From Shigella phage ESh25: a stretch of DNA of 64,000 bases. The notes under the pieces are model-generated. The model was not told where the DNA came from and did no database searches. It saw only the letters and a program-made list of their open reading frames with translations. Every line of letters starts with the position of its first letter. Positions within the stretch are counted from its first letter, which is position 1. The stretch is from the sequence record ON528735, one strand, 5' to 3'. The translations under genes were made by a program, and so were the position numbers. Shown here one piece after another: positions 1-64,000 of this stretch.

Positions 1-136
1 TCATGCGTTTATGTAACTTGAGTATAATATAGCAAACTTCAAAACTATTTACATGAGTAACACGAACAGCATTACCATTAATGAGATAATACTGTCCCTT
101 TTTAATTTCTTTATCAACCACAACCATATCAAATCC
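1..136 (-). CDS. hypothetical early protein, N-terminal part (gene runs off window start)
   Basis: ATG at 136-134 with GAGGA Shine-Dalgarno 5 nt upstream; frame open to position 1; early promoter just upstream. Confidence 0.4.
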
Positions 137-157
137 TCAAAGGCAATTCATATGTTA

Positions 158-187
158 ATAATACCACGGTTTGAACTTGTTGTAAAC
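158..187 (-). promoter_or_regulatory. T4-type early promoter (-35 GTTTAC, -10 TATTAT, 18-nt spacer)
   Basis: GTTTAC at 187-182 and TATTAT at 163-158 on minus strand, A/T-rich upstream tract. Confidence 0.5.
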
Positions 188-285
188 AACTTTGTGAAAA
201 ATATTTTAGGGAATGACAAGAAGGGAACGATAGCTTAGAATGGTAATATACAGAATGCGAGAAAGAAAGGCCCAGAGGGCCCGTC

Positions 286-609
286 TTAATCTTCTATGAT
301 ATCTCTATCATATCCAAGTGAAATGAGAGTTTCTTTGAAGTGTTTAATGTTCTTTTGTCTAGAATCATTAATGAAAATGACAGGATACCGAATATTAAGA
401 GATGTGAATCCGGCGCGTTTGGCAAGAGATACAATCAGTGGACGATCATACTCAATCTTACCATTATTAGTAAGAACTTTATAAAAAGTAAAAGGAGCAT
501 TGAGCTCCTTTAGAAGTTTTGTAACTGATTGACATCCAGGACAACGACCTACTTCATCTGGAATTCCATAGACTTCAATCTTATTCTTTAAGTTCGAGTT
601 TTGTTCCAC
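286..609 (-). CDS. nrdH: glutaredoxin/NrdH-like redoxin (CPGC active site); start codon uncertain, possibly GTG at 609
   Basis: Thioredoxin-fold signature KIEVYG...CPGC; sits downstream of nrdG as in T4; N-terminal extension of the long ORF overlaps the upstream gene in another frame. Confidence 0.5.
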   Translation of the reverse strand: MEQNSNLKNKIEVYGIPDEVGRCPGCQSVTKLLKELNAPFTFYKVLTNNGKIEYDRPLIVSLAKRAGFTSLNIRYPVIFINDSRQKNIKHFKETLISLGYDRDIIED

Positions 610-892
610 GAGAAATAATTCCTTGGTAAGCCCAATAAGGAGGATTAACAGAATCCTCACCAGAGTTTTCTTCAGGAAAATAAACCTGGATAACGAAGCC
701 GGATTCATCAAAGGTAAAATAAACCGTAGGCAGTTCACCTAACAAATCGGCACGAGCGTTGATTTCTTCGAGGTCTTGTTCACGTCCAGTCCAGAAGCTT
801 GGGTTCAGACTACATTCATAGAAATAATAGTCATTACCGAACATATCAAAACCATTCCAACTCTCTACTACATACCGCTCAAAACTAATCAT
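581..892 (-). CDS. hypothetical protein (103 aa)
   Basis: Intact ORF with ATG start between nrdG and the redoxin gene; no recognisable motif. Confidence 0.55.
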   Translation of the reverse strand: MISFERYVVESWNGFDMFGNDYYFYECSLNPSFWTGREQDLEEINARADLLGELPTVYFTFDESGFVIQVYFPEENSGEDSVNPPYWAYQGIISRGTKLELKE

Positions 893-1226
893 AATTAATC
901 CTTTTTATCAAGAACCGCATTCAGCTTGTTAGTAATTTTATCCAGACGCTCATTGAACTCACTAGAAGATAAGCCCTTTTCTGGAGAAATTAAACTAATC
1001 ACGAAAAATATAGCAATAAAAGGAATAAGGAAAATAGCTCTCCAACTGCCATAAACAGAAAGAATGTTACAGTTGTAAGAAAATCAGCTAAACCTTTACG
1101 AAATTTATACATATTTACCCTTAATTAATTAACCAAGCATTGATAAGCACTAAACTATATTGCGAATAAAATTCTGGACCAAAATGAAAAATCATATCAT
1201 TTATAGTATCCATAATGTAATTCAAT

Positions 1227-1697
1227 TTAATCATGTGTCCACACCCCATCGGTATTTGACCAAAGTCGTTGATTATCTGATCCTCGCCACAGCTTTTTGG
1301 TCGGAAGATTTTTCTCATACTTCCCATCAATAATAACATCAACATATTTAAGCATTTCTAGTTGTTTAATATCTTCAAACTTATATCCTGTCCACAACCA
1401 AATGCTTTTATTGGGATAAAGATTTTTAATAGTTTGAACCACAGAGTGAATCACGTCTCTGTTATCAGGATAAAGAGGGTCACCTCCGGTTATAGTTAAT
1501 CCTTCTATATAATCATTATTCAAACATTCAATTAATTGTTCTAATGTTTCACCGGTGAATGGAATACCATTTCTAGCATTCCATGTTGATTTATTATAAC
1601 ACCCTTCGCATTTATGCAAACACCCCGTAACGAAAAGAACTGTCCTGCATCCAGGACCATTAACAAAGCAGCACGGGTATATTCTGTCATAATTCAT
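1227..1697 (-). CDS. nrdG: anaerobic ribonucleotide reductase activating protein (radical SAM)
   Basis: 156 aa, CxxxCxxC (CLHKCEGC) radical-SAM cluster motif; recalled near-identity to T4 NrdG. Confidence 0.95.
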   Translation of the reverse strand: MNYDRIYPCCFVNGPGCRTVLFVTGCLHKCEGCYNKSTWNARNGIPFTGETLEQLIECLNNDYIEGLTITGGDPLYPDNRDVIHSVVQTIKNLYPNKSIWLWTGYKFEDIKQLEMLKYVDVIIDGKYEKNLPTKKLWRGSDNQRLWSNTDGVWTHD

Positions 1698-2526
1698 TTA
1701 TATATTTCCAATTATAGCCTTCAACACTTTTACGTTCGCCATTTAAACATTTTAAAATATTTCCTTTGCTAGAAATATTAAAATATTTTGCTGCGTCTGG
1801 TATATAATTAAATGTTTTTAAAAGAACACCATCTTTATATGCGCCAAATAAATTAAGAGTATATTTTTCTCGAAGACGCTGATGTTTCCTTTTCATAACC
1901 TCAGGATTTGCATACGCCAACTTCAATGAATTTCTGTGTTTTTCTTTTACTTCAGGTTTTTGCATTGCTAACTTAGTTAGCCTGGAAATTTTATTTCTAA
2001 CTTCGTCAGTTTTCATTGCATTTGACAAATTTAATAAAGTTTTATTTCTAACTTCAGGTTTTTGCATTGCTAACTTAGTTAGTTCTCTATGTCTTTTTCT
2101 AAAATCGTCATCCTTCCATATATTTTTCGATAATTTTGACATAGAGCGGTGAAATAATTCCTTTTCACTGGAATACAATTTAAAAATTTCATCCAATTCA
2201 TCCGCATTAAATCTATCGGTATTCGAGTTTATCATTCTATGAAAGGCATAACACATTTTACTATTGCTTGTTTTAGCTAAATAGTAATGAGCTAACGCAT
2301 GGTCATAATATGACAAATTAACAATATTCCATTTATCTGTTTTATATTCAGGAAATATAGATTTGGGAAGCACGTGATGTGCTTCCGTTTTTCCTTTTAT
2401 TTTAGGATTATTATAATTTTTTGTTATCAAATCAACATATGACAATAGTAAATCATTATTTTCTTCAAATATTAAAGCTAATTTATCATTCACAAAATCG
2501 CAAGGATAAAATCTATCATAATTCAT
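1687..2526 (-). CDS. HNH-family homing endonuclease (Mob-like) inserted between nrdD and nrdG
   Basis: 279 aa; HNH-like motif EAHHVLPKS...N...DHALAHYY; repeated basic DNA-binding modules (LTKLAMQKPEV x2); first 13 codons copy the nrdG start. Confidence 0.85.
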   Translation of the reverse strand: MNYDRFYPCDFVNDKLALIFEENNDLLLSYVDLITKNYNNPKIKGKTEAHHVLPKSIFPEYKTDKWNIVNLSYYDHALAHYYLAKTSNSKMCYAFHRMINSNTDRFNADELDEIFKLYSSEKELFHRSMSKLSKNIWKDDDFRKRHRELTKLAMQKPEVRNKTLLNLSNAMKTDEVRNKISRLTKLAMQKPEVKEKHRNSLKLAYANPEVMKRKHQRLREKYTLNLFGAYKDGVLLKTFNYIPDAAKYFNISSKGNILKCLNGERKSVEGYNWKYINEL

Positions 2527-4340
2527 TGGTGTTTAACCCTATGCATGATTTCTTTATTTTTGCCAAGATTAAATCCGCGCTCGTTCGGATTTCCCAAATA
2601 ACCACATGTTCTTCTTATTGTGTTCATCTTTTTAGGATCAGTTTCTCCACAAATAGAACAAACAAATCCGTTTTCAGTAGGAGTCATTTCATGGGTACTT
2701 CCGCATGTAAAACACTTATCTACTGGCATATTAACACCAAAATAATCTAAATGCTGTGCAGCATAATCCCACACGGCCTCAAGACCTTTTAAGTTATTTT
2801 TCATATCAGGAAGTTCAACATAAGAAATGTGACCACCTGTCGCAATGAAATGATATGGCGCTTCACGAGAAATCTTTTCAAACGGAGTAATATTTTCTTC
2901 TACTGAAACATGGAAACTGTTAGTGTACCAGCCTTTATCAGTAACATCTTTTACGCTTCCATATTTTTCTGTATCGAGTTTACAGAAGCGATAACAAAGG
3001 TTTTCAGCAGGAGTCGAATATAAACTAAAAGCAAACCCAGTTCTTTCAGTCCACTGTTTAAGACGAGCATTCATTTTAGTTAAAATTTCTTGTCCAATAT
3101 CACGACCGACAAGAATATTCAATTCATGAATACCAATGTATCCTAAAGACACTGAACTTCTACCGTTTTTAAATAACTCAATTATGTCGTCATCAGGTTT
3201 AAGACGAACCCCGAATGCACCTTCTTGGTAAAGAATAGGAGCAACAGTCGCTTTAACTCCTTTTAAGGAACTAATTCTACACATCAAAGCTTCAAAACAT
3301 AAATCCATTCGTTCATTGAACAATTCGATAAATTTCTGTTCATTGAACTGTGTTCCAATATAAGAATCTAATGCGATACGAGGAAGATTCAGTGTTACAA
3401 CACCGAGATTATTACGTCCATCAAGAATTTCATTGCCAGTCGAATCTTTCCATACGCTCAAGAAACTACGACAACCCATTGGAGAAACAGGAATAGATGA
3501 GCCAGTGATAGCTTTATTGTTCTTAGCTGAAATAATATCAGGATACATTCTTTTGCTTGCGCACTCTAAAGCAAGTTGCTTAATGTCGTAATTCGGATCG
3601 TCTTTATAAAGATTAACGCCTTCTTCAACGAACATAACAAGCTTAGGGAAAATAGGAGTTATCCCATCACGACCAAGACCTTTAATACGATTTTTCAGAA
3701 TTGCTTTCTGAATCATTCGTTCAGTCCAGTCAGTTCCCGTACCAAATGTAATTGTTACAAAAGGCGTTTGTCCGTTTGAACTAAAGAGAGTGTTTACTTC
3801 ATATTCATAAGCTTGGAATGCATCGTATACATCTTTTTCTGTTTTAGATTGAGCATAATTTAACGCATCAGCGATTTGCCATTTTTCTGCATCCTCAATA
3901 TGTTTTGCATAGGTGCGTTTAACATAAGGAGAAAGTACTTTATCTACATTCGCAAAAGTCGTTCCGCCGTATTGGTGAGAAGCAACCTGTGCAGTAATTT
4001 GTGCCATAATTGCAGTAGCAACGCCAATTGATTTAGGAGTTTCAATCTGTGCATTACCAAGCTTAAATCCGTTCTCAAGCATTCCTTTTAAATCTACTAA
4101 ACAACAATTAGTAAATGGAAGAGCAGGGGAATAATCAATATCATGGAAATGAATAATTCCGCTTTCATGCGCTTTCATAATAAAAGACGGGACCATATTT
4201 TTGGCAATGTGTTTAGACACAATACCAGCCATAAGGTCCCGTTGAGTTGGAAAAACACGAGAATCTTTATTAGCATTCTCGTTTAAAAGGTCTTTATTAG
4301 TTTTATGAATCAATCCTTCAATTTCTTTTTCAATTGTCAT
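2523..4340 (-). CDS. nrdD: anaerobic ribonucleoside-triphosphate reductase (glycyl radical enzyme), continuous ORF without intron
   Basis: 605 aa uninterrupted ORF; C-terminal glycyl-radical region and Zn-ribbon cysteines; recalled near-identity to T4 NrdD. Confidence 0.95.
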   Translation of the reverse strand: MTIEKEIEGLIHKTNKDLLNENANKDSRVFPTQRDLMAGIVSKHIAKNMVPSFIMKAHESGIIHFHDIDYSPALPFTNCCLVDLKGMLENGFKLGNAQIETPKSIGVATAIMAQITAQVASHQYGGTTFANVDKVLSPYVKRTYAKHIEDAEKWQIADALNYAQSKTEKDVYDAFQAYEYEVNTLFSSNGQTPFVTITFGTGTDWTERMIQKAILKNRIKGLGRDGITPIFPKLVMFVEEGVNLYKDDPNYDIKQLALECASKRMYPDIISAKNNKAITGSSIPVSPMGCRSFLSVWKDSTGNEILDGRNNLGVVTLNLPRIALDSYIGTQFNEQKFIELFNERMDLCFEALMCRISSLKGVKATVAPILYQEGAFGVRLKPDDDIIELFKNGRSSVSLGYIGIHELNILVGRDIGQEILTKMNARLKQWTERTGFAFSLYSTPAENLCYRFCKLDTEKYGSVKDVTDKGWYTNSFHVSVEENITPFEKISREAPYHFIATGGHISYVELPDMKNNLKGLEAVWDYAAQHLDYFGVNMPVDKCFTCGSTHEMTPTENGFVCSICGETDPKKMNTIRRTCGYLGNPNERGFNLGKNKEIMHRVKHQ

Positions 4341-4810
4341 TTTAAACTCTTTCTAAGCTGCTTCTTAAATGAAGCTATTAATTGTGTTTTAGTGTCAGAT
4401 TCATTATATTCAAATCCTCTTTGAAGCATCTCAGCCATCATTTCCTCTTTTCCTAAACGAGAAAATTCCTTTGATTTATCTCCAACAAAGTTAGGGTGAA
4501 TATTATTTTGGGTGTAATCGGATTTTAAATAAGTAAGTAAATTTTCTAACCATTCAAGATAATCAACACCTTGCCCCTTTAAGCCAGAACGATTAAATTT
4601 ATGTTTCATTTGACCTTCTGCGGCATTGCAGAGATTACAAAGCAATCCACGTACCTTTCCTGCTTTTGGTCCATTTAATTCATGGTCATGGTCGAGGTGA
4701 TTAGCTTGAACATCAGGATTTAGTTCTCGTTGGCAAATTAAGCATTTACCGTTTTGTGCATCATAAAATTTCTGTTTTTCTTCTTTGTATAATTTGCCAG
4801 TCAATAGCAT
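4337..4810 (-). CDS. 49: endonuclease VII (Holliday junction resolvase)
   Basis: 157 aa, Zn-binding CLIC...CNLC and HLDHDHE motifs; recalled identity to T4 gp49. Confidence 0.95.
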   Translation of the reverse strand: MLLTGKLYKEEKQKFYDAQNGKCLICQRELNPDVQANHLDHDHELNGPKAGKVRGLLCNLCNAAEGQMKHKFNRSGLKGQGVDYLEWLENLLTYLKSDYTQNNIHPNFVGDKSKEFSRLGKEEMMAEMLQRGFEYNESDTKTQLIASFKKQLRKSLK

Positions 4811-4851
4811 AATAAACCCTTACCTTAAATAGATAAGGGTATTTATTATTT

Positions 4852-5337
4852 TCAAGTATTGTAAAACATTTGATTCAATCGCTTATATTGCCGAATCTTT
4901 TGGTCAGAAAAAGAAATTTGGGTTTCAAGCCATTCAATATATTCTGCCGCAGCTTGCATCAAATTTCCTTCATAGCCATCGTTATTTTCTTGTGCAGCTA
5001 ATTTAGCTAATGCGTATGAAATACGTTCACCTTGAAAATCAGCTTTAGGCTTCTGAACAACTTGATTAGTTCTATCTACAACTTCTTCAATTTCGCCATT
5101 TTCTACTGATTCAGTATTCCACAAGCACCAATACGTAATTGGCTTATCGTAGATGTTAATAATCTTTCCATCAGAAAGTTCAATTTCAATAATTCCAGTA
5201 TCAGGCTCTATATCATCTTCACATTCTTTTGCAAGTTCACGAACTTTAAAGACAGTACCTGCACTAAGTTCCGGCCAGTAATTACACAGCCCTTTATCAG
5301 CACGATTAATTCTAAACCACTTATCTACTGTAATCAT
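4852..5337 (-). CDS. pin: Pin, inhibitor of host Lon protease
   Basis: 161 aa from internal ATG (MITVDKW...); recalled near-identity to T4 Pin; early promoter upstream. Confidence 0.85.
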   Translation of the reverse strand: MITVDKWFRINRADKGLCNYWPELSAGTVFKVRELAKECEDDIEPDTGIIEIELSDGKIINIYDKPITYWCLWNTESVENGEIEEVVDRTNQVVQKPKADFQGERISYALAKLAAQENNDGYEGNLMQAAAEYIEWLETQISFSDQKIRQYKRLNQMFYNT

Positions 5338-5378
5338 GTCCCATCTCCATATCAATTATGTCATTTATTGTAGGTTCA

Positions 5379-5407
5379 TTATATACTGTTTCTTCATCAG
5401 TGTAAAC
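5379..5407 (-). promoter_or_regulatory. T4-type early promoter (-35 GTTTAC, -10 TATAAT)
   Basis: GTTTAC at 5407-5402, TATAAT at 5384-5379, 17-nt spacer, upstream of pin. Confidence 0.5.
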
Positions 5408-5460
5408 CGGTTCTTCCGGCTCTGGCTCTACTGTTCCCCATCTAGCCGCCCACCAAGGTT

Positions 5461-5781
5461 TTATAGCGTAATCCATTCTCGTATTGTCTGAGTTACTACA
5501 CGTTCACGGGGCTCGACTAGTTCAACAGTCGGAACTGCATAATACCAGTCAGAATGGTAAGAACCTGAGCGAGATTCATTTACAGACACATGTACGTTAT
5601 GTTTTGGACTAAAATAAACGCACTGCCGATATTGGCATTTGCCATCTTGTACCCAATCTTCTATTTCGACAGGTTTAAGATAATCCGAAAAATCGAAATC
5701 ATAATTTTCTGAAAATGCATCATGGTCTTCGATGATTTCGCTCAGAACTGCATCAACATCTAATTTATTTTCAATATTCAT
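5461..5781 (-). CDS. hypothetical protein (106 aa; 49.1 position)
   Basis: Intact ORF in conserved T4 gene order between nrdC and pin. Confidence 0.6.
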   Translation of the reverse strand: MNIENKLDVDAVLSEIIEDHDAFSENYDFDFSDYLKPVEIEDWVQDGKCQYRQCVYFSPKHNVHVSVNESRSGSYHSDWYYAVPTVELVEPRERVVTQTIREWITL

Positions 5782-5791
5782 TTTTCACCAA

Positions 5792-6001
5792 TTAATTTCG
5801 CAATTTATTAAGTTCTTCATCATCAATCCAGGATTCTAGTCCTGATGGCAGGTCACATTCAATTTCCCAAAGAAGTTCTTCAATTTTCTGAAGACGATCT
5901 AATTCTTCGGCTGGAATAGTAACCATTGACGGAGTTCTTGATACACTAATATCGTAAATCATATTTACCCCAGTTTGACCATGCAATCGCCATATTTCCA
6001 T
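5792..6001 (-). CDS. hypothetical protein (69 aa; 49.2 position)
   Basis: Intact ORF in compact early operon. Confidence 0.5.
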   Translation of the reverse strand: MEIWRLHGQTGVNMIYDISVSRTPSMVTIPAEELDRLQKIEELLWEIECDLPSGLESWIDDEELNKLRN

Positions 6002-6180
6002 TTAGAAATAGACTTTTCACCGTTAGAATAATAAACTTCGAGTTTAGCACGATTATTTTTAATTTGAATAACCTTTGCTGTCATCAAAGTTCCATACCCG
6101 TAATAAACTGCAACCTCATCACCTACATATACCGCGCTTCCGCGGTAGTCATGGATATAATCAGTTCCTTCGAGCATCAT
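5965..6180 (-). CDS. hypothetical protein (71 aa; 49.3 position)
   Basis: Intact ORF, start overlaps nrdC stop region. Confidence 0.5.
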   Translation of the reverse strand: MMLEGTDYIHDYRGSAVYVGDEVAVYYGYGTLMTAKVIQIKNNRAKLEVYYSNGEKSISKWKYGDCMVKLG

Positions 6181-6440
6181 TTAAAGTATTCCCGCAATTG
6201 GTCAAATCCACCAATATGACTTCCATCAGGAGCAAATACCTGGGGCATTGTTAAGCCGATTTGAGTATCACGACCTAGTTTAGTCAGAAGCTCAGCGATT
6301 TTCTCATCATCAAAAACACCTTTTTCCGGCATAATGTTGATAAATTCAAACGGCTGTTTCTTCACGGTCAAAAGACGTTTTGCATTATCGCAATACACGC
6401 ATTTATGAATGTTGCTATCATAACCATATACTTTAAACAT
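6177..6440 (-). CDS. nrdC: thioredoxin/glutaredoxin (hydrogen donor for ribonucleotide reductase)
   Basis: 87 aa, CVYC active site; recalled identity to T4 NrdC. Confidence 0.95.
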   Translation of the reverse strand: MFKVYGYDSNIHKCVYCDNAKRLLTVKKQPFEFINIMPEKGVFDDEKIAELLTKLGRDTQIGLTMPQVFAPDGSHIGGFDQLREYFK

Positions 6441-6441
6441 A

Positions 6442-6699
6442 TTATTCCTTAATTCCTAGTACTTGTTTAAAAGTCTCGTCGTAATCAAGACTTTGGCCCG
6501 TTTGTTCTTTATGTTTGTATATAATATCACTTACTTCTGATAGCATATTTTTATATGAACGAGTTAAAGCAGATTTAAGCACGCTGTATCTATCAGGAAA
6601 TTTACCATGTTCATTATAATAAGCTATTGCTAATTCACGGACTGCTTTTTCAGCAGCCTCCATATATTCTTTACGCTTGGTCATTTTCTTCTCGGTCAA
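6442..6699 (-). CDS. hypothetical protein (85 aa; nrdC.1 position)
   Basis: Intact ORF immediately upstream of nrdC. Confidence 0.6.
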
Positions 6700-6988
6700 A
6701 TCGGTGTTTACAATGGCGACATTTATAACGAAGATTACTAGTCTGCCAATGAACTAATTGTACCTGTTCAGTACCGCATTCAGGACATTTAGGAACGTTT
6801 TTAGAAGCCCTTTCGCGACGTTCAACCATAACCATAATGGCATCCCAAGCAGGAGGTTTAAAGTCTAAATCGTCACAACCATGAATCTTTCCACGCATTT
6901 CTAGATCGTCTTCTTCACCAGCCATAATAATTTTAATTAAACTGGAATTACTTGAAGCTGCAATGTCTTCTAATAGACGCTTTTTCAT
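6671..6988 (-). CDS. hypothetical Zn-ribbon protein (nrdC.2 position)
   Basis: CPECG...CRHC four-cysteine zinc ribbon near C-terminus. Confidence 0.55.
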
Positions 6989-7914
6989 TTCAATACCTCA
7001 ATAGCATTACGTAAACCATTTGCTTTTGCATTAAGAGCTTTTAACAATTTGGTGTGTTCGGCAATATGGGCTTCAACTTCAATCAAACGAGCATTGAGAT
7101 ATTCGCGTTCTTCGCTCAGATTATCAACCTTTTCTACTTTAGGCTCTTTTACAACTGTCTTATATGTATTAGGGTTCTTCAGTTTAATTAGAATGCGTGA
7201 ACTATATAACATTGAACCGTTATCTTCGGTTTCGTCATACATTTCTACTACGTCCATGATTTTTAACATCATGCGAAGTTTATAAGACAACGAACGAATA
7301 GTTTTGTTGTGCTTATTAATTTCTTTAGCTGTCATGGTGCCGAGATTACGTGAGTAATAATAAGGAACCTGGATATTAATTAATACTGATGAACCACCTG
7401 GCTTGTGTGTTACTTCATCAGCAATAACCCAGTCCTTAACGTGAACTGTATTTGTACGGTCATCGCCCGCGGTAAATAGTTTGCGAGCATGCTTAAAAAG
7501 CATATTCACTTGGTCATTGAATTGACAAGCAAATTTATCAGCAAATTTAGTTTCAGGAATGGTAGATAACCAATCAGCCAAATGGGTCTTTTTAACATCG
7601 TTAACAACAGTAAATTCAACCAAATCGGTTATAGATGTCTCAGATTTAATGAAGCTTGGCTTCATAAAGTTTTTAATGTTATCACGAGCTACAGTAGAAG
7701 ATAACATACGAGAACGTTTAAACCATTCAAGCAAATTACCTGACGAATGAGAATAAGCGTTTTGAGTATCTTTACAGATATGATTTTCCTGACCAACATA
7801 TTGAAGGAAATCACGAAGAATATTATTGATTACTGCTCTGTGTCCGATCTGATAATTACGGTGTTTAGTAATAAGACTGTCAAAATAATCAATATAATGT
7901 TTACGAGTTTTCAT
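6985..7914 (-). CDS. hypothetical protein (309 aa) with C-terminal coiled coil (nrdC.3 position)
   Basis: Long ORF; shares MKTR N-terminus and K[IY]MDVV motif with the 339-aa neighbour. Confidence 0.65.
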   Translation of the reverse strand: MKTRKHYIDYFDSLITKHRNYQIGHRAVINNILRDFLQYVGQENHICKDTQNAYSHSSGNLLEWFKRSRMLSSTVARDNIKNFMKPSFIKSETSITDLVEFTVVNDVKKTHLADWLSTIPETKFADKFACQFNDQVNMLFKHARKLFTAGDDRTNTVHVKDWVIADEVTHKPGGSSVLINIQVPYYYSRNLGTMTAKEINKHNKTIRSLSYKLRMMLKIMDVVEMYDETEDNGSMLYSSRILIKLKNPNTYKTVVKEPKVEKVDNLSEEREYLNARLIEVEAHIAEHTKLLKALNAKANGLRNAIEVLK

Positions 7915-7966
7915 GTTCTTCTCACTTGGTTAATGATTTATACTCCGAGCCATCCTTGGCTTTAAA

Positions 7967-8968
7967 TTACTTAATTAACTGTAAAGCTTGTTCAAGACGA
8001 TCAAGACGATTAACAGATTCTTCCCAAATCCTTTTAGCCTGCTCATATTCTTTCTGCGCTTTATTAGAAATTTCTAGAACTTCTTTATAAGCTTTTTCTA
8101 ATGCAATAACTTCTGGACGAATTTCTACCGGTTCAGGTGAATCGTCAAGATTATCCATTAGTTCCTCAAGGGTAGTTTCTTCTTTAGGAGTATTCACAAT
8201 TTCATCACATTTTTGCTGGTAAATTTCTTTATCAGTCGGTGAGCACGCACACTTTACTTCACGAAGGCTAATTATAATTTTATATCCTTCCCAACCACAC
8301 ATATTTTTGAAAGGATATGTATGAATACTTTTTACAGTTTCCATACAGCCCAAAACCGCCTCTAATTGATAAGTTATAGTGCTAGCAATTGAGAAAAATT
8401 TATTAATATTCTTTTGGTTAGCGTTTGGTGTAAAAAATCCATAATTCACAAAAATAGCTACTTTATTTTCATCAAGCTCATATTCTTTTACGATAATCAT
8501 ATCAGAAGCCAAAGGATGAATTTGACGATAATCGCCATAACATAATTTAGAAGCTGATTTTAGAATTTGTCCTTTGAAAAGTCTGAAATTACTAATCCAA
8601 CGACGAGTAAAAATATTCTTAGGGTCTTCTTTGGTATTAAGATGATAAGAATTAACATCACCGAACCAATTGTATCCTATTACACCTTTAGTTCGTTTAA
8701 TTTCTTTCCCAAAATTACCAAGAATATCCCGATTAACCAAATATGAAAGAAGACGAGACCCTTTAAAGATTATCTTAATATCATCTTTATCTACACGGCT
8801 AGAAATTTCACGAACTTCATGAATAAATTTACTGGAAGAAACAATACTTGCATCAATACTGCTGAGCCATTGATTGATAATAGAAAGAACAGCGTTCTGA
8901 CTAGACATGGGTTTAACTTTATCATCAATAACGCTATTGAATGATTTGATATATTCGTTACGAGTCAT
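7967..8968 (-). CDS. hypothetical protein (about 333 aa) with C-terminal coiled coil (nrdC.4 position)
   Basis: ATG at 8968 preceded by GAGGAG; the longer ORF start lies inside the promoter -10. Confidence 0.65.
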   Translation of the reverse strand: MTRNEYIKSFNSVIDDKVKPMSSQNAVLSIINQWLSSIDASIVSSSKFIHEVREISSRVDKDDIKIIFKGSRLLSYLVNRDILGNFGKEIKRTKGVIGYNWFGDVNSYHLNTKEDPKNIFTRRWISNFRLFKGQILKSASKLCYGDYRQIHPLASDMIIVKEYELDENKVAIFVNYGFFTPNANQKNINKFFSIASTITYQLEAVLGCMETVKSIHTYPFKNMCGWEGYKIIISLREVKCACSPTDKEIYQQKCDEIVNTPKEETTLEELMDNLDDSPEPVEIRPEVIALEKAYKEVLEISNKAQKEYEQAKRIWEESVNRLDRLEQALQLIK

Positions 8969-8996
8969 ATTAATCTCCTCAGTAGAAAGTAAGAAC

Positions 8997-9026
8997 ATTA
9001 TACCACATCCTTGTGGTAAAGTAAAC
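8997..9026 (-). promoter_or_regulatory. T4-type early promoter (-35 GTTTAC, -10 TATAAT)
   Basis: GTTTAC at 9026-9021, TATAAT at 9002-8997, 18-nt spacer. Confidence 0.55.
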
Positions 9027-10045
9027 TAGTTTAGTGCATTTAGTGCGTTGTTCAGTTTAGAACGTTGCTTCGTGAGATTTTTGACTTTTTCTTGTGCTTT
9101 TTCTAGCATCTTTTCAGCTTCTAACACTTCATTGGTCGCTTTAACGAGTTCATCATCTACTGCCTTAAGGGACTTCTCAATCGCATCCGCGTGCCATTTT
9201 TCAACAGGTTTAAGACTCGGATTTTCAATAGGAAGAAAATTCACTTTATTAAATTTCCATGCATCTTTATTACCTGAGCTATACATCCAAAATTTAGGAT
9301 CGTTTGATAAGCAATTAGATAAATTTAAGTTATCTTGCACTTCCTGCTTTTTCTCTTGCGGGACTTCGTCCTTTCTCAAAAAATCATATTTAAATGAAAC
9401 AACCATATCAAGTTCATATGTTGTTGTGTCTAATTTAAATCGTTCAAAACGAGGTAAAATCTTAGATTGAACAGCAGCAACAACATCCATATACTTAAAT
9501 GCTTCTGTCAGCTGTGATTTAAGGCATTCACAAATTGAAAGAGAATTTTTTGTATTAGGTTTAAAGCTAATTCGTGCAGTTCTATTATTTTCTTTTAACG
9601 GTCTTACTTCCATCTGAAGAGTATAACCATCAAATTTCAGGTTCTTTAAGTTAATGTCAGAACCTTTTAATCGACTAGCCGTCGACAAAATTTGCTTTAA
9701 TTGTTTACGGAATAGAGCAATAAATCTCCATTCAAGACGGTAATGATTTGGATTAAAAAATCCTGTTGATAAATCAACCTTACTCTGACCAACGCCTTGA
9801 ACAAATAGAGGATTTTTATAATCAATAGTTTTACAGAAATCGGTGAGCTGTTCGCGAGCAGTCATTTGCGTAATATATCCAGCTTTATCAAAATGTCGCA
9901 GCCATTCACTGCTATTCATATACTTAAAGTGAATGGAACTATTAACTCTATCAGGGTCTAAATTATTTTGGCACAAAAATGTCATAACATCACGAGTATA
10001 GCTGGCATTACGAACCATATCTTCAATTTGAGAACGAGTTTTCAT
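9026..10045 (-). CDS. hypothetical protein (339 aa) with C-terminal coiled coil (nrdC.5 position)
   Basis: Long intact ORF; paralog-like to the 309-aa ORF. Confidence 0.65.
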   Translation of the reverse strand: MKTRSQIEDMVRNASYTRDVMTFLCQNNLDPDRVNSSIHFKYMNSSEWLRHFDKAGYITQMTAREQLTDFCKTIDYKNPLFVQGVGQSKVDLSTGFFNPNHYRLEWRFIALFRKQLKQILSTASRLKGSDINLKNLKFDGYTLQMEVRPLKENNRTARISFKPNTKNSLSICECLKSQLTEAFKYMDVVAAVQSKILPRFERFKLDTTTYELDMVVSFKYDFLRKDEVPQEKKQEVQDNLNLSNCLSNDPKFWMYSSGNKDAWKFNKVNFLPIENPSLKPVEKWHADAIEKSLKAVDDELVKATNEVLEAEKMLEKAQEKVKNLTKQRSKLNNALNALN

Positions 10046-10053
10046 GGTGTTCC

Positions 10054-10941
10054 TTAAGATTTAAGTAAATCAACAATTTTAATTAATTTTTCACGTTCAG
10101 ATTTAGCTTTACTACTCAATCCAGATAGTCTGAATATTTCATCATCATATTGTTGAATAGAAATATTTAGCTCTTCAATTTGCTTATTAAAATAATCAAT
10201 TTGTTCAGAATGTTTTTCGTTACTACGAACTGGTACAGGTTTTGTAGGTAATTTAGATGAACTGGATTCATCCGGGCGATAAATTAAAATACAACTTGAA
10301 CCAATTGGACATTTTGCACCAGATGAATATTCTAATGTTCCGGCTTCTTTTAAAACTTCAAAAGCTAAACAGAGATGATGCCCCATATTAACATAATCTG
10401 TAGAGCGAGCTCTGACGTAATAATCATCTCCACGAGTGCTAAATTTAAAGCATTTAAGGTCTTCTGTATTATTGGTCTTAAAAATCATTTGTTTATCTAG
10501 ACCTTTAGCTAATCGAGCGCCTAATGCTAATAATCGTCGTTGATTTTCCCACAAATCCTCAATCATTTGATCGAATGATAATTTTGGCATTAGTCGACCA
10601 TAAAGGTCATATCCTTTATTATAATTGCGAAGAATTTCACTTGCATTAATACGAGACAATGCTCCAATTTTATTAAGGGCTTTCATAATGCGATTAGATA
10701 AACCCATTCCAGACCCGTTTGTTCGCTGTAAATGTTTTTCTAATCCAAATCCAATATCAACTTTAAATTTATCTAAAATTTCAGCATGAACATCTCTGTC
10801 AATAACATTCAAATCCAAAGTTGGGTTAAATCTATGAAAAAATTTATCTGGCTCTCCACGACGAAGTACAGTCCATTCATTCAATTTTTTATTAACTAAA
10901 GATTTAATTACTGCATTGACATTATTAATTACTACTGACAT
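10054..10941 (-). CDS. hypothetical protein (about 295 aa) with C-terminal coiled coil (nrdC.6 position)
   Basis: ATG at 10941 preceded by GAGGAA; the track start at 10962 is TTG. Confidence 0.6.
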   Translation of the reverse strand: MSVVINNVNAVIKSLVNKKLNEWTVLRRGEPDKFFHRFNPTLDLNVIDRDVHAEILDKFKVDIGFGLEKHLQRTNGSGMGLSNRIMKALNKIGALSRINASEILRNYNKGYDLYGRLMPKLSFDQMIEDLWENQRRLLALGARLAKGLDKQMIFKTNNTEDLKCFKFSTRGDDYYVRARSTDYVNMGHHLCLAFEVLKEAGTLEYSSGAKCPIGSSCILIYRPDESSSSKLPTKPVPVRSNEKHSEQIDYFNKQIEELNISIQQYDDEIFRLSGLSSKAKSEREKLIKIVDLLKS

Positions 10942-10948
10942 ATTTTCC

Positions 10949-11356
10949 TCACTCAATTTCAATTTTACTAAATATACAGAATAAGATGGAACAGACTATA
11001 TAAGCACCACACACAGATTGAACTAATACCATTCCAAAGAACCAAACGATATTATCAAACAATGTCTGTTTTACGTCGAAAGGACGTAAACTTACAGTAA
11101 TATTATCACCTTTTTCTATTGATGAATACATCTCTGGGGAAATATATTCACTAAATCTATAACCGTCTTTGAGTTCATATACGGCAATAAACGATAAACT
11201 AGACCCCTTTCCTTGAGTTCCTGTAAGGGTATTAACTACAGTAACATCATAATCTTTATAATGCATATAATCATTAATTGCGTAATAACCATATGCAATT
11301 ACTACGCATAAACAACATATCAATAAATTCAATCTTTTAATTATCAACTGTTTCAT
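10949..11356 (-). CDS. small membrane protein (135 aa; nrdC.7 position)
   Basis: Two hydrophobic segments (N- and C-terminal). Confidence 0.6.
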   Translation of the reverse strand: MKQLIIKRLNLLICCLCVVIAYGYYAINDYMHYKDYDVTVVNTLTGTQGKGSSLSFIAVYELKDGYRFSEYISPEMYSSIEKGDNITVSLRPFDVKQTLFDNIVWFFGMVLVQSVCGAYIVCSILFCIFSKIEIE

Positions 11357-11385
11357 AATAATCTCAATTAAAAGGGCTTAGAACC

Positions 11386-11411
11386 ATTATACCATCCTTG
11401 GTATAAAGCGG
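11386..11411 (-). promoter_or_regulatory. possible middle (MotA-box-like) promoter
   Basis: TATAAT at 11391-11386 with GCTTTA about 12 nt upstream instead of GTTTAC. Confidence 0.3.
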
Positions 11412-11939
11412 TTATGCGAGTACCGTCTTTAACCGTTCTTCAAACTTCCGAAGAGTATTTTGGCGTTCAGCTCTTTGCTTTTTGTAAGTTTCAATACGCT
11501 CTGAAATGAGAGTATATCGTTCATTTACTGATTCTTTCATAAAATCAGGAATTTCACGAGAAGCTTTAATCTCGTCAAATTTATCAATAACAACTTGCTC
11601 TTCAGCAATTAAGTTATCATACATCAAAATATCTTTCTTGATGAACTCAATATCTTCTTGAGTTACACGAGATAATTTAGATGCTTTATCCTTTTTGTAC
11701 TGTTCGTTAGTATCACGAGACCAGTGTAATGTACGATTTTTATTCGTATTCTTGTAAATTTCTACAATACCAATCTCATCGATAATAACGATCCAATTCC
11801 AACGGGATTTGTAAATTTGTCCTCCATCAACAGTGATTTCACCTCCGATTGAGATGTCATTAAAGAACTTGCTTTGTGCTTCTGATTTAAATTTACCATC
11901 GTTGTAATTTACCAGGTTGAAAATATCTTTAGCATTCAT
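11412..11939 (-). CDS. hypothetical protein (about 175 aa; nrdC.8 position)
   Basis: ATG at 11939 preceded by GGAGGA; upstream part of the long ORF is translated promoter/leader. Confidence 0.6.
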   Translation of the reverse strand: MNAKDIFNLVNYNDGKFKSEAQSKFFNDISIGGEITVDGGQIYKSRWNWIVIIDEIGIVEIYKNTNKNRTLHWSRDTNEQYKKDKASKLSRVTQEDIEFIKKDILMYDNLIAEEQVVIDKFDEIKASREIPDFMKESVNERYTLISERIETYKKQRAERQNTLRKFEERLKTVLA

Positions 11940-11967
11940 TTTCTGTTCCTCCGTAGTTGATAGTTGT

Positions 11968-11997
11968 ATAGTACCACAGAGGAACGGTCTTGTAAAC
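11968..11997 (-). promoter_or_regulatory. T4-type early promoter with conserved leader (ACAACTATCAAC)
   Basis: GTTTAC at 11997-11992, TACTAT at 11973-11968; 20-mer shared with promoters at 13407 and 28177. Confidence 0.6.
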
Positions 11998-11999
11998 AA

Positions 12000-12305
12000 C
12001 TAAAAGAAACTTCTTTCACAATTTTTTCCACTGAACCAAGCGCTCACTGCTTTCTTAGTCTCAGGAGCAGTGTTATCCATAAACCATTCAAAGGCAGCCT
12101 TTTTATGATTCTGGAGGGCTTCTCGGGCTTTAATCTGCTCACGGTCTATTAACACTAACATATGAGCCTTTCTTGTCACCATGGGCTTCTTATGATTTTT
12201 TGAATACTCCCAATCATTTGTCCATCGCATCGTTGTTGCGAACTGAAATACTGCTTCTTTAATTTTAGTTTCATAAATTTCACGAGCCTTTGAGTATAAC
12301 ATCAT
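12000..12305 (-). CDS. hypothetical protein (about 100 aa; nrdC.9 position)
   Basis: Three closely spaced ATGs with GGAGG nearby; exact start uncertain. Confidence 0.55.
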   Translation of the reverse strand: MMLYSKAREIYETKIKEAVFQFATTMRWTNDWEYSKNHKKPMVTRKAHMLVLIDREQIKAREALQNHKKAAFEWFMDNTAPETKKAVSAWFSGKNCERSFF

Positions 12306-12403
12306 TACCTCCATTTACCAGTTTAATTCTAGTCATCTTTTTGATGGCAGTCCATATAATCTATTTCTGAACTGCCTTTTTGTCATAGAAGACCTCTTAT
12401 GAA

Positions 12404-13372
12404 TTATTTCAGAAGAGTAACCTCAGCGATTTCTTCCCAACCGTTTTTGTCGGTCATAATAAAGTCAGCAAGATAAAGAGCAGTACGCAGTGAAACATTG
12501 CGTAAACGATTAACATTGACTTTCATCCATGATAATGCTTTATAAGTTTCTTCATCAGAAAGACCGCGCTTTTGCATCATGTCAGTTGAAAGAATAACAT
12601 CTTCAACCCTGACCATAATTTCTTCATTAGCGTGAACACCCAAATCCAAATAAACTGAGCGGGACACTAATGCTTGTAAATGTGGAGCAAGTTTAGTACC
12701 ACGGTCTAATTCGCGGTCAATGTCAACGTTTGTGATAAAAACAATCGTTCCTTTAAATTCAAACTCACGCTCAATGCCTTTTTCTTCTAAATAAGAAGAT
12801 GCAGTGCTCCAGCAGACTTTACGGGTCTCTCCAGTGTCCAGAGCAGCTTTTAGAAGATTAAGAATGTCCATATCAGAGAAAACATCCACATCATCAATCA
12901 AAAGGACAGAATTCGCTTCACGATTATTCCAAAGCTGCTCATAAAGACCAATACCAGAGATTTTACCGTTAATGCTTTTATATTCAATGTATCCATTATC
13001 ATTTGCTTTATTTAAAGCTTTATCTAAAGAATACGTTTTACCAATACCTGCTGCACCAGAGATAATTAATGAACGAATGTTTCCGTTAATAATACCATTC
13101 GTCATCATTCCCATAACATTAAATCTTTTATTAATGCGGGTTTTCATATCTTCATATGATTCTTTAACTTCTTCAACTTTTACACCATCATATGAAATGT
13201 CTGATTTGTAAACCCAAACACCGCGACGTTTACCGTCAATTTCAACAAAAACTTTACCATCTCCTTGTGCATCTACCGGAGCATTATCAGGGAACCACTC
13301 ACCTAAGAGTTCAAAAGTTCCAGAGATTTCTTTACCGAAGTAGATACCCTTATTAATAGTTACAGTTTTCAT
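12404..13372 (-). CDS. P-loop ATPase (Walker A GAAGIGKT, Walker B VLLIDDVD); nrdC.10 position
   Basis: Walker A and B motifs seen in translation; ATG at 13372 with GGAG 7 nt upstream (track start is TTG). Confidence 0.7.
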   Translation of the reverse strand: MKTVTINKGIYFGKEISGTFELLGEWFPDNAPVDAQGDGKVFVEIDGKRRGVWVYKSDISYDGVKVEEVKESYEDMKTRINKRFNVMGMMTNGIINGNIRSLIISGAAGIGKTYSLDKALNKANDNGYIEYKSINGKISGIGLYEQLWNNREANSVLLIDDVDVFSDMDILNLLKAALDTGETRKVCWSTASSYLEEKGIEREFEFKGTIVFITNVDIDRELDRGTKLAPHLQALVSRSVYLDLGVHANEEIMVRVEDVILSTDMMQKRGLSDEETYKALSWMKVNVNRLRNVSLRTALYLADFIMTDKNGWEEIAEVTLLK

Positions 13373-13406
13373 TTTATTCTCCAAATCCGTATCAGTTGAT
13401 AGTTGT

Positions 13407-13436
13407 ATAGTACTATAAAGCTTTATGCTTGTAAAC
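13407..13436 (-). promoter_or_regulatory. T4-type early promoter with conserved leader
   Basis: GTTTAC at 13436-13431, TACTAT at 13412-13407, A/T UP-like tract upstream. Confidence 0.6.
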
Positions 13437-13460
13437 CGTTTTGTGAAAAATTTTTGAAAT

Positions 13461-13484
13461 AAAAAAGGGAGCCCGAAGGCTCCC
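13461..13484 (-). terminator. rho-independent terminator (hairpin GGGAGCC-TTCG-GGCTCCC plus T run)
   Basis: Perfect 7-bp GC stem with tetraloop followed by TTTTTT on minus strand, directly after the stop at 13487. Confidence 0.6.
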
Positions 13485-13486
13485 TA

Positions 13487-14500
13487 TCATTTATAATAAC
13501 TTCGGTGGTTTTCAAGATAGACCTTCTCAAGGAAGTCATCCCAGAAACTCATGTCTACTTTTTGCTGCATACCGTTCTTAGAAGCTTCAGTAGATGCTGC
13601 TTCTACTTGATCGACCACATCTTCCAAAAACTCTTGAACTGTTTTAAATGGATGTTTACCCAACTTCACGTCGAGAATAAATGGAGCATCTTTGAGTGGA
13701 TAAACCAAGTCACCAGTTTTGTAAATTTCCAATAGTTGGAGTCCACCACGGCAAGCATGACTCAGAGCTTTCCAGTCAATACCTTCATTGGCTTCGGCCT
13801 TACGAGCACGTTCACCATATTCAGCATCTAATTTGTTCAGTGACTGCTTAAGCTCAATAAGAGAAAGCGTTGTCTGATATTTACGACCCAACACAGTGTA
13901 GAACGTTTGTGGGCCTGTTTTCTCATGATTATGGAACACCCATTCACAGAATTCGTTTTCTGGAAGACGATGCTTAATATCTTCAACTTTATTTCGACGC
14001 TGCTTAATGGAACCGTCTTCTTGGTAATCAACCCATTGCTCAGGGATTTGATTAACTACTTTCAATACATCACGTAATGCAGCCAAACGAGAACCCTTGA
14101 CACCGTATTTAGAAGCTTGCTTGCGGACATATCCTAAATAGGATTTCATGTTAGTCGTATAAAAACGAGAACGGTTGTCTTGGATAAATTTCCATACATC
14201 AGGCAAATCAGATTTAACCACTAGTTCAGGCGGAGTGTGAAGCATATCCAATGCTACAGTTTCACCATCTGCTGCTAATTTAAAGAAATACTTAAGACTG
14301 TATAGTTCATGGTCAATATCATCTTTAGTGTTTTTAGATGATGTGTTGTTAGTGTTTTTACTCATGTGCTCTTTGACATTTCCGATAAGAATATCGCGAG
14401 CAGGAGGAACAAAGATTTCTTTAAAATCTACATCAGATTCTGGGGTAGAAGTTCCATAAAGATGACTACCAAAATAGCTTTTCATTACTGTTTTCATCAT
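13487..14500 (-). CDS. Pol-beta-superfamily nucleotidyltransferase-fold protein (GS...G...SDVD motif); nrdC.11 position
   Basis: N-terminal YFGSHLYGTSTPESDVDF matches the GSx(n)G...[DE]h[DE]h nucleotidyltransferase signature. Confidence 0.65.
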   Translation of the reverse strand: MMKTVMKSYFGSHLYGTSTPESDVDFKEIFVPPARDILIGNVKEHMSKNTNNTSSKNTKDDIDHELYSLKYFFKLAADGETVALDMLHTPPELVVKSDLPDVWKFIQDNRSRFYTTNMKSYLGYVRKQASKYGVKGSRLAALRDVLKVVNQIPEQWVDYQEDGSIKQRRNKVEDIKHRLPENEFCEWVFHNHEKTGPQTFYTVLGRKYQTTLSLIELKQSLNKLDAEYGERARKAEANEGIDWKALSHACRGGLQLLEIYKTGDLVYPLKDAPFILDVKLGKHPFKTVQEFLEDVVDQVEAASTEASKNGMQQKVDMSFWDDFLEKVYLENHRSYYK

Positions 14501-14970
14501 TCAGCCTTATATTCAATAACAGGACATACTTTAGCTTTACGAGCTTTTAAAAATTCAACGATAACCGATTTCTTGGGTTGAATAGGAGGTAAACCTTTAT
14601 ACGCCCTATCAATATTTTCTACGTGTAAAGCATAATCCTTTTTCCATTTATAATCTTTATATTTTTCACGCAAATGTGCAGGAATAACAAATGAACCGAT
14701 AATAAGTAAAACAACCAAAAGCGCAAGTATAAATGCTGATGGAAGAAGAGTCCATAAACTACCGAAAATAAGCCAACGTTGTAGGCTTTCTGCACAAATA
14801 ATTGTTAGACCTGCGAGTATAGTACATCCGAAAAAAGAAACGAAAAATGTAGGGATAACAATAGACCAAAAGTATGCACACAGTGTCTTAGGTCGTTTCC
14901 ATTCGTCGTTAAACAGTTTGAATAATTTATAGTGCCAAGAGTTTTCATTAATAATCATAATTATAATCAT
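14497..14970 (-). CDS. membrane protein (157 aa, several transmembrane segments)
   Basis: Multiple hydrophobic helices in translation. Confidence 0.6.
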   Translation of the reverse strand: MIIIMIINENSWHYKLFKLFNDEWKRPKTLCAYFWSIVIPTFFVSFFGCTILAGLTIICAESLQRWLIFGSLWTLLPSAFILALLVVLLIIGSFVIPAHLREKYKDYKWKKDYALHVENIDRAYKGLPPIQPKKSVIVEFLKARKAKVCPVIEYKAE

Positions 14971-15488
14971 CCTTTCATTGAAGGTGTAACAGTTGTTAAA
15001 TACTTAATCATAGCCTCAGCTTCTGATTTTGATAATGAAATTTCTCCATTGTTTTGACGAATAGAAATAAAATCCGGATGACGGTCACCACCAGCTTTTA
15101 AAACACACATATAAGTATCAGTTTCATCTTCAATATTTGAAATGATTGAAGCAGTTCCACATGAATGCGGTTTTTGATAAATCAATACAGCTTTTCTTCC
15201 GCCATTTGACTGTTCATAAACTTTTAATACATCAAACAAATCACTTCTTTTATCAATAGCTAAAATGTTATTTTCATCTTCAACGTTAAATCCTTCGGAT
15301 ACTTCATAAAGTGTTACCCATAAATCGCCAATATCAATAACAGCGTTCACTTTTCCATGACTTTCAAGAGCATGACAAATTTTCTTGATTTCGTCATAAC
15401 TCATTTTAATAATATCATCTCCTTGAATAAGAAAGATGTCATTTTTAAATTCAACACGAATTAAACCACTTCCACTTGAAATAAACAT
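14967..15488 (-). CDS. hypothetical protein (173 aa), paralog of the adjacent 184-aa ORF
   Basis: Shares C-terminal motif S[KD]EA.A..[KN]YL..V.P[ST]M with neighbour. Confidence 0.6.
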   Translation of the reverse strand: MFISSGSGLIRVEFKNDIFLIQGDDIIKMSYDEIKKICHALESHGKVNAVIDIGDLWVTLYEVSEGFNVEDENNILAIDKRSDLFDVLKVYEQSNGGRKAVLIYQKPHSCGTASIISNIEDETDTYMCVLKAGGDRHPDFISIRQNNGEISLSKSEAEAMIKYLTTVTPSMKG

Positions 15489-15494
15489 ATTTCC

Positions 15495-16049
15495 TCACTT
15501 TGAAATCATAGTTGGAATGACAGAATCAAGATAATTCTTTAGCGCAATAGCTTCGTCTTTGGTAAATGTGACAATATGTGCTCGAGAATCATCATTTTGG
15601 CGAACAAGTACGACATCGCCATCTTCATAAGAAGTCTTGACATCCAAAGTCGTAGTATAGTTTGCAGCTACTGGATTAATAATGCTAGCACCGCGATCTT
15701 TAGCCCATTGAAGTTTAACCTTTTCGGGTGTTTCGACTGTTTCAGATTCCAAGAATTCTTTCACCTTGGCAACGAATGTTGCCCAATTGTTGATAGAAAG
15801 ACACATAAATTCAGTTTCAATATTACCGCCGTAAAGGCCACGATAAAAACGAACTTGGAGGTCGCCTGTAATATTAGTTACACCGGTAACTCCTGAGGGA
15901 GCATAAGATAAAATCGCAGCCAGTTCCATAGGAAGAATAGTAATACTATCGTCTTCCTGCGTCAGAACGTATACATTATCACGTTTTTCGATAACCAGGT
16001 CACCGAACAAATCAGTTGTTTCAATTACAGCTTTCATATTATTTACCAA
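15495..16049 (-). CDS. hypothetical protein (184 aa), paralog of the adjacent 173-aa ORF
   Basis: Conserved C-terminal motif shared with 14967-15488. Confidence 0.6.
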   Translation of the reverse strand: MVNNMKAVIETTDLFGDLVIEKRDNVYVLTQEDDSITILPMELAAILSYAPSGVTGVTNITGDLQVRFYRGLYGGNIETEFMCLSINNWATFVAKVKEFLESETVETPEKVKLQWAKDRGASIINPVAANYTTTLDVKTSYEDGDVVLVRQNDDSRAHIVTFTKDEAIALKNYLDSVIPTMISK

Positions 16050-16224
16050 TTAAAGTTTCAATATAAGAATCAAGATTTACTTTAGCTTCTTCCATAAGAA
16101 TTTTGTATTTAATCTTGTTAGCATGTCCGGAGAAAGCTGATTCATCAATAATTGTTGATGTATGAACAGCTCTACTATACGTCTCAATTAATTCTCTTAA
16201 TTTAAAAGCCTGCTCACTTGTCAT
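16039..16224 (-). CDS. hypothetical protein (61 aa)
   Basis: Short ORF; ATG overlaps the stop of an upstream 34-codon hydrophobic mini-ORF. Confidence 0.4.
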   Translation of the reverse strand: MTSEQAFKLRELIETYSRAVHTSTIIDESAFSGHANKIKYKILMEEAKVNLDSYIETLIGK

Positions 16225-16356
16225 TACATACTCCTTTGAACCATATCAATAATGTTATTCACCAGATTATAAGTAAACATTGGGTAATTATATTGAATCA
16301 TCACATACACAACAAACAAAACTTTCATTCTCTTCTCCTTGGCAGTTGACAAGATT

Positions 16357-16386
16357 ACTATACCATAACCTTGCCAACTTGTAAAC
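16357..16386 (-). promoter_or_regulatory. T4-type early promoter (-35 GTTTAC, -10 TATAGT)
   Basis: GTTTAC at 16386-16381, TATAGT at 16362-16357, 18-nt spacer. Confidence 0.5.
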
Positions 16387-16551
16387 CATTAAATGGCGTT
16401 TTCAATAAAATTCTGAAGCTTTGTGTGAGCATCAACCATGATTTTCATTTCTTCTTTGGCGAAAGCTGTACCTCTTTCCCGAGAAGAACATTCATAGTCA
16501 GAAACTGCATTAGCATATTCTTCAATTAGTTTCATTAAAAACATCTGCTTT

Positions 16552-16746
16552 TCAGTTTTCATTATTCCACCTAATCATTTCAAGATATTGAACTAACTTA
16601 GCTTTAGATTTATCCAAATCCTTTTTAGCTGTTGCTATACCGTCGTATGAATATCCTTCACAATGCTCAACTGCTAATTGGTATGAATCTATTTCAATAT
16701 CACGTGCTAATTTAATGATTTTTTCAAACTGTTCACGTGTTAGCAT
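16552..16746 (-). CDS. hypothetical protein (64 aa)
   Basis: Short ORF in tightly packed early operon. Confidence 0.45.
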   Translation of the reverse strand: MLTREQFEKIIKLARDIEIDSYQLAVEHCEGYSYDGIATAKKDLDKSKAKLVQYLEMIRWNNEN

Positions 16747-16748
16747 AC

Positions 16749-16952
16749 TTAAGCTCTCGTATTATGATCAATAATTTCATCAAGAAACATATCTAACGCT
16801 TCTATAGCATTATCCACTTTAGTTTCAAAGTCTTTAATGCCTTTATTCGAAATACCCGATGAATACCAAGCAAAGTCAATCAGCTCTTCATCTGCTTTAC
16901 GAATTGAAGCCACTAATTCCTTGATTTTATCTGCTTGCTCTATACTAATCAT
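16749..16952 (-). CDS. hypothetical protein (about 67 aa)
   Basis: ATG at 16952 shares a nucleotide with the upstream stop (TAATG coupling). Confidence 0.45.
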   Translation of the reverse strand: MISIEQADKIKELVASIRKADEELIDFAWYSSGISNKGIKDFETKVDNAIEALDMFLDEIIDHNTRA

Positions 16953-17140
16953 TATTCCACCACATATGACAGAGAGAATATTGCACACGCCATGTGAGTT
17001 GCAACTTCATCACACATATTATAACGTTTCTTAAGAAGTTCTACAAGTTCTTCACTAGTAACTTCATCCATGTCGACGAAAAAATCACCATTAATGATGA
17101 CGTAGATATTTCCTTCTTGATTAAGTGCTTCAATTTTCAT
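16952..17140 (-). CDS. hypothetical protein (about 62 aa)
   Basis: ATG at 17140 preceded by AAGAGGAG; the longer ORF start lies upstream of the promoter -10. Confidence 0.5.
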
Positions 17141-17167
17141 GATGTTCTCCTCTTTATCTAATAGTTG

Positions 17168-17197
17168 TATAGTATCACGGCTCAAACGAAAAGTAAA
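17168..17197 (-). promoter_or_regulatory. T4-type early promoter
   Basis: GTTTAC at 17197-17192, TACTAT at 17173-17168. Confidence 0.55.
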
Positions 17198-17208
17198 CCG
17201 GTAAAATG

Positions 17209-17229
17209 AAAAAAGTCTCCCGAAGGAGA
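17209..17229 (-). terminator. rho-independent terminator (GTCTCC-TTCG-GGAGAC plus T run)
   Basis: Hairpin followed by TTTTT on minus strand immediately after the stop at 17236. Confidence 0.55.
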
Positions 17230-17235
17230 CTAATG

Positions 17236-17622
17236 CTATTCGAGGGAAAGAAGATATTTACTTTGGTAAAACATTCCAGTAATATCATCTATCGTGCTTT
17301 GGATGGCTGGAGGCATTTCTTTATAAATGCTGTTAGATTGGTCTAGTATGCGATCAATCATTTTAATTGTGTCGGTAGGAAGTTTACTGGCATCTGGAAT
17401 TGAAGGCGTGTATTTTCTACCAGAATACCCCAAATATTGCTCACCAAATTTATCAATCAAATCTGGCAACTCGGAGAAAATAAAATCGTATGCTTTGTGT
17501 CTAGCATAACTTTTAGTTTCAAAATGTGCAGAATGAAAATAAGCTTGTGCAGCCATTAATAAACCTAAGTATTCATCTGCCTTTGAAGGTTTTCCACTTT
17601 GTGAAAAGTCGCTGAATTTCAT
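17236..17622 (-). CDS. hypothetical protein (128 aa; rI.-1 position)
   Basis: Intact ORF directly downstream of rI. Confidence 0.6.
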
Positions 17623-17912
17623 TCAGTCTCCAATTTAATGTTCATAATTCTAGCGTATGATTGTGCCATCTCCGCGCCTCGTTCTATACATTCAAAATCA
17701 GAAGAGCACGGGTCATTTTTATAGGTCGTTCTCATAAAACTATAGAACTGTTCAGATGATTCTACGCTTTTATTTTCAAAAAGCATATAAACATGTCTAA
17801 TACCAGATTCCATAAATTTATCAAAATGAGGATCGACATTCGCTTCAATTGGTGGAGATAAAGCAAATGACAATCCTAGCATGGCAAAAAGTGCCGTTGC
17901 TTTTAAGGCCAT
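17619..17912 (-). CDS. rI: lysis inhibition regulator rI (periplasmic, signal-anchor)
   Basis: 97 aa with N-terminal signal-anchor; recalled near-identity to T4 RI. Confidence 0.9.
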   Translation of the reverse strand: MALKATALFAMLGLSFALSPPIEANVDPHFDKFMESGIRHVYMLFENKSVESSEQFYSFMRTTYKNDPCSSDFECIERGAEMAQSYARIMNIKLETE

Positions 17913-17924
17913 AAAGGCCTCCTA

Positions 17925-18137
17925 TCATTTTTGTCCTGTATTTACTTTATGCCGATGCACGGCCTTAACTTTATCAAGGTATTTTTCAAAATTTCGCAAT
18001 CTAGTATAGTCTGCCGGAGATTGGTTGAGTGATACTTCTCGACGCAAAGCTGAAATGATATTTCCAACTTCCCTACGAATTTCATCTAATTGAAGCACAG
18101 TAAGATTGCGAAGTTGCTTTTCAGTTAATTGTAGCAT
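17925..18137 (-). CDS. hypothetical protein (70 aa)
   Basis: Intact ORF between tk and rI. Confidence 0.5.
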
Positions 18138-18179
18138 ATATACCCCTTTAGTTAGATAAACCTATTTATAACTTTTGCA

Positions 18180-18761
18180 CTAACCGAGCTTTTTAGTTAA
18201 TTCATTCCAATGTTTTCTGCACAAAGAAACATAAATTTCATCACCAATACAGATTTGATTACCTTCTTTAACCGGTGTTCCATCTTCCATTAATCGAGCT
18301 GTCATAATAGCCTTTTTACCACAATGACAAACTGCCTTTAGTTCAATAAGTTTATCTGCAATCGCCAAAAGTTCTTTAGAACCTTCAAATAATTTTCCAG
18401 CGAAATCAGTCCTTAGCCCATAAGCCATAACAGGAACATTATATGTATCAACAATTCGACTTAATTGATGCACCTGTTCAGTTTTTAAAAACTGAGCTTC
18501 ATCTACAAATACACAATGAATATCTTTTTGTGCTTCAGCCCATTTATAGAACTCGAAAATATCCATATCATCTGTAATAATATTCGCTTCCTGTTTAATT
18601 CCAATGCGAGAAACGACTTCACAGACAGAATCACGAGTATCAATAGCAGGCTTAAGAACTAATACACCCATTCCGCGTTCTTTATAATTATGTGCAGCAG
18701 TCAAAAGAGAAGCAGATTTTCCAGCATTCATTGCTGCGTAAGTAAAAATTAAACTCGCCAT
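18180..18761 (-). CDS. tk: thymidine kinase
   Basis: 193 aa, P-loop AMNAGKS and zinc-ribbon cysteines; recalled identity to T4 Tk. Confidence 0.95.
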   Translation of the reverse strand: MASLIFTYAAMNAGKSASLLTAAHNYKERGMGVLVLKPAIDTRDSVCEVVSRIGIKQEANIITDDMDIFEFYKWAEAQKDIHCVFVDEAQFLKTEQVHQLSRIVDTYNVPVMAYGLRTDFAGKLFEGSKELLAIADKLIELKAVCHCGKKAIMTARLMEDGTPVKEGNQICIGDEIYVSLCRKHWNELTKKLG

Positions 18762-18770
18762 ATCACCTTC

Positions 18771-18956
18771 TTAAAGCGTATTCACATAAGCTATTAATTC
18801 GTTTTCTTTCTTATCAAACCGATCAGCAAATTCTTCTTGCTGATCGGGAGATAGCGGGCCGTATTCATCATAAAAGGTGTTTGCTTCTGTATGCTCATCT
18901 AGAAGTTCATGGATAAGCTCAAACAATTTATCTTTTTGTTCTTTACTCAGACTCAT
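18771..18956 (-). CDS. hypothetical protein (61 aa; tk.1 position)
   Basis: Short acidic ORF upstream of tk. Confidence 0.5.
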   Translation of the reverse strand: MSLSKEQKDKLFELIHELLDEHTEANTFYDEYGPLSPDQQEEFADRFDKKENELIAYVNTL

Positions 18957-19126
18957 ATATTAATTTCCAGGAGTTTTAAAATAATTCGCTTTTGCTTAAA
19001 TATTTCCATAGTTAAATGACCAGTATCTTTTTGACCGATTCCAATGGCAAAACCTTTATTGACAGCGAGTTCAATTAAATTATCAAGCTCACGTAACACT
19101 TCATATTGTAACTCAAAACTATTCAT
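18953..19126 (-). CDS. hypothetical small protein (57 aa), below the ORF-track length cut-off
   Basis: ATG at 19126 to TGA at 18953; stop overlaps the next ATG (ATATGA coupling). Confidence 0.35.
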   Translation of the reverse strand: MNSFELQYEVLRELDNLIELAVNKGFAIGIGQKDTGHLTMEIFKQKRIILKLLEINI

Positions 19127-19350
19127 TTCGGTTTACCTTCTTTAACGAAATCAGGATAAGGATAAAATCCTGAATAAAATCCTTCACCTTTATGATTGAT
19201 GCATCCTTTATTAGAACAATAGCACCAATAATCGAAATCACAAGCCATTTCATCATTACATAAAGCAAAAACAACTGGCCATTCACACTTTTCGCAGTGG
19301 GCATTTTTAAGAATACTAGTTTGGCTCATAACCATGTAACCTTTAAACAA
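19123..19350 (-). CDS. hypothetical cysteine-rich protein (75 aa)
   Basis: Ten cysteines including CEKC and CYC pairs, zinc-binding-like. Confidence 0.5.
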   Translation of the reverse strand: MFKGYMVMSQTSILKNAHCEKCEWPVVFALCNDEMACDFDYWCYCSNKGCINHKGEGFYSGFYPYPDFVKEGKPK

Positions 19351-19538
19351 TATTCTTCTACATGTTGTTTACGACCTTTCCTATCAATAAAGGTATATTC
19401 AACGAATGTTCCAATATAGTCTTTATCTACATCATGTGGACTATTAATTGGGCATTTAGTACGGCAAATGCGTTCCCATTGACGAATAATTTCCACTTTG
19501 TTTTTAGGATCAAACGGATGCGGGTAATGTACTTTCAT
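19326..19538 (-). CDS. hypothetical protein (70 aa)
   Basis: Intact short ORF. Confidence 0.45.
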   Translation of the reverse strand: MKVHYPHPFDPKNKVEIIRQWERICRTKCPINSPHDVDKDYIGTFVEYTFIDRKGRKQHVEEYCLKVTWL

Positions 19539-19989
19539 AATCCACCACTATTAAATCAATATCAGGAGTAAACATGTCGATTAATTTAGAAACCTTATCC
19601 CAATCGCCGCCAGCAATACCGCAACCTATGCGTGGAATGTAAATTACTGGTTTAAACAAAAGGGTTTCTGCCTGTAGATTTAATTCTATCATGCAGTTTA
19701 CTAAAGCACCATAATCAAGATTAGGACCCGGTTCGTATTGTGTATACAGGTTATAGCATATACCAAATCCCGTAGGACTATGTTTAAAAACAATAGACAT
19801 ATCGCCTAATTTATCACGAGAACCGTACTCGGTAGTGGTTTTATCTATTTCTAAAATTTTGGGATAGGCTCTTGCTAATTGACCCGCTACGCCAGAGCCC
19901 ATTGTGTGGAAGCAATTGCACCCGTGCGCAATAATATTACCTTGAAGAAATAGGGCGACAATATCGCCCTTGATATATTTTACAATCAT
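19510..19989 (-). CDS. macro-domain-like protein (possible ADP-ribose-processing enzyme)
   Basis: 159 aa with N-terminal GDI...GNIIAHGCNC and glycine-rich GSGVAG motif resembling macro/Appr-1-p folds. Confidence 0.5.
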   Translation of the reverse strand: MIVKYIKGDIVALFLQGNIIAHGCNCFHTMGSGVAGQLARAYPKILEIDKTTTEYGSRDKLGDMSIVFKHSPTGFGICYNLYTQYEPGPNLDYGALVNCMIELNLQAETLLFKPVIYIPRIGCGIAGGDWDKVSKLIDMFTPDIDLIVVDYESTLPASV

Positions 19990-20327
19990 CTAGTACTCAA
20001 TCCTCGATTATAAGAATCTACTAAACGGTCAACCATTGAATGACAAGCGGCTTTATCTTTCTCCTCCGCAACTGAACATTCTAAAGTATTCCACTTTTTA
20101 GCATATCGTTTTAACAATGTATCATTTTTATATCTGCTTGATTTATCTCTTTCTCCGTCTTTATATGCATATATTAATTTCTGCGCAAATTCAGCTTGGC
20201 ATGCTTTATTTTTCCCACAATAATCCGCGGCAGTACGGTTTACATACTCTCTAATTTCAGTATATGATGTATCTGCTAACACAGAAAATGAAATTAATCC
20301 TATACATAAAACCAAAATTTTAGTCAT
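19986..20327 (-). CDS. small secreted/periplasmic protein (113 aa; vs position)
   Basis: N-terminal signal peptide-like segment MTKILVLCIGLISFSVLA. Confidence 0.55.
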   Translation of the reverse strand: MTKILVLCIGLISFSVLADTSYTEIREYVNRTAADYCGKNKACQAEFAQKLIYAYKDGERDKSSRYKNDTLLKRYAKKWNTLECSVAEEKDKAACHSMVDRLVDSYNRGLSTR

Positions 20328-20865
20328 TTACTATTTCCAAAAGTTTATTATTTTTAAGGTAATTAGCCTTTTCTAGGACTTCAGAAGCATATTTAGAACC
20401 TGCTTTAACATTCCATCCCGAATTATAAGAGGATATTGCTTTTCTTATATCGCCCTTATGTATATTTAACCAATAAGAAAGTTCAATGTACGCCCAGGAA
20501 GCTGAATTGGACCGTTTATTCAACATTCTTTTTATTTCAGCATCGGTCATATTATAACCAAGTTCCTTAACTCTTGCTCGCATAGTAGGCAAATAATTTT
20601 GGAACATTCCATAAGCGTGATGCTTTGGTTTAGATTTTAAATTAACTCCGCCAGAGCTTTCTTGCCATAAAATAGCAGCCATTATATGACCTAATCCGCT
20701 CTTGTGGATATTTTTGTGTGTTTTATATTTTCCATCCTTAGAAAATTGTTCCCCGAATTGATACGCGTAACGCATGTTATCGAGTTGGACATTACTGAAA
20801 GTATGCTCGGAGCTATGTGCCATCATTGAAATGGCCAATAGACCAGCGAGTAGTGCTTTTCTCAT
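20320..20865 (-). CDS. periplasmic lytic transglycosylase-like protein (vs.1 position)
   Basis: Signal peptide plus SLT-like QESSGG motif. Confidence 0.6.
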   Translation of the reverse strand: MRKALLAGLLAISMMAHSSEHTFSNVQLDNMRYAYQFGEQFSKDGKYKTHKNIHKSGLGHIMAAILWQESSGGVNLKSKPKHHAYGMFQNYLPTMRARVKELGYNMTDAEIKRMLNKRSNSASWAYIELSYWLNIHKGDIRKAISSYNSGWNVKAGSKYASEVLEKANYLKNNKLLEIVND

Positions 20866-20872
20866 GCTTACC

Positions 20873-21334
20873 TCATTGAGTTTTAATTACTGCTTTAGAA
20901 GCCTTTCCTGGTAAACGACGACTGTTGATAATTGCCATCCTACATTGAAGTGACGGGTTTTTGAACTTCTCATTAGGTTTACAAACCGTAAATCCAAGCC
21001 AAAGATTTCCATCTGTAATTTCCAAACGCCCAGGACGATATTCAACCCCATCAATAAAATCCTCGTCAATGTCAGGACGTGGAGGCATACTCAGGAATTC
21101 ATTAACTTCTAAAACATGGTCTTTTATTTTATGGAATAATTCAAAAACGTATGTCTCATCAATCTCCCGTTGAATTGCGCGATCAAGAAGATGTTGAGAA
21201 TATTTTAGATGAAACGATGAGACCCCTGCTGCTTTTGATGCCTCACGAATCTCATTGTTAATTTGACGAAACTCCGACTCAAAGTGACGACGGAGCTTAT
21301 TTCGACGGATAAAAACTTCTGTGTTGATAGTCAT
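20873..21334 (-). CDS. regB: RegB site-specific endoribonuclease
   Basis: 153 aa; recalled near-identity to T4 RegB; early promoter upstream. Confidence 0.9.
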   Translation of the reverse strand: MTINTEVFIRRNKLRRHFESEFRQINNEIREASKAAGVSSFHLKYSQHLLDRAIQREIDETYVFELFHKIKDHVLEVNEFLSMPPRPDIDEDFIDGVEYRPGRLEITDGNLWLGFTVCKPNEKFKNPSLQCRMAIINSRRLPGKASKAVIKTQ

Positions 21335-21361
21335 GTTATTCTCCTCTTAACTGATAGAAAA

Positions 21362-21391
21362 ATTATACCACAGTCAAGAGGAAAAGTAAAC
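21362..21391 (-). promoter_or_regulatory. T4-type early promoter (-35 GTTTAC, -10 TATAAT)
   Basis: GTTTAC at 21391-21386, TATAAT at 21367-21362. Confidence 0.55.
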
Positions 21392-21393
21392 AG

Positions 21394-21672
21394 TTATTCT
21401 TTAAATCTAATCAATTTATTCATAGACTTTGAAACTTCTGCACGAACCTCATGTAAGTTTTTAAGCTGTTCAAGACGCTGCTCATAGTAAGCAATTTCAT
21501 CTTCTTCGAGACAGTCCTGTGAATCTTCTTTAAGATAACGTGCATAGTCCTGAAAAGCTTTACGGACTACTTCCTGGAAGTCATCAAGACTTTGAATTTT
21601 CTTAGGAGCGGCAGATACACGACGAGGTGCAGTATAATACTCATAACCAAACCCTGCACTTAATTGAGCCAT
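21394..21672 (-). CDS. hypothetical protein (about 92 aa; vs.3 position)
   Basis: ATG at 21672 overlaps the upstream stop. Confidence 0.5.
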
Positions 21673-21935
21673 TAGTATTTTTCCTCTGGTTGGAACACTG
21701 CACGACAAGCCCACATACTGGCTTCTTTGAGTTTCGTTTTAGCAATAGTTAACTGATCGAGGCTTTCAGCATAATTCTTCGCGAGTTCATCATCTTCACA
21801 ATTATCTAGTGCTTCCCAGAATTCATCGTATAAAGCGTCAAAGATAAGTCCTAAACGAACTTCAGCGTCTTTAATAGCATTTACTTTACCGATTTTTTTC
21901 GTCGGTATGTGGCTTATAACCTTTAATATCTTCAA
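21672..21935 (-). CDS. acb2: Vs.4-like protein; candidate anti-CBASS cyclic-oligonucleotide sponge (Acb2-like)
   Basis: 87 aa at the vs.4 position of T4 gene order; T4 Vs.4 is the described Acb2. Confidence 0.5.
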
Positions 21936-22153
21936 TCATATTTGACTTCCTCACCAGTACATAAATCATATTCAACTAAACGAATAGGTTCATGAATGCC
22001 ATATCCTTGAACAGAAATTTCTGTCGTAGGATAAATTCCATTAATATCACCCATATTCCAGGCTTCATTAAATTGCTGTTCGCCTGAATTACTAAACCAC
22101 TCGGCGAAAGCATTTAGCACATCTTTAGAACCTTCAATAATTATCTTTGCCAT
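21932..22153 (-). CDS. hypothetical protein (73 aa; vs.5 position)
   Basis: Intact short ORF. Confidence 0.5.
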   Translation of the reverse strand: MAKIIIEGSKDVLNAFAEWFSNSGEQQFNEAWNMGDINGIYPTTEISVQGYGIHEPIRLVEYDLCTGEEVKYD

Positions 22154-22515
22154 TACAAACTCTCAGTAAAGGTACGAGCAATAACGTCGCGCTGCTGTTC
22201 CGGAGTCAGAGAGTTAAAGCGAACTGCATAACCGGATACACGGATGGTCAGCTGCGGATATTTTTCCGGATGCTTAACTGCATCTTCCAGAGTTTCGCGA
22301 CGCAGAACGTTAACGTTCAGGTGTTGACCACCTTCAATTTTAACTGTAGGCTGTTGCTCAATTTCAATTTCACGGGCATGCAAACCATAGAAAATTTCTG
22401 GGTCTACAAAAGAGTCCTCTTTAAAGGTTTTAGAGACAATAATTCGTGCTTGAATACCATCTTCAAAATAAATAGTACCTTTATGTGTGCCTTCAAGAAT
22501 TTGATATGCTTTCAT
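22153..22515 (-). CDS. autonomous glycyl radical cofactor (GrcA/YfiD-like)
   Basis: C-terminal 60 aa carry the RVSGYAVRF glycyl-radical motif; recalled near-identity to E. coli GrcA C-terminus. Confidence 0.85.
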
Positions 22516-22522
22516 ATAAACC

Positions 22523-22903
22523 TCAATTAGAAAATAAATTTATCCAAGATTGTTCTTTAATTAAAAATGGCTCAGAATCATATGCCATTAAACTTTGGGT
22601 GATTAGTCCTTTAAAAGGCCCATCAATAAATTCCATGGTAAAATATGGAATTTTATTCATTAGCCGTGCATTAGGAGCAGTACACAAAACTCTGCATCCT
22701 TTGAATACGCCTTTTTGTAATTTGTATTGCTTGGGATAAAATTCGCTCAAAATGTTATTATTTGCTAAAATTTCAAAATGATTCACCAATTTATTTTTAA
22801 TAGTTTTTGGCGAAAAATAAAGATATTCGAAAAGCTGAGTGTCTGTCATCATTGCATTCCGATTACGAAAAACTGTGGACGAGTAATACCACCAATGCAA
22901 CAT
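22523..22903 (-). CDS. hypothetical protein (126 aa; vs.7 position)
   Basis: Intact ORF. Confidence 0.5.
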
Positions 22904-23436
22904 TTAATATTACAGCAGCAGTGTACAGTGTCAATATGGACACTATAAATCTTATCCATATCAGGAGATTTGACAGGCTCATCAATTATATACAAAATTC
23001 GCGAAAGCGATAAACCTCTGAACTTGCTTCCTTTATTACCAATAAAACTGCGCACAGAATCAGTAAATAAACGAAAACGTATATCATCATTAGAATAACG
23101 CGAAAATTCCTTTTTAATATTATCTGCGGAAATTTTAGCGTAAGCTGAAGTATTAGAAAGAACAATAACTGTTCCACCGTCATACAACCAATTAGCGGCA
23201 AAATTAGTTACTGCAGTTGATTTACCAGATTGGCGTCCACCATCTAGTCGAAGTGTACAATATTGTTTAAGCAAGTCTTCAAATGGTGGGATATAATCGT
23301 TTTTACAAATTTCTTCTACTCTAGCATCAGAATGGTGTGTAAAAGCATTCATCAGGGATAGATAAGGACCAGTTAAAAATGTTCTCATTTTATTCTCTCT
23401 AAATTTGGGCCATTCCATGGCGCATGAATTGTCCAT
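22849..23436 (-). CDS. small P-loop NTPase-like protein (GRQSGKST); start uncertain (alternative ATG at 23388)
   Basis: Walker A GGRQSGKST and hhhhDEP Walker-B-like motif. Confidence 0.5.
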   Translation of the reverse strand: MDNSCAMEWPKFRENKMRTFLTGPYLSLMNAFTHHSDARVEEICKNDYIPPFEDLLKQYCTLRLDGGRQSGKSTAVTNFAANWLYDGGTVIVLSNTSAYAKISADNIKKEFSRYSNDDIRFRLFTDSVRSFIGNKGSKFRGLSLSRILYIIDEPVKSPDMDKIYSVHIDTVHCCCNIKCCIGGITRPQFFVIGMQ

Positions 23437-23533
23437 TTCTGTATTTACCCATTACCGCACTTGGGCTCGACCTTATTACAGGTTGGCGGGAATCCCTCAC
23501 AGAATCATGAGGTCCAGGTTATTCCCATGTTAT

Positions 23534-23950
23534 TTAAATGTAAATATTTTTGCCGTAATACTTATACCAGTGTGGCTTCATTAAAATTTTTTCATCGAGT
23601 CGTTGTTGACTCAACTTAATAGCTGATTTGCATGGATTATAATCATTTTTCCATTCTACTGGAATATCGCTGATGTCAGGAACTTCAGTATCTTTTATAC
23701 TGAACCCGCGTTTTAAGCATTCCGTTATAATGTCCGATTGACGCTTTCGCAAAAATTCTAACTTATCGTAAAAGAAAGTAACATGACCAGAACCTAAAAT
23801 AAATTTAGAAGATATTTTAAAATCTTTAACGCGCTTACCGTTTGCCACATGCTTACGAACTATACCAAAAACACGCGGCAATTCACGGTATTCTGCGATT
23901 AAATGTTGATCAGCAAGTTCAGATACTAAAGTCAAATTAATACGAGTCAT
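23534..23950 (-). CDS. denV: endonuclease V (pyrimidine dimer DNA glycosylase)
   Basis: 138 aa; recalled near-identity to T4 endo V. Confidence 0.95.
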
Positions 23951-23974
23951 TTTATCCCTCCAAGTAACTGTGAA

Positions 23975-24005
23975 TATACTATCACAATTCTAGGAGAAAG
24001 TAAAC
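23975..24005 (-). promoter_or_regulatory. T4-type early promoter (-35 GTTTAC, -10 TAGTAT)
   Basis: GTTTAC at 24005-24000, TAGTAT at 23980-23975, in the 60-bp e-denV gap. Confidence 0.5.
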
Positions 24006-24009
24006 AACT

Positions 24010-24540
<531 letters not shown>

Positions 24541-24996
24541 TTAAAAGAGGCTGTTCATTATTCGGTAAAGTGAAGGACCCATCACATATTGCCACTGAGT
24601 ACGAGGAATAAGAGCAAAAGCATCCATCTCTGGAATCATAACACCATCTTTATTTTCAAAATAAGACTCGCAATGGCAATTTCTAAACATCTCATGCTCT
24701 ACTGGAATCGTATAATAAAACAGCTGTAAGTCTTTATTACTAGAATATTTAAATACACCTAGGTCTTCTAGAAGGTCTGGATTATAATTGCTAAAACCGG
24801 TCTCTTCTAAGCATTCTCTTCGTGCTGCATCTAGTGCGCTCAAATCAGAATTTTCTACACGGCCTTTTGGAATATCCCAGCGATGTGCCATCATTCCAGG
24901 CTTACGAGAACCAGTAACCCGTCCCATGAATAAATCTTTATCTTCTGTCATAAAGATAATACCAGCTGATAATGTTTTCATTTTAATTTCCTGCAT
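24541..24996 (-). CDS. nudE: Nudix hydrolase
   Basis: 151 aa with Nudix box (RRECLEETG). Confidence 0.9.
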   Translation of the reverse strand: MQEIKMKTLSAGIIFMTEDKDLFMGRVTGSRKPGMMAHRWDIPKGRVENSDLSALDAARRECLEETGFSNYNPDLLEDLGVFKYSSNKDLQLFYYTIPVEHEMFRNCHCESYFENKDGVMIPEMDAFALIPRTQWQYVMGPSLYRIMNSLF

Positions 24997-25376
24997 TCGG
25001 TGATAAAATTATTTAAATTTTGAGTATATTTCTTTTCATCAAAAATCTTTTGCTGCCTACGTAAACGCCATGGCATTTCAATGAACGTGTACCATATCCC
25101 AGATAATATTGCTGCTGTAAAAATATTAACAAGTATGGTTAAAATAATCCAATCTCCCGTTCTGTCTACTGGACTTTCTCCAAAGAAGCAAAATACAAAT
25201 GATGTCACAGGAAAACTAATAATATACCACAGAATCATAATCTTATCTGTGAACCAATCAGTGTTCGTTAATTTAGCGCGACCATTATGAATACACACGA
25301 ATTTATCATCTGTTGCAGTAGATGGCTTAACTGGTTGATATCCCATTCTAAACTCCCTAATCAGCAAATTTTTCAT
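24978..25376 (-). CDS. membrane protein (132 aa; e.2 position)
   Basis: Hydrophobic transmembrane segments. Confidence 0.55.
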   Translation of the reverse strand: MKNLLIREFRMGYQPVKPSTATDDKFVCIHNGRAKLTNTDWFTDKIMILWYIISFPVTSFVFCFFGESPVDRTGDWIILTILVNIFTAAILSGIWYTFIEMPWRLRRQQKIFDEKKYTQNLNNFITECRKLK

Positions 25377-25462
25377 ATCTTCGGAACAGCCATTCTAGTC
25401 AACTCTATCAACTGAAATGCCATCATCCCCATCATCTAAATCATACCAGCGAGTTTTTAAAA

Positions 25463-25837
25463 TCATTTGATTTTCCTACAATCATTCACGAATTCTTTCA
25501 TTGATTCATTTTCAATATAAGACATGTAGTTATTATATTCTTTTAATTGTATTTTGTAATCCTTTTTTCTTTGCCAATTTATTTTAAAATTATCATAATG
25601 AAAATATAAAATAATACCAAAGAATGAAAATAATGAAATCGCTATAGTATAATGAAGTTCACTCCAAACTTCTATTATATCTACTATACCGCTGACATTA
25701 CTGCGGATGTTTAAAATAATACAGTCAATCATTAATCCAATAAGACTACCAGCAAGAGCTGCAGCCAACGCCACAGCAAAAATTAAAAATGACTCAGAAA
25801 AAGAATATTTGACTTTATTTAGTTTTGGCTTTTGCAT
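25463..25837 (-). CDS. membrane protein (124 aa; e.3 position)
   Basis: Two or three predicted transmembrane helices. Confidence 0.55.
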   Translation of the reverse strand: MQKPKLNKVKYSFSESFLIFAVALAAALAGSLIGLMIDCIILNIRSNVSGIVDIIEVWSELHYTIAISLFSFFGIILYFHYDNFKINWQRKKDYKIQLKEYNNYMSYIENESMKEFVNDCRKIK

Positions 25838-26232
25838 CGTGATTCCTTAACAAATTTCATAATTTCGTTAAATTCATGCATATCTAATTTAAGCTGGTGT
25901 TCCTTTTTAATCTTTTTACACTGAGCTTTCCATTCACGTACACGTTTACGATAATGCCTTCCTTGATACCAATATCCTACCCAATTTACAGGTACCAATA
26001 AAAATGGAACTACTAATGGAAGAATTAATACTAACAAAAATATTACGCCAGATTCAATATCAGTCATAAAGTCTATAACCATTCCAACAACCAATAGAAT
26101 TACAAATGATATAGCTGTCACAGGACCTATTAATACATCAGTAGGAATTAGCTGACGCTTTAGTTCATACTTCACAGGTTTACTTGGAAGGTATAGTGAT
26201 GGCTTTGACATATTCTCTACATTCCTTAACAA
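25819..26232 (-). CDS. membrane protein (137 aa; e.4 position)
   Basis: Hydrophobic helices; basic C-terminus. Confidence 0.55.
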   Translation of the reverse strand: MLRNVENMSKPSLYLPSKPVKYELKRQLIPTDVLIGPVTAISFVILLVVGMVIDFMTDIESGVIFLLVLILPLVVPFLLVPVNWVGYWYQGRHYRKRVREWKAQCKKIKKEHQLKLDMHEFNEIMKFVKESRCKSQN

Positions 26233-26785
26233 ATTTTTCTAATAATAAATCGCTTTCAAAATTAGGATTTTCCACGAATTTATCAAAAAGATCATCAACG
26301 ATAGTTAAGATATTCTTTTTATTAAGAATACGCTTATTTTCATATTTTGTTTCAGAGTCAACTATAAGAGTAAAGAAATATTTCTTTCCCTGAAATTTTA
26401 CCGTAGTATCAATATAGAACAAATTTGACTTTTGTAAATTACGTTTAAACCATGCGTCACTTAAACTGTAAACGCCAAGATAATCATAATCGTCGTTTAA
26501 ATAACATACTGTCCATTCAGGAGAAATGAAATCAGTAAATTCAACATCAAAATCACATGTTAATGAATGAATTGATTCAATACTGTTAATAAGTATTCCA
26601 GGACGTATTAAAGACTTTTTACCTTTATAAAATCCAGAAAGACTTTCATCAGTTTCATATGAAGAACCCCAATAATAATTACGTCCTTCTGCCATACGTT
26701 TAAGAGCATTTAATAATTGGTCTGGAACATCAACTTGTCTTTGGAATTCTTCAAACATTGAATTGAAATCACTTTGCATTTTCAT
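26180..26785 (-). CDS. hypothetical protein (201 aa; e.5 position)
   Basis: Intact ORF. Confidence 0.6.
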   Translation of the reverse strand: MKMQSDFNSMFEEFQRQVDVPDQLLNALKRMAEGRNYYWGSSYETDESLSGFYKGKKSLIRPGILINSIESIHSLTCDFDVEFTDFISPEWTVCYLNDDYDYLGVYSLSDAWFKRNLQKSNLFYIDTTVKFQGKKYFFTLIVDSETKYENKRILNKKNILTIVDDLFDKFVENPNFESDLLLEKFVKECREYVKAITIPSK

Positions 26786-26827
26786 TCCTATTTACTCCAA
26801 GTAATAGGGGCCGAAGCCCCTTTATCA

Positions 26828-27421
26828 TTATTTCAGAGAATTAATGTATTCCTGAACATCAGCAGAGGTAGTTTCAACCCCAGAAATATTGCCATTAAAG
26901 GTTTCAACTCGGGCAAGAGTATCTTCAATATCAACCTTAGTCAGCGCTGCAATTTCAACTACATCATCAGCAGTACTAATTCCGAGGGCATTAGCGGCGC
27001 GAGTTTCACGGATATATTCCAATTTAACTGCAAGTTCTTGGCGAGCATCATCTAACTCAACTACTTTCTTGGCGATTTCAATTCGCATTTCAGCATAACC
27101 ATCAGCTTTAGTAGTCAACTGCTCAGCTGTTCGACGATATAGTAAACCGAGTTTAGCATGCATTGTTACATCTTGACCTTCCGAAAGAAGCTTGCGAATT
27201 TCACGCTCTTTTGATTCGGCCTGCTTATTCTTTTCGACAATAAGTTCACGAATACGCTTTTCTTCATTAATAGATTTAACAGAAGCAGTTTTTAGATCTT
27301 TAATCTTATCAAGTAGTTTTGCTGCTGCAGCAGTATACTGTTCTTCAACAGATAGATTTTTAGCCATAGCAGAACCAAGTTTAGTGCGAATAAACTCAAC
27401 AATTTTCTTCAGTGTGTTCAT
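26828..27421 (-). CDS. coiled-coil protein, PspA/IM30-like (197 aa; e.6 position)
   Basis: Long heptad-rich helical sequence; GC tetraloop hairpin downstream at 26807-26820. Confidence 0.55.
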
Positions 27422-27477
27422 AGTATTTCCTTAGGTTGGTATAATTAGATAATATCACGTTTTAATAGATTGTAAAC

Positions 27478-27813
27478 TTATTCTTCGTCTAGCTCATCGA
27501 TAAAGACGTTGATGGCCTCGATAACGGCATCATTGATAGCCAATAAAATAAAATCATCGTCAGTACCTTTAGAAGATTCTAAAGCATTGATATATGCTTG
27601 GTTGGCGAGTTCCCAAGCCTTTTTAAAATAAGGAGCTTCATCATCGGGGCCAACGAAACGTACGCCTTCAAAGATACGTTTGGCATAATCTAACACCCAT
27701 TGTACAGGCATGTTTTGAGAACGTTCGTTAAACTCTTTAAAGTCCTTAGATTCAAAAAGCTCTTCAGGATAATTATTTCTATTACAAAAAGCTTTACTAA
27801 AGTTACGTTTCAT
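27478..27813 (-). CDS. hypothetical protein (111 aa; e.7 position)
   Basis: Intact ORF with own early promoter. Confidence 0.55.
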   Translation of the reverse strand: MKRNFSKAFCNRNNYPEELFESKDFKEFNERSQNMPVQWVLDYAKRIFEGVRFVGPDDEAPYFKKAWELANQAYINALESSKGTDDDFILLAINDAVIEAINVFIDELDEE

Positions 27814-27839
27814 AATGTTTTCCTCATTTGTATAGGCTC

Positions 27840-27869
27840 ATAATATCTCAATCATGAGCCTATGTAAAC
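27840..27869 (-). promoter_or_regulatory. T4-type early promoter (-35 GTTTAC, -10 TATTAT)
   Basis: GTTTAC at 27869-27864, TATTAT at 27845-27840; -10 embedded in an 8-bp inverted repeat. Confidence 0.5.
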
Positions 27870-28145
27870 TTATTTCATATTATTGAAATATTCTTCTGCG
27901 ATTTCGTCGTTATCATGGTAAACTTTAGAAGACAGTTTAACATAACTTTCAGCAGTGAACATGTTAATCACAACCTTTACAGTATACCACTGACCGTCTT
28001 CATTGCCCATTACCGCATAAGTTTCAAACATCGGATGATCAGGACCGATAACTTTAATATCATTCACTGTACGACCGAAATCTTCTGAAACACATTTCAT
28101 AAAGAAGTTGAACAGTTCGCCGTAATTATCCATTTCGTTCTCCAA
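27870..28145 (-). CDS. hypothetical protein (91 aa; e.8 position)
   Basis: Intact ORF downstream of early promoter. Confidence 0.55.
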   Translation of the reverse strand: MENEMDNYGELFNFFMKCVSEDFGRTVNDIKVIGPDHPMFETYAVMGNEDGQWYTVKVVINMFTAESYVKLSSKVYHDNDEIAEEYFNNMK

Positions 28146-28176
28146 GTTGTTTTCTGTATCAGTAGTTGATAGTTGT

Positions 28177-28206
28177 ATAGTACCATGGAAGAACAGGGAT
28201 GTAAAC
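28177..28206 (-). promoter_or_regulatory. T4-type early promoter with conserved leader
   Basis: GTTTAC at 28206-28201, TACTAT at 28182-28177; same 20-mer as at 11968 and 13407. Confidence 0.6.
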
Positions 28207-28336
28207 AGTTTTGTGAAAAAATTTTTAAAAAGTTTTAGGGAATTCTAGGGTCAGGAGGGGCAATTAAAAGATAGGATAATATATTATAAAGGGTAGAAAC
28301 TAAATGATGCCTAGAGAGGCCCGGAAAGGCCTAGAT

Positions 28337-28367
28337 ACCAAAAAGCCCCAACCTTTTGGTCGGGGCT
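28337..28367 (-). terminator. rho-independent terminator (GCCCCGACC-AAAA-GGTTGGGGC plus TTTTT)
   Basis: 9-bp GC-rich stem and T run on minus strand; near-identical copy at 28893-28921. Confidence 0.6.
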
Positions 28368-28374
28368 AAGAATG

Positions 28375-28848
28375 TTATTTGATTTGTTTAGCAGACCAAA
28401 TGTGGTCTTTAATAATTTTTTGGATGTCTTCAACATACTCTAGGTCATGAGCATGTGGGTTATCTTTGAAACTATAAGCACGAGCTAGCTTTTGGCCTTC
28501 AGTTTTGATTACTAAAAGCTCTTTAAGGATAGCTTCATATTTAGAGATAATTCCTTTAACAATATTTTTTTCTTGTGTAGTTTTAGGGTCTGCTTTAGGA
28601 GCAGGTTTACCCGAAGCCTTTGCAAAAGCAGCGCCAGTAGCAACCAAACTTTTCCAGGCCATACTAACTGCATTCCCTGTAAATCCTTCGGCTTTCATAT
28701 CACGAGCAAATTGGAATCGTGATTCATCGGAAGCATCTTTATAGGAATATTTACCCGCGGCAATGGCTGCTTTTGCGACAGCTTGAATTTCGGTGCTAGA
28801 TGCTTCATTTAACACCGCTTCATTTAAAAATTGAGCATATGATTTCAT
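28375..28848 (-). CDS. putative head internal protein with capsid-targeting-like N-terminus (MKSYAQFLNEA)
   Basis: N-terminus resembles the T4 IP capsid-targeting sequence MKTYQEFIAE; late promoter TATAAATA upstream; flanked by duplicated terminators. Confidence 0.5.
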   Translation of the reverse strand: MKSYAQFLNEAVLNEASSTEIQAVAKAAIAAGKYSYKDASDESRFQFARDMKAEGFTGNAVSMAWKSLVATGAAFAKASGKPAPKADPKTTQEKNIVKGIISKYEAILKELLVIKTEGQKLARAYSFKDNPHAHDLEYVEDIQKIIKDHIWSAKQIK

Positions 28849-28884
28849 CTTATTTCCTGTTTTAATTCGTGGTTTTAATATACT

Positions 28885-28892
28885 TATTTATA
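28885..28892 (-). promoter_or_regulatory. T4 late promoter (TATAAATA)
   Basis: Exact TATAAATA on minus strand about 35 nt upstream of the ATG at 28848. Confidence 0.5.
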
Positions 28893-28921
28893 CCAAAAAG
28901 CCCCAACCTTTCGGTCGGGGC
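28893..28921 (-). terminator. rho-independent terminator ending the tRNA/stable-RNA transcript
   Basis: GCCCCGACC-GAAA-GGTTGGGGC hairpin plus TTTTT on minus strand. Confidence 0.6.
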
Positions 28922-28924
28922 TAA

Positions 28925-29238
28925 GCCTTGCGGCAACCTTGTCGGGGTTCCACCTGCTAAGGCAAGTGTTTGTACGAAACGCCGGGATTCGAACCCGGTT
29001 ATTAAGCAGTTGACGCTACTTAATATTTTTAAAAGGCCATATCTCGACCATATCCGAACGTTCCGTCAAAAACGCTACTCGGCTTACGGCAAAGATATTT
29101 CCTCGAATCGATAATTCGGTGCGCCGTTTCTGCTGTGATATAAGGGGACATTAACAAAACATAAAGATTTATTAATGCCAGTCCTTAAACAGGGAACATC
29201 AGTCCGACGACTTACCGGTAGCGACCCGGCTTCTTGTT
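28925..29238 (-). ncRNA. structured non-coding region; includes a tRNA-like element (T-arm and acceptor stem, aberrant body), possible species-1/2-type stable RNA
   Basis: No plausible ORF; CCGGG-TTCGAAT-CCCGG T-arm at 28990-28974 with pairing CGGAACG/CGTTTCG acceptor-like stem but no canonical anticodon arm. Confidence 0.3.
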
Positions 29239-29314
29239 TGGTCGAGGCAGTAGGAATCGAACCTACGACCTAGGACTTAGAAGGTCCTTGCTCTTCCTTC
29301 TGAGCTATGCCTCG
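29239..29314 (-). tRNA. tRNA-Arg: tRNA-Arg (anticodon TCT)
   Basis: Cloverleaf folded by hand: 7-bp acceptor, anticodon loop CTTCTAA, T-loop TTCGATT, encoded CCA. Confidence 0.9.
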
Positions 29315-29318
29315 GATT

Positions 29319-29393
29319 TGGCGGACGTGATAGGATTCGAACCTATAACCAATCGCTTAACAGGCGATCGCTCTGCCATTGAGCTACACATCC
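29319..29393 (-). tRNA. tRNA-Asn: tRNA-Asn (anticodon GTT)
   Basis: Cloverleaf: acceptor GGATGTG/CACGTCC, anticodon loop CTGTTAA, T-loop TTCGAAT, CCA encoded. Confidence 0.85.
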
Positions 29394-29397
29394 AAAT

Positions 29398-29484
29398 TGG
29401 TGGGGAGTGGTGGAGTCGAACCACCCGAGTCGCAATGACAATGGATTTACAGTCCACACCGCTACCTCTACGGGATAACTCCCC
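29398..29484 (-). tRNA. tRNA-Tyr: tRNA-Tyr (anticodon GTA), long variable arm
   Basis: Cloverleaf: acceptor GGGGAGT/ACTCCCC, anticodon loop CTGTAAA, variable arm GTCATTGCGAC, discriminator A, CCA encoded. Confidence 0.85.
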
Positions 29485-29493
29485 AAATTAATT

Positions 29494-29568
29494 TGGTGGC
29501 CCTGGGTGGAATTGAACCACCATCTGGCGATTATGAGTCGCTTGCTTGAACCTTCCAGCTACAGGGCC
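29494..29568 (-). tRNA. tRNA-Ile: tRNA-Ile (anticodon CAT, lysidine-type) or Met
   Basis: Cloverleaf: acceptor GGCCCTG/CAGGGCC, anticodon loop CTCATAA; T4 tRNA-Ile carries a CAU-type anticodon. Confidence 0.85.
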
Positions 29569-29569
29569 T

Positions 29570-29646
29570 TGGTGCTGATTGACGGAATCGAACCGCCGAC
29601 CTTCTCATTACAAGTGAGTTGCTCTACCTACTGAGCTAAATCAGCA
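29570..29646 (-). tRNA. tRNA-Thr: tRNA-Thr (anticodon TGT)
   Basis: Cloverleaf: acceptor TGCTGAT/ATCAGCA, anticodon loop CTTGTAA, T-loop TTCGATT. Confidence 0.9.
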
Positions 29647-29650
29647 AAAC

Positions 29651-29740
29651 TGGCGGAGGCGATAGGATTTGAACCTATGAGTCGCCGGAGCGACTGCCGG
29701 TTTTCAAGACCGGTGCATTAAACCACTCTGCCACGCCTCC
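29651..29740 (-). tRNA. tRNA-Ser: tRNA-Ser (anticodon TGA), long variable arm
   Basis: Cloverleaf: acceptor GGAGGCG/CGCCTCC, anticodon loop CTTGAAA, long variable arm. Confidence 0.9.
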
Positions 29741-29746
29741 AAATAT

Positions 29747-30355
29747 TTATATATTGTTAATTTGATTTAGAATTCTTTTTGCTTGAGTATGACTTACGCC
29801 AATATGCTTAGCATATTTAGATAATTCACCCCGCTTAGAAAAATCATATAATTTAGAAATTTCTATTCTTCTTTTTCTTTCATCCGCAGAAACTTTTGCT
29901 TCGTTTGCTTTTGCTATTTTACGTTTAGCTTCTTGAGAATGAGTTTTACCAGCAAAGCCATTTTTCATTAATCCATTTGAAGACCATCCTTTTAATTTTC
30001 CGTTAGAATGTGCCTTTTTAACACCCAATGAAATTAATTCGCGTTGCTGATCTGTCATAGGATAATTATTTATATGATCCCATCCACCTTCACCTCCAAG
30101 TTTTAAATTATACACATCTGGTCTATTTAAAAACTCTTCTGTGACAATATTTTTCTCGGCTTCAAGCATAGATTCTTTATCATCAAAATACTCTAATATT
30201 TCTTTAGAAAAATTTTCTATGCCATATTTATCTTGGGCTCTTTTTAATAATTTACCAGAACCCATATATCCATCATCTAAATTTTCGGTAGAATGCACAC
30301 CAATATAAATTTTATTATTAATTTTATTTGTTATTTTATAAAGATAAAAATGCAT
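29747..30355 (-). CDS. segB: GIY-YIG homing endonuclease (SegB-like) embedded in the tRNA array
   Basis: GIY-YIG motif (YLYKITN...IYIGVHS) near N-terminus; likely start ATG 30355 with AGGGA Shine-Dalgarno (longer ORF runs to 30397). Confidence 0.8.
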   Translation of the reverse strand: MHFYLYKITNKINNKIYIGVHSTENLDDGYMGSGKLLKRAQDKYGIENFSKEILEYFDDKESMLEAEKNIVTEEFLNRPDVYNLKLGGEGGWDHINNYPMTDQQRELISLGVKKAHSNGKLKGWSSNGLMKNGFAGKTHSQEAKRKIAKANEAKVSADERKRRIEISKLYDFSKRGELSKYAKHIGVSHTQAKRILNQINNI

Positions 30356-30400
30356 ATCAGTCCCTAATAAAGAACTGAGCGTCTCACGACGAGTCATAAA

Positions 30401-30475
<75 letters not shown>

Positions 30476-30479
30476 AAAT

Positions 30480-30566
30480 TTGGTGCGAGAAGTGGGACTC
30501 GAACCCACAAGGAAATCATTCCGCAGCATTTTAAGTGCTGTGCCTTTACCAATTTGACCATTCTCG
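30480..30566 (-). tRNA. tRNA-Leu: tRNA-Leu (anticodon TAA), long variable arm
   Basis: Cloverleaf: acceptor GCGAGAA/TTCTCGC, anticodon loop CTTAAAA, T-loop TTCGAGT, CCA encoded. Confidence 0.9.
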
Positions 30567-30567
30567 C

Positions 30568-30640
30568 GCTGGGAATAAAGGACTCGAACCTTTGCATCTA
30601 GCAGTCAAAGTGCTATGCCTTACCAACTTGGCTAATTCCC
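30568..30640 (-). tRNA. tRNA-Gln: tRNA-Gln (anticodon TTG), CCA not encoded, 1 nt from tRNA-Leu (dimeric precursor)
   Basis: Cloverleaf: acceptor TGGGAAT/ATTCCCA, anticodon loop CTTTGAC; 3' end abuts tRNA-Leu 5' end. Confidence 0.9.
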
Positions 30641-30738
30641 AATTATTAACAAAGGCTCTCAAACAAGAACCCTTGATGATAGAGGGTATTAATCAGTGCG
30701 GTATGAGTTAATAATAACAAATAGTTCTTAAAGCATAT

Positions 30739-31026
30739 TTAACATTTATGATAATACATATTTACGATGCATTCAAGACCCAAAGGATTCTTGAAAATAT
30801 CATATTCAAGAAGACCTTTTTCTGTTTCAATAAAGAAATCAAAATTTACTGTATTAAATTTACGGTCTTCCTTCACTAATTTAACTTGAGAAGATGAACG
30901 GTCAATGTAAACTTTTTCAACTTCAAAACATGTTAAAATGCCATAATCATCAATCAAGGCTTTAGCTGCTTCTTGATCATATTTATATCCATTTTCAATG
31001 GATGATACTTTTGCATAAAAAATCAT
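30739..31026 (-). CDS. hypothetical protein (95 aa)
   Basis: Last gene of a three-gene early operon upstream of the tRNA array. Confidence 0.55.
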   Translation of the reverse strand: MIFYAKVSSIENGYKYDQEAAKALIDDYGILTCFEVEKVYIDRSSSQVKLVKEDRKFNTVNFDFFIETEKGLLEYDIFKNPLGLECIVNMYYHKC

Positions 31027-31028
31027 TA

Positions 31029-31418
31029 TCAGCCTTCATCAACAATAGTATGAGTGTGGGCATTTACAATTTGCCACCAATCAAAGCGATTAGAACCATA
31101 CATTGGTTTGTTCTCATTTTCTTTGATAATGTCACGGAGTTCATCTTCGGTAGCGGCTTTCGCGATTAAATCAGCATATCCACCGCGAGGATAATAATTA
31201 TCACCTGCAAAAAGTAAAAAGTTTGGTTTAATGTTATTGAACTCTTCAAGAGTAATAACTGTTCCACCAGGTTGAACAATATCTACATAACTATATCCTA
31301 ATTTTTGAGCAGCATCTACTGCTTCAAGCAAGGTATCATGAGCCCATCCAATTTGGCAATCTGGCTTTTCAGATGGATTAGCCTGATAATCTGCATATAC
31401 TTTATACATTTTACTCAC
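31029..31418 (-). CDS. hypothetical protein (129 aa)
   Basis: Intact ORF; no recognisable motif. Confidence 0.55.
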   Translation of the reverse strand: MSKMYKVYADYQANPSEKPDCQIGWAHDTLLEAVDAAQKLGYSYVDIVQPGGTVITLEEFNNIKPNFLLFAGDNYYPRGGYADLIAKAATEDELRDIIKENENKPMYGSNRFDWWQIVNAHTHTIVDEG

Positions 31419-31596
31419 CTTTAGAAATTTTATCCATAACGATAGCGATTAAACCAATTAAAAATGCTACTACAAGCGAAAACACATTTTCTGCTGTAGT
31501 TAATAATCCGCATATAAATCCAACAAACATTGAAAAACTAAAAGCAGAAGCAGAAATTGCAATAGCAACATTTCGAATTAATTCACAGCGTTTCAT
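31411..31596 (-). CDS. small membrane protein (about 61 aa)
   Basis: ATG at 31596 after promoter/leader; two hydrophobic helices. Confidence 0.5.
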   Translation of the reverse strand: MKRCELIRNVAIAISASAFSFSMFVGFICGLLTTAENVFSLVVAFLIGLIAIVMDKISKGE

Positions 31597-31636
31597 TTTA
31601 TTCTCCTCAGTAGTTGATAGGGTAATAGTATCACTA

Positions 31637-31666
31637 CTAAAACCCCGTGTAAACAACTTTGTGAAA
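31637..31666 (-). promoter_or_regulatory. T4-type early promoter (copy 1 of duplicated cassette)
   Basis: GTTTAC at 31666-31661, TACTAT at 31642-31637; about 35 nt upstream identical to the copy at 31956-32010. Confidence 0.55.
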
Positions 31667-31924
31667 TTATTTTAAATCTTCTAATCGTTTCTTCATCTTA
31701 GAACCATTTTTAGCGATTTCTCCTGCGTCAGAGCATAATGCTAAAAGTGCTTTAACTTTAGTTTGGTCTCCTTTAAAAGACGAAGGATCGACTGCAGCAG
31801 CAAGTTCTTTAATACGAGAGAAAAGACGCTCAGCTTCAGCTAAAGCCATTCCAAGCTTTACTTCCATACCATGAGAAGATTCAGTGATAATAGTTTCTGT
31901 AGCAAACTCTTTATAAGTTTTCAT
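31667..31924 (-). CDS. putative head internal protein with capsid-targeting-like N-terminus (MKTYKEFATE)
   Basis: N-terminus closely resembles the T4 IP capsid-targeting sequence MKTYQEFIAE; 85 aa; sits between duplicated promoter cassettes. Confidence 0.55.
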   Translation of the reverse strand: MKTYKEFATETIITESSHGMEVKLGMALAEAERLFSRIKELAAAVDPSSFKGDQTKVKALLALCSDAGEIAKNGSKMKKRLEDLK

Positions 31925-31955
31925 TTTTATTTTCCTAATTAATTTTGATGAGGTA

Positions 31956-31985
31956 ATAGTATCACTACCTCATCAGTGTGTAAAC
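31956..31985 (-). promoter_or_regulatory. T4-type early promoter (copy 2 of duplicated cassette)
   Basis: GTTTAC at 31985-31980, TACTAT at 31961-31956; -10 lies in the loop of a 9-bp inverted repeat GATGAGGTA/TACCTCATC. Confidence 0.55.
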
Positions 31986-31997
31986 AACTTTGTGAAA

Positions 31998-32682
<685 letters not shown>

Positions 32683-32683
<1 letters not shown>

Positions 32684-33408
32684 TATAGTACCTTTAGTGT
32701 ATTTTTAATTTTAGAAAAAAGTTCTTCAAGAGAACCATCGTTTGTAATTACTAAATCGCCATCACGAATTGGCAATCCAGCTTCTGTAATATGAGTATCA
32801 TTGGATTTTTGACCAGGACGAACTACATGAATTACTGTAGCACCCATCGCCCTAGCCGCATCCATTTCATGATCTTGACGAGTATCAGGAACGATATAAT
32901 AATCATAACCTGAGTTAAATTTATCAAGATAATCTAAAGCAAATAATTTTACCCAATACATGCGGTCGAAGTTATTAACAATCAAATCCGTACCTAGGGC
33001 TTGCATCAGACGACGGACTGACCATTGATCTTCAATATTATTTATAACGTCAATAATCTTGTTAAATGCTACGGAATTAACTGATTCTTGTCCTTCGTCA
33101 TCAAAAACAAACACACCCTTAATTGGGCTTTTACCATTAAGATAGCAAAATGCTTGTTCCATAATCGTGATTACTTCTAATTTAGTCAGATTTAAATTAG
33201 TCTCACGATCATAGTCAATTCCTTCAAACTCTTTACGAGTTAAGCAAGGATAGTCAGTGTTTGCTGCAAATACTCCCCATGCATAAGCCAATGCATCCTT
33301 AATAGGACCAGCAAGTTGGTATTTAACTGCAGAATAATTACTCATGATAAAATCTGCAGTAGTATCTTTTCCACTACGCTTTACACCACTTAAAAAGATT
33401 AGTTTCAT
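32683..33408 (-). CDS. 1: deoxynucleoside monophosphate kinase
   Basis: 241 aa from ATG 33408 (GAGGAG upstream); P-loop GVKRSGKDT; recalled near-identity to T4 gp1. Confidence 0.93.
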
Positions 33409-33457
33409 ATGTTTCTCCTCAAATTTAATTAAGATTATAACACACAAAACTGAAGCA

Positions 33458-33988
33458 TTAAACTTCTGCTATAATTTTTCCATCTTTTTCTACTTGAAAA
33501 TACGTATAAGGAATCGTTGCTGTACATACTAAAGCTGGGTCTGAATCTTCCGTGTAGCTAAATTCTACTTCAGACAGGTCAGAAACCCAAGGCTTATAAA
33601 AATTTATTGACATCACGATTTCAGTTTTACTATTATCTAAAATGTAAAGCGTAATGTATTCAGGACCTGTTTTTTGGGCAGTATTTTCGCCTGTAAGATA
33701 GTTACTAGTTCCTAGCATCCATTCATACATTCCTATCCACGACTTAAGTTCTTCATCAACTATAAATCTCACAATGAGTGGATCATACTCAAATGTAACA
33801 CCTGGACGTTGTGCTCGGCCCAGTCCAAACGGCCCAGTCACGGTATCAGTAACAGGTATTCTAATTCCTGGAATAGGAACTGACTGAGCGTTTAAAGTAA
33901 AAGCAGATGTAGTATTACTATGTGGTATTGATACTACAAAGTTAGTTGTATTTGCTTGGTTAAAAATTTGTTGCAGAGCTTGCGACAT
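33458..33988 (-). CDS. 3: gp3, tail tube terminator / sheath stabiliser
   Basis: 176 aa from ATG 33988 (GAGGAA upstream); T4 gene order 1-3-2-4. Confidence 0.85.
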   Translation of the reverse strand: MSQALQQIFNQANTTNFVVSIPHSNTTSAFTLNAQSVPIPGIRIPVTDTVTGPFGLGRAQRPGVTFEYDPLIVRFIVDEELKSWIGMYEWMLGTSNYLTGENTAQKTGPEYITLYILDNSKTEIVMSINFYKPWVSDLSEVEFSYTEDSDPALVCTATIPYTYFQVEKDGKIIAEV

Positions 33989-34094
33989 ATATTCCTCATA
34001 ATGCTTTATAACTGTTGGTGGTATAATGGGTCTAAGTCCCTTCCATTCAATTCCATTTAGAACAAACAACAGAAAAGAATGGAAGATAATAGAA

Positions 34095-34919
34095 TTAAAT
34101 ATTTGACCAGACTTTGTTTGCAGAGAAACGTTTTCCTTTTGAAACGAACTGCTGAAGTGGCATCAACACAACGTTCGCCCAGTCTTTCGGGGCGATTTCA
34201 ACAAGGCTACCCATAATATTACCAGGTATATATGCCTTAATCATTTGGTCTGCACCCCTAAATCCTTTCACTTGACTCCAATCAATTTTTAATTTCGTTT
34301 TATTAGTAATAGTAGGTGTATTTGAATATTGCTTTAAAAGCTCTTCTAGGAATTGCTGACGAGCTTTAGGTGGAATATAGTGCAAGTTCAATCCGTACAT
34401 TAAATTATGCTTACCTAAACCAAGGTAAATTATTAAAGGAAATTTATCCCAGTAAGGAAGAGTTTCCTTGTGTTTAGCATCATAAGCAAAAGCATATATT
34501 CGTCCCGGCTGCGGGCGAACAACTTTATGTCCTTTTACTTGCTTAATAGTTTCAGCAAACCACTTTCTGGTTTTATTATTAATTGCTGCACCTTCATTAC
34601 GAATTTTATCACGCAATGTTTGCCTGAATGAATTTATCATAAGCAGTTGTCTTTCTTGCTTATTGAGTTTATTCATTGGTTTTGATTCAAGCTTTTGAAT
34701 CTTTTCAGCCGTTTTAATTCCTGAAGCATATTTTGACATTGCCGAAGTAAACGTAGAGTATTTAATTCCTCTTTCTTCAGCAAATTGCTTTCCTGACATT
34801 CCTTTTGCTTTGGCCTTTTTATATTCAAGACCTATCTGAATCCATTTCTTTTCGTTTAATGATTGCTTAACCTTTGGAACTTGGGGAGTGCTTTCATTAA
34901 TTATTTGAAAAATAGCCAT
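34095..34919 (-). CDS. 2: gp2, DNA end protector protein
   Basis: 274 aa; T4 gene order and size. Confidence 0.85.
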
Positions 34920-35371
34920 TATGCCCCCTTAAAGCCAAGAGCTCGTAATCCATCTTCTGTTAGAATTCTAAATTTTATTCCACGCTTTTCAGCTAAAGAT
35001 TGCGCTGCTTTCCATTTGTCAGTATTAACGGAATATGTATAAATTTCATTCATAAATCTTTTCTTCGCTGCAGTTGTTAGATGTGCTGGTTTAACTGGTG
35101 GTTGTGTTTCTTTTTTAGGTTTTATTTCAATAAAAAATTCTTGTCCAGAAGAATCTTTCATCCAAATATCCATGAAGTATCTACGTTTTTTCCCTTCTGC
35201 ATTACAAAAATAAGGAATTACTGCTGTTTCACTACCCCATGCAATAATTTCTGGATTTTTATCTAACCATTCAAAAAAGAATTTTTCCCAATTTGATCTA
35301 TACGTAATTTTTTTAGGGTCACCTCTATACTTTGATATATTTTTAGGAACCCATTTTCCAGAATATGCCAT
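34919..35371 (-). CDS. 4: gp4, head completion protein
   Basis: 150 aa; T4 gene order and size. Confidence 0.85.
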
Positions 35372-35382
35372 TGGATTCTCCT

Positions 35383-35390
35383 TATAAATA
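35383..35390 (+). promoter_or_regulatory. T4 late promoter (TATAAATA) for gene 53
   Basis: Exact TATAAATA 29 nt upstream of the gene 53 ATG. Confidence 0.6.
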
Positions 35391-35418
35391 GATAATATAT
35401 TTATAAACAGGAGGGCCC

Positions 35419-36009
35419 ATGCTCTTTACATTTTTTGATCCGATTGAATATGCGGCCAAAACGGTGAATAAAAACGCGCCGACTATTCCTATGACAGATA
35501 TTTTTAGAAACTATAAAGACTATTTTAAACGCGCTCTTGCGGGATACCGCTTACGTACTTATTATATTAAAGGTTCACCACGCCCGGAAGAATTAGCAAA
35601 TACTATATATGGAAATCCACAGTTGTATTGGGTTTTATTGATGTGTAATGATAATTATGATCCATATTATGGATGGATTACTTCACAAGAAGCAGCTTAT
35701 CAAGCATCTATACAAAAATACAAAAATGTAGGTGGAGACCAAATAGTATATCATGTAAATGAGAATGGTGAAAAATTTTATAATTTAATATCATACGATG
35801 ATAATCCATATGTTTGGTATGACAAAGGTGATAAAGCTAGAAAATATCCTCAATATGAAGGAGCACTTGCTGCGGTCGATACGTATGAAGCTGCTGTTCT
35901 TGAAAATGAAAAACTTCGTCAAATAAAAATAATAGCAAAATCAGACATTAATTCATTTATGAACGACCTTATACGTATAATGGAGAAATCTTATGGAAAT
36001 GATAAGTAA
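35419..36009 (+). CDS. 53: gp53, baseplate wedge protein
   Basis: 196 aa; position upstream of gene 5. Confidence 0.9.
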   Translation: MLFTFFDPIEYAAKTVNKNAPTIPMTDIFRNYKDYFKRALAGYRLRTYYIKGSPRPEELANTIYGNPQLYWVLLMCNDNYDPYYGWITSQEAAYQASIQKYKNVGGDQIVYHVNENGEKFYNLISYDDNPYVWYDKGDKARKYPQYEGALAAVDTYEAAVLENEKLRQIKIIAKSDINSFMNDLIRIMEKSYGNDK

Positions 36010-37720
36010 TAACCTTAATTGGTTTGTTGGTGTTGTTGAAGATAGAATGGACCCATTAAAATTAGGTCGTGTTCGTGTTCGTGTGGTTGGTCTACATCCA
36101 CCTCAAAGAGCACAAGGCGATGTAATGGGTATTCCAACTGAAAAATTACCATGGATGTCAGTTATTCAACCTATAACTTCTGCAGCGATGTCAGGAATTG
36201 GAGGTTCTGTTACAGGGCCAGTAGAAGGAACTAGAGTTTATGGTCATTTTTTAGACAAATGGAAAACTAATGGAATTGTCCTTGGCACGTATGGTGGAAT
36301 AGTTCGCGAAAAACCGAATAGACTTGAAGGATTTTCTGATCCAACTGGGCAATATCCTAGACGTTTAGGAAATGATACGAACGTATTAAACCAAGGCGGA
36401 GAAGTAGGATATGATTCCTCTTCTAACGTTATTCAAGATAGTAACTTAGACACCGCAATAAATCCCGATGATAGACCACTATCAGAGATTCCAACCGATG
36501 ATAATCCAAATATGTCAATGGCTGAAATGCTTCGCCGTGATGAAGGATTAAGATTAAAAGTTTATTGGGATACCGAAGGATATCCGACAATTGGTATTGG
36601 TCATCTTATCATGAAGCAGCCAGTTCGTGATATGGCTCAAATTAATAAAGTTTTATCAAAACAAGTTGGTCGTGAAATTACAGGAAATCCAGGTTCTATT
36701 ACAATGGAAGAGGCGACGACTTTATTTGAGCGTGATTTGGCTGATATGCAACGTGACATTAAATCACATTCTAAAGTAGGACCAGTCTGGCAAGCTGTCA
36801 ACCGTTCTCGTCAAATGGCGTTAGAAAATATGGCATTTCAGATGGGTGTTGGTGGTGTAGCTAAATTTAACACAATGTTAACTGCTATGTTAGCAGGAGA
36901 TTGGGAAAAAGCGTATAAAGCCGGTCGTGATTCATTGTGGTATCAACAAACAAAGGGTCGTGCATCCCGTGTTACCATGATTATTCTTACGGGAAATTTG
37001 GAATCATATGGTGTTGAAGTGAAAACACCAGCTAGGTCTTTATCTGCAATGGCTGCTACTGTAGCTAAATCTTCTGACCCTGCTGATCCTCCTATTCCAA
37101 ATGACTCGAGAATTTTATTCAAAGAACCAGTTTCTTCATATAAAGGTGAGTATCCTTATGTGCATACGATGGAAACTGAAAGTGGACATATCCAAGAATT
37201 TGATGATACCCCTGGGCAAGAACGATACAGATTAGTTCATCCAACTGGAACTTATGAAGAAGTATCACCGTCAGGAAGAAGAACAAGAAAAACTGTTGAT
37301 AATTTGTATGATATAACAAATGCTGATGGTAATTTTTTGGTAGCCGGTGATAAAAAGACTAACGTCGGTGGATCAGAAATTTATTACAACATGGATAATC
37401 GTTTACATCAAATCGATGGAAGCAATACAATATTTGTACGTGGCGATGAAACTAAGACGGTTGAAGGTAATGGAACTATCCTAGTTAAAGGTAATGTTAC
37501 TATTGTAGTTGAAGGTAATGCTGACATTACAGTTAAAGGAGATGCTACCACTTTAGTTGAAGGTAATCAAACTAATACAGTAAATGGAAATCTTTCTTGG
37601 AAAGTTGCTGGGACAGTTGATTGGGACGTTGGTGGTGATTGGACAGAAAAAATGGCATCTATGAGTTCTATTTCATCTGGTCAATACACAATTGATGGAT
37701 CGAGGATTGACATTGGCTAA
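35993..37720 (+). CDS. 5: gp5, baseplate hub / tail-associated lysozyme
   Basis: 575 aa; OB-fold N-terminus, T4-lysozyme-like domain (MAEMLRRDEGLRLKVYWDTEGYPTIGIGH), C-terminal VxGxxxx beta-helix repeats. Confidence 0.97.
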   Translation: MEMISNNLNWFVGVVEDRMDPLKLGRVRVRVVGLHPPQRAQGDVMGIPTEKLPWMSVIQPITSAAMSGIGGSVTGPVEGTRVYGHFLDKWKTNGIVLGTYGGIVREKPNRLEGFSDPTGQYPRRLGNDTNVLNQGGEVGYDSSSNVIQDSNLDTAINPDDRPLSEIPTDDNPNMSMAEMLRRDEGLRLKVYWDTEGYPTIGIGHLIMKQPVRDMAQINKVLSKQVGREITGNPGSITMEEATTLFERDLADMQRDIKSHSKVGPVWQAVNRSRQMALENMAFQMGVGGVAKFNTMLTAMLAGDWEKAYKAGRDSLWYQQTKGRASRVTMIILTGNLESYGVEVKTPARSLSAMAATVAKSSDPADPPIPNDSRILFKEPVSSYKGEYPYVHTMETESGHIQEFDDTPGQERYRLVHPTGTYEEVSPSGRRTRKTVDNLYDITNADGNFLVAGDKKTNVGGSEIYYNMDNRLHQIDGSNTIFVRGDETKTVEGNGTILVKGNVTIVVEGNADITVKGDATTLVEGNQTNTVNGNLSWKVAGTVDWDVGGDWTEKMASMSSISSGQYTIDGSRIDIG

Positions 37721-37730
37721 TATACTTCCA

Positions 37731-38249
37731 ATGAGCGCTGATTTAGGAGAATCCATGGAAGGTTCTTCTATCGACGTCACCTTTACCGCTCAATTAGAAA
37801 CAGGTGAAACGTTAGTATCTATAAATATAACTAGTTACGAAGAAACTCCTGGGGTTTTAGTAGAAGAAAATCGCTTATATGGAACATATGAATCTGTGTT
37901 TGGATTTGGAGATGACGCGTTGAAATATCGTTTAAGCGATGAATTTAAAACTGCTGCTTCATGGGAAGAACTTCCTACTGATTCTGATACTCAGTTGTAT
38001 TTATGGAAAGCTCCTCAAAACCTCCAGAAGACATTCACTTACGAAGTAACATTAATATATGACTACCAAGAACAAAGTGAATCTGGAGGTTCTGGCAGTA
38101 ATTCTAGGTCATCTTCTGATACTACTGAACCGACGGATCCTCCTGCTCCAGTAAGAAAAACTCTAGTTAAAAATTACACAAAAACTATAGTTGGAAATTG
38201 GAGTCGTTGGGCTAATAAATTAAGAAGCTATGTATATGAGAGGTCATAA
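37731..38249 (+). CDS. 5.1: gp5.1-like baseplate-associated protein (start uncertain, alternative ATG 37755)
   Basis: ORF directly after gene 5; GGAGAA Shine-Dalgarno before ATG 37755. Confidence 0.6.
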
Positions 38250-38543
38250 ATGTCAGGATTGAGTTATGATAAGTGTGTTACTGCTGGCCATGAAGCGTGG
38301 CCTCCAACAGTTGTGAATGCTACGCAAAGTAAAGTATTCACTGGAGGAATTGCTGTTCTAGTAGCAGGCGATCCAATTACAGAACATACAGAAATTAAAA
38401 AGCCATATGAAACACATGGCGGAGTGACACAACCTAGAACTTCTAAGGTATATGTCACTGGAAAGAAAGCTGTTCAAATGGCTGATCCAATATCATGCGG
38501 TGATACTGTGGCTCAGGCATCATCTAAAGTATTCATTAAATAG
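38250..38543 (+). CDS. 5.4: gp5.4, PAAR-repeat spike tip protein
   Basis: 97 aa, Cys/His-containing PAAR-like sequence; position as in T4. Confidence 0.85.
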
Positions 38544-38551
38544 GATTTAAA

Positions 38552-40534
38552 ATGGCAAATACCCCTGTAAATTATCAATTAACAAGAACAGCAAATGCTA
38601 TTCCCGAGATATTCGTCGGGGGTACGTTTGCTGAAATAAAACAAAACCTCATTGAATGGCTTAATGGCCAAAATGAATTTTTGGATTATGATTTTGAAGG
38701 CTCAAGATTAAACGTTCTGTGTGACCTTTTAGCTTATAATACATTGTACATTCAACAGTTTGGTAATGCTGCTGTGTATGAAAGCTTTATGCGTACTGCT
38801 AACTTACGAAGTTCAGTTGTTCAAGCTGCACAAGATAACGGATATTTACCTACTTCAAAATCCGCTGCGCAGACCGAAATTATGTTAACATGCACCGACG
38901 CATTGAATAGGAATTACATTACTATTCCTCGCGGAACTCGCTTTTTAGCATATGCAAAAGATACTTCTGTTAATCCATATAACTTCGTTTCTACCGAAGA
39001 CGTTATTGCTATTCGTGATAAAAATAACCAATATTTTCCGCGTTTAAAATTGGCCCAGGGACGTATAGTAAGAACTGAAATCATTTATGATAAATTAACA
39101 CCTATTATCATTTATGATAAAAATATTGATAGAAACCAGGTTAAATTATATGTTGATGGAGCGGAATGGATTAACTGGACGAGAAAGTCAATGGTTCATG
39201 CTGGTTCAACATCAACGATTTACTATATGCGTGAAACTATTGATGGAAACACTGAATTCTATTTTGGTGAAGGTGAAATTTCTGTTAATGCTTCTGAAGG
39301 AGCTTTAACTGCCAATTATATCGGAGGTCTTAAACCTACTCAGAACTCTACGATTGTTATTGAGTACATCAGTACTAATGGTGCTGACGCGAACGGAGCA
39401 GTCGGATTTTCATACGCAGATACATTAACAAATATAACTGTTATCAATATTAATGAAAATCCAAACGATGACCCAGATTTTGTTGGGGCAGATGGAGGCG
39501 GTGATCCAGAAGATATTGAGCGTATTCGCGAATTGGGTACTATTAAACGCGAAACCCAGCAACGATGCGTAACTGCGACTGATTATGATACATTCGTTTC
39601 AGAGAGATTCGGTTCTATTATTCAGGCGGTTCAGACTTTCACTGATTCTACTAAACCTGGTTATGCATTTATTGCTGCTAAACCTAAATCAGGACTATAT
39701 TTAACTACTGTACAACGCGAAGATATTAAAAATTATCTCAAAGATTATAATTTAGCTCCTATTACACCATCAATTATTTCTCCTAATTATCTTTTTGTTA
39801 AGACTAATTTAAAAGTCACATATGCTTTAAATAAGCTGCAAGAATCAGAACAGTGGCTAGAAGGTCAAATAATTGATAAAATTGATCGTTATTATACCGA
39901 AGATGTAGAAATTTTTAACTCATCTTTCGCTAAGTCTAAGATGTTAACTTATGTAGATGATGCAGATCATTCTATCATTGGTTCATCAGCGACTATTCAA
40001 ATGGTTCGTGAAGTACAAAACTTCTATAAAACGCCTGAAGCTGGTATTAAATACAATAATCAAATAAAAGACCGTTCTATGGAATCTAATACGTTTTCAT
40101 TTAATTCTGGACGAAAAGTTGTAAATCCTGATACTGGTTTAGAAGAAGATGTATTATATGACGTTCGCATAGTATCAACAGACCGAGATTCTAAAGGAAT
40201 TGGTAAAGTTATTATTGGTCCATTTGCTTCTGGCGATGTTACAGAAAATGAAAACATTCAGCCATATACAGGCAATGATTTTAATAAATTAGCAAATTCT
40301 GATGGACGCGACAAATACTATGTTATCGGTGAAATAAATTATCCAGCTGATGTGATTTATTGGAATATCGCTAAAATTAATTTAACATCTGAAAAATTTG
40401 AAGTTCAGACTATTGAATTATATTCTGACCCAACCGATGATGTTATCTTTACTCGCGATGGTTCACTGATTGTATTTGAAAATGACTTACGTCCACAATA
40501 CTTAACTATCGATTTGGAGCCTATACCACAATGA
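38552..40534 (+). CDS. 6: gp6, baseplate wedge protein
   Basis: 660 aa; T4 gene order and size. Confidence 0.93.
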   Translation: MANTPVNYQLTRTANAIPEIFVGGTFAEIKQNLIEWLNGQNEFLDYDFEGSRLNVLCDLLAYNTLYIQQFGNAAVYESFMRTANLRSSVVQAAQDNGYLPTSKSAAQTEIMLTCTDALNRNYITIPRGTRFLAYAKDTSVNPYNFVSTEDVIAIRDKNNQYFPRLKLAQGRIVRTEIIYDKLTPIIIYDKNIDRNQVKLYVDGAEWINWTRKSMVHAGSTSTIYYMRETIDGNTEFYFGEGEISVNASEGALTANYIGGLKPTQNSTIVIEYISTNGADANGAVGFSYADTLTNITVININENPNDDPDFVGADGGGDPEDIERIRELGTIKRETQQRCVTATDYDTFVSERFGSIIQAVQTFTDSTKPGYAFIAAKPKSGLYLTTVQREDIKNYLKDYNLAPITPSIISPNYLFVKTNLKVTYALNKLQESEQWLEGQIIDKIDRYYTEDVEIFNSSFAKSKMLTYVDDADHSIIGSSATIQMVREVQNFYKTPEAGIKYNNQIKDRSMESNTFSFNSGRKVVNPDTGLEEDVLYDVRIVSTDRDSKGIGKVIIGPFASGDVTENENIQPYTGNDFNKLANSDGRDKYYVIGEINYPADVIYWNIAKINLTSEKFEVQTIELYSDPTDDVIFTRDGSLIVFENDLRPQYLTIDLEPIPQ

Positions 40535-43500
40535 CAGTAAAAGCACCTTCAGTCACTAGTCTCAGAATTTCCAAGTTATCCGCAAATCAGGTGCAAGTAC
40601 GCTGGGATGACGTTGGTGCTAATTTCTACTATTTTGTAGAAATCGCTGAGACAAAAACAAACTCGGGGGAAAATCTCCCGAGTAATCAATACAGATGGAT
40701 TAACTTAGGATATACTGCAAATAACAGCTTCTTTTTTGATGATGCTGACCCGTTGACATCATACATTATCAGAGTAGCTACGGCGGCTCAAGATTTTGAG
40801 CAGTCTGACTGGATTTATACCGAAGAGTTTGAAACTTTTGCTACGAATGCTTACACATTTCAAAATATGATTGAAATGCAATTAGCTAATAAATTCATTC
40901 AGGAAAAGTTCACTCTTAATAATTCTGATTATGTTAATTTTAATAATGACACCATAATGGCTGCATTGATGAATGAATCATTTCAGTTCAGCCCATCGTA
41001 TGCTGATGTCTCATCAATTAGTAATTTTATTATTGGTGAAAACGAGTATCATGAAATACAAGGTTCTATTCAGCAAGTATGTAAGGATATTAACCGAGTT
41101 TATTTGATGGAATCAGAAGGGATTCTATATCTTTTTGAGCGTTATCAACCCGTAGTTAAAGTATCAAATGATAAAGGACAAACTTGGAAAGCTGTAAAGC
41201 TCTTCAATGACCGTGTAGGATATCCTTTATCTAAGACTGTATATTACCAATCTGCGAACACTACATACGTTCTAGGATACGACAAGATTTTCTATGGCCG
41301 TAAATCGACTGACGTTAGATGGTCAGCAGATGATGTCAGATTCAGTTCACAGGATATAACATTTGCTAAATTAGGAGACCAACTTCATTTAGGATTCAAT
41401 GTTGAAATCTTCGCTACTTATGCTACTTTACCAGCGAATGTATACCGTATAGCTGAGGCTATTACTTGCACGGATGATTATATCTATGTTGTTGCCAGAG
41501 ATAAAGTTAGATACATAAAAACGAGTAATGCACCCATAGATTCTGATCCATTATCTCCAACATATTCGGAAAGACTTTTTGAACCTGACACAATGACTAT
41601 AACCGGAAATCCTAAAGCAGTATGCTATAAAATGGATTCTGTTGGTGATAAAGTTTTTGCTCTTATTATTGGTGAAGTTGAAACATTAAATGCCAATCCG
41701 AGAACATCAAAAATAATTGATTCTGCTGATAAAGGAATATATGTTTTAAACCATGATACGAAAACGTGGAAAAGAGTTTTTGGTAATACTGAAGAAGAAA
41801 GAAGACGTATTCAACCTGGATATGCGAATATGTCAACTGACGGTAAATTAGTTTCTCTGTCTTCGAGTAATTTTAAATTTTTAAGCGATAACGTTGTTAA
41901 TGACCCTGAAACTGCAGCAAAATATCAGTTAATTGGTGCTGTTAAATATGAATTTCCTCGTGAATGGTTAGCTGATAAGCATTATCATATGATGGCATTT
42001 ATAGCAGATGAAAAATCTGATTGGGAAACTTTTACGCCTCAGCCGATGAAATACTATGCAGAACCATTCTTTAACTGGTCTAAAAAATCTAACACGCGCT
42101 GTTGGATAAACAACTCTGATAGAGCTGTAGTAGTTTATGCTGATTTAAAATACACCAAAGTTATAGAAAATATTCCGGAAACATCACCAGATAGATTAGT
42201 TCATGAATACTGGGATGATGGTGATTGTACGATAGTAATGCCAAATGTTAAATTCACGGGATTTAAAAAATACGCGTCTGGGATGCTTTTTTATAAGTCT
42301 TCTGGTGAAATAATTTCTTACTATGATTTTAACTATCGAGTGAGAGACACGGTTGAAATAATTTGGAAGCCAACTGGAATATTTTTAAAAGCATTTTTAC
42401 AAAACCAAGAGCGCGAAACTCCTTGGTCTCCGGAAGAAGAGCATGGATTAGCTGATCCTGATTTAAGACCATTGATTGGCACAATGATGCCTGATTCTTA
42501 TTTGCTACAGGATTCTAATTTTGAGGCATTCTGCGAAGCATATATTCAGTATCTTTCTGATGGATATGGAACTCAGTATAATAATTTACGAAATTTAATT
42601 CGTAACCAATATCCGCGAGAAGAGCACGCGTGGGAATATTTGTGGTCAGAGATATATAAAAGAAACATTTATTTAAATGCTGATAAACGTGATGCTGTTA
42701 CAAGATTTTTTGAATCACGTAGCTATGATTTTTATTCTACTAAAGGAATTGAAGCATCATACAAATTTCTTTTTAAAGTTCTTTATAATGAAGAAGTTGA
42801 AATTGAAATTGAATCTGGAGCTGGTACTGAATATGATATAATCGTTCAATCTGATTCTTTGACCGAAGACTTAGTAGGACAAACGATTTATACAGCTACA
42901 GGAAGATGTAATGTTACTTATATAGAAAGAAGCTATTCTAATGGTAAATTGCAATGGACCGTAACTATTCATAATCTTTTGGGAAGATTAATTGCCGGTC
43001 AAGAAGTTAAAGCAGAAAGACTCCCTAGTTTCGAAGGCGAAATTATTCGCGGGGTTAAAGGAAAGGATTTGCTTCAAAATAATATAGACTATATTAATAG
43101 AAGTAGATCATATTATGTAATGAAAATTAAATCCAATTTACCTTCTTCCCGCTGGAAATCTGACGTTATTCGTTTTGTTCATCCAGTAGGATTTGGATTT
43201 ATAGCAATTACCCTTTTAACGATGTTTATTAATGTTGGTTTAACTCTTAAACACACAGAGACTATAATTAATAAATACAAAAACTACAAATGGGATTCTG
43301 GATTGCCTACTGAATATGCTGATAGAGTAGCTAAATTAACTCCAACTGGCGAAATTGAACATGATTCAGTAACAGGAGAAGCAATTTATGAACCTGGCCC
43401 AATGGCTGGTGTAAAATATCCTCTTCCTGATGACTATAATGCTGAAAATAGTAATTCAATATTTCAAGGTCAATTGCCTTCTGAACGACGCAAGTTAATG

Positions 43501-43629
43501 AGTCCTCTATTTGACGCATCTGGAACAACATTTGCACAGTTTAGGGATTTAGTTAATAAACGTCTAAAAGATAATATAGGAAATCCAAGAGACCCTGAAA
43601 ATCCAACACAGGTTAAAATAGATGAATGA
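40531..43629 (+). CDS. 7: gp7, baseplate wedge initiator
   Basis: 1032 aa; T4 gene order and size. Confidence 0.93.
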   Translation: MTVKAPSVTSLRISKLSANQVQVRWDDVGANFYYFVEIAETKTNSGENLPSNQYRWINLGYTANNSFFFDDADPLTSYIIRVATAAQDFEQSDWIYTEEFETFATNAYTFQNMIEMQLANKFIQEKFTLNNSDYVNFNNDTIMAALMNESFQFSPSYADVSSISNFIIGENEYHEIQGSIQQVCKDINRVYLMESEGILYLFERYQPVVKVSNDKGQTWKAVKLFNDRVGYPLSKTVYYQSANTTYVLGYDKIFYGRKSTDVRWSADDVRFSSQDITFAKLGDQLHLGFNVEIFATYATLPANVYRIAEAITCTDDYIYVVARDKVRYIKTSNAPIDSDPLSPTYSERLFEPDTMTITGNPKAVCYKMDSVGDKVFALIIGEVETLNANPRTSKIIDSADKGIYVLNHDTKTWKRVFGNTEEERRRIQPGYANMSTDGKLVSLSSSNFKFLSDNVVNDPETAAKYQLIGAVKYEFPREWLADKHYHMMAFIADEKSDWETFTPQPMKYYAEPFFNWSKKSNTRCWINNSDRAVVVYADLKYTKVIENIPETSPDRLVHEYWDDGDCTIVMPNVKFTGFKKYASGMLFYKSSGEIISYYDFNYRVRDTVEIIWKPTGIFLKAFLQNQERETPWSPEEEHGLADPDLRPLIGTMMPDSYLLQDSNFEAFCEAYIQYLSDGYGTQYNNLRNLIRNQYPREEHAWEYLWSEIYKRNIYLNADKRDAVTRFFESRSYDFYSTKGIEASYKFLFKVLYNEEVEIEIESGAGTEYDIIVQSDSLTEDLVGQTIYTATGRCNVTYIERSYSNGKLQWTVTIHNLLGRLIAGQEVKAERLPSFEGEIIRGVKGKDLLQNNIDYINRSRSYYVMKIKSNLPSSRWKSDVIRFVHPVGFGFIAITLLTMFINVGLTLKHTETIINKYKNYKWDSGLPTEYADRVAKLTPTGEIEHDSVTGEAIYEPGPMAGVKYPLPDDYNAENSNSIFQGQLPSERRKLMSPLFDASGTTFAQFRDLVNKRLKDNIGNPRDPENPTQVKIDE

Positions 43630-44626
43630 TTCAAGTGTTATCTATCGTGCGATAGTTACTTCAAAATTTAGAACAGAAAAAATGTTGAATTTTTATAATT
43701 CAATTGGGAGTGGTCCGGATAAAAACACTATCTTTATCACATTTGGAAGATCAGAACCGTGGTCATCAAATGAAAATGAGGTGGGCTTTGCTCCACCTTA
43801 TCCAACTGATTCTGTATTGGGTGTAACTGACATGTGGACTCATATGATGGGAACCGTAAAGGTTCTTCCATCTATGCTTGATGCGGTTATTCCTCGTAGA
43901 GATTGGGGAGATACTAGATATCCGGATCCATACACATTTAGAATTAACGATATTGTAGTGTGTAACTCAGCTCCTTACAATGCTACTGAATCAGGCGCAG
44001 GCTGGTTAGTATATCGTTGTTTAGATGTTCCTGATACTGGAATGTGTTCAATAACATCTTTAACTGATAAGGATGAATGCCTCAAATTAGGTGGAAAATG
44101 GACACCTTCTGTTAGGTCAATGACTCCGCCTGAAGGCCGAGGAGATGCTGAAGGAACAATTGAACCCGGAGACGGGTATGTGTGGGAATATCTTTTTGAG
44201 ATTCCGCCTGATGTATCTATAAATAGATGCACGAATGAATATATCGTGGTTCCTTGGCCTGAGGAATTAAAAGAAGACCCGACTAGATGGGGGTATGAAG
44301 ATAATCTCACTTGGCAACAAGATGATTTTGGATTAATTTACCGTGTTAAGGCAAATACTATCCGTTTTAAAGCATATTTAGATTCAGTTTATTTTCCTGA
44401 AGCTGCATTGCCGGGAAATAAAGGATTTAGACAAATATCAATAATTACGAATCCTCTTGAAGCTAAAGCTCATCCAAATGACCCAAACGTTAAAGCTGAA
44501 AAGGATTATTATGACCCAGAAGATTTAATGAGGCATTCGGGTGAAATGATTTATATGGAAAATAGGCCACCTATTATTATGGCAATGGATCAAACAGAAG
44601 AAATCAATATTCTGTTTACATTTTAA
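43622..44626 (+). CDS. 8: gp8, baseplate wedge protein
   Basis: 334 aa; T4 gene order and size. Confidence 0.93.
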   Translation: MNDSSVIYRAIVTSKFRTEKMLNFYNSIGSGPDKNTIFITFGRSEPWSSNENEVGFAPPYPTDSVLGVTDMWTHMMGTVKVLPSMLDAVIPRRDWGDTRYPDPYTFRINDIVVCNSAPYNATESGAGWLVYRCLDVPDTGMCSITSLTDKDECLKLGGKWTPSVRSMTPPEGRGDAEGTIEPGDGYVWEYLFEIPPDVSINRCTNEYIVVPWPEELKEDPTRWGYEDNLTWQQDDFGLIYRVKANTIRFKAYLDSVYFPEAALPGNKGFRQISIITNPLEAKAHPNDPNVKAEKDYYDPEDLMRHSGEMIYMENRPPIIMAMDQTEEINILFTF

Positions 44627-44631
44627 ATTAA

Positions 44632-44654
44632 GGGAGCCCATGGGCTCCCTTTTT
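44632..44654 (+). terminator. rho-independent terminator after gene 8
   Basis: Hairpin GGGAGCCCA/TGGGCTCCC followed by TTTTT. Confidence 0.6.
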
Positions 44655-44657
44655 CTT

Positions 44658-44665
44658 TATAAATA
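44658..44665 (+). promoter_or_regulatory. T4 late promoter (TATAAATA) for gene 9
   Basis: Exact TATAAATA 25 nt upstream of the gene 9 ATG. Confidence 0.6.
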
Positions 44666-44689
44666 CTATAAACTCATAAGGAAACCGCT

Positions 44690-45556
44690 ATGTTCATTCA
44701 AGAACCAAAGAAATTGATTGATACCGGCGAAATTGGTAACGCTTCTACTGGTGATATCTTATTCGACGGTGGTAATAAAATTAATAGTGATTTTAACGCA
44801 ATTTATAATGCGTTTGGCGATCAGCGTAAAATGGCAGTAGCAAATGGCACCGGAGCTGATGGTCAAATTATCCATGCTACTGGATATTATCAAAAACACT
44901 CTATTGCTGAGTATGCAACTCCAGTAAAAGTTGGCACTAGACATGATATTGATACCTCTACTGTAGGTGTTAAAGTTATCATTGAAAGAGGAGAACTTGG
45001 CGATTGTGTTGAATTCATTAATTCTAATGGATCAATATCAGTTACTAATCCTTTAACGATTCAGGCTATTGATTCAATTAAAGGTGTTTCAGGTAATTTG
45101 GTAGTAACTACTCCATATAGTAAAGTTACTTTACGCTGTATTTCATCTGATAATTCTACGTCGGTTTGGAATTATTCTATTGAAAGCATGTTTGGTCAAA
45201 AGGAATCACCAGTTGAAGGTACGTGGAATATTTCTACATCTGGATCAGTTGACATTCCATTGTTTCATCGCACTGAATATAACATGGCTAAATTGTTAGT
45301 TACATGCCAGTCAGCAGATGGAAGAAAAATTAAAACAGCAGAAATAAATATTCTTGTGGATATTGTTAATTCAGAGGTCATTTCTTCTGAATATGCTGTC
45401 ATGCGAGTTGGGAATGAAACCGAAGAAGACGAAATCGCTAATATTGCATTTAGTATTAAAGAAAATTATGTAACGGCGACTATAAGTTCTTCAACTGTCG
45501 GTATGAGAGCAGCAGTTAAAGTTATCGCTACGCAGAAAATCGGGGTGGCTCAATAA
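44690..45556 (+). CDS. 9: gp9, baseplate wedge / long tail fiber socket
   Basis: 288 aa; T4 gene order and size. Confidence 0.93.
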   Translation: MFIQEPKKLIDTGEIGNASTGDILFDGGNKINSDFNAIYNAFGDQRKMAVANGTGADGQIIHATGYYQKHSIAEYATPVKVGTRHDIDTSTVGVKVIIERGELGDCVEFINSNGSISVTNPLTIQAIDSIKGVSGNLVVTTPYSKVTLRCISSDNSTSVWNYSIESMFGQKESPVEGTWNISTSGSVDIPLFHRTEYNMAKLLVTCQSADGRKIKTAEINILVDIVNSEVISSEYAVMRVGNETEEDEIANIAFSIKENYVTATISSSTVGMRAAVKVIATQKIGVAQ

Positions 45557-47361
45557 TGAAACAAAATATTAATATCGGTAATGTTGTAGATGATGGTACC
45601 GGTGACTACCTGCGTAAAGGTGGTATAAAAATAAATGAAAACTTTGATGAGCTTTATTACGAGCTTGGTGACGGTGATGTTCCATATTCAGCTGGTGCCT
45701 GGAAAACTTATAATGCTTCATCAGGACAAACATTAGCAGCAGAATGGGGAAAATCATATGCCATTAACACTTCATCTGGAAGAGTAACTCTACAACTTCC
45801 TAAAGGAACAGTTAATGATTATAATAAAGTAATTAAAGCTAGGGATGTATTTGCAACATGGAATGTTAATCCAGTTACTCTAGTAGCCGCTTCTGGTGAT
45901 ACTATTAAAGGATCATCGTCATCAGTTGAAATTAATGTTCAATTTAGCGATTTAGAGTTAGTTTATTGTGCTCCAGGACGTTGGGAATATGTCAAAAACA
46001 AACAAATTGACAAAATTATTAGTTCAGATATTAGTAATGTAGCACGTAAAGAATTTTTAGTCGAAGTTCAAGGACAAACAGACTTTTTAGATGTTTTCCG
46101 TGGAACTAGCTATAATGTTAATAACATCCGAGTAAAACACCGCGGTAATGAATTATATTACGGCGATGTATTTAGTGAAAACAGTGACTTTGGCTCTCCT
46201 GGGGAAAATGAAGGAGAATTGATTCCTCTTGATGGATTTAATATTAGGTTAAGACAGCCTTGTAATATTGGTGACACTGTTCAAATTGAAACATTTATGG
46301 ATGGTGTATCACAGTGGAGAAGTTCATATACAAGACGCCAAATAAAAGTATTAGATTCAAAATTAACGTCAAAAACTTCTTTAGAAGGAAGTATTTACGT
46401 TACTGATTTATCAACAATGAAATCAATTCCATTCTCTGCATTTGGATTAATTCCTGGAGAACCTATTAATCCTAATTCTCTTGAAGTTCGTTTTAATGGA
46501 ATTTTACAACAACAAGCTGGAACAGCCGGATATCCTCTGTTTTTGTGTGAAGGTGCTAATTCAGATACGCAAGCAGGATGTATATCTCTTGGTGGTGAAT
46601 GGAAAGAATCGAATACAGATTATTCTATAGAATATGAAGATGGAAAACCTGTCAGTCTTTTATTTGATAGAAAATTTGAATCTGGCGATATAATCGTTAT
46701 AACATGGTTCAATAATGATTTAGGAACTCTTTTAGAAAAAGATGACATTATTGAATTAACTGATGACCGTTATGTTAGTAAAGGATCATCTACTGAAGTT
46801 ACTGGTGATGTAGCCTTAACAGATTTTGATAAAATCGGTTGGCCAAATGTTGAAAAAGTTGATTCTTATACTAGAACGTATAATTCAATATCATCTATTT
46901 TCGACAGCATTTATCCTGTTGGTTCAATTTATGAAAATGCTATAAACCCAAATAATCCGGTGACTTATATGGGATTTGGTTCATGGAAATTATTTGGTAA
47001 AGGGCAGGTTTTAGTAGGATGGAATGATGATGTTACGGATCCAAACTTTGCTTTAAACAATAATGATTTAGATTCTAGCGGAAATCCTTCACATACTGCC
47101 GGTGGAACAGTTGGAACAACAACAGTGACACTTGAGAATGCAAATCTTCCTGCGACTAAAACTGATGAAAGGGTTTTAATTGAAGATGAAAATGGATCAG
47201 TTATTATTGGAGGTTGTCAATATGACCCAGACGAAACTGGTCCTATATATACAAAATATCGTGAAGACTACGCAACAACAAACTCTTCACATACTCCTCC
47301 TGCTAATATTAGTAATATTCAACCGTCTATTACTGTATACCGTTGGATAAGGATTGCATAA
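45556..47361 (+). CDS. 10: gp10, baseplate wedge / short tail fiber attachment
   Basis: 601 aa; T4 gene order. Confidence 0.93.
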
Positions 47362-48020
47362 TGAGTTTACTTAATAATAAAGCGGGAGTTATTTCCCGCT
47401 TAGCAGATTTTCTTGGTTTTAGAACTAAGAAAAATGATATTTCGGTTATGAATAATCAGCCAGTAGGCGCTGTAACAATTTCACAAATAGCAAAAGGTTT
47501 TTATGACCCAAATGTAGAATCTGCTATCAATGATGTTAGAAATATGGCAGAGCAACAGGTTGGAGCTGTATTAGTTAATATAAGCGGCGTATCTCCTACT
47601 GGCGTGCAACAAACCGACTATTGGTCATTTGAAGGAACTGTTACTGATACTTCAGCCAAACCAGGTGACCCAGTTATTGTTAACATGTTTGGTATTCCAG
47701 TTAAAGCTACTAATGGAATGACTTCAATCGAATTTACCAGTGCCGTTAGAACAGCTCTACAGGAAATGGTTGCAAAATTTATTGCAATTGATTCATTTGA
47801 AGACCATCCTACCATAGGAAATAAAATACAAGTTAAGTATTTAGATAACCAAGAACATATCTTAGAACAATACTCTGATAAAGGAATTACTTTCAAACAA
47901 GAAATAATTTCTCCTTCTAAACCCGGATACGGAACTTGGCAATTATTAGGTGCGCAAACTGTTACGCTAGATAGTCACACACAACCTACGGTATTTTATT
48001 ATTTTGAGAGAATAGCATGA
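47361..48020 (+). CDS. 11: gp11, baseplate wedge / short tail fiber connector
   Basis: 219 aa from ATG 47361 (TAATG overlap with the gene 10 stop); recalled T4 N-terminus [17 protein letters not shown]. Confidence 0.9.
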
Positions 48021-49573
48021 GTAACAATACATATCAGCACGTATCAAATGAATCAAAATATGTTAAATTCGATCCTACTGGATCGAATTTTCCTGACACT
48101 GTCACGACAGTGCAGTCTGCATTATCAAAAATAAGTAATATCGGCGTAAATGGTATTCCTGATGCAACTATGGAAGTTAAAGGAATAGCAATGATTGCGT
48201 CAGAGCAAGAGGTTTTAGATGGAACTAATAATTCTAAAATCGTTACACCAGCTACATTAGCAACAAGATTATTGTATCCAAATGCTACTGAAACTAAGTA
48301 TGGTTTAACGCGCTATTCAACAAATGAAGAAACATTAGAAGGCTCAGATAATAATTCATCAATAACGCCGCAAAAACTGAAATACCATACTGATGATGTG
48401 TTCCAAAATAGATATTCGTCTGAGTCGTCAAACGGGGTTATTAAAATATCATCAACACCTGCAGCTTTGGCTGGAGTTGATGATACTACGGCAATGACTC
48501 CATTAAAAACCCAAAAACTTGCAATAAAATTAATTTCACAAATAGCTCCTTCCGAAGATACTGCATCAGAATCTGTGAGAGGTGTAGTTCAATTATCTAC
48601 TGTTGCGCAAACTCGTCAAGGAACTCTCCGCGAAGGATATGCAATTTCTCCGTATACCTTTATGAATTCTGTTGCAACACAAGAATATAAGGGTGTTATA
48701 CGTTTAGGAACACAATCGGAAATTAACAGTAATTTAGGAGATGTTGCAGTAACAGGTGAAACACTAAATGGTCGAGGAGCTACTGGTTCTATGCGTGGGG
48801 TGGTAAAATTAACGACGCAAGCCGGTATTGCCCCTGAAGGTGATAGCTCTGGAGCATTAGCATGGAACGCAGATGTAATTAATACTCGTGGTGGACAAAC
48901 TATTAATGGTTCTTTAAATTTAGACCATCTTACAGCAAACGGAATTTGGTCGCGCGGCGGAATGTGGAAAAATGGCGATCAACCTGTTGCCACTGAAAGA
49001 TATGCGTCAGAAAGGGTTCCAGTTGGAACTATTATGATGTTTGCGGGAGATTCGGCACCTCCGGGTTGGATTATGTGCCACGGTGGAACAGTGTCAGGAG
49101 ATCAATATCCTGATTATAGAAACACAGTTGGAACAAGATTTGGTGGGGATTGGAATAATCCAGGGATTCCTGATATGCGAGGTCTTTTCGTCAGAGGAGC
49201 TGGCACAGGAGGTCATATTTTAAATCAACGAGGACAAGATGGTTACGGGAAGGATAGACTTGGTGTAGGATGTGACGGAATGCATGTCGGTGGTGTTCAG
49301 GCACAACAAATATCATACCATAAACATGCTGGTGCCTGGGGGGAAAATGGAAATAACAGAGGTTATGCACCGTTTGGCGCATCTAATGGCAATGGATATT
49401 TGGGCAATGGTAGAAGCGCCGACTGGGACAACCATTTGTTCTTTACTAATGACGGATTTGAAATGGGTGGTCCTCGTGACTCGTTCGGCACGTTAAATCG
49501 CGAAGGATTAATTGGTTATGAAACTAGACCATGGAATATATCATTAAACTATATTATTAAAATTCATTACTAA
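48017..49573 (+). CDS. 12: gp12, short tail fiber
   Basis: 518 aa; position and glycine-rich C-terminal receptor-binding region. Confidence 0.9.
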
Positions 49574-49582
49574 GGATTACAA

Positions 49583-51040
49583 ATGATTGAATTAAAAGAG
49601 TTACCTTTTGTTGATAACGTTCCTGGCGAAGGCCAGGAGCGTATTTCATGGATTAAAAATGGTGAAGAAATATTAGGAGCTAGTACTAAGTATGGAAACG
49701 ATGGATCAATGAATAGACCAACTGTTTCCGTGTTTAAAAATGTTGAGGTTCTTGACGAAAATATAGGAATTCTTAAAACAGCATTAGAAACATCCCAGGA
49801 AGATATTAAAACCATTCAGGGTATCTTAGATGTATCTGGTGATATAGAAGCTTTATCGCAAATAAGTATCAATAAAAAGGATATCACTGATCTTAAAACG
49901 CTTACGAGTGAACATACCGAAATATTAAATGGAACTAATAATACTGTCGATAGCATTCTTGCTGACATTGGTCCATTTAATTCGCAAGCAAATTCAGTTT
50001 ATAGAACGATTAGAAATGATTTGTTATGGATTAAAAGGGAATTAGGACAATATGCTGGGCAAGACATTAACGGTCTTCCTGTTGTAGGAAATAGCAGCAC
50101 GGGTATGAAGCACCGTATCATTAATAATACAGATGCTATAACTTCCCAAGGAATACGCCTAAGTGATTTGGAAGAAAAATTTATTGAATCTGATGTAGGT
50201 TCACTGACAATTGAAGTCGGAAATCTTAGACAAGAGCTTGGACAAAGACCGTCTTCATTCAGTGAAAGCATATATTCACGTGTTCATAATTTAGATCAAT
50301 CGCAGATTAATCTTAGTTCCGAAATTAAATCTATCAAAACTTCTATTGGATATCCAGGAAATACTTCAATAATCACAGATGTTAACACTAATACCCAAGA
50401 AATTTCAGCTTTAAATGATGAACTAAATAAAAGCGGAGGTGTTAAACAGCGATTAACTGTCATTGAAACATCAATTGGCTCAGATGATATTCCTTCTAGT
50501 ATTAAAGGTCAAATTAAAGATAATACTACCTCTATTGAGTCTTTAAATGGAATTGTAGGTGAAAACACCTCGTCTGGTTTAAGAGCTAATGTTTCGTGGT
50601 TAAACCAAATTGTTGGAACTGATTCTAGCGGTGGACAACCTTCTCCTCCTGGGTCTCTTTTAAATAGAATTTCAACAGTTGAAACTTCCGTTAATAGATT
50701 GAACAATGATGTTCAAAACTTACAAGTTGAAATTGGTAATAACAATTCCGGAATTAAAGGACAAGTTGTAGCATTAAATAAATTAGTAAATGGAACAAAT
50801 CCAAATGGCTCAACTGTCGAAGAACGCGGATTGACTAATTCAATAAAAGCTAATGAGACTAACATTGCTTCAATTAATCAAGAGATTCGTAGCATTAAAA
50901 GCGATGTATCTTCATTACAAAGGGATGTTCAGACTTTACAGGAAGCAGGTTATATCCCTGAAGCTCCAAAAGATGGCCAAGCTTACGTTCGTAAAGACGG
51001 CGAATGGGTACTACTTTCTACCTTTTTATCACCAGCATAA
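49583..51040 (+). CDS. wac: fibritin (whisker antigen control)
   Basis: 485 aa; coiled-coil heptads and C-terminal foldon ([27 protein letters not shown]). Confidence 0.95.
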
Positions 51041-51043
51041 CAT

Positions 51044-51070
51044 GGGGCCGCAAGGCCCCAAAGGATTTTT
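51044..51070 (+). terminator. hairpin terminator after wac (GGGGCCGCAAGGCCCC)
   Basis: GC hairpin followed by a T-containing tract. Confidence 0.5.
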
Positions 51071-51072
51071 AA

Positions 51073-52774
<1,702 letters not shown>

Positions 52775-52815
52775 TAAATATTATAAACTAATTAAAGCCC
52801 AGATTAGGAGAAATC

Positions 52816-55953
<3,138 letters not shown>

Positions 55954-55984
55954 ATATATTAAAGCATATTAAAGAGGATTAAAA

Positions 55985-57964
55985 ATGACTTTATTATCTC
56001 CGGGCATTGAGCTCAAAGAAACTACGGTTCAAAGCACCGTGGTTAATAACTCTACTGGTACAGCAGCTTTGGCCGGTAAATTCCAGTGGGGTCCTGCTTT
56101 TCAGATTAAACAGGTTACAAATGAAGTAGATTTAGTTAATACTTTTGGTCAACCAACCGCTGAAACTGCTGACTATTTTATGTCTGCGATGAATTTCTTA
56201 CAGTACGGAAATGACTTACGAGTAGTTCGTGCTGTTGATAGAGATACCGCTAAAAACTCATCTCCGATTGCTGGTAATATTGAATACACAATTTCTACCC
56301 CAGGTAGTAACTATGCAGTTGGAGATAAAATCACGGTCAAATATGTTTCAGATGATATTGAAACTGAAGGTAAAATTACTGAAGTAGACGCAGATGGAAA
56401 AATTAAGAAAATTAATATTCCTACTGCAAAAATTATCGCTAAAGCTAAAGAAGTCGGTGAATATCCGGAATTAGGTTCTAACTGGACTGCGGAAATTTCT
56501 TCGTCTTCCTCTGGTTTAGCTGCAGTAATAACTCTTGGAAAAATTATTACTGATTCTGGTATTTTATTAGCTGAAATTGAAAATGCTGAAGCTGCTATGA
56601 CAGCGGTTGACTTTCAAGCAAATCTCGAAAAATACGGAATTCCAGGAGTAGTAGCTCTTTATCCAGGCGAATTAGGCGATAAAATTGAAATTGAAATTGT
56701 ATCTAAAGCTGACTATGCAAAAGGAGCTTCTGCATTACTCCCAATTTATCCAGGTGGTGGTACTCGTGCATCTACTGCTAAAGCAGTGTTTGGATATGGA
56801 CCACAAACTGATTCACAGTACGCTATTATAGTTCGTCGTAATGATGCTATTGTTCAAAGTGTTGTTCTTTCAACTAAGCGTGGTGAAAAAGATATTTACG
56901 ATAGTAACATCTATATCGATGACTTTTTCGCAAAAGGTGGTTCAGAATATATTTTTGCAACTGCACAAAACTGGCCAGAAGGCTTCTCTGGAATTTTAAC
57001 TCTTTCTGGTGGATTATCATCAAATGCTGAAGTAACAGCAGGAGATTTGATGGAAGCTTGGGACTTCTTTGCTGACCGTGAATCTGTAGATGTTCAACTG
57101 TTTATTGCGGGTTCTTGTGCCGGTGAATCTTTAGAAACAGCATCTACTGTCCAAAAACACGTCGTTTCAATTGGGGATGCTCGTCAAGATTGCTTAGTAT
57201 TGTGCTCACCACCACGTGAAACTGTAGTTGGAATTCCTGTAACTCGCGCTGTTGATAACTTAGTCAATTGGAGAACCGCAACAGGTTCATACACTGATAA
57301 TAACTTTAATATCAGTTCAACCTACGCAGCAATTGATGGTAACTATAAGTATCAGTATGACAAATATAATGATGTGAATCGTTGGGTTCCATTAGCAGCT
57401 GATATTGCTGGTTTATGCGCAAGAACTGATAACGTTTCTCATACTTGGATGTCTCCAGCTGGTTATAATCGTGGCCAAATTTTGAACGTTATTAAACTGG
57501 CTATTGAAACTCGCCAAGCTCAGCGCGACCGTTTATACCAAGAAGCTATTAACCCGGTAACTGGCACAGGTGGCGATGGTTACGTATTGTATGGTGATAA
57601 AACAGCTACTTCTGTTCCTTCTCCGTTTGATCGTATTAACGTTCGTCGTCTGTTTAATATGTTGAAAACTAATATCGGACGTAGTTCAAAATATCGTTTG
57701 TTCGAATTAAACAACGCGTTTACTCGTTCATCATTCCGCACAGAAACTGCCCAGTACTTACAGGGAATTAAAGCTCTCGGTGGAATTTATGAATATCGTG
57801 TAGTTTGCGATACAACAAATAACACTCCGTCAGTAATTGATAGAAATGAGTTTGTTGCAACATTCTACATCCAACCGGCTCGTAGTATAAATTATATCCA
57901 ACTTAATTTCGTCGCAACTGCTACTGGTGCAGATTTTGATGAGTTAACTGGTCTTGCAGGTTAA
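55985..57964 (+). CDS. 18: gp18, tail sheath protein
   Basis: 659 aa; T4 gene order and size. Confidence 0.97.
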   Translation: MTLLSPGIELKETTVQSTVVNNSTGTAALAGKFQWGPAFQIKQVTNEVDLVNTFGQPTAETADYFMSAMNFLQYGNDLRVVRAVDRDTAKNSSPIAGNIEYTISTPGSNYAVGDKITVKYVSDDIETEGKITEVDADGKIKKINIPTAKIIAKAKEVGEYPELGSNWTAEISSSSSGLAAVITLGKIITDSGILLAEIENAEAAMTAVDFQANLEKYGIPGVVALYPGELGDKIEIEIVSKADYAKGASALLPIYPGGGTRASTAKAVFGYGPQTDSQYAIIVRRNDAIVQSVVLSTKRGEKDIYDSNIYIDDFFAKGGSEYIFATAQNWPEGFSGILTLSGGLSSNAEVTAGDLMEAWDFFADRESVDVQLFIAGSCAGESLETASTVQKHVVSIGDARQDCLVLCSPPRETVVGIPVTRAVDNLVNWRTATGSYTDNNFNISSTYAAIDGNYKYQYDKYNDVNRWVPLAADIAGLCARTDNVSHTWMSPAGYNRGQILNVIKLAIETRQAQRDRLYQEAINPVTGTGGDGYVLYGDKTATSVPSPFDRINVRRLFNMLKTNIGRSSKYRLFELNNAFTRSSFRTETAQYLQGIKALGGIYEYRVVCDTTNNTPSVIDRNEFVATFYIQPARSINYIQLNFVATATGADFDELTGLAG

Positions 57965-57970
57965 TTGATT

Positions 57971-58609
57971 ATGGGGCTTCGGCCCCTATTCTCGAGGAAA
58001 CAAGTGATTATTTCTAAGTTTGTTACAATAAAACCAAGAAATCATTCAAAAATGTGGTCGACAATTCTGGGATATAAAGTATCATATCATGATACAGTAT
58101 CTGTTCCAATAGAATTAATGCCAAAGAATAGTAATAAAATAGTTGACGCTAAATGTGATTTGTGTGGTACTAAATTTAGTAGAAGCATTCAACTTTTAAA
58201 TAGAACACCCACACATGCGTGTAGAAAATGTAGCATTAAACAAGTTGCTATTAAAAATTCGGAAGTTCAATCTGGAATAAGCAGACCATGGCAAAGAGGT
58301 GATAAACATCCTCGATGGACTGGCAAAAGAAAAGAGTTTGCATTATATGCTAGTAGAGTTCATTCTATAACTAAGTCAGCTAAAATAAGAAAAATCTGGT
58401 CAAAATGGCCAAATGCTGATAAAATAGGAGTGTGTGGCGTAGAAGGTGCTTACCAACTCGATCATAAAGTATCTATCAAATATGGATTTGATAATTTAAT
58501 TCCGCCGGAAATTATAGCAAGCGTAAAAAATTTAGAAATAATCACTTGGGAATCTAACCGAGAAAAGTCAAAAAGAAATAGCGTAGATCTTTGGGATTTA
58601 CTAGAATGA
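57971..58609 (+). CDS. putative HNH-family homing endonuclease inserted between genes 18 and 19 (start uncertain, alternative ATG 58052)
   Basis: C-x2-C...C-x2-C zinc-finger cysteines plus HNH-like QLDHKVSIKYGF...N...W.SN motif; basic protein. Confidence 0.55.
   Translation: MGLRPLFSRKQVIISKFVTIKPRNHSKMWSTILGYKVSYHDTVSVPIELMPKNSNKIVDAKCDLCGTKFSRSIQLLNRTPTHACRKCSIKQVAIKNSEVQSGISRPWQRGDKHPRWTGKRKEFALYASRVHSITKSAKIRKIWSKWPNADKIGVCGVEGAYQLDHKVSIKYGFDNLIPPEIIASVKNLEIITWESNREKSKRNSVDLWDLLE
57973..57986 (+). terminator. GC tetraloop hairpin after gene 18 (GGGGC-TTCG-GCCCC)
   Basis: Perfect 5-bp GC stem with TTCG loop; same element in mRNA sense at 26820-26807 on minus strand. Confidence 0.45.
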
Positions 58610-58616
58610 TTCTAAA

Positions 58617-58634
58617 GGCCTGTTTCGGCAGGCC
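58617..58634 (+). terminator. hairpin (GGCCTG-TTTCG-GCAGGCC) after the HNH ORF
   Basis: 6-bp GC stem directly followed by a late promoter. Confidence 0.4.
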
Positions 58635-58635
58635 A

Positions 58636-58643
58636 TATAAATA
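58636..58643 (+). promoter_or_regulatory. T4 late promoter (TATAAATA), distal, for gene 19
   Basis: Exact TATAAATA. Confidence 0.55.
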
Positions 58644-58694
58644 CACTATATCCTTAATTCTTTAATTCTATATGCCCTAGGTTAAACATAGGGA

Positions 58695-58702
58695 TATAAA
58701 TA
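58695..58702 (+). promoter_or_regulatory. T4 late promoter (TATAAATA), proximal, for gene 19
   Basis: Exact TATAAATA 14 nt upstream of the gene 19 ATG. Confidence 0.6.
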
Positions 58703-58716
58703 CTACAGAGGCTAAT

Positions 58717-59208
58717 ATGTTTGTAGATGATGTAACACGAGCGTTTGAATCTGGTGATTTTGCTCGACCTAACTTATTCCAAGTAGAAATTTCTTATCTT
58801 GGACAAAATTTTACGTTTCAATGTAAAGCCACTGCTTTACCAGCTGGTATTGTAGAAAAAATTCCAGTCGGTTTTATGAACCGTAAAATTAACGTAGCAG
58901 GTGATCGTACATTCGATGACTGGACTGTTACAGTAATGAACGATGAGGCACATGATGCTCGCCAGAAGTTCGTTGATTGGCAAAGCATTGCTGCGGGGCA
59001 AGGAAACGAAATTACTGGTGGAAAACCTGCAGAGTATAAAAAGAGCGCTATCGTTCGTCAATATGCTCGTGACGCTAAAACAGTAACAAAAGAAATTGAA
59101 ATTAAAGGTCTGTGGCCTACTAACGTGGGTGAACTTCAATTAGATTGGGATTCAAACAATGAAATCCAAACCTTTGAAGTAACTCTCGCTCTCGATTATT
59201 GGGAATAA
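58717..59208 (+). CDS. 19: gp19, tail tube protein
   Basis: 163 aa; T4 gene order and size. Confidence 0.97.
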   Translation: MFVDDVTRAFESGDFARPNLFQVEISYLGQNFTFQCKATALPAGIVEKIPVGFMNRKINVAGDRTFDDWTVTVMNDEAHDARQKFVDWQSIAAGQGNEITGGKPAEYKKSAIVRQYARDAKTVTKEIEIKGLWPTNVGELQLDWDSNNEIQTFEVTLALDYWE

Positions 59209-59240
59209 AATGAATGGGGAGAAATCCCCATCCTGCTTAA

Positions 59241-60865
<1,625 letters not shown>

Positions 60866-60866
<1 letters not shown>

Positions 60867-61111
60867 TGGAAGGTTTAATTGAAGCTATTAAATCAAACGA
60901 CCTCGTAGCCGCTCGTAAATTATTTGCTGAAGCCATGGCTGCAAGAACGATTGATTTAATTAAAGAAGAAAAAATCGCTATCGCTCGTAATTTCTTAATC
61001 GAAGGTGAAGAACCTGAAGACGAGGATGAAGATGAAGATGATGACGAAGATAGCGATGATAAAGACGACAAAAAAGACAAAGACTCTGACGAAGACGAGG
61101 ATGATGAATAA
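60866..61111 (+). CDS. 67: gp67, prohead core protein (acidic C-terminus)
   Basis: 81 aa with poly-Asp/Glu tail; T4 gene order. Confidence 0.9.
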
Positions 61112-61536
61112 TGCTTCTGATCCCTGAAACTCATGAATTAGTTCTCGAGAATGTCGAAGCACTTATTCCTGAAGCACAGGGTCGCTTTGACGAATTGTCT
61201 TCTGCTTTAAATAAAGACGATATAAATACAATTGTCGAGAATATGCTTGATGATGAAACTGATTTAGCGGTTGCATTAGCTTCTATTAATGAAAATATGC
61301 CGTTAAATGAATTTATCGTTAAACATGTTTCTGCCCGTGGTGAAATTACTCGCACTAAAGATCGCAAAACCCGCGAACGTAATGCATTTCAAACTACCGG
61401 GTTGTCTAAAGCAAAACGTAGACAAATTGCTCGTAAAGCTACCAAAACGAAGATTGCCAATCCAGCAGGTCAATCTCGTGCTCAGCGTAAGCGTAAAAAA
61501 GCTCTTAAACGCCGTAAAGCATTAGGATTAAGCTAA
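61111..61536 (+). CDS. 68: gp68, prohead core protein
   Basis: 141 aa; T4 gene order. Confidence 0.9.
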
Positions 61537-62174
61537 TGAATGAACCCCAATTACTAATTGAAACTTGGGGTCAACCTGGCGAAATTATTGATGGCGTACC
61601 AATGCTTGAATCTCATGATGGAAAAGACTTAGGTTTAAAACCGGGTTTATACATCGAAGGAATATTCATGCAAGCGGAAGTCGTCAATAGAAATAAACGT
61701 CTTTATCCAAAACGTATATTAGAAAAAGCGGTAAAAGACTATATTAATGAGCAAGTTTTAACTAAACAAGCTCTCGGAGAATTAAATCATCCTCCACGCG
61801 CTAATGTTGACCCGATGCAAGCCGCTATCATTATAGAAGATATGTGGTGGAAAGGAAATGACGTATACGGACGAGCTCGTGTTATTGAAGGTGACCACGG
61901 TCCTGGAGATAAATTAGCAGCTAATATTCGTGCCGGATGGATTCCAGGAGTTTCTTCTCGTGGATTAGGTTCATTGACTGACACAAATAAAGGTTATCGT
62001 ATCGTAAACGAAGGATTCAAATTAACTGTAGGTGTTGATGCAGTATGGGGTCCAAGTGCTCCAGATGCATGGGTAACTCCTAAGGAAATTACCGAATCAC
62101 AGACGGCGGAAGCCGATACAAGTGCCGATGACGCCTATATGGCTCTCGCAGAGGCCATGAAAAAAGCGTTATAA
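61536..62174 (+). CDS. 21: gp21, prohead core protease
   Basis: 212 aa; T4 gene order and size. Confidence 0.95.
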   Translation: MNEPQLLIETWGQPGEIIDGVPMLESHDGKDLGLKPGLYIEGIFMQAEVVNRNKRLYPKRILEKAVKDYINEQVLTKQALGELNHPPRANVDPMQAAIIIEDMWWKGNDVYGRARVIEGDHGPGDKLAANIRAGWIPGVSSRGLGSLTDTNKGYRIVNEGFKLTVGVDAVWGPSAPDAWVTPKEITESQTAEADTSADDAYMALAEAMKKAL

Positions 62175-62177
62175 ATA
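62170..62177 (+). promoter_or_regulatory. T4 late promoter (TATAAATA) for gene 22
   Basis: Exact TATAAATA overlapping the gene 21 stop codon. Confidence 0.55.
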
Positions 62178-62204
62178 TTATTATCTAAACAACAGGACTA
62201 CAAA

Positions 62205-63014
62205 ATGCTTAAAGAACAACTGATTGCCGAAGCGCAGAAAATTGATGCTTCCGTTGCTCTTGATAGTATTTTCGAATCAGTTAATATTTCTCCGGAAGCA
62301 AAAGAAACTTTCGGCACTGTATTCGAAGCTACCGTCAAGCAGCACGCCGTTAAATTAGCTGAATCTCATATCGCTAAAATTGCTGAAAAAGCAGAAGAAG
62401 AAGTAGAAAAAAATAAAGAAGAAGCAGAAGAAAAAGCTGAGAAGAAAATCGCTGAGCAAGCTTCTAAATTCCTTGACCATCTTGCAAAAGAATGGCTCAC
62501 TGAAAATAAATTAGCAGTTGATAAAGGCATCAAAGCCGAACTGTTTGAATCCATGCTTGGTGGATTAAAAGAGCTCTTTGTTGAACACAACGTTGTTGTT
62601 CCAGAAGAATCAGTTGATGTTGTAGCTGAAATGGAAGAAGAGCTGCAAGAACATAAAGAAGAATCAGCTCGTCTGTTCGAAGAACTCAATATGCGCGACG
62701 CATATATCAATTATGTGCAGCGTGAAGTGGCATTGAGCGAAAGTACTAAAGATCTGACTGAGTCTCAAAAAGAAAAAGTCTCTGCTCTGGTCGAAGGTAT
62801 GGATTATTCAGATGCATTCTCAAGTAAATTGAGTGCCATCGTAGAAATGGTGAAGAAGTCTAATAAAGATGAAAGCACTATTACTGAGAGTATAAATACT
62901 CCTGATACTGAAGCAGCCGGACTGAATTTCGTCACTGAAGCTGTAGAAGATAAAACTGCACCTGGTGCAGAAGATATTGTAAGTGTATATGCGAAAGTCG
63001 CATCTCGTTTCTAA
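62205..63014 (+). CDS. 22: gp22, prohead core scaffold protein
   Basis: 269 aa, acidic coiled-coil; T4 gene order. Confidence 0.95.
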   Translation: MLKEQLIAEAQKIDASVALDSIFESVNISPEAKETFGTVFEATVKQHAVKLAESHIAKIAEKAEEEVEKNKEEAEEKAEKKIAEQASKFLDHLAKEWLTENKLAVDKGIKAELFESMLGGLKELFVEHNVVVPEESVDVVAEMEEELQEHKEESARLFEELNMRDAYINYVQREVALSESTKDLTESQKEKVSALVEGMDYSDAFSSKLSAIVEMVKKSNKDESTITESINTPDTEAAGLNFVTEAVEDKTAPGAEDIVSVYAKVASRF

Positions 63015-63032
63015 TTTTAAAGGTTAACACAA

Positions 63033-64000
63033 ATGACTATCAAAACTAAAGCTGAACTTTTGAACAAATGGAAGCCATTACTGGAAGGTGAAGGTTTACC
63101 GGAAATTGCTAATAGCAAACAAGCGATTATCGCTAAAATCTTTGAAAACCAGGAAAAAGATTTCCAGACAGCTCCAGAGTACAAAGACGAAAAAATCGCC
63201 CAGGCATTTGGTTCTTTCTTAACAGAAGCTGAAATCGGTGGTGACCACGGTTACAACGCTACTAACATCGCTGCTGGTCAGACTTCTGGCGCAGTAACTC
63301 AGATTGGCCCAGCTGTTATGGGTATGGTACGTCGTGCTATTCCTAACCTGATTGCTTTCGATATTTGTGGTGTTCAGCCGATGAACAGCCCGACTGGCCA
63401 GGTATTCGCACTGCGCGCAGTATATGGTAAAGACCCAATCGCTTCCGGTGCTAAAGAAGCATTCCACCCAATGTATGGTCCAGATGCAATGTTCTCTGGT
63501 CAGGGTGCTGCTAAGAAATTCGCTGCTTTGAAAGCAAGTGATACTCTTGAAGTCGGAACTATTTACACTCACTTCTTCCAGGAAACTGGTACAGTATATC
63601 TGCAAGCTACAGCAGCTAAACAAATTGATTCAGGCGCATCTGACGCAGACAAATTAGATGCTGAAATTAAGAAACAAATGGAAGCTGGTGTACTGGTAGA
63701 AATCGCTGAAGGTATGGCTACTTCTATCGCTGAACTTCAGGAAGGTTTCAACGGTTCTACCGATAACCCATGGAATGAAATGGGCTTCCGTATCGATAAA
63801 CAAGTTATCGAAGCTAAATCTCGTCAGCTGAAAGCTGCTTACTCTATTGAATTAGCACAAGACCTCCGCGCTGTTCATGGTATGGATGCTGATGCTGAAC
63901 TGTCTGGTATTCTGGCTACAGAAATTATGCTGGAAATCAACCGCGAAGTTGTTGATTGGATTAACTACTCCGCTCAGGTTGGTAAATCTGGTATGACCCT
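63033..64000 (+). CDS. 23: gp23, major capsid protein (5' part; continues beyond window end)
   Basis: ATG at 63033; translation MTIKTKAELLNKWKPLLEGEG... matches recalled T4 gp23 N-terminus; no stop before window end. Confidence 0.97.
   Translation, partial: MTIKTKAELLNKWKPLLEGEGLPEIANSKQAIIAKIFENQEKDFQTAPEYKDEKIAQAFGSFLTEAEIGGDHGYNATNIAAGQTSGAVTQIGPAVMGMVRRAIPNLIAFDICGVQPMNSPTGQVFALRAVYGKDPIASGAKEAFHPMYGPDAMFSGQGAAKKFAALKASDTLEVGTIYTHFFQETGTVYLQATAAKQIDSGASDADKLDAEIKKQMEAGVLVEIAEGMATSIAELQEGFNGSTDNPWNEMGFRIDKQVIEAKSRQLKAAYSIELAQDLRAVHGMDADAELSGILATEIMLEINREVVDWINYSAQVGKSGMT

Follow-up and report, generated by a model that had tools for sequence, protein, structure and literature searches.

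In T-even phages, freestanding homing endonucleases are a well-known type of element, and where two such phages co-infect, the endonucleases influence where recombination boundaries fall and which markers are excluded. SegG, SegF, and SegE of T4 each lie beside a conserved gene and cut the neighbouring gene of phages that do not have them, with co-conversion of the flanking markers, and the target in the carrier is polymorphic. HK97 gp74 is adjacent to the terminase and is needed for packaging. The Mob proteins nick their targets (PMC13096335). The gene described here, which would be an uncharacterised member of the freestanding type, lies in a window (the whole stretch of DNA analysed, 64,000 nucleotides of Shigella phage ESh25, record ON528735) that represents the late region of a T6-like Tequatrovirus, with the late block in the order gp17-gp18-ORF-gp19-gp20. 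We consider it very probable that the insert, located directly after the tail sheath gene, is a freestanding HNH homing endonuclease gene orthologous to T6 ORF19.1, and it exists as two alleles, with the central region exchanged between them, that compete for one site. The features referred to below are as follows, with positions counted in the window.

54121-55953: gp17 (terminase), two genes upstream of the ORF19.1-type gene
55985..57964, + strand: gene 18 (gp18, tail sheath); its stop codon TAA, 57962-57964, forms the left boundary of the insert
57878..57913, + strand: recoded patch at the 3' end of gene 18, codons ~R633-N641 (peptide ARSINYIQLN), candidate target site or co-conversion scar; includes TATAAATT at 57886-57893
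57965..58608, + strand: insert of 644 nt, standing in place of the 8 nt TACGGTGC of T4 (T4 and five other empty-site loci aligned)
57973..57986, + strand: GC-rich UUCG-loop hairpin GGGGCUUCGGCCCC (GGGGCTTCGGCCCC) in the leader of the insert
57994..58000, + strand: Shine-Dalgarno sequence GAGGAAA, ahead of the GTG start
58004..58609, + strand: ORF19.1-type coding sequence, GTG start, 201 aa, TGA stop at 58607-58609
58025..58391, + strand: central segment (N-terminal domain, zinc ribbon, and HPRW linker), from comparison with the RB3-type allele
58154..58231, + strand: putative zinc ribbon or treble clef, CxxC-x18-CxxC (C51, C54, C73, C76), from conserved cysteines
58433..58567, + strand: HNH-like (His-Me finger) module, C144-G145 ... 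Y-Q-L-D153-H154 ... N176-L177 ... W182 ... N185-R-x-K188
58617..58634, + strand: native GC hairpin GGCCTGTTTCGGCAGGCC that follows gene 18, identical in T4 and outside the insert (fold z = -3.1)
58636..58643, + strand: native late promoter TATAAATA, first of two, exact, T4 backbone sequence
58695..58702, + strand: native late promoter TATAAATA, second, proximal to gene 19, exact, T4 backbone sequence
58717..59208, + strand: gene 19 (tail tube)
59280-60866: gp20

The short T4 spacer between genes 18 and 19, mentioned in a preliminary description made from the sequence, was borne out by comparison, being 116 nt in T4 and 752 nt in the window. By alignment, the difference between the two is an exact exchange of 8 nt (TACGGTGC) for 644 nt, starting directly after the stop codon of gp18. 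From 58609 to gene 19, the window is 100% identical to T4, and the T4-type records match it again from the same position; the downstream hairpin and both late promoters thus belong to the backbone, and the upstream UUCG hairpin is the only one belonging to the insert. Of the two GC hairpins that had been described as bracketing the ORF, both are present, but the downstream one is native to T4, and the two exact late promoters noted before gene 19 (starting at 58636 and 58695) are likewise T4 sequence located outside the insert. A foreign base composition of the insert was set aside, its G+C content of 33.5% giving no compositional signal when compared with 35.6% for the window. The ORF had been given 214 codons, and such a mechanical frame does exist (TTG 57965 to TGA 58609); its start, however, needs to be moved. 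In view of the GAGGAAA sequence upstream, the GTG start indicated for T6 by those who deposited its sequence, and the alignment of 32 homologues from M/V-I-I-S-K onward, the true start predicted from the sequence is almost certainly GTG 58004, giving a protein of 201 aa. Sequestration of the ribosome-binding site by the upstream hairpin was rejected, since the fold is no better than that of shuffled sequences (z = -0.7).

The ORF between the sheath and tube genes is real, as had been claimed, and it is missing in T4, but it is already in the record of T4-like phages as ORF19.1 of T6 (CAA84443.1), deposited in the databases in 1994 from the same place between genes 18 and 19 and 99.5% identical in amino-acid sequence to the window protein. 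The match to PHROG 5104 ('unknown function') has E = 4e-82 and aligns residues 14-213 of the 214-codon frame with profile positions 1-209 of 228. A few GenBank records label the protein 'homing endonuclease' or 'HNH endonuclease' and most label it 'hypothetical protein'; the searchable literature yielded no paper dealing with the gene, whether it was queried with ORF19.1, with the gene 18/19 junction, or with a sheath-tube endonuclease. Comparison of this junction among T4-like genomes, a check that had been suggested together with the first reading, shows that the gene is not shared by all relatives. About 500 Tequatrovirus-type records in the phage collection match the junction, and 382 of them have the empty, uninterrupted T4-type arrangement, including T4, T2, RB14, and RB32. 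The T6-type allele (at least 95% protein identity) is found in 69 records, and a second, RB3-type allele, 49% identical to it, in 48; T6, PST, PP01, and others are carriers, and the gene is missing from ~76% of the records. Where it occurs, it is mostly intact, with 232 of 240 tblastn matches at full length in one piece. From these comparisons the ORF is identified as the orthologue of T6 ORF19.1, an optional gene missing from T4 and predicted to encode a zinc-ribbon HNH nuclease, and the ORF19.1-type gene is almost certainly mobile.

Both protein motifs that had been picked out by eye, the CxxC pairs and the HNH-like motif, hold up as real features of the family. In the family alignment (201-aa numbering), C51, C54, and C73 are invariant, C76 is kept in at least 90% of members, and an HPRW motif is found; toward the C-terminus, D153, H154, N176, N185, and K188 do not vary across 32 sequences and are kept in 90% or more of 144. 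The spacing and the residues of the C-terminal module are those predicted for an HNH (His-Me finger) active site, with an acidic residue beside the His that acts as general base, one Asn in a structural role, and another as metal ligand. An exhaustive search collected 1053 representative clusters at E <= 1e-3, many of which share only the C-terminal ~100 aa, and the zinc-ligand and catalytic-type residues are kept over more than 1000 representative clusters, down to ~30% identity. Scans of the window protein against Pfam and NCBIfam gave no model at threshold, no HNH match at E <= 1, and no NUMOD match, and since no match exceeded the cut-offs, the family deserves a curated model of its own. 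Among the representatives, HNH_4 matches 14 of 144 and HNH 6 of 144, all below the Pfam threshold, and the DUF4379 treble-clef zinc finger is detected, also sub-threshold, in 12 of 32 and 19 of 144 members (best 5e-8). When ten relatives were chosen solely for reading DH-I-x-P, HNH_4 or HNH fell exactly on the D-H...N...N module in all ten, with 13-19 bits vs cut-offs of 21-22. NUMOD3, a DNA-binding motif of homing endonucleases, occurs in 6 of 144 relatives of the module; several have HTH domains, and DUF7487 N-termini also occur. Sequence and profile searches against PDB chains returned generic zinc fingers only, with no match on the C-terminal module and no relative of solved structure, and single-sequence structure models reached a pLDDT of 30 for the whole protein and 45 for the C-terminal 67 aa. 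We therefore infer the HNH assignment from motif conservation and from the consistent sub-threshold model matches, rather than from a fold.

Two other roles for such a protein are best weighed against this evidence. An hhalign comparison with the HNH family of HK97 gp74 is in register (DH/DH, NLQ/NWQ) and weak (E = 0.03-0.04, probability 1-2%), and the gene sits in the late block between gp18 and gp19, as might suit a packaging-associated HNH protein like gp74 that helps the terminase encoded two genes upstream. Such a role is extremely improbable, because T4, T2, and the great majority of close relatives package normally without the gene, the T4 terminase gp17 has a nuclease of its own, it is the 3' end of the sheath gene, not the terminase, that the gene always accompanies, and the CxxC...CxxC arrangement that surrounds the HNH core in gp74-type proteins is missing. 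It is also quite doubtful that the gene is a decayed or inactive remnant, conserved by recency and no longer encoding an active nuclease; with no activity on record and no family model passing its threshold, such a remnant would not look out of place, but the retention of catalytic-type and zinc-ligand residues to such low identities, together with the full length of nearly all copies, argues against decay.

The reading as a freestanding homing endonuclease gene draws further support from the way in which the gene and its neighbour have diverged. The RB3-type phages, whose ORF19.1-type gene is so dissimilar, have a gp18 that is 99% identical to that of the window and T6. At the DNA level, the T6- and RB3-type alleles are 93% identical over 57965-58024, ~45% over 58025-58391, and ~90% over 58392-58609. 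The low identity of the centre between flanks of 90-93% identity indicates, as far as an alignment can, that the central module (N-terminal domain, zinc ribbon, and linker) is swapped between the two alleles, and that the leader and the HNH module are kept. L022 and L040 have sheaths 98% identical and ORF19.1-type genes 41% identical, and between Acinetobacter phage AbTZA1 and L043-45 the gene, at 62% identity, is above the sheath, at 48%. Presence and absence alternate in other genera as well, Salmonella phage S16 (L004) having the gene and L013 lacking it with sheaths 99% identical, and L016 having it and L015 and L017 lacking it. Overall, the identities of gene and sheath show a weak positive correlation (Spearman 0.36), and the distribution is thus partly vertical. 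A sister lineage with an HTH-like N-terminus is found elsewhere, between Metallophos (gp47-like) and SMC/Rad50-hook (gp46-like) genes in L081. The ORF layout of L068 resembles that of L081, as judged by layout alone.

In S16, AbTZA1, and Sinorhizobium phage phiM7, the homologues lie directly after the sheath gene. To these and other earlier loci were added the 80 loci of a pattern scan of IMG/VR, and in the pooled set 49 loci have a match that extends into the N-terminal 50 residues, of which 44 are located in the gp18|gp19 gap (42 on the same strand, one on the other, and one with gp18 off the contig). Of the 38 loci that match the C-terminal module only, 13 are in the gap as well. The host contigs are diverse, the best tblastn identity of their sheaths to any reference sheath ranging from ~35% upward. 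The survey has some ascertainment bias, its query alignment having been built from the ORF19.1-type subfamily; even so, the subfamily and the post-sheath address go together over deep divergence. The expression signals vary with the lineage. RB3 and S16 share the layout of the window, that is, the UUCG hairpin, a Shine-Dalgarno sequence, and a GTG-IISK start; in L022 and L028, a GC-rich inverted repeat precedes the GTG start; in the Acinetobacter phages, the gene begins with ATG and has a TATAAATA promoter of its own; and in many distant members the gene overlaps the stop codon of gp18 (TAATG, TGATG). To judge from these signals, the arrangement implies late, gp18-linked expression in all cases. 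The window holds no exact late promoter of the gene's own. The sequence TATAAATT at 57886 was rejected in this role and is at best a minor possibility, since it is a 7/8 match found in Tequatrovirus only, and the corresponding patches of the carriers S16, L016, and L022 read CGATAAATT.

The constancy of the post-sheath position, from Tequatrovirus to phiM7 and many uncultured T4-like contigs, would also be expected of a vertically inherited late or tail accessory gene that has been lost many times and whose product, a zinc-ribbon nucleic-acid-binding protein or nuclease, brings the phage a benefit (e.g., excluding or degrading competitor or host DNA) other than homing. The stop-codon overlaps, which suggest an operon-like integration, the positive correlation of gene and sheath identities, and the intactness of nearly all copies also fit such a gene. 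We nevertheless regard this explanation as unlikely. It does not fit the presence of two alleles as dissimilar as those of T6 and RB3 beside nearly identical sheath genes; the identical, base-precise empty site of the 382 records speaks for gain or replacement by recombination over repeated clean deletion; in some pairs the gene is more similar than the sheath; and the sister lineage occupies a different core-gene junction. A freestanding homing endonuclease, as the preliminary description had supposed, is supported by the sporadic distribution, the precise boundaries, the two alleles at one site, the combination of a zinc ribbon with the D-H-N-N residues, and the shuffled modules.

Where such an enzyme might act is suggested by the neighbouring end of gene 18. 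The C-terminal peptide of gp18, 'IDRNEFV..IY.KPARSIN(Y/F)I.LNF', is near-invariant across the superfamily. Mismatch density was counted in segments of 36 nt, with positions numbered from the gp18 stop codon. Between the window (carrier) and the T4-like L010 (empty), 14 of 36 positions differ at -87..-51 (57878-57913), vs a mean of 2.1, the densest segment in gp18, with nearly no differences in the ~125 nt upstream and an almost identical stretch of 108 nt downstream. Between S16 (carrier) and L013 (empty), 16 positions differ at -103..-67 (mean 0.9), again the densest in gp18, and between the carrier L016 and the empty L015 or L017, 13-14 differ at -88..-52 (mean 4.5), within the top 3%; the two empty loci L015 and L017 differ from each other at 2 positions at -88..-52 (mean 1.6), which is unremarkable. 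The changes in the patch are nearly all synonymous, the codons reading (AGT or TCG) ATA AAT TAT AT in carriers and AGC AT(T/C) AAC TAC AT(T/C) at empty sites, and the patch recurs in three independent carrier/non-carrier contrasts, in three clades. The association has exceptions in both directions. Some 136 of the 382 records with an empty site depart from the T4 sequence here, and the non-carriers actually read, L008, L014, and L011, have a carrier-like patch. The empty-site phage RB14 also differs from T4 in the patch. The carriers L038, L040, and L042, which belong to other sublineages, have an empty-like patch. All the T6-type carriers listed have the window-type patch, and three RB3-type carriers, detected with a chimeric query, have a fully T4-like one, which overturned the proposition that a T4-like patch never coexists with the gene. 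One of the three, Ec_YwIITB1, has an intact gene, a coexistence that would be harmless if the enzyme were the inactive remnant considered above.

For freestanding endonucleases such as SegG and MobE, target-site immunity or a co-conversion scar has this appearance. We give roughly even odds to the view that the gp18 patch, on comparative grounds the best candidate, is the target or a conversion tract of the T6-type enzyme. A broader proposal, somewhat less probable than its contrary and offered tentatively, is that a distinct HNH subfamily is kept at the 3' end of the sheath gene throughout the superfamily (here, Tequatrovirus, Gelderlandvirus, the Acinetobacter and Sinorhizobium phages, and many uncultured lineages) by targeting the DNA that encodes 'KPARSINYI.LNF' of gp18, that carriers escape by synonymous recoding, and that alleles with swapped modules compete.

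In the predicted mechanism of homing, the gene would be expressed by late read-through of gene-18 transcripts that start at TATAAATA 55949 and continue past the UUCG hairpin, and its weak GTG start would keep the protein at a low level. In a mixed infection, the N-terminal part with the zinc ribbon would bind the region of genes 18 and 19 in a co-infecting phage without the gene, and the single HNH site would nick or cut there, the likeliest places being the ultra-conserved stretch of gp18 codons 633-641, its immediate surroundings, or a position spanning the empty junction. Recombination-dependent repair of the T4 type, with the carrier as template, would then bring the cassette and the DNA next to it into the cut genome. 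What protects the carrier itself may be the recoding of its gp18 patch, the disruption of the junction, or the two together.

What makes the locus interesting is mainly how faithfully the subfamily keeps to its site over deep divergence, together with a clear hypothesis on the target. The analysis provides a precisely delimited cassette, natural phages that are empty (T4, T2), empty with a gp18 patch unlike that of T4 (such as RB14), or carriers (T6, RB3), and a 36-nt candidate target within an essential gene. T6-type phages serve in studies of defence and anti-defence and in phage therapy, and genome comparisons that include the 3' end of gp18 should reckon with mosaicism driven by the endonuclease.

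The putative enzyme is worth comparing with those of known systems. From T6 ORF19.1, the window protein has no material difference, in keeping with the origin of the window from a T6-like Tequatrovirus. With T4 MobA-E and the freestanding or intron-encoded enzymes of the I-HmuI type, it shares being freestanding, optional, and equipped with a single HNH, and the Mob genes likewise lie between conserved T-even genes. The layout differs, since the Mob-like proteins have the HNH at the N-terminus followed by NUMOD/IENR-type repeats, whereas the HNH-like module of the ORF19.1-type protein is C-terminal, behind the zinc ribbon; in the Mob-like ORF of the window itself (2532..1689), 281 residues long, an HNH-like motif near residue 51 precedes a NUMOD/I-HmuI-like C-terminal domain. 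T4 SegG, SegF, and SegE have the same lifestyle as is proposed here, but belong to a different catalytic family (GIY-YIG vs HNH). The Pfam families HNH_4 (PF13395) and HNH (PF01844) share with it the pattern D-H-x2-[SP]-x3-G ... N-L ... N-x2-K, but of the cysteines on either side of the classical HNH core, the ORF19.1-type protein has only C144. Finally, proteins of the HK97 gp74 type have the His-Me finger motif in common with it, but differ in the zinc ligands and in the genomic role, and the overall similarity is weak.

One further nuclease gene and one putative one lie in the window, both on the minus strand, apart from the T6 ORF19.1-type gene between genes 18 (tail sheath) and 19 (tail tube).

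Other nuclease and candidate nuclease genes in the window
1689-2532, minus strand: Mob-type candidate ORF of 281 aa, with an HNH-like motif and sub-threshold NUMOD matches
4339-4819, minus strand: gene 49, endonuclease VII, with the Pfam Endonuclease_7 domain and its dimerisation domain

The HNH-like motif of the 281-aa ORF (HHVLPKS...NIVNL...HALAH) lies around residue 51, and the sub-threshold matches, to an I-HmuI NUMOD-like domain and to NUMOD1, are C-terminal; the ORF looks like a Mob-type freestanding endonuclease and is a second putative homing endonuclease gene of the window. Gene 49, the product of which matches Endonuclease_7 (E = 5e-22) and its dimerisation domain (E = 2e-33), is an ordinary T-even gene encoding a further His-Me finger enzyme.

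In two loci the homologue adjoins the 3' end of the sheath gene but is encoded on the strand opposite to that of the sheath and tube genes.

Opposite-strand homologues
L053, 3231-3695: between the sheath and tube genes
L098, 4001-4159: at the 3' end of the sheath gene

The gp18 ORF of locus L040 (1984-3819) measures 1836 nt versus 1983 nt in L022, the 147-nt difference being internal, with the last 250 residues 98% identical. The gp19-gp20 interval of L012 (about 3990-4629) holds about 500 nt more than that of its relative L013, an empty-site genome, and this extra segment may be another optional insert of the same late block. Three records, PV654520.1, OR584013.1 and MG010123.1, are 98-99% identical to Tequatrovirus at the gene 18-19 locus; their respective host labels ('Pseudomonas phage vB_PSGBLB0006', 'Pseudomonas phage PsgM02F' and 'Staphylococcus phage SAJK-IND') look doubtful.

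In four uncultured T4-like contigs, an HNH-module sister lineage that bears an HTH-like N-terminus adjoins gp47-like (Metallophos) and gp46-like (SMC/Rad50-hook) genes.

Sister-lineage homologues next to gp47-like/gp46-like genes
L065, 3587-4165
L068, 3821-4429
L081, 3812-4423
L094, 3207-3791

Two extra ORFs separate the homologue from the gp47-like ORF in L094. Since the downstream gp46-like ORF in L065 and L094 begins MLDA(L/M)SF..LFGK and is without the P-loop segment at its N-terminus, gp46 may be split by the insertion.

Carrier-type synonymous codons within gene 18 give rise to a sequence resembling the late-promoter core, about 118 nt ahead of the main ORF start.

Late-promoter-core-like site
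57886-57893, within gene 18: TATAAATT, 7/8 match

Its action as a promoter is doubtful, because CGATAAATT stands in the corresponding patches of other genera. In the Acinetobacter phages L005 and L038, the 60 nt that precede the ATG of the homologue contain an inverted repeat, GGCTCTCTATAAATA...TATAGAGAGCC, which carries a late-promoter core, TATAAATA, within its 5' arm. This leader differs from that of Tequatrovirus and S16, which consists of a UUCG hairpin and a GTG.
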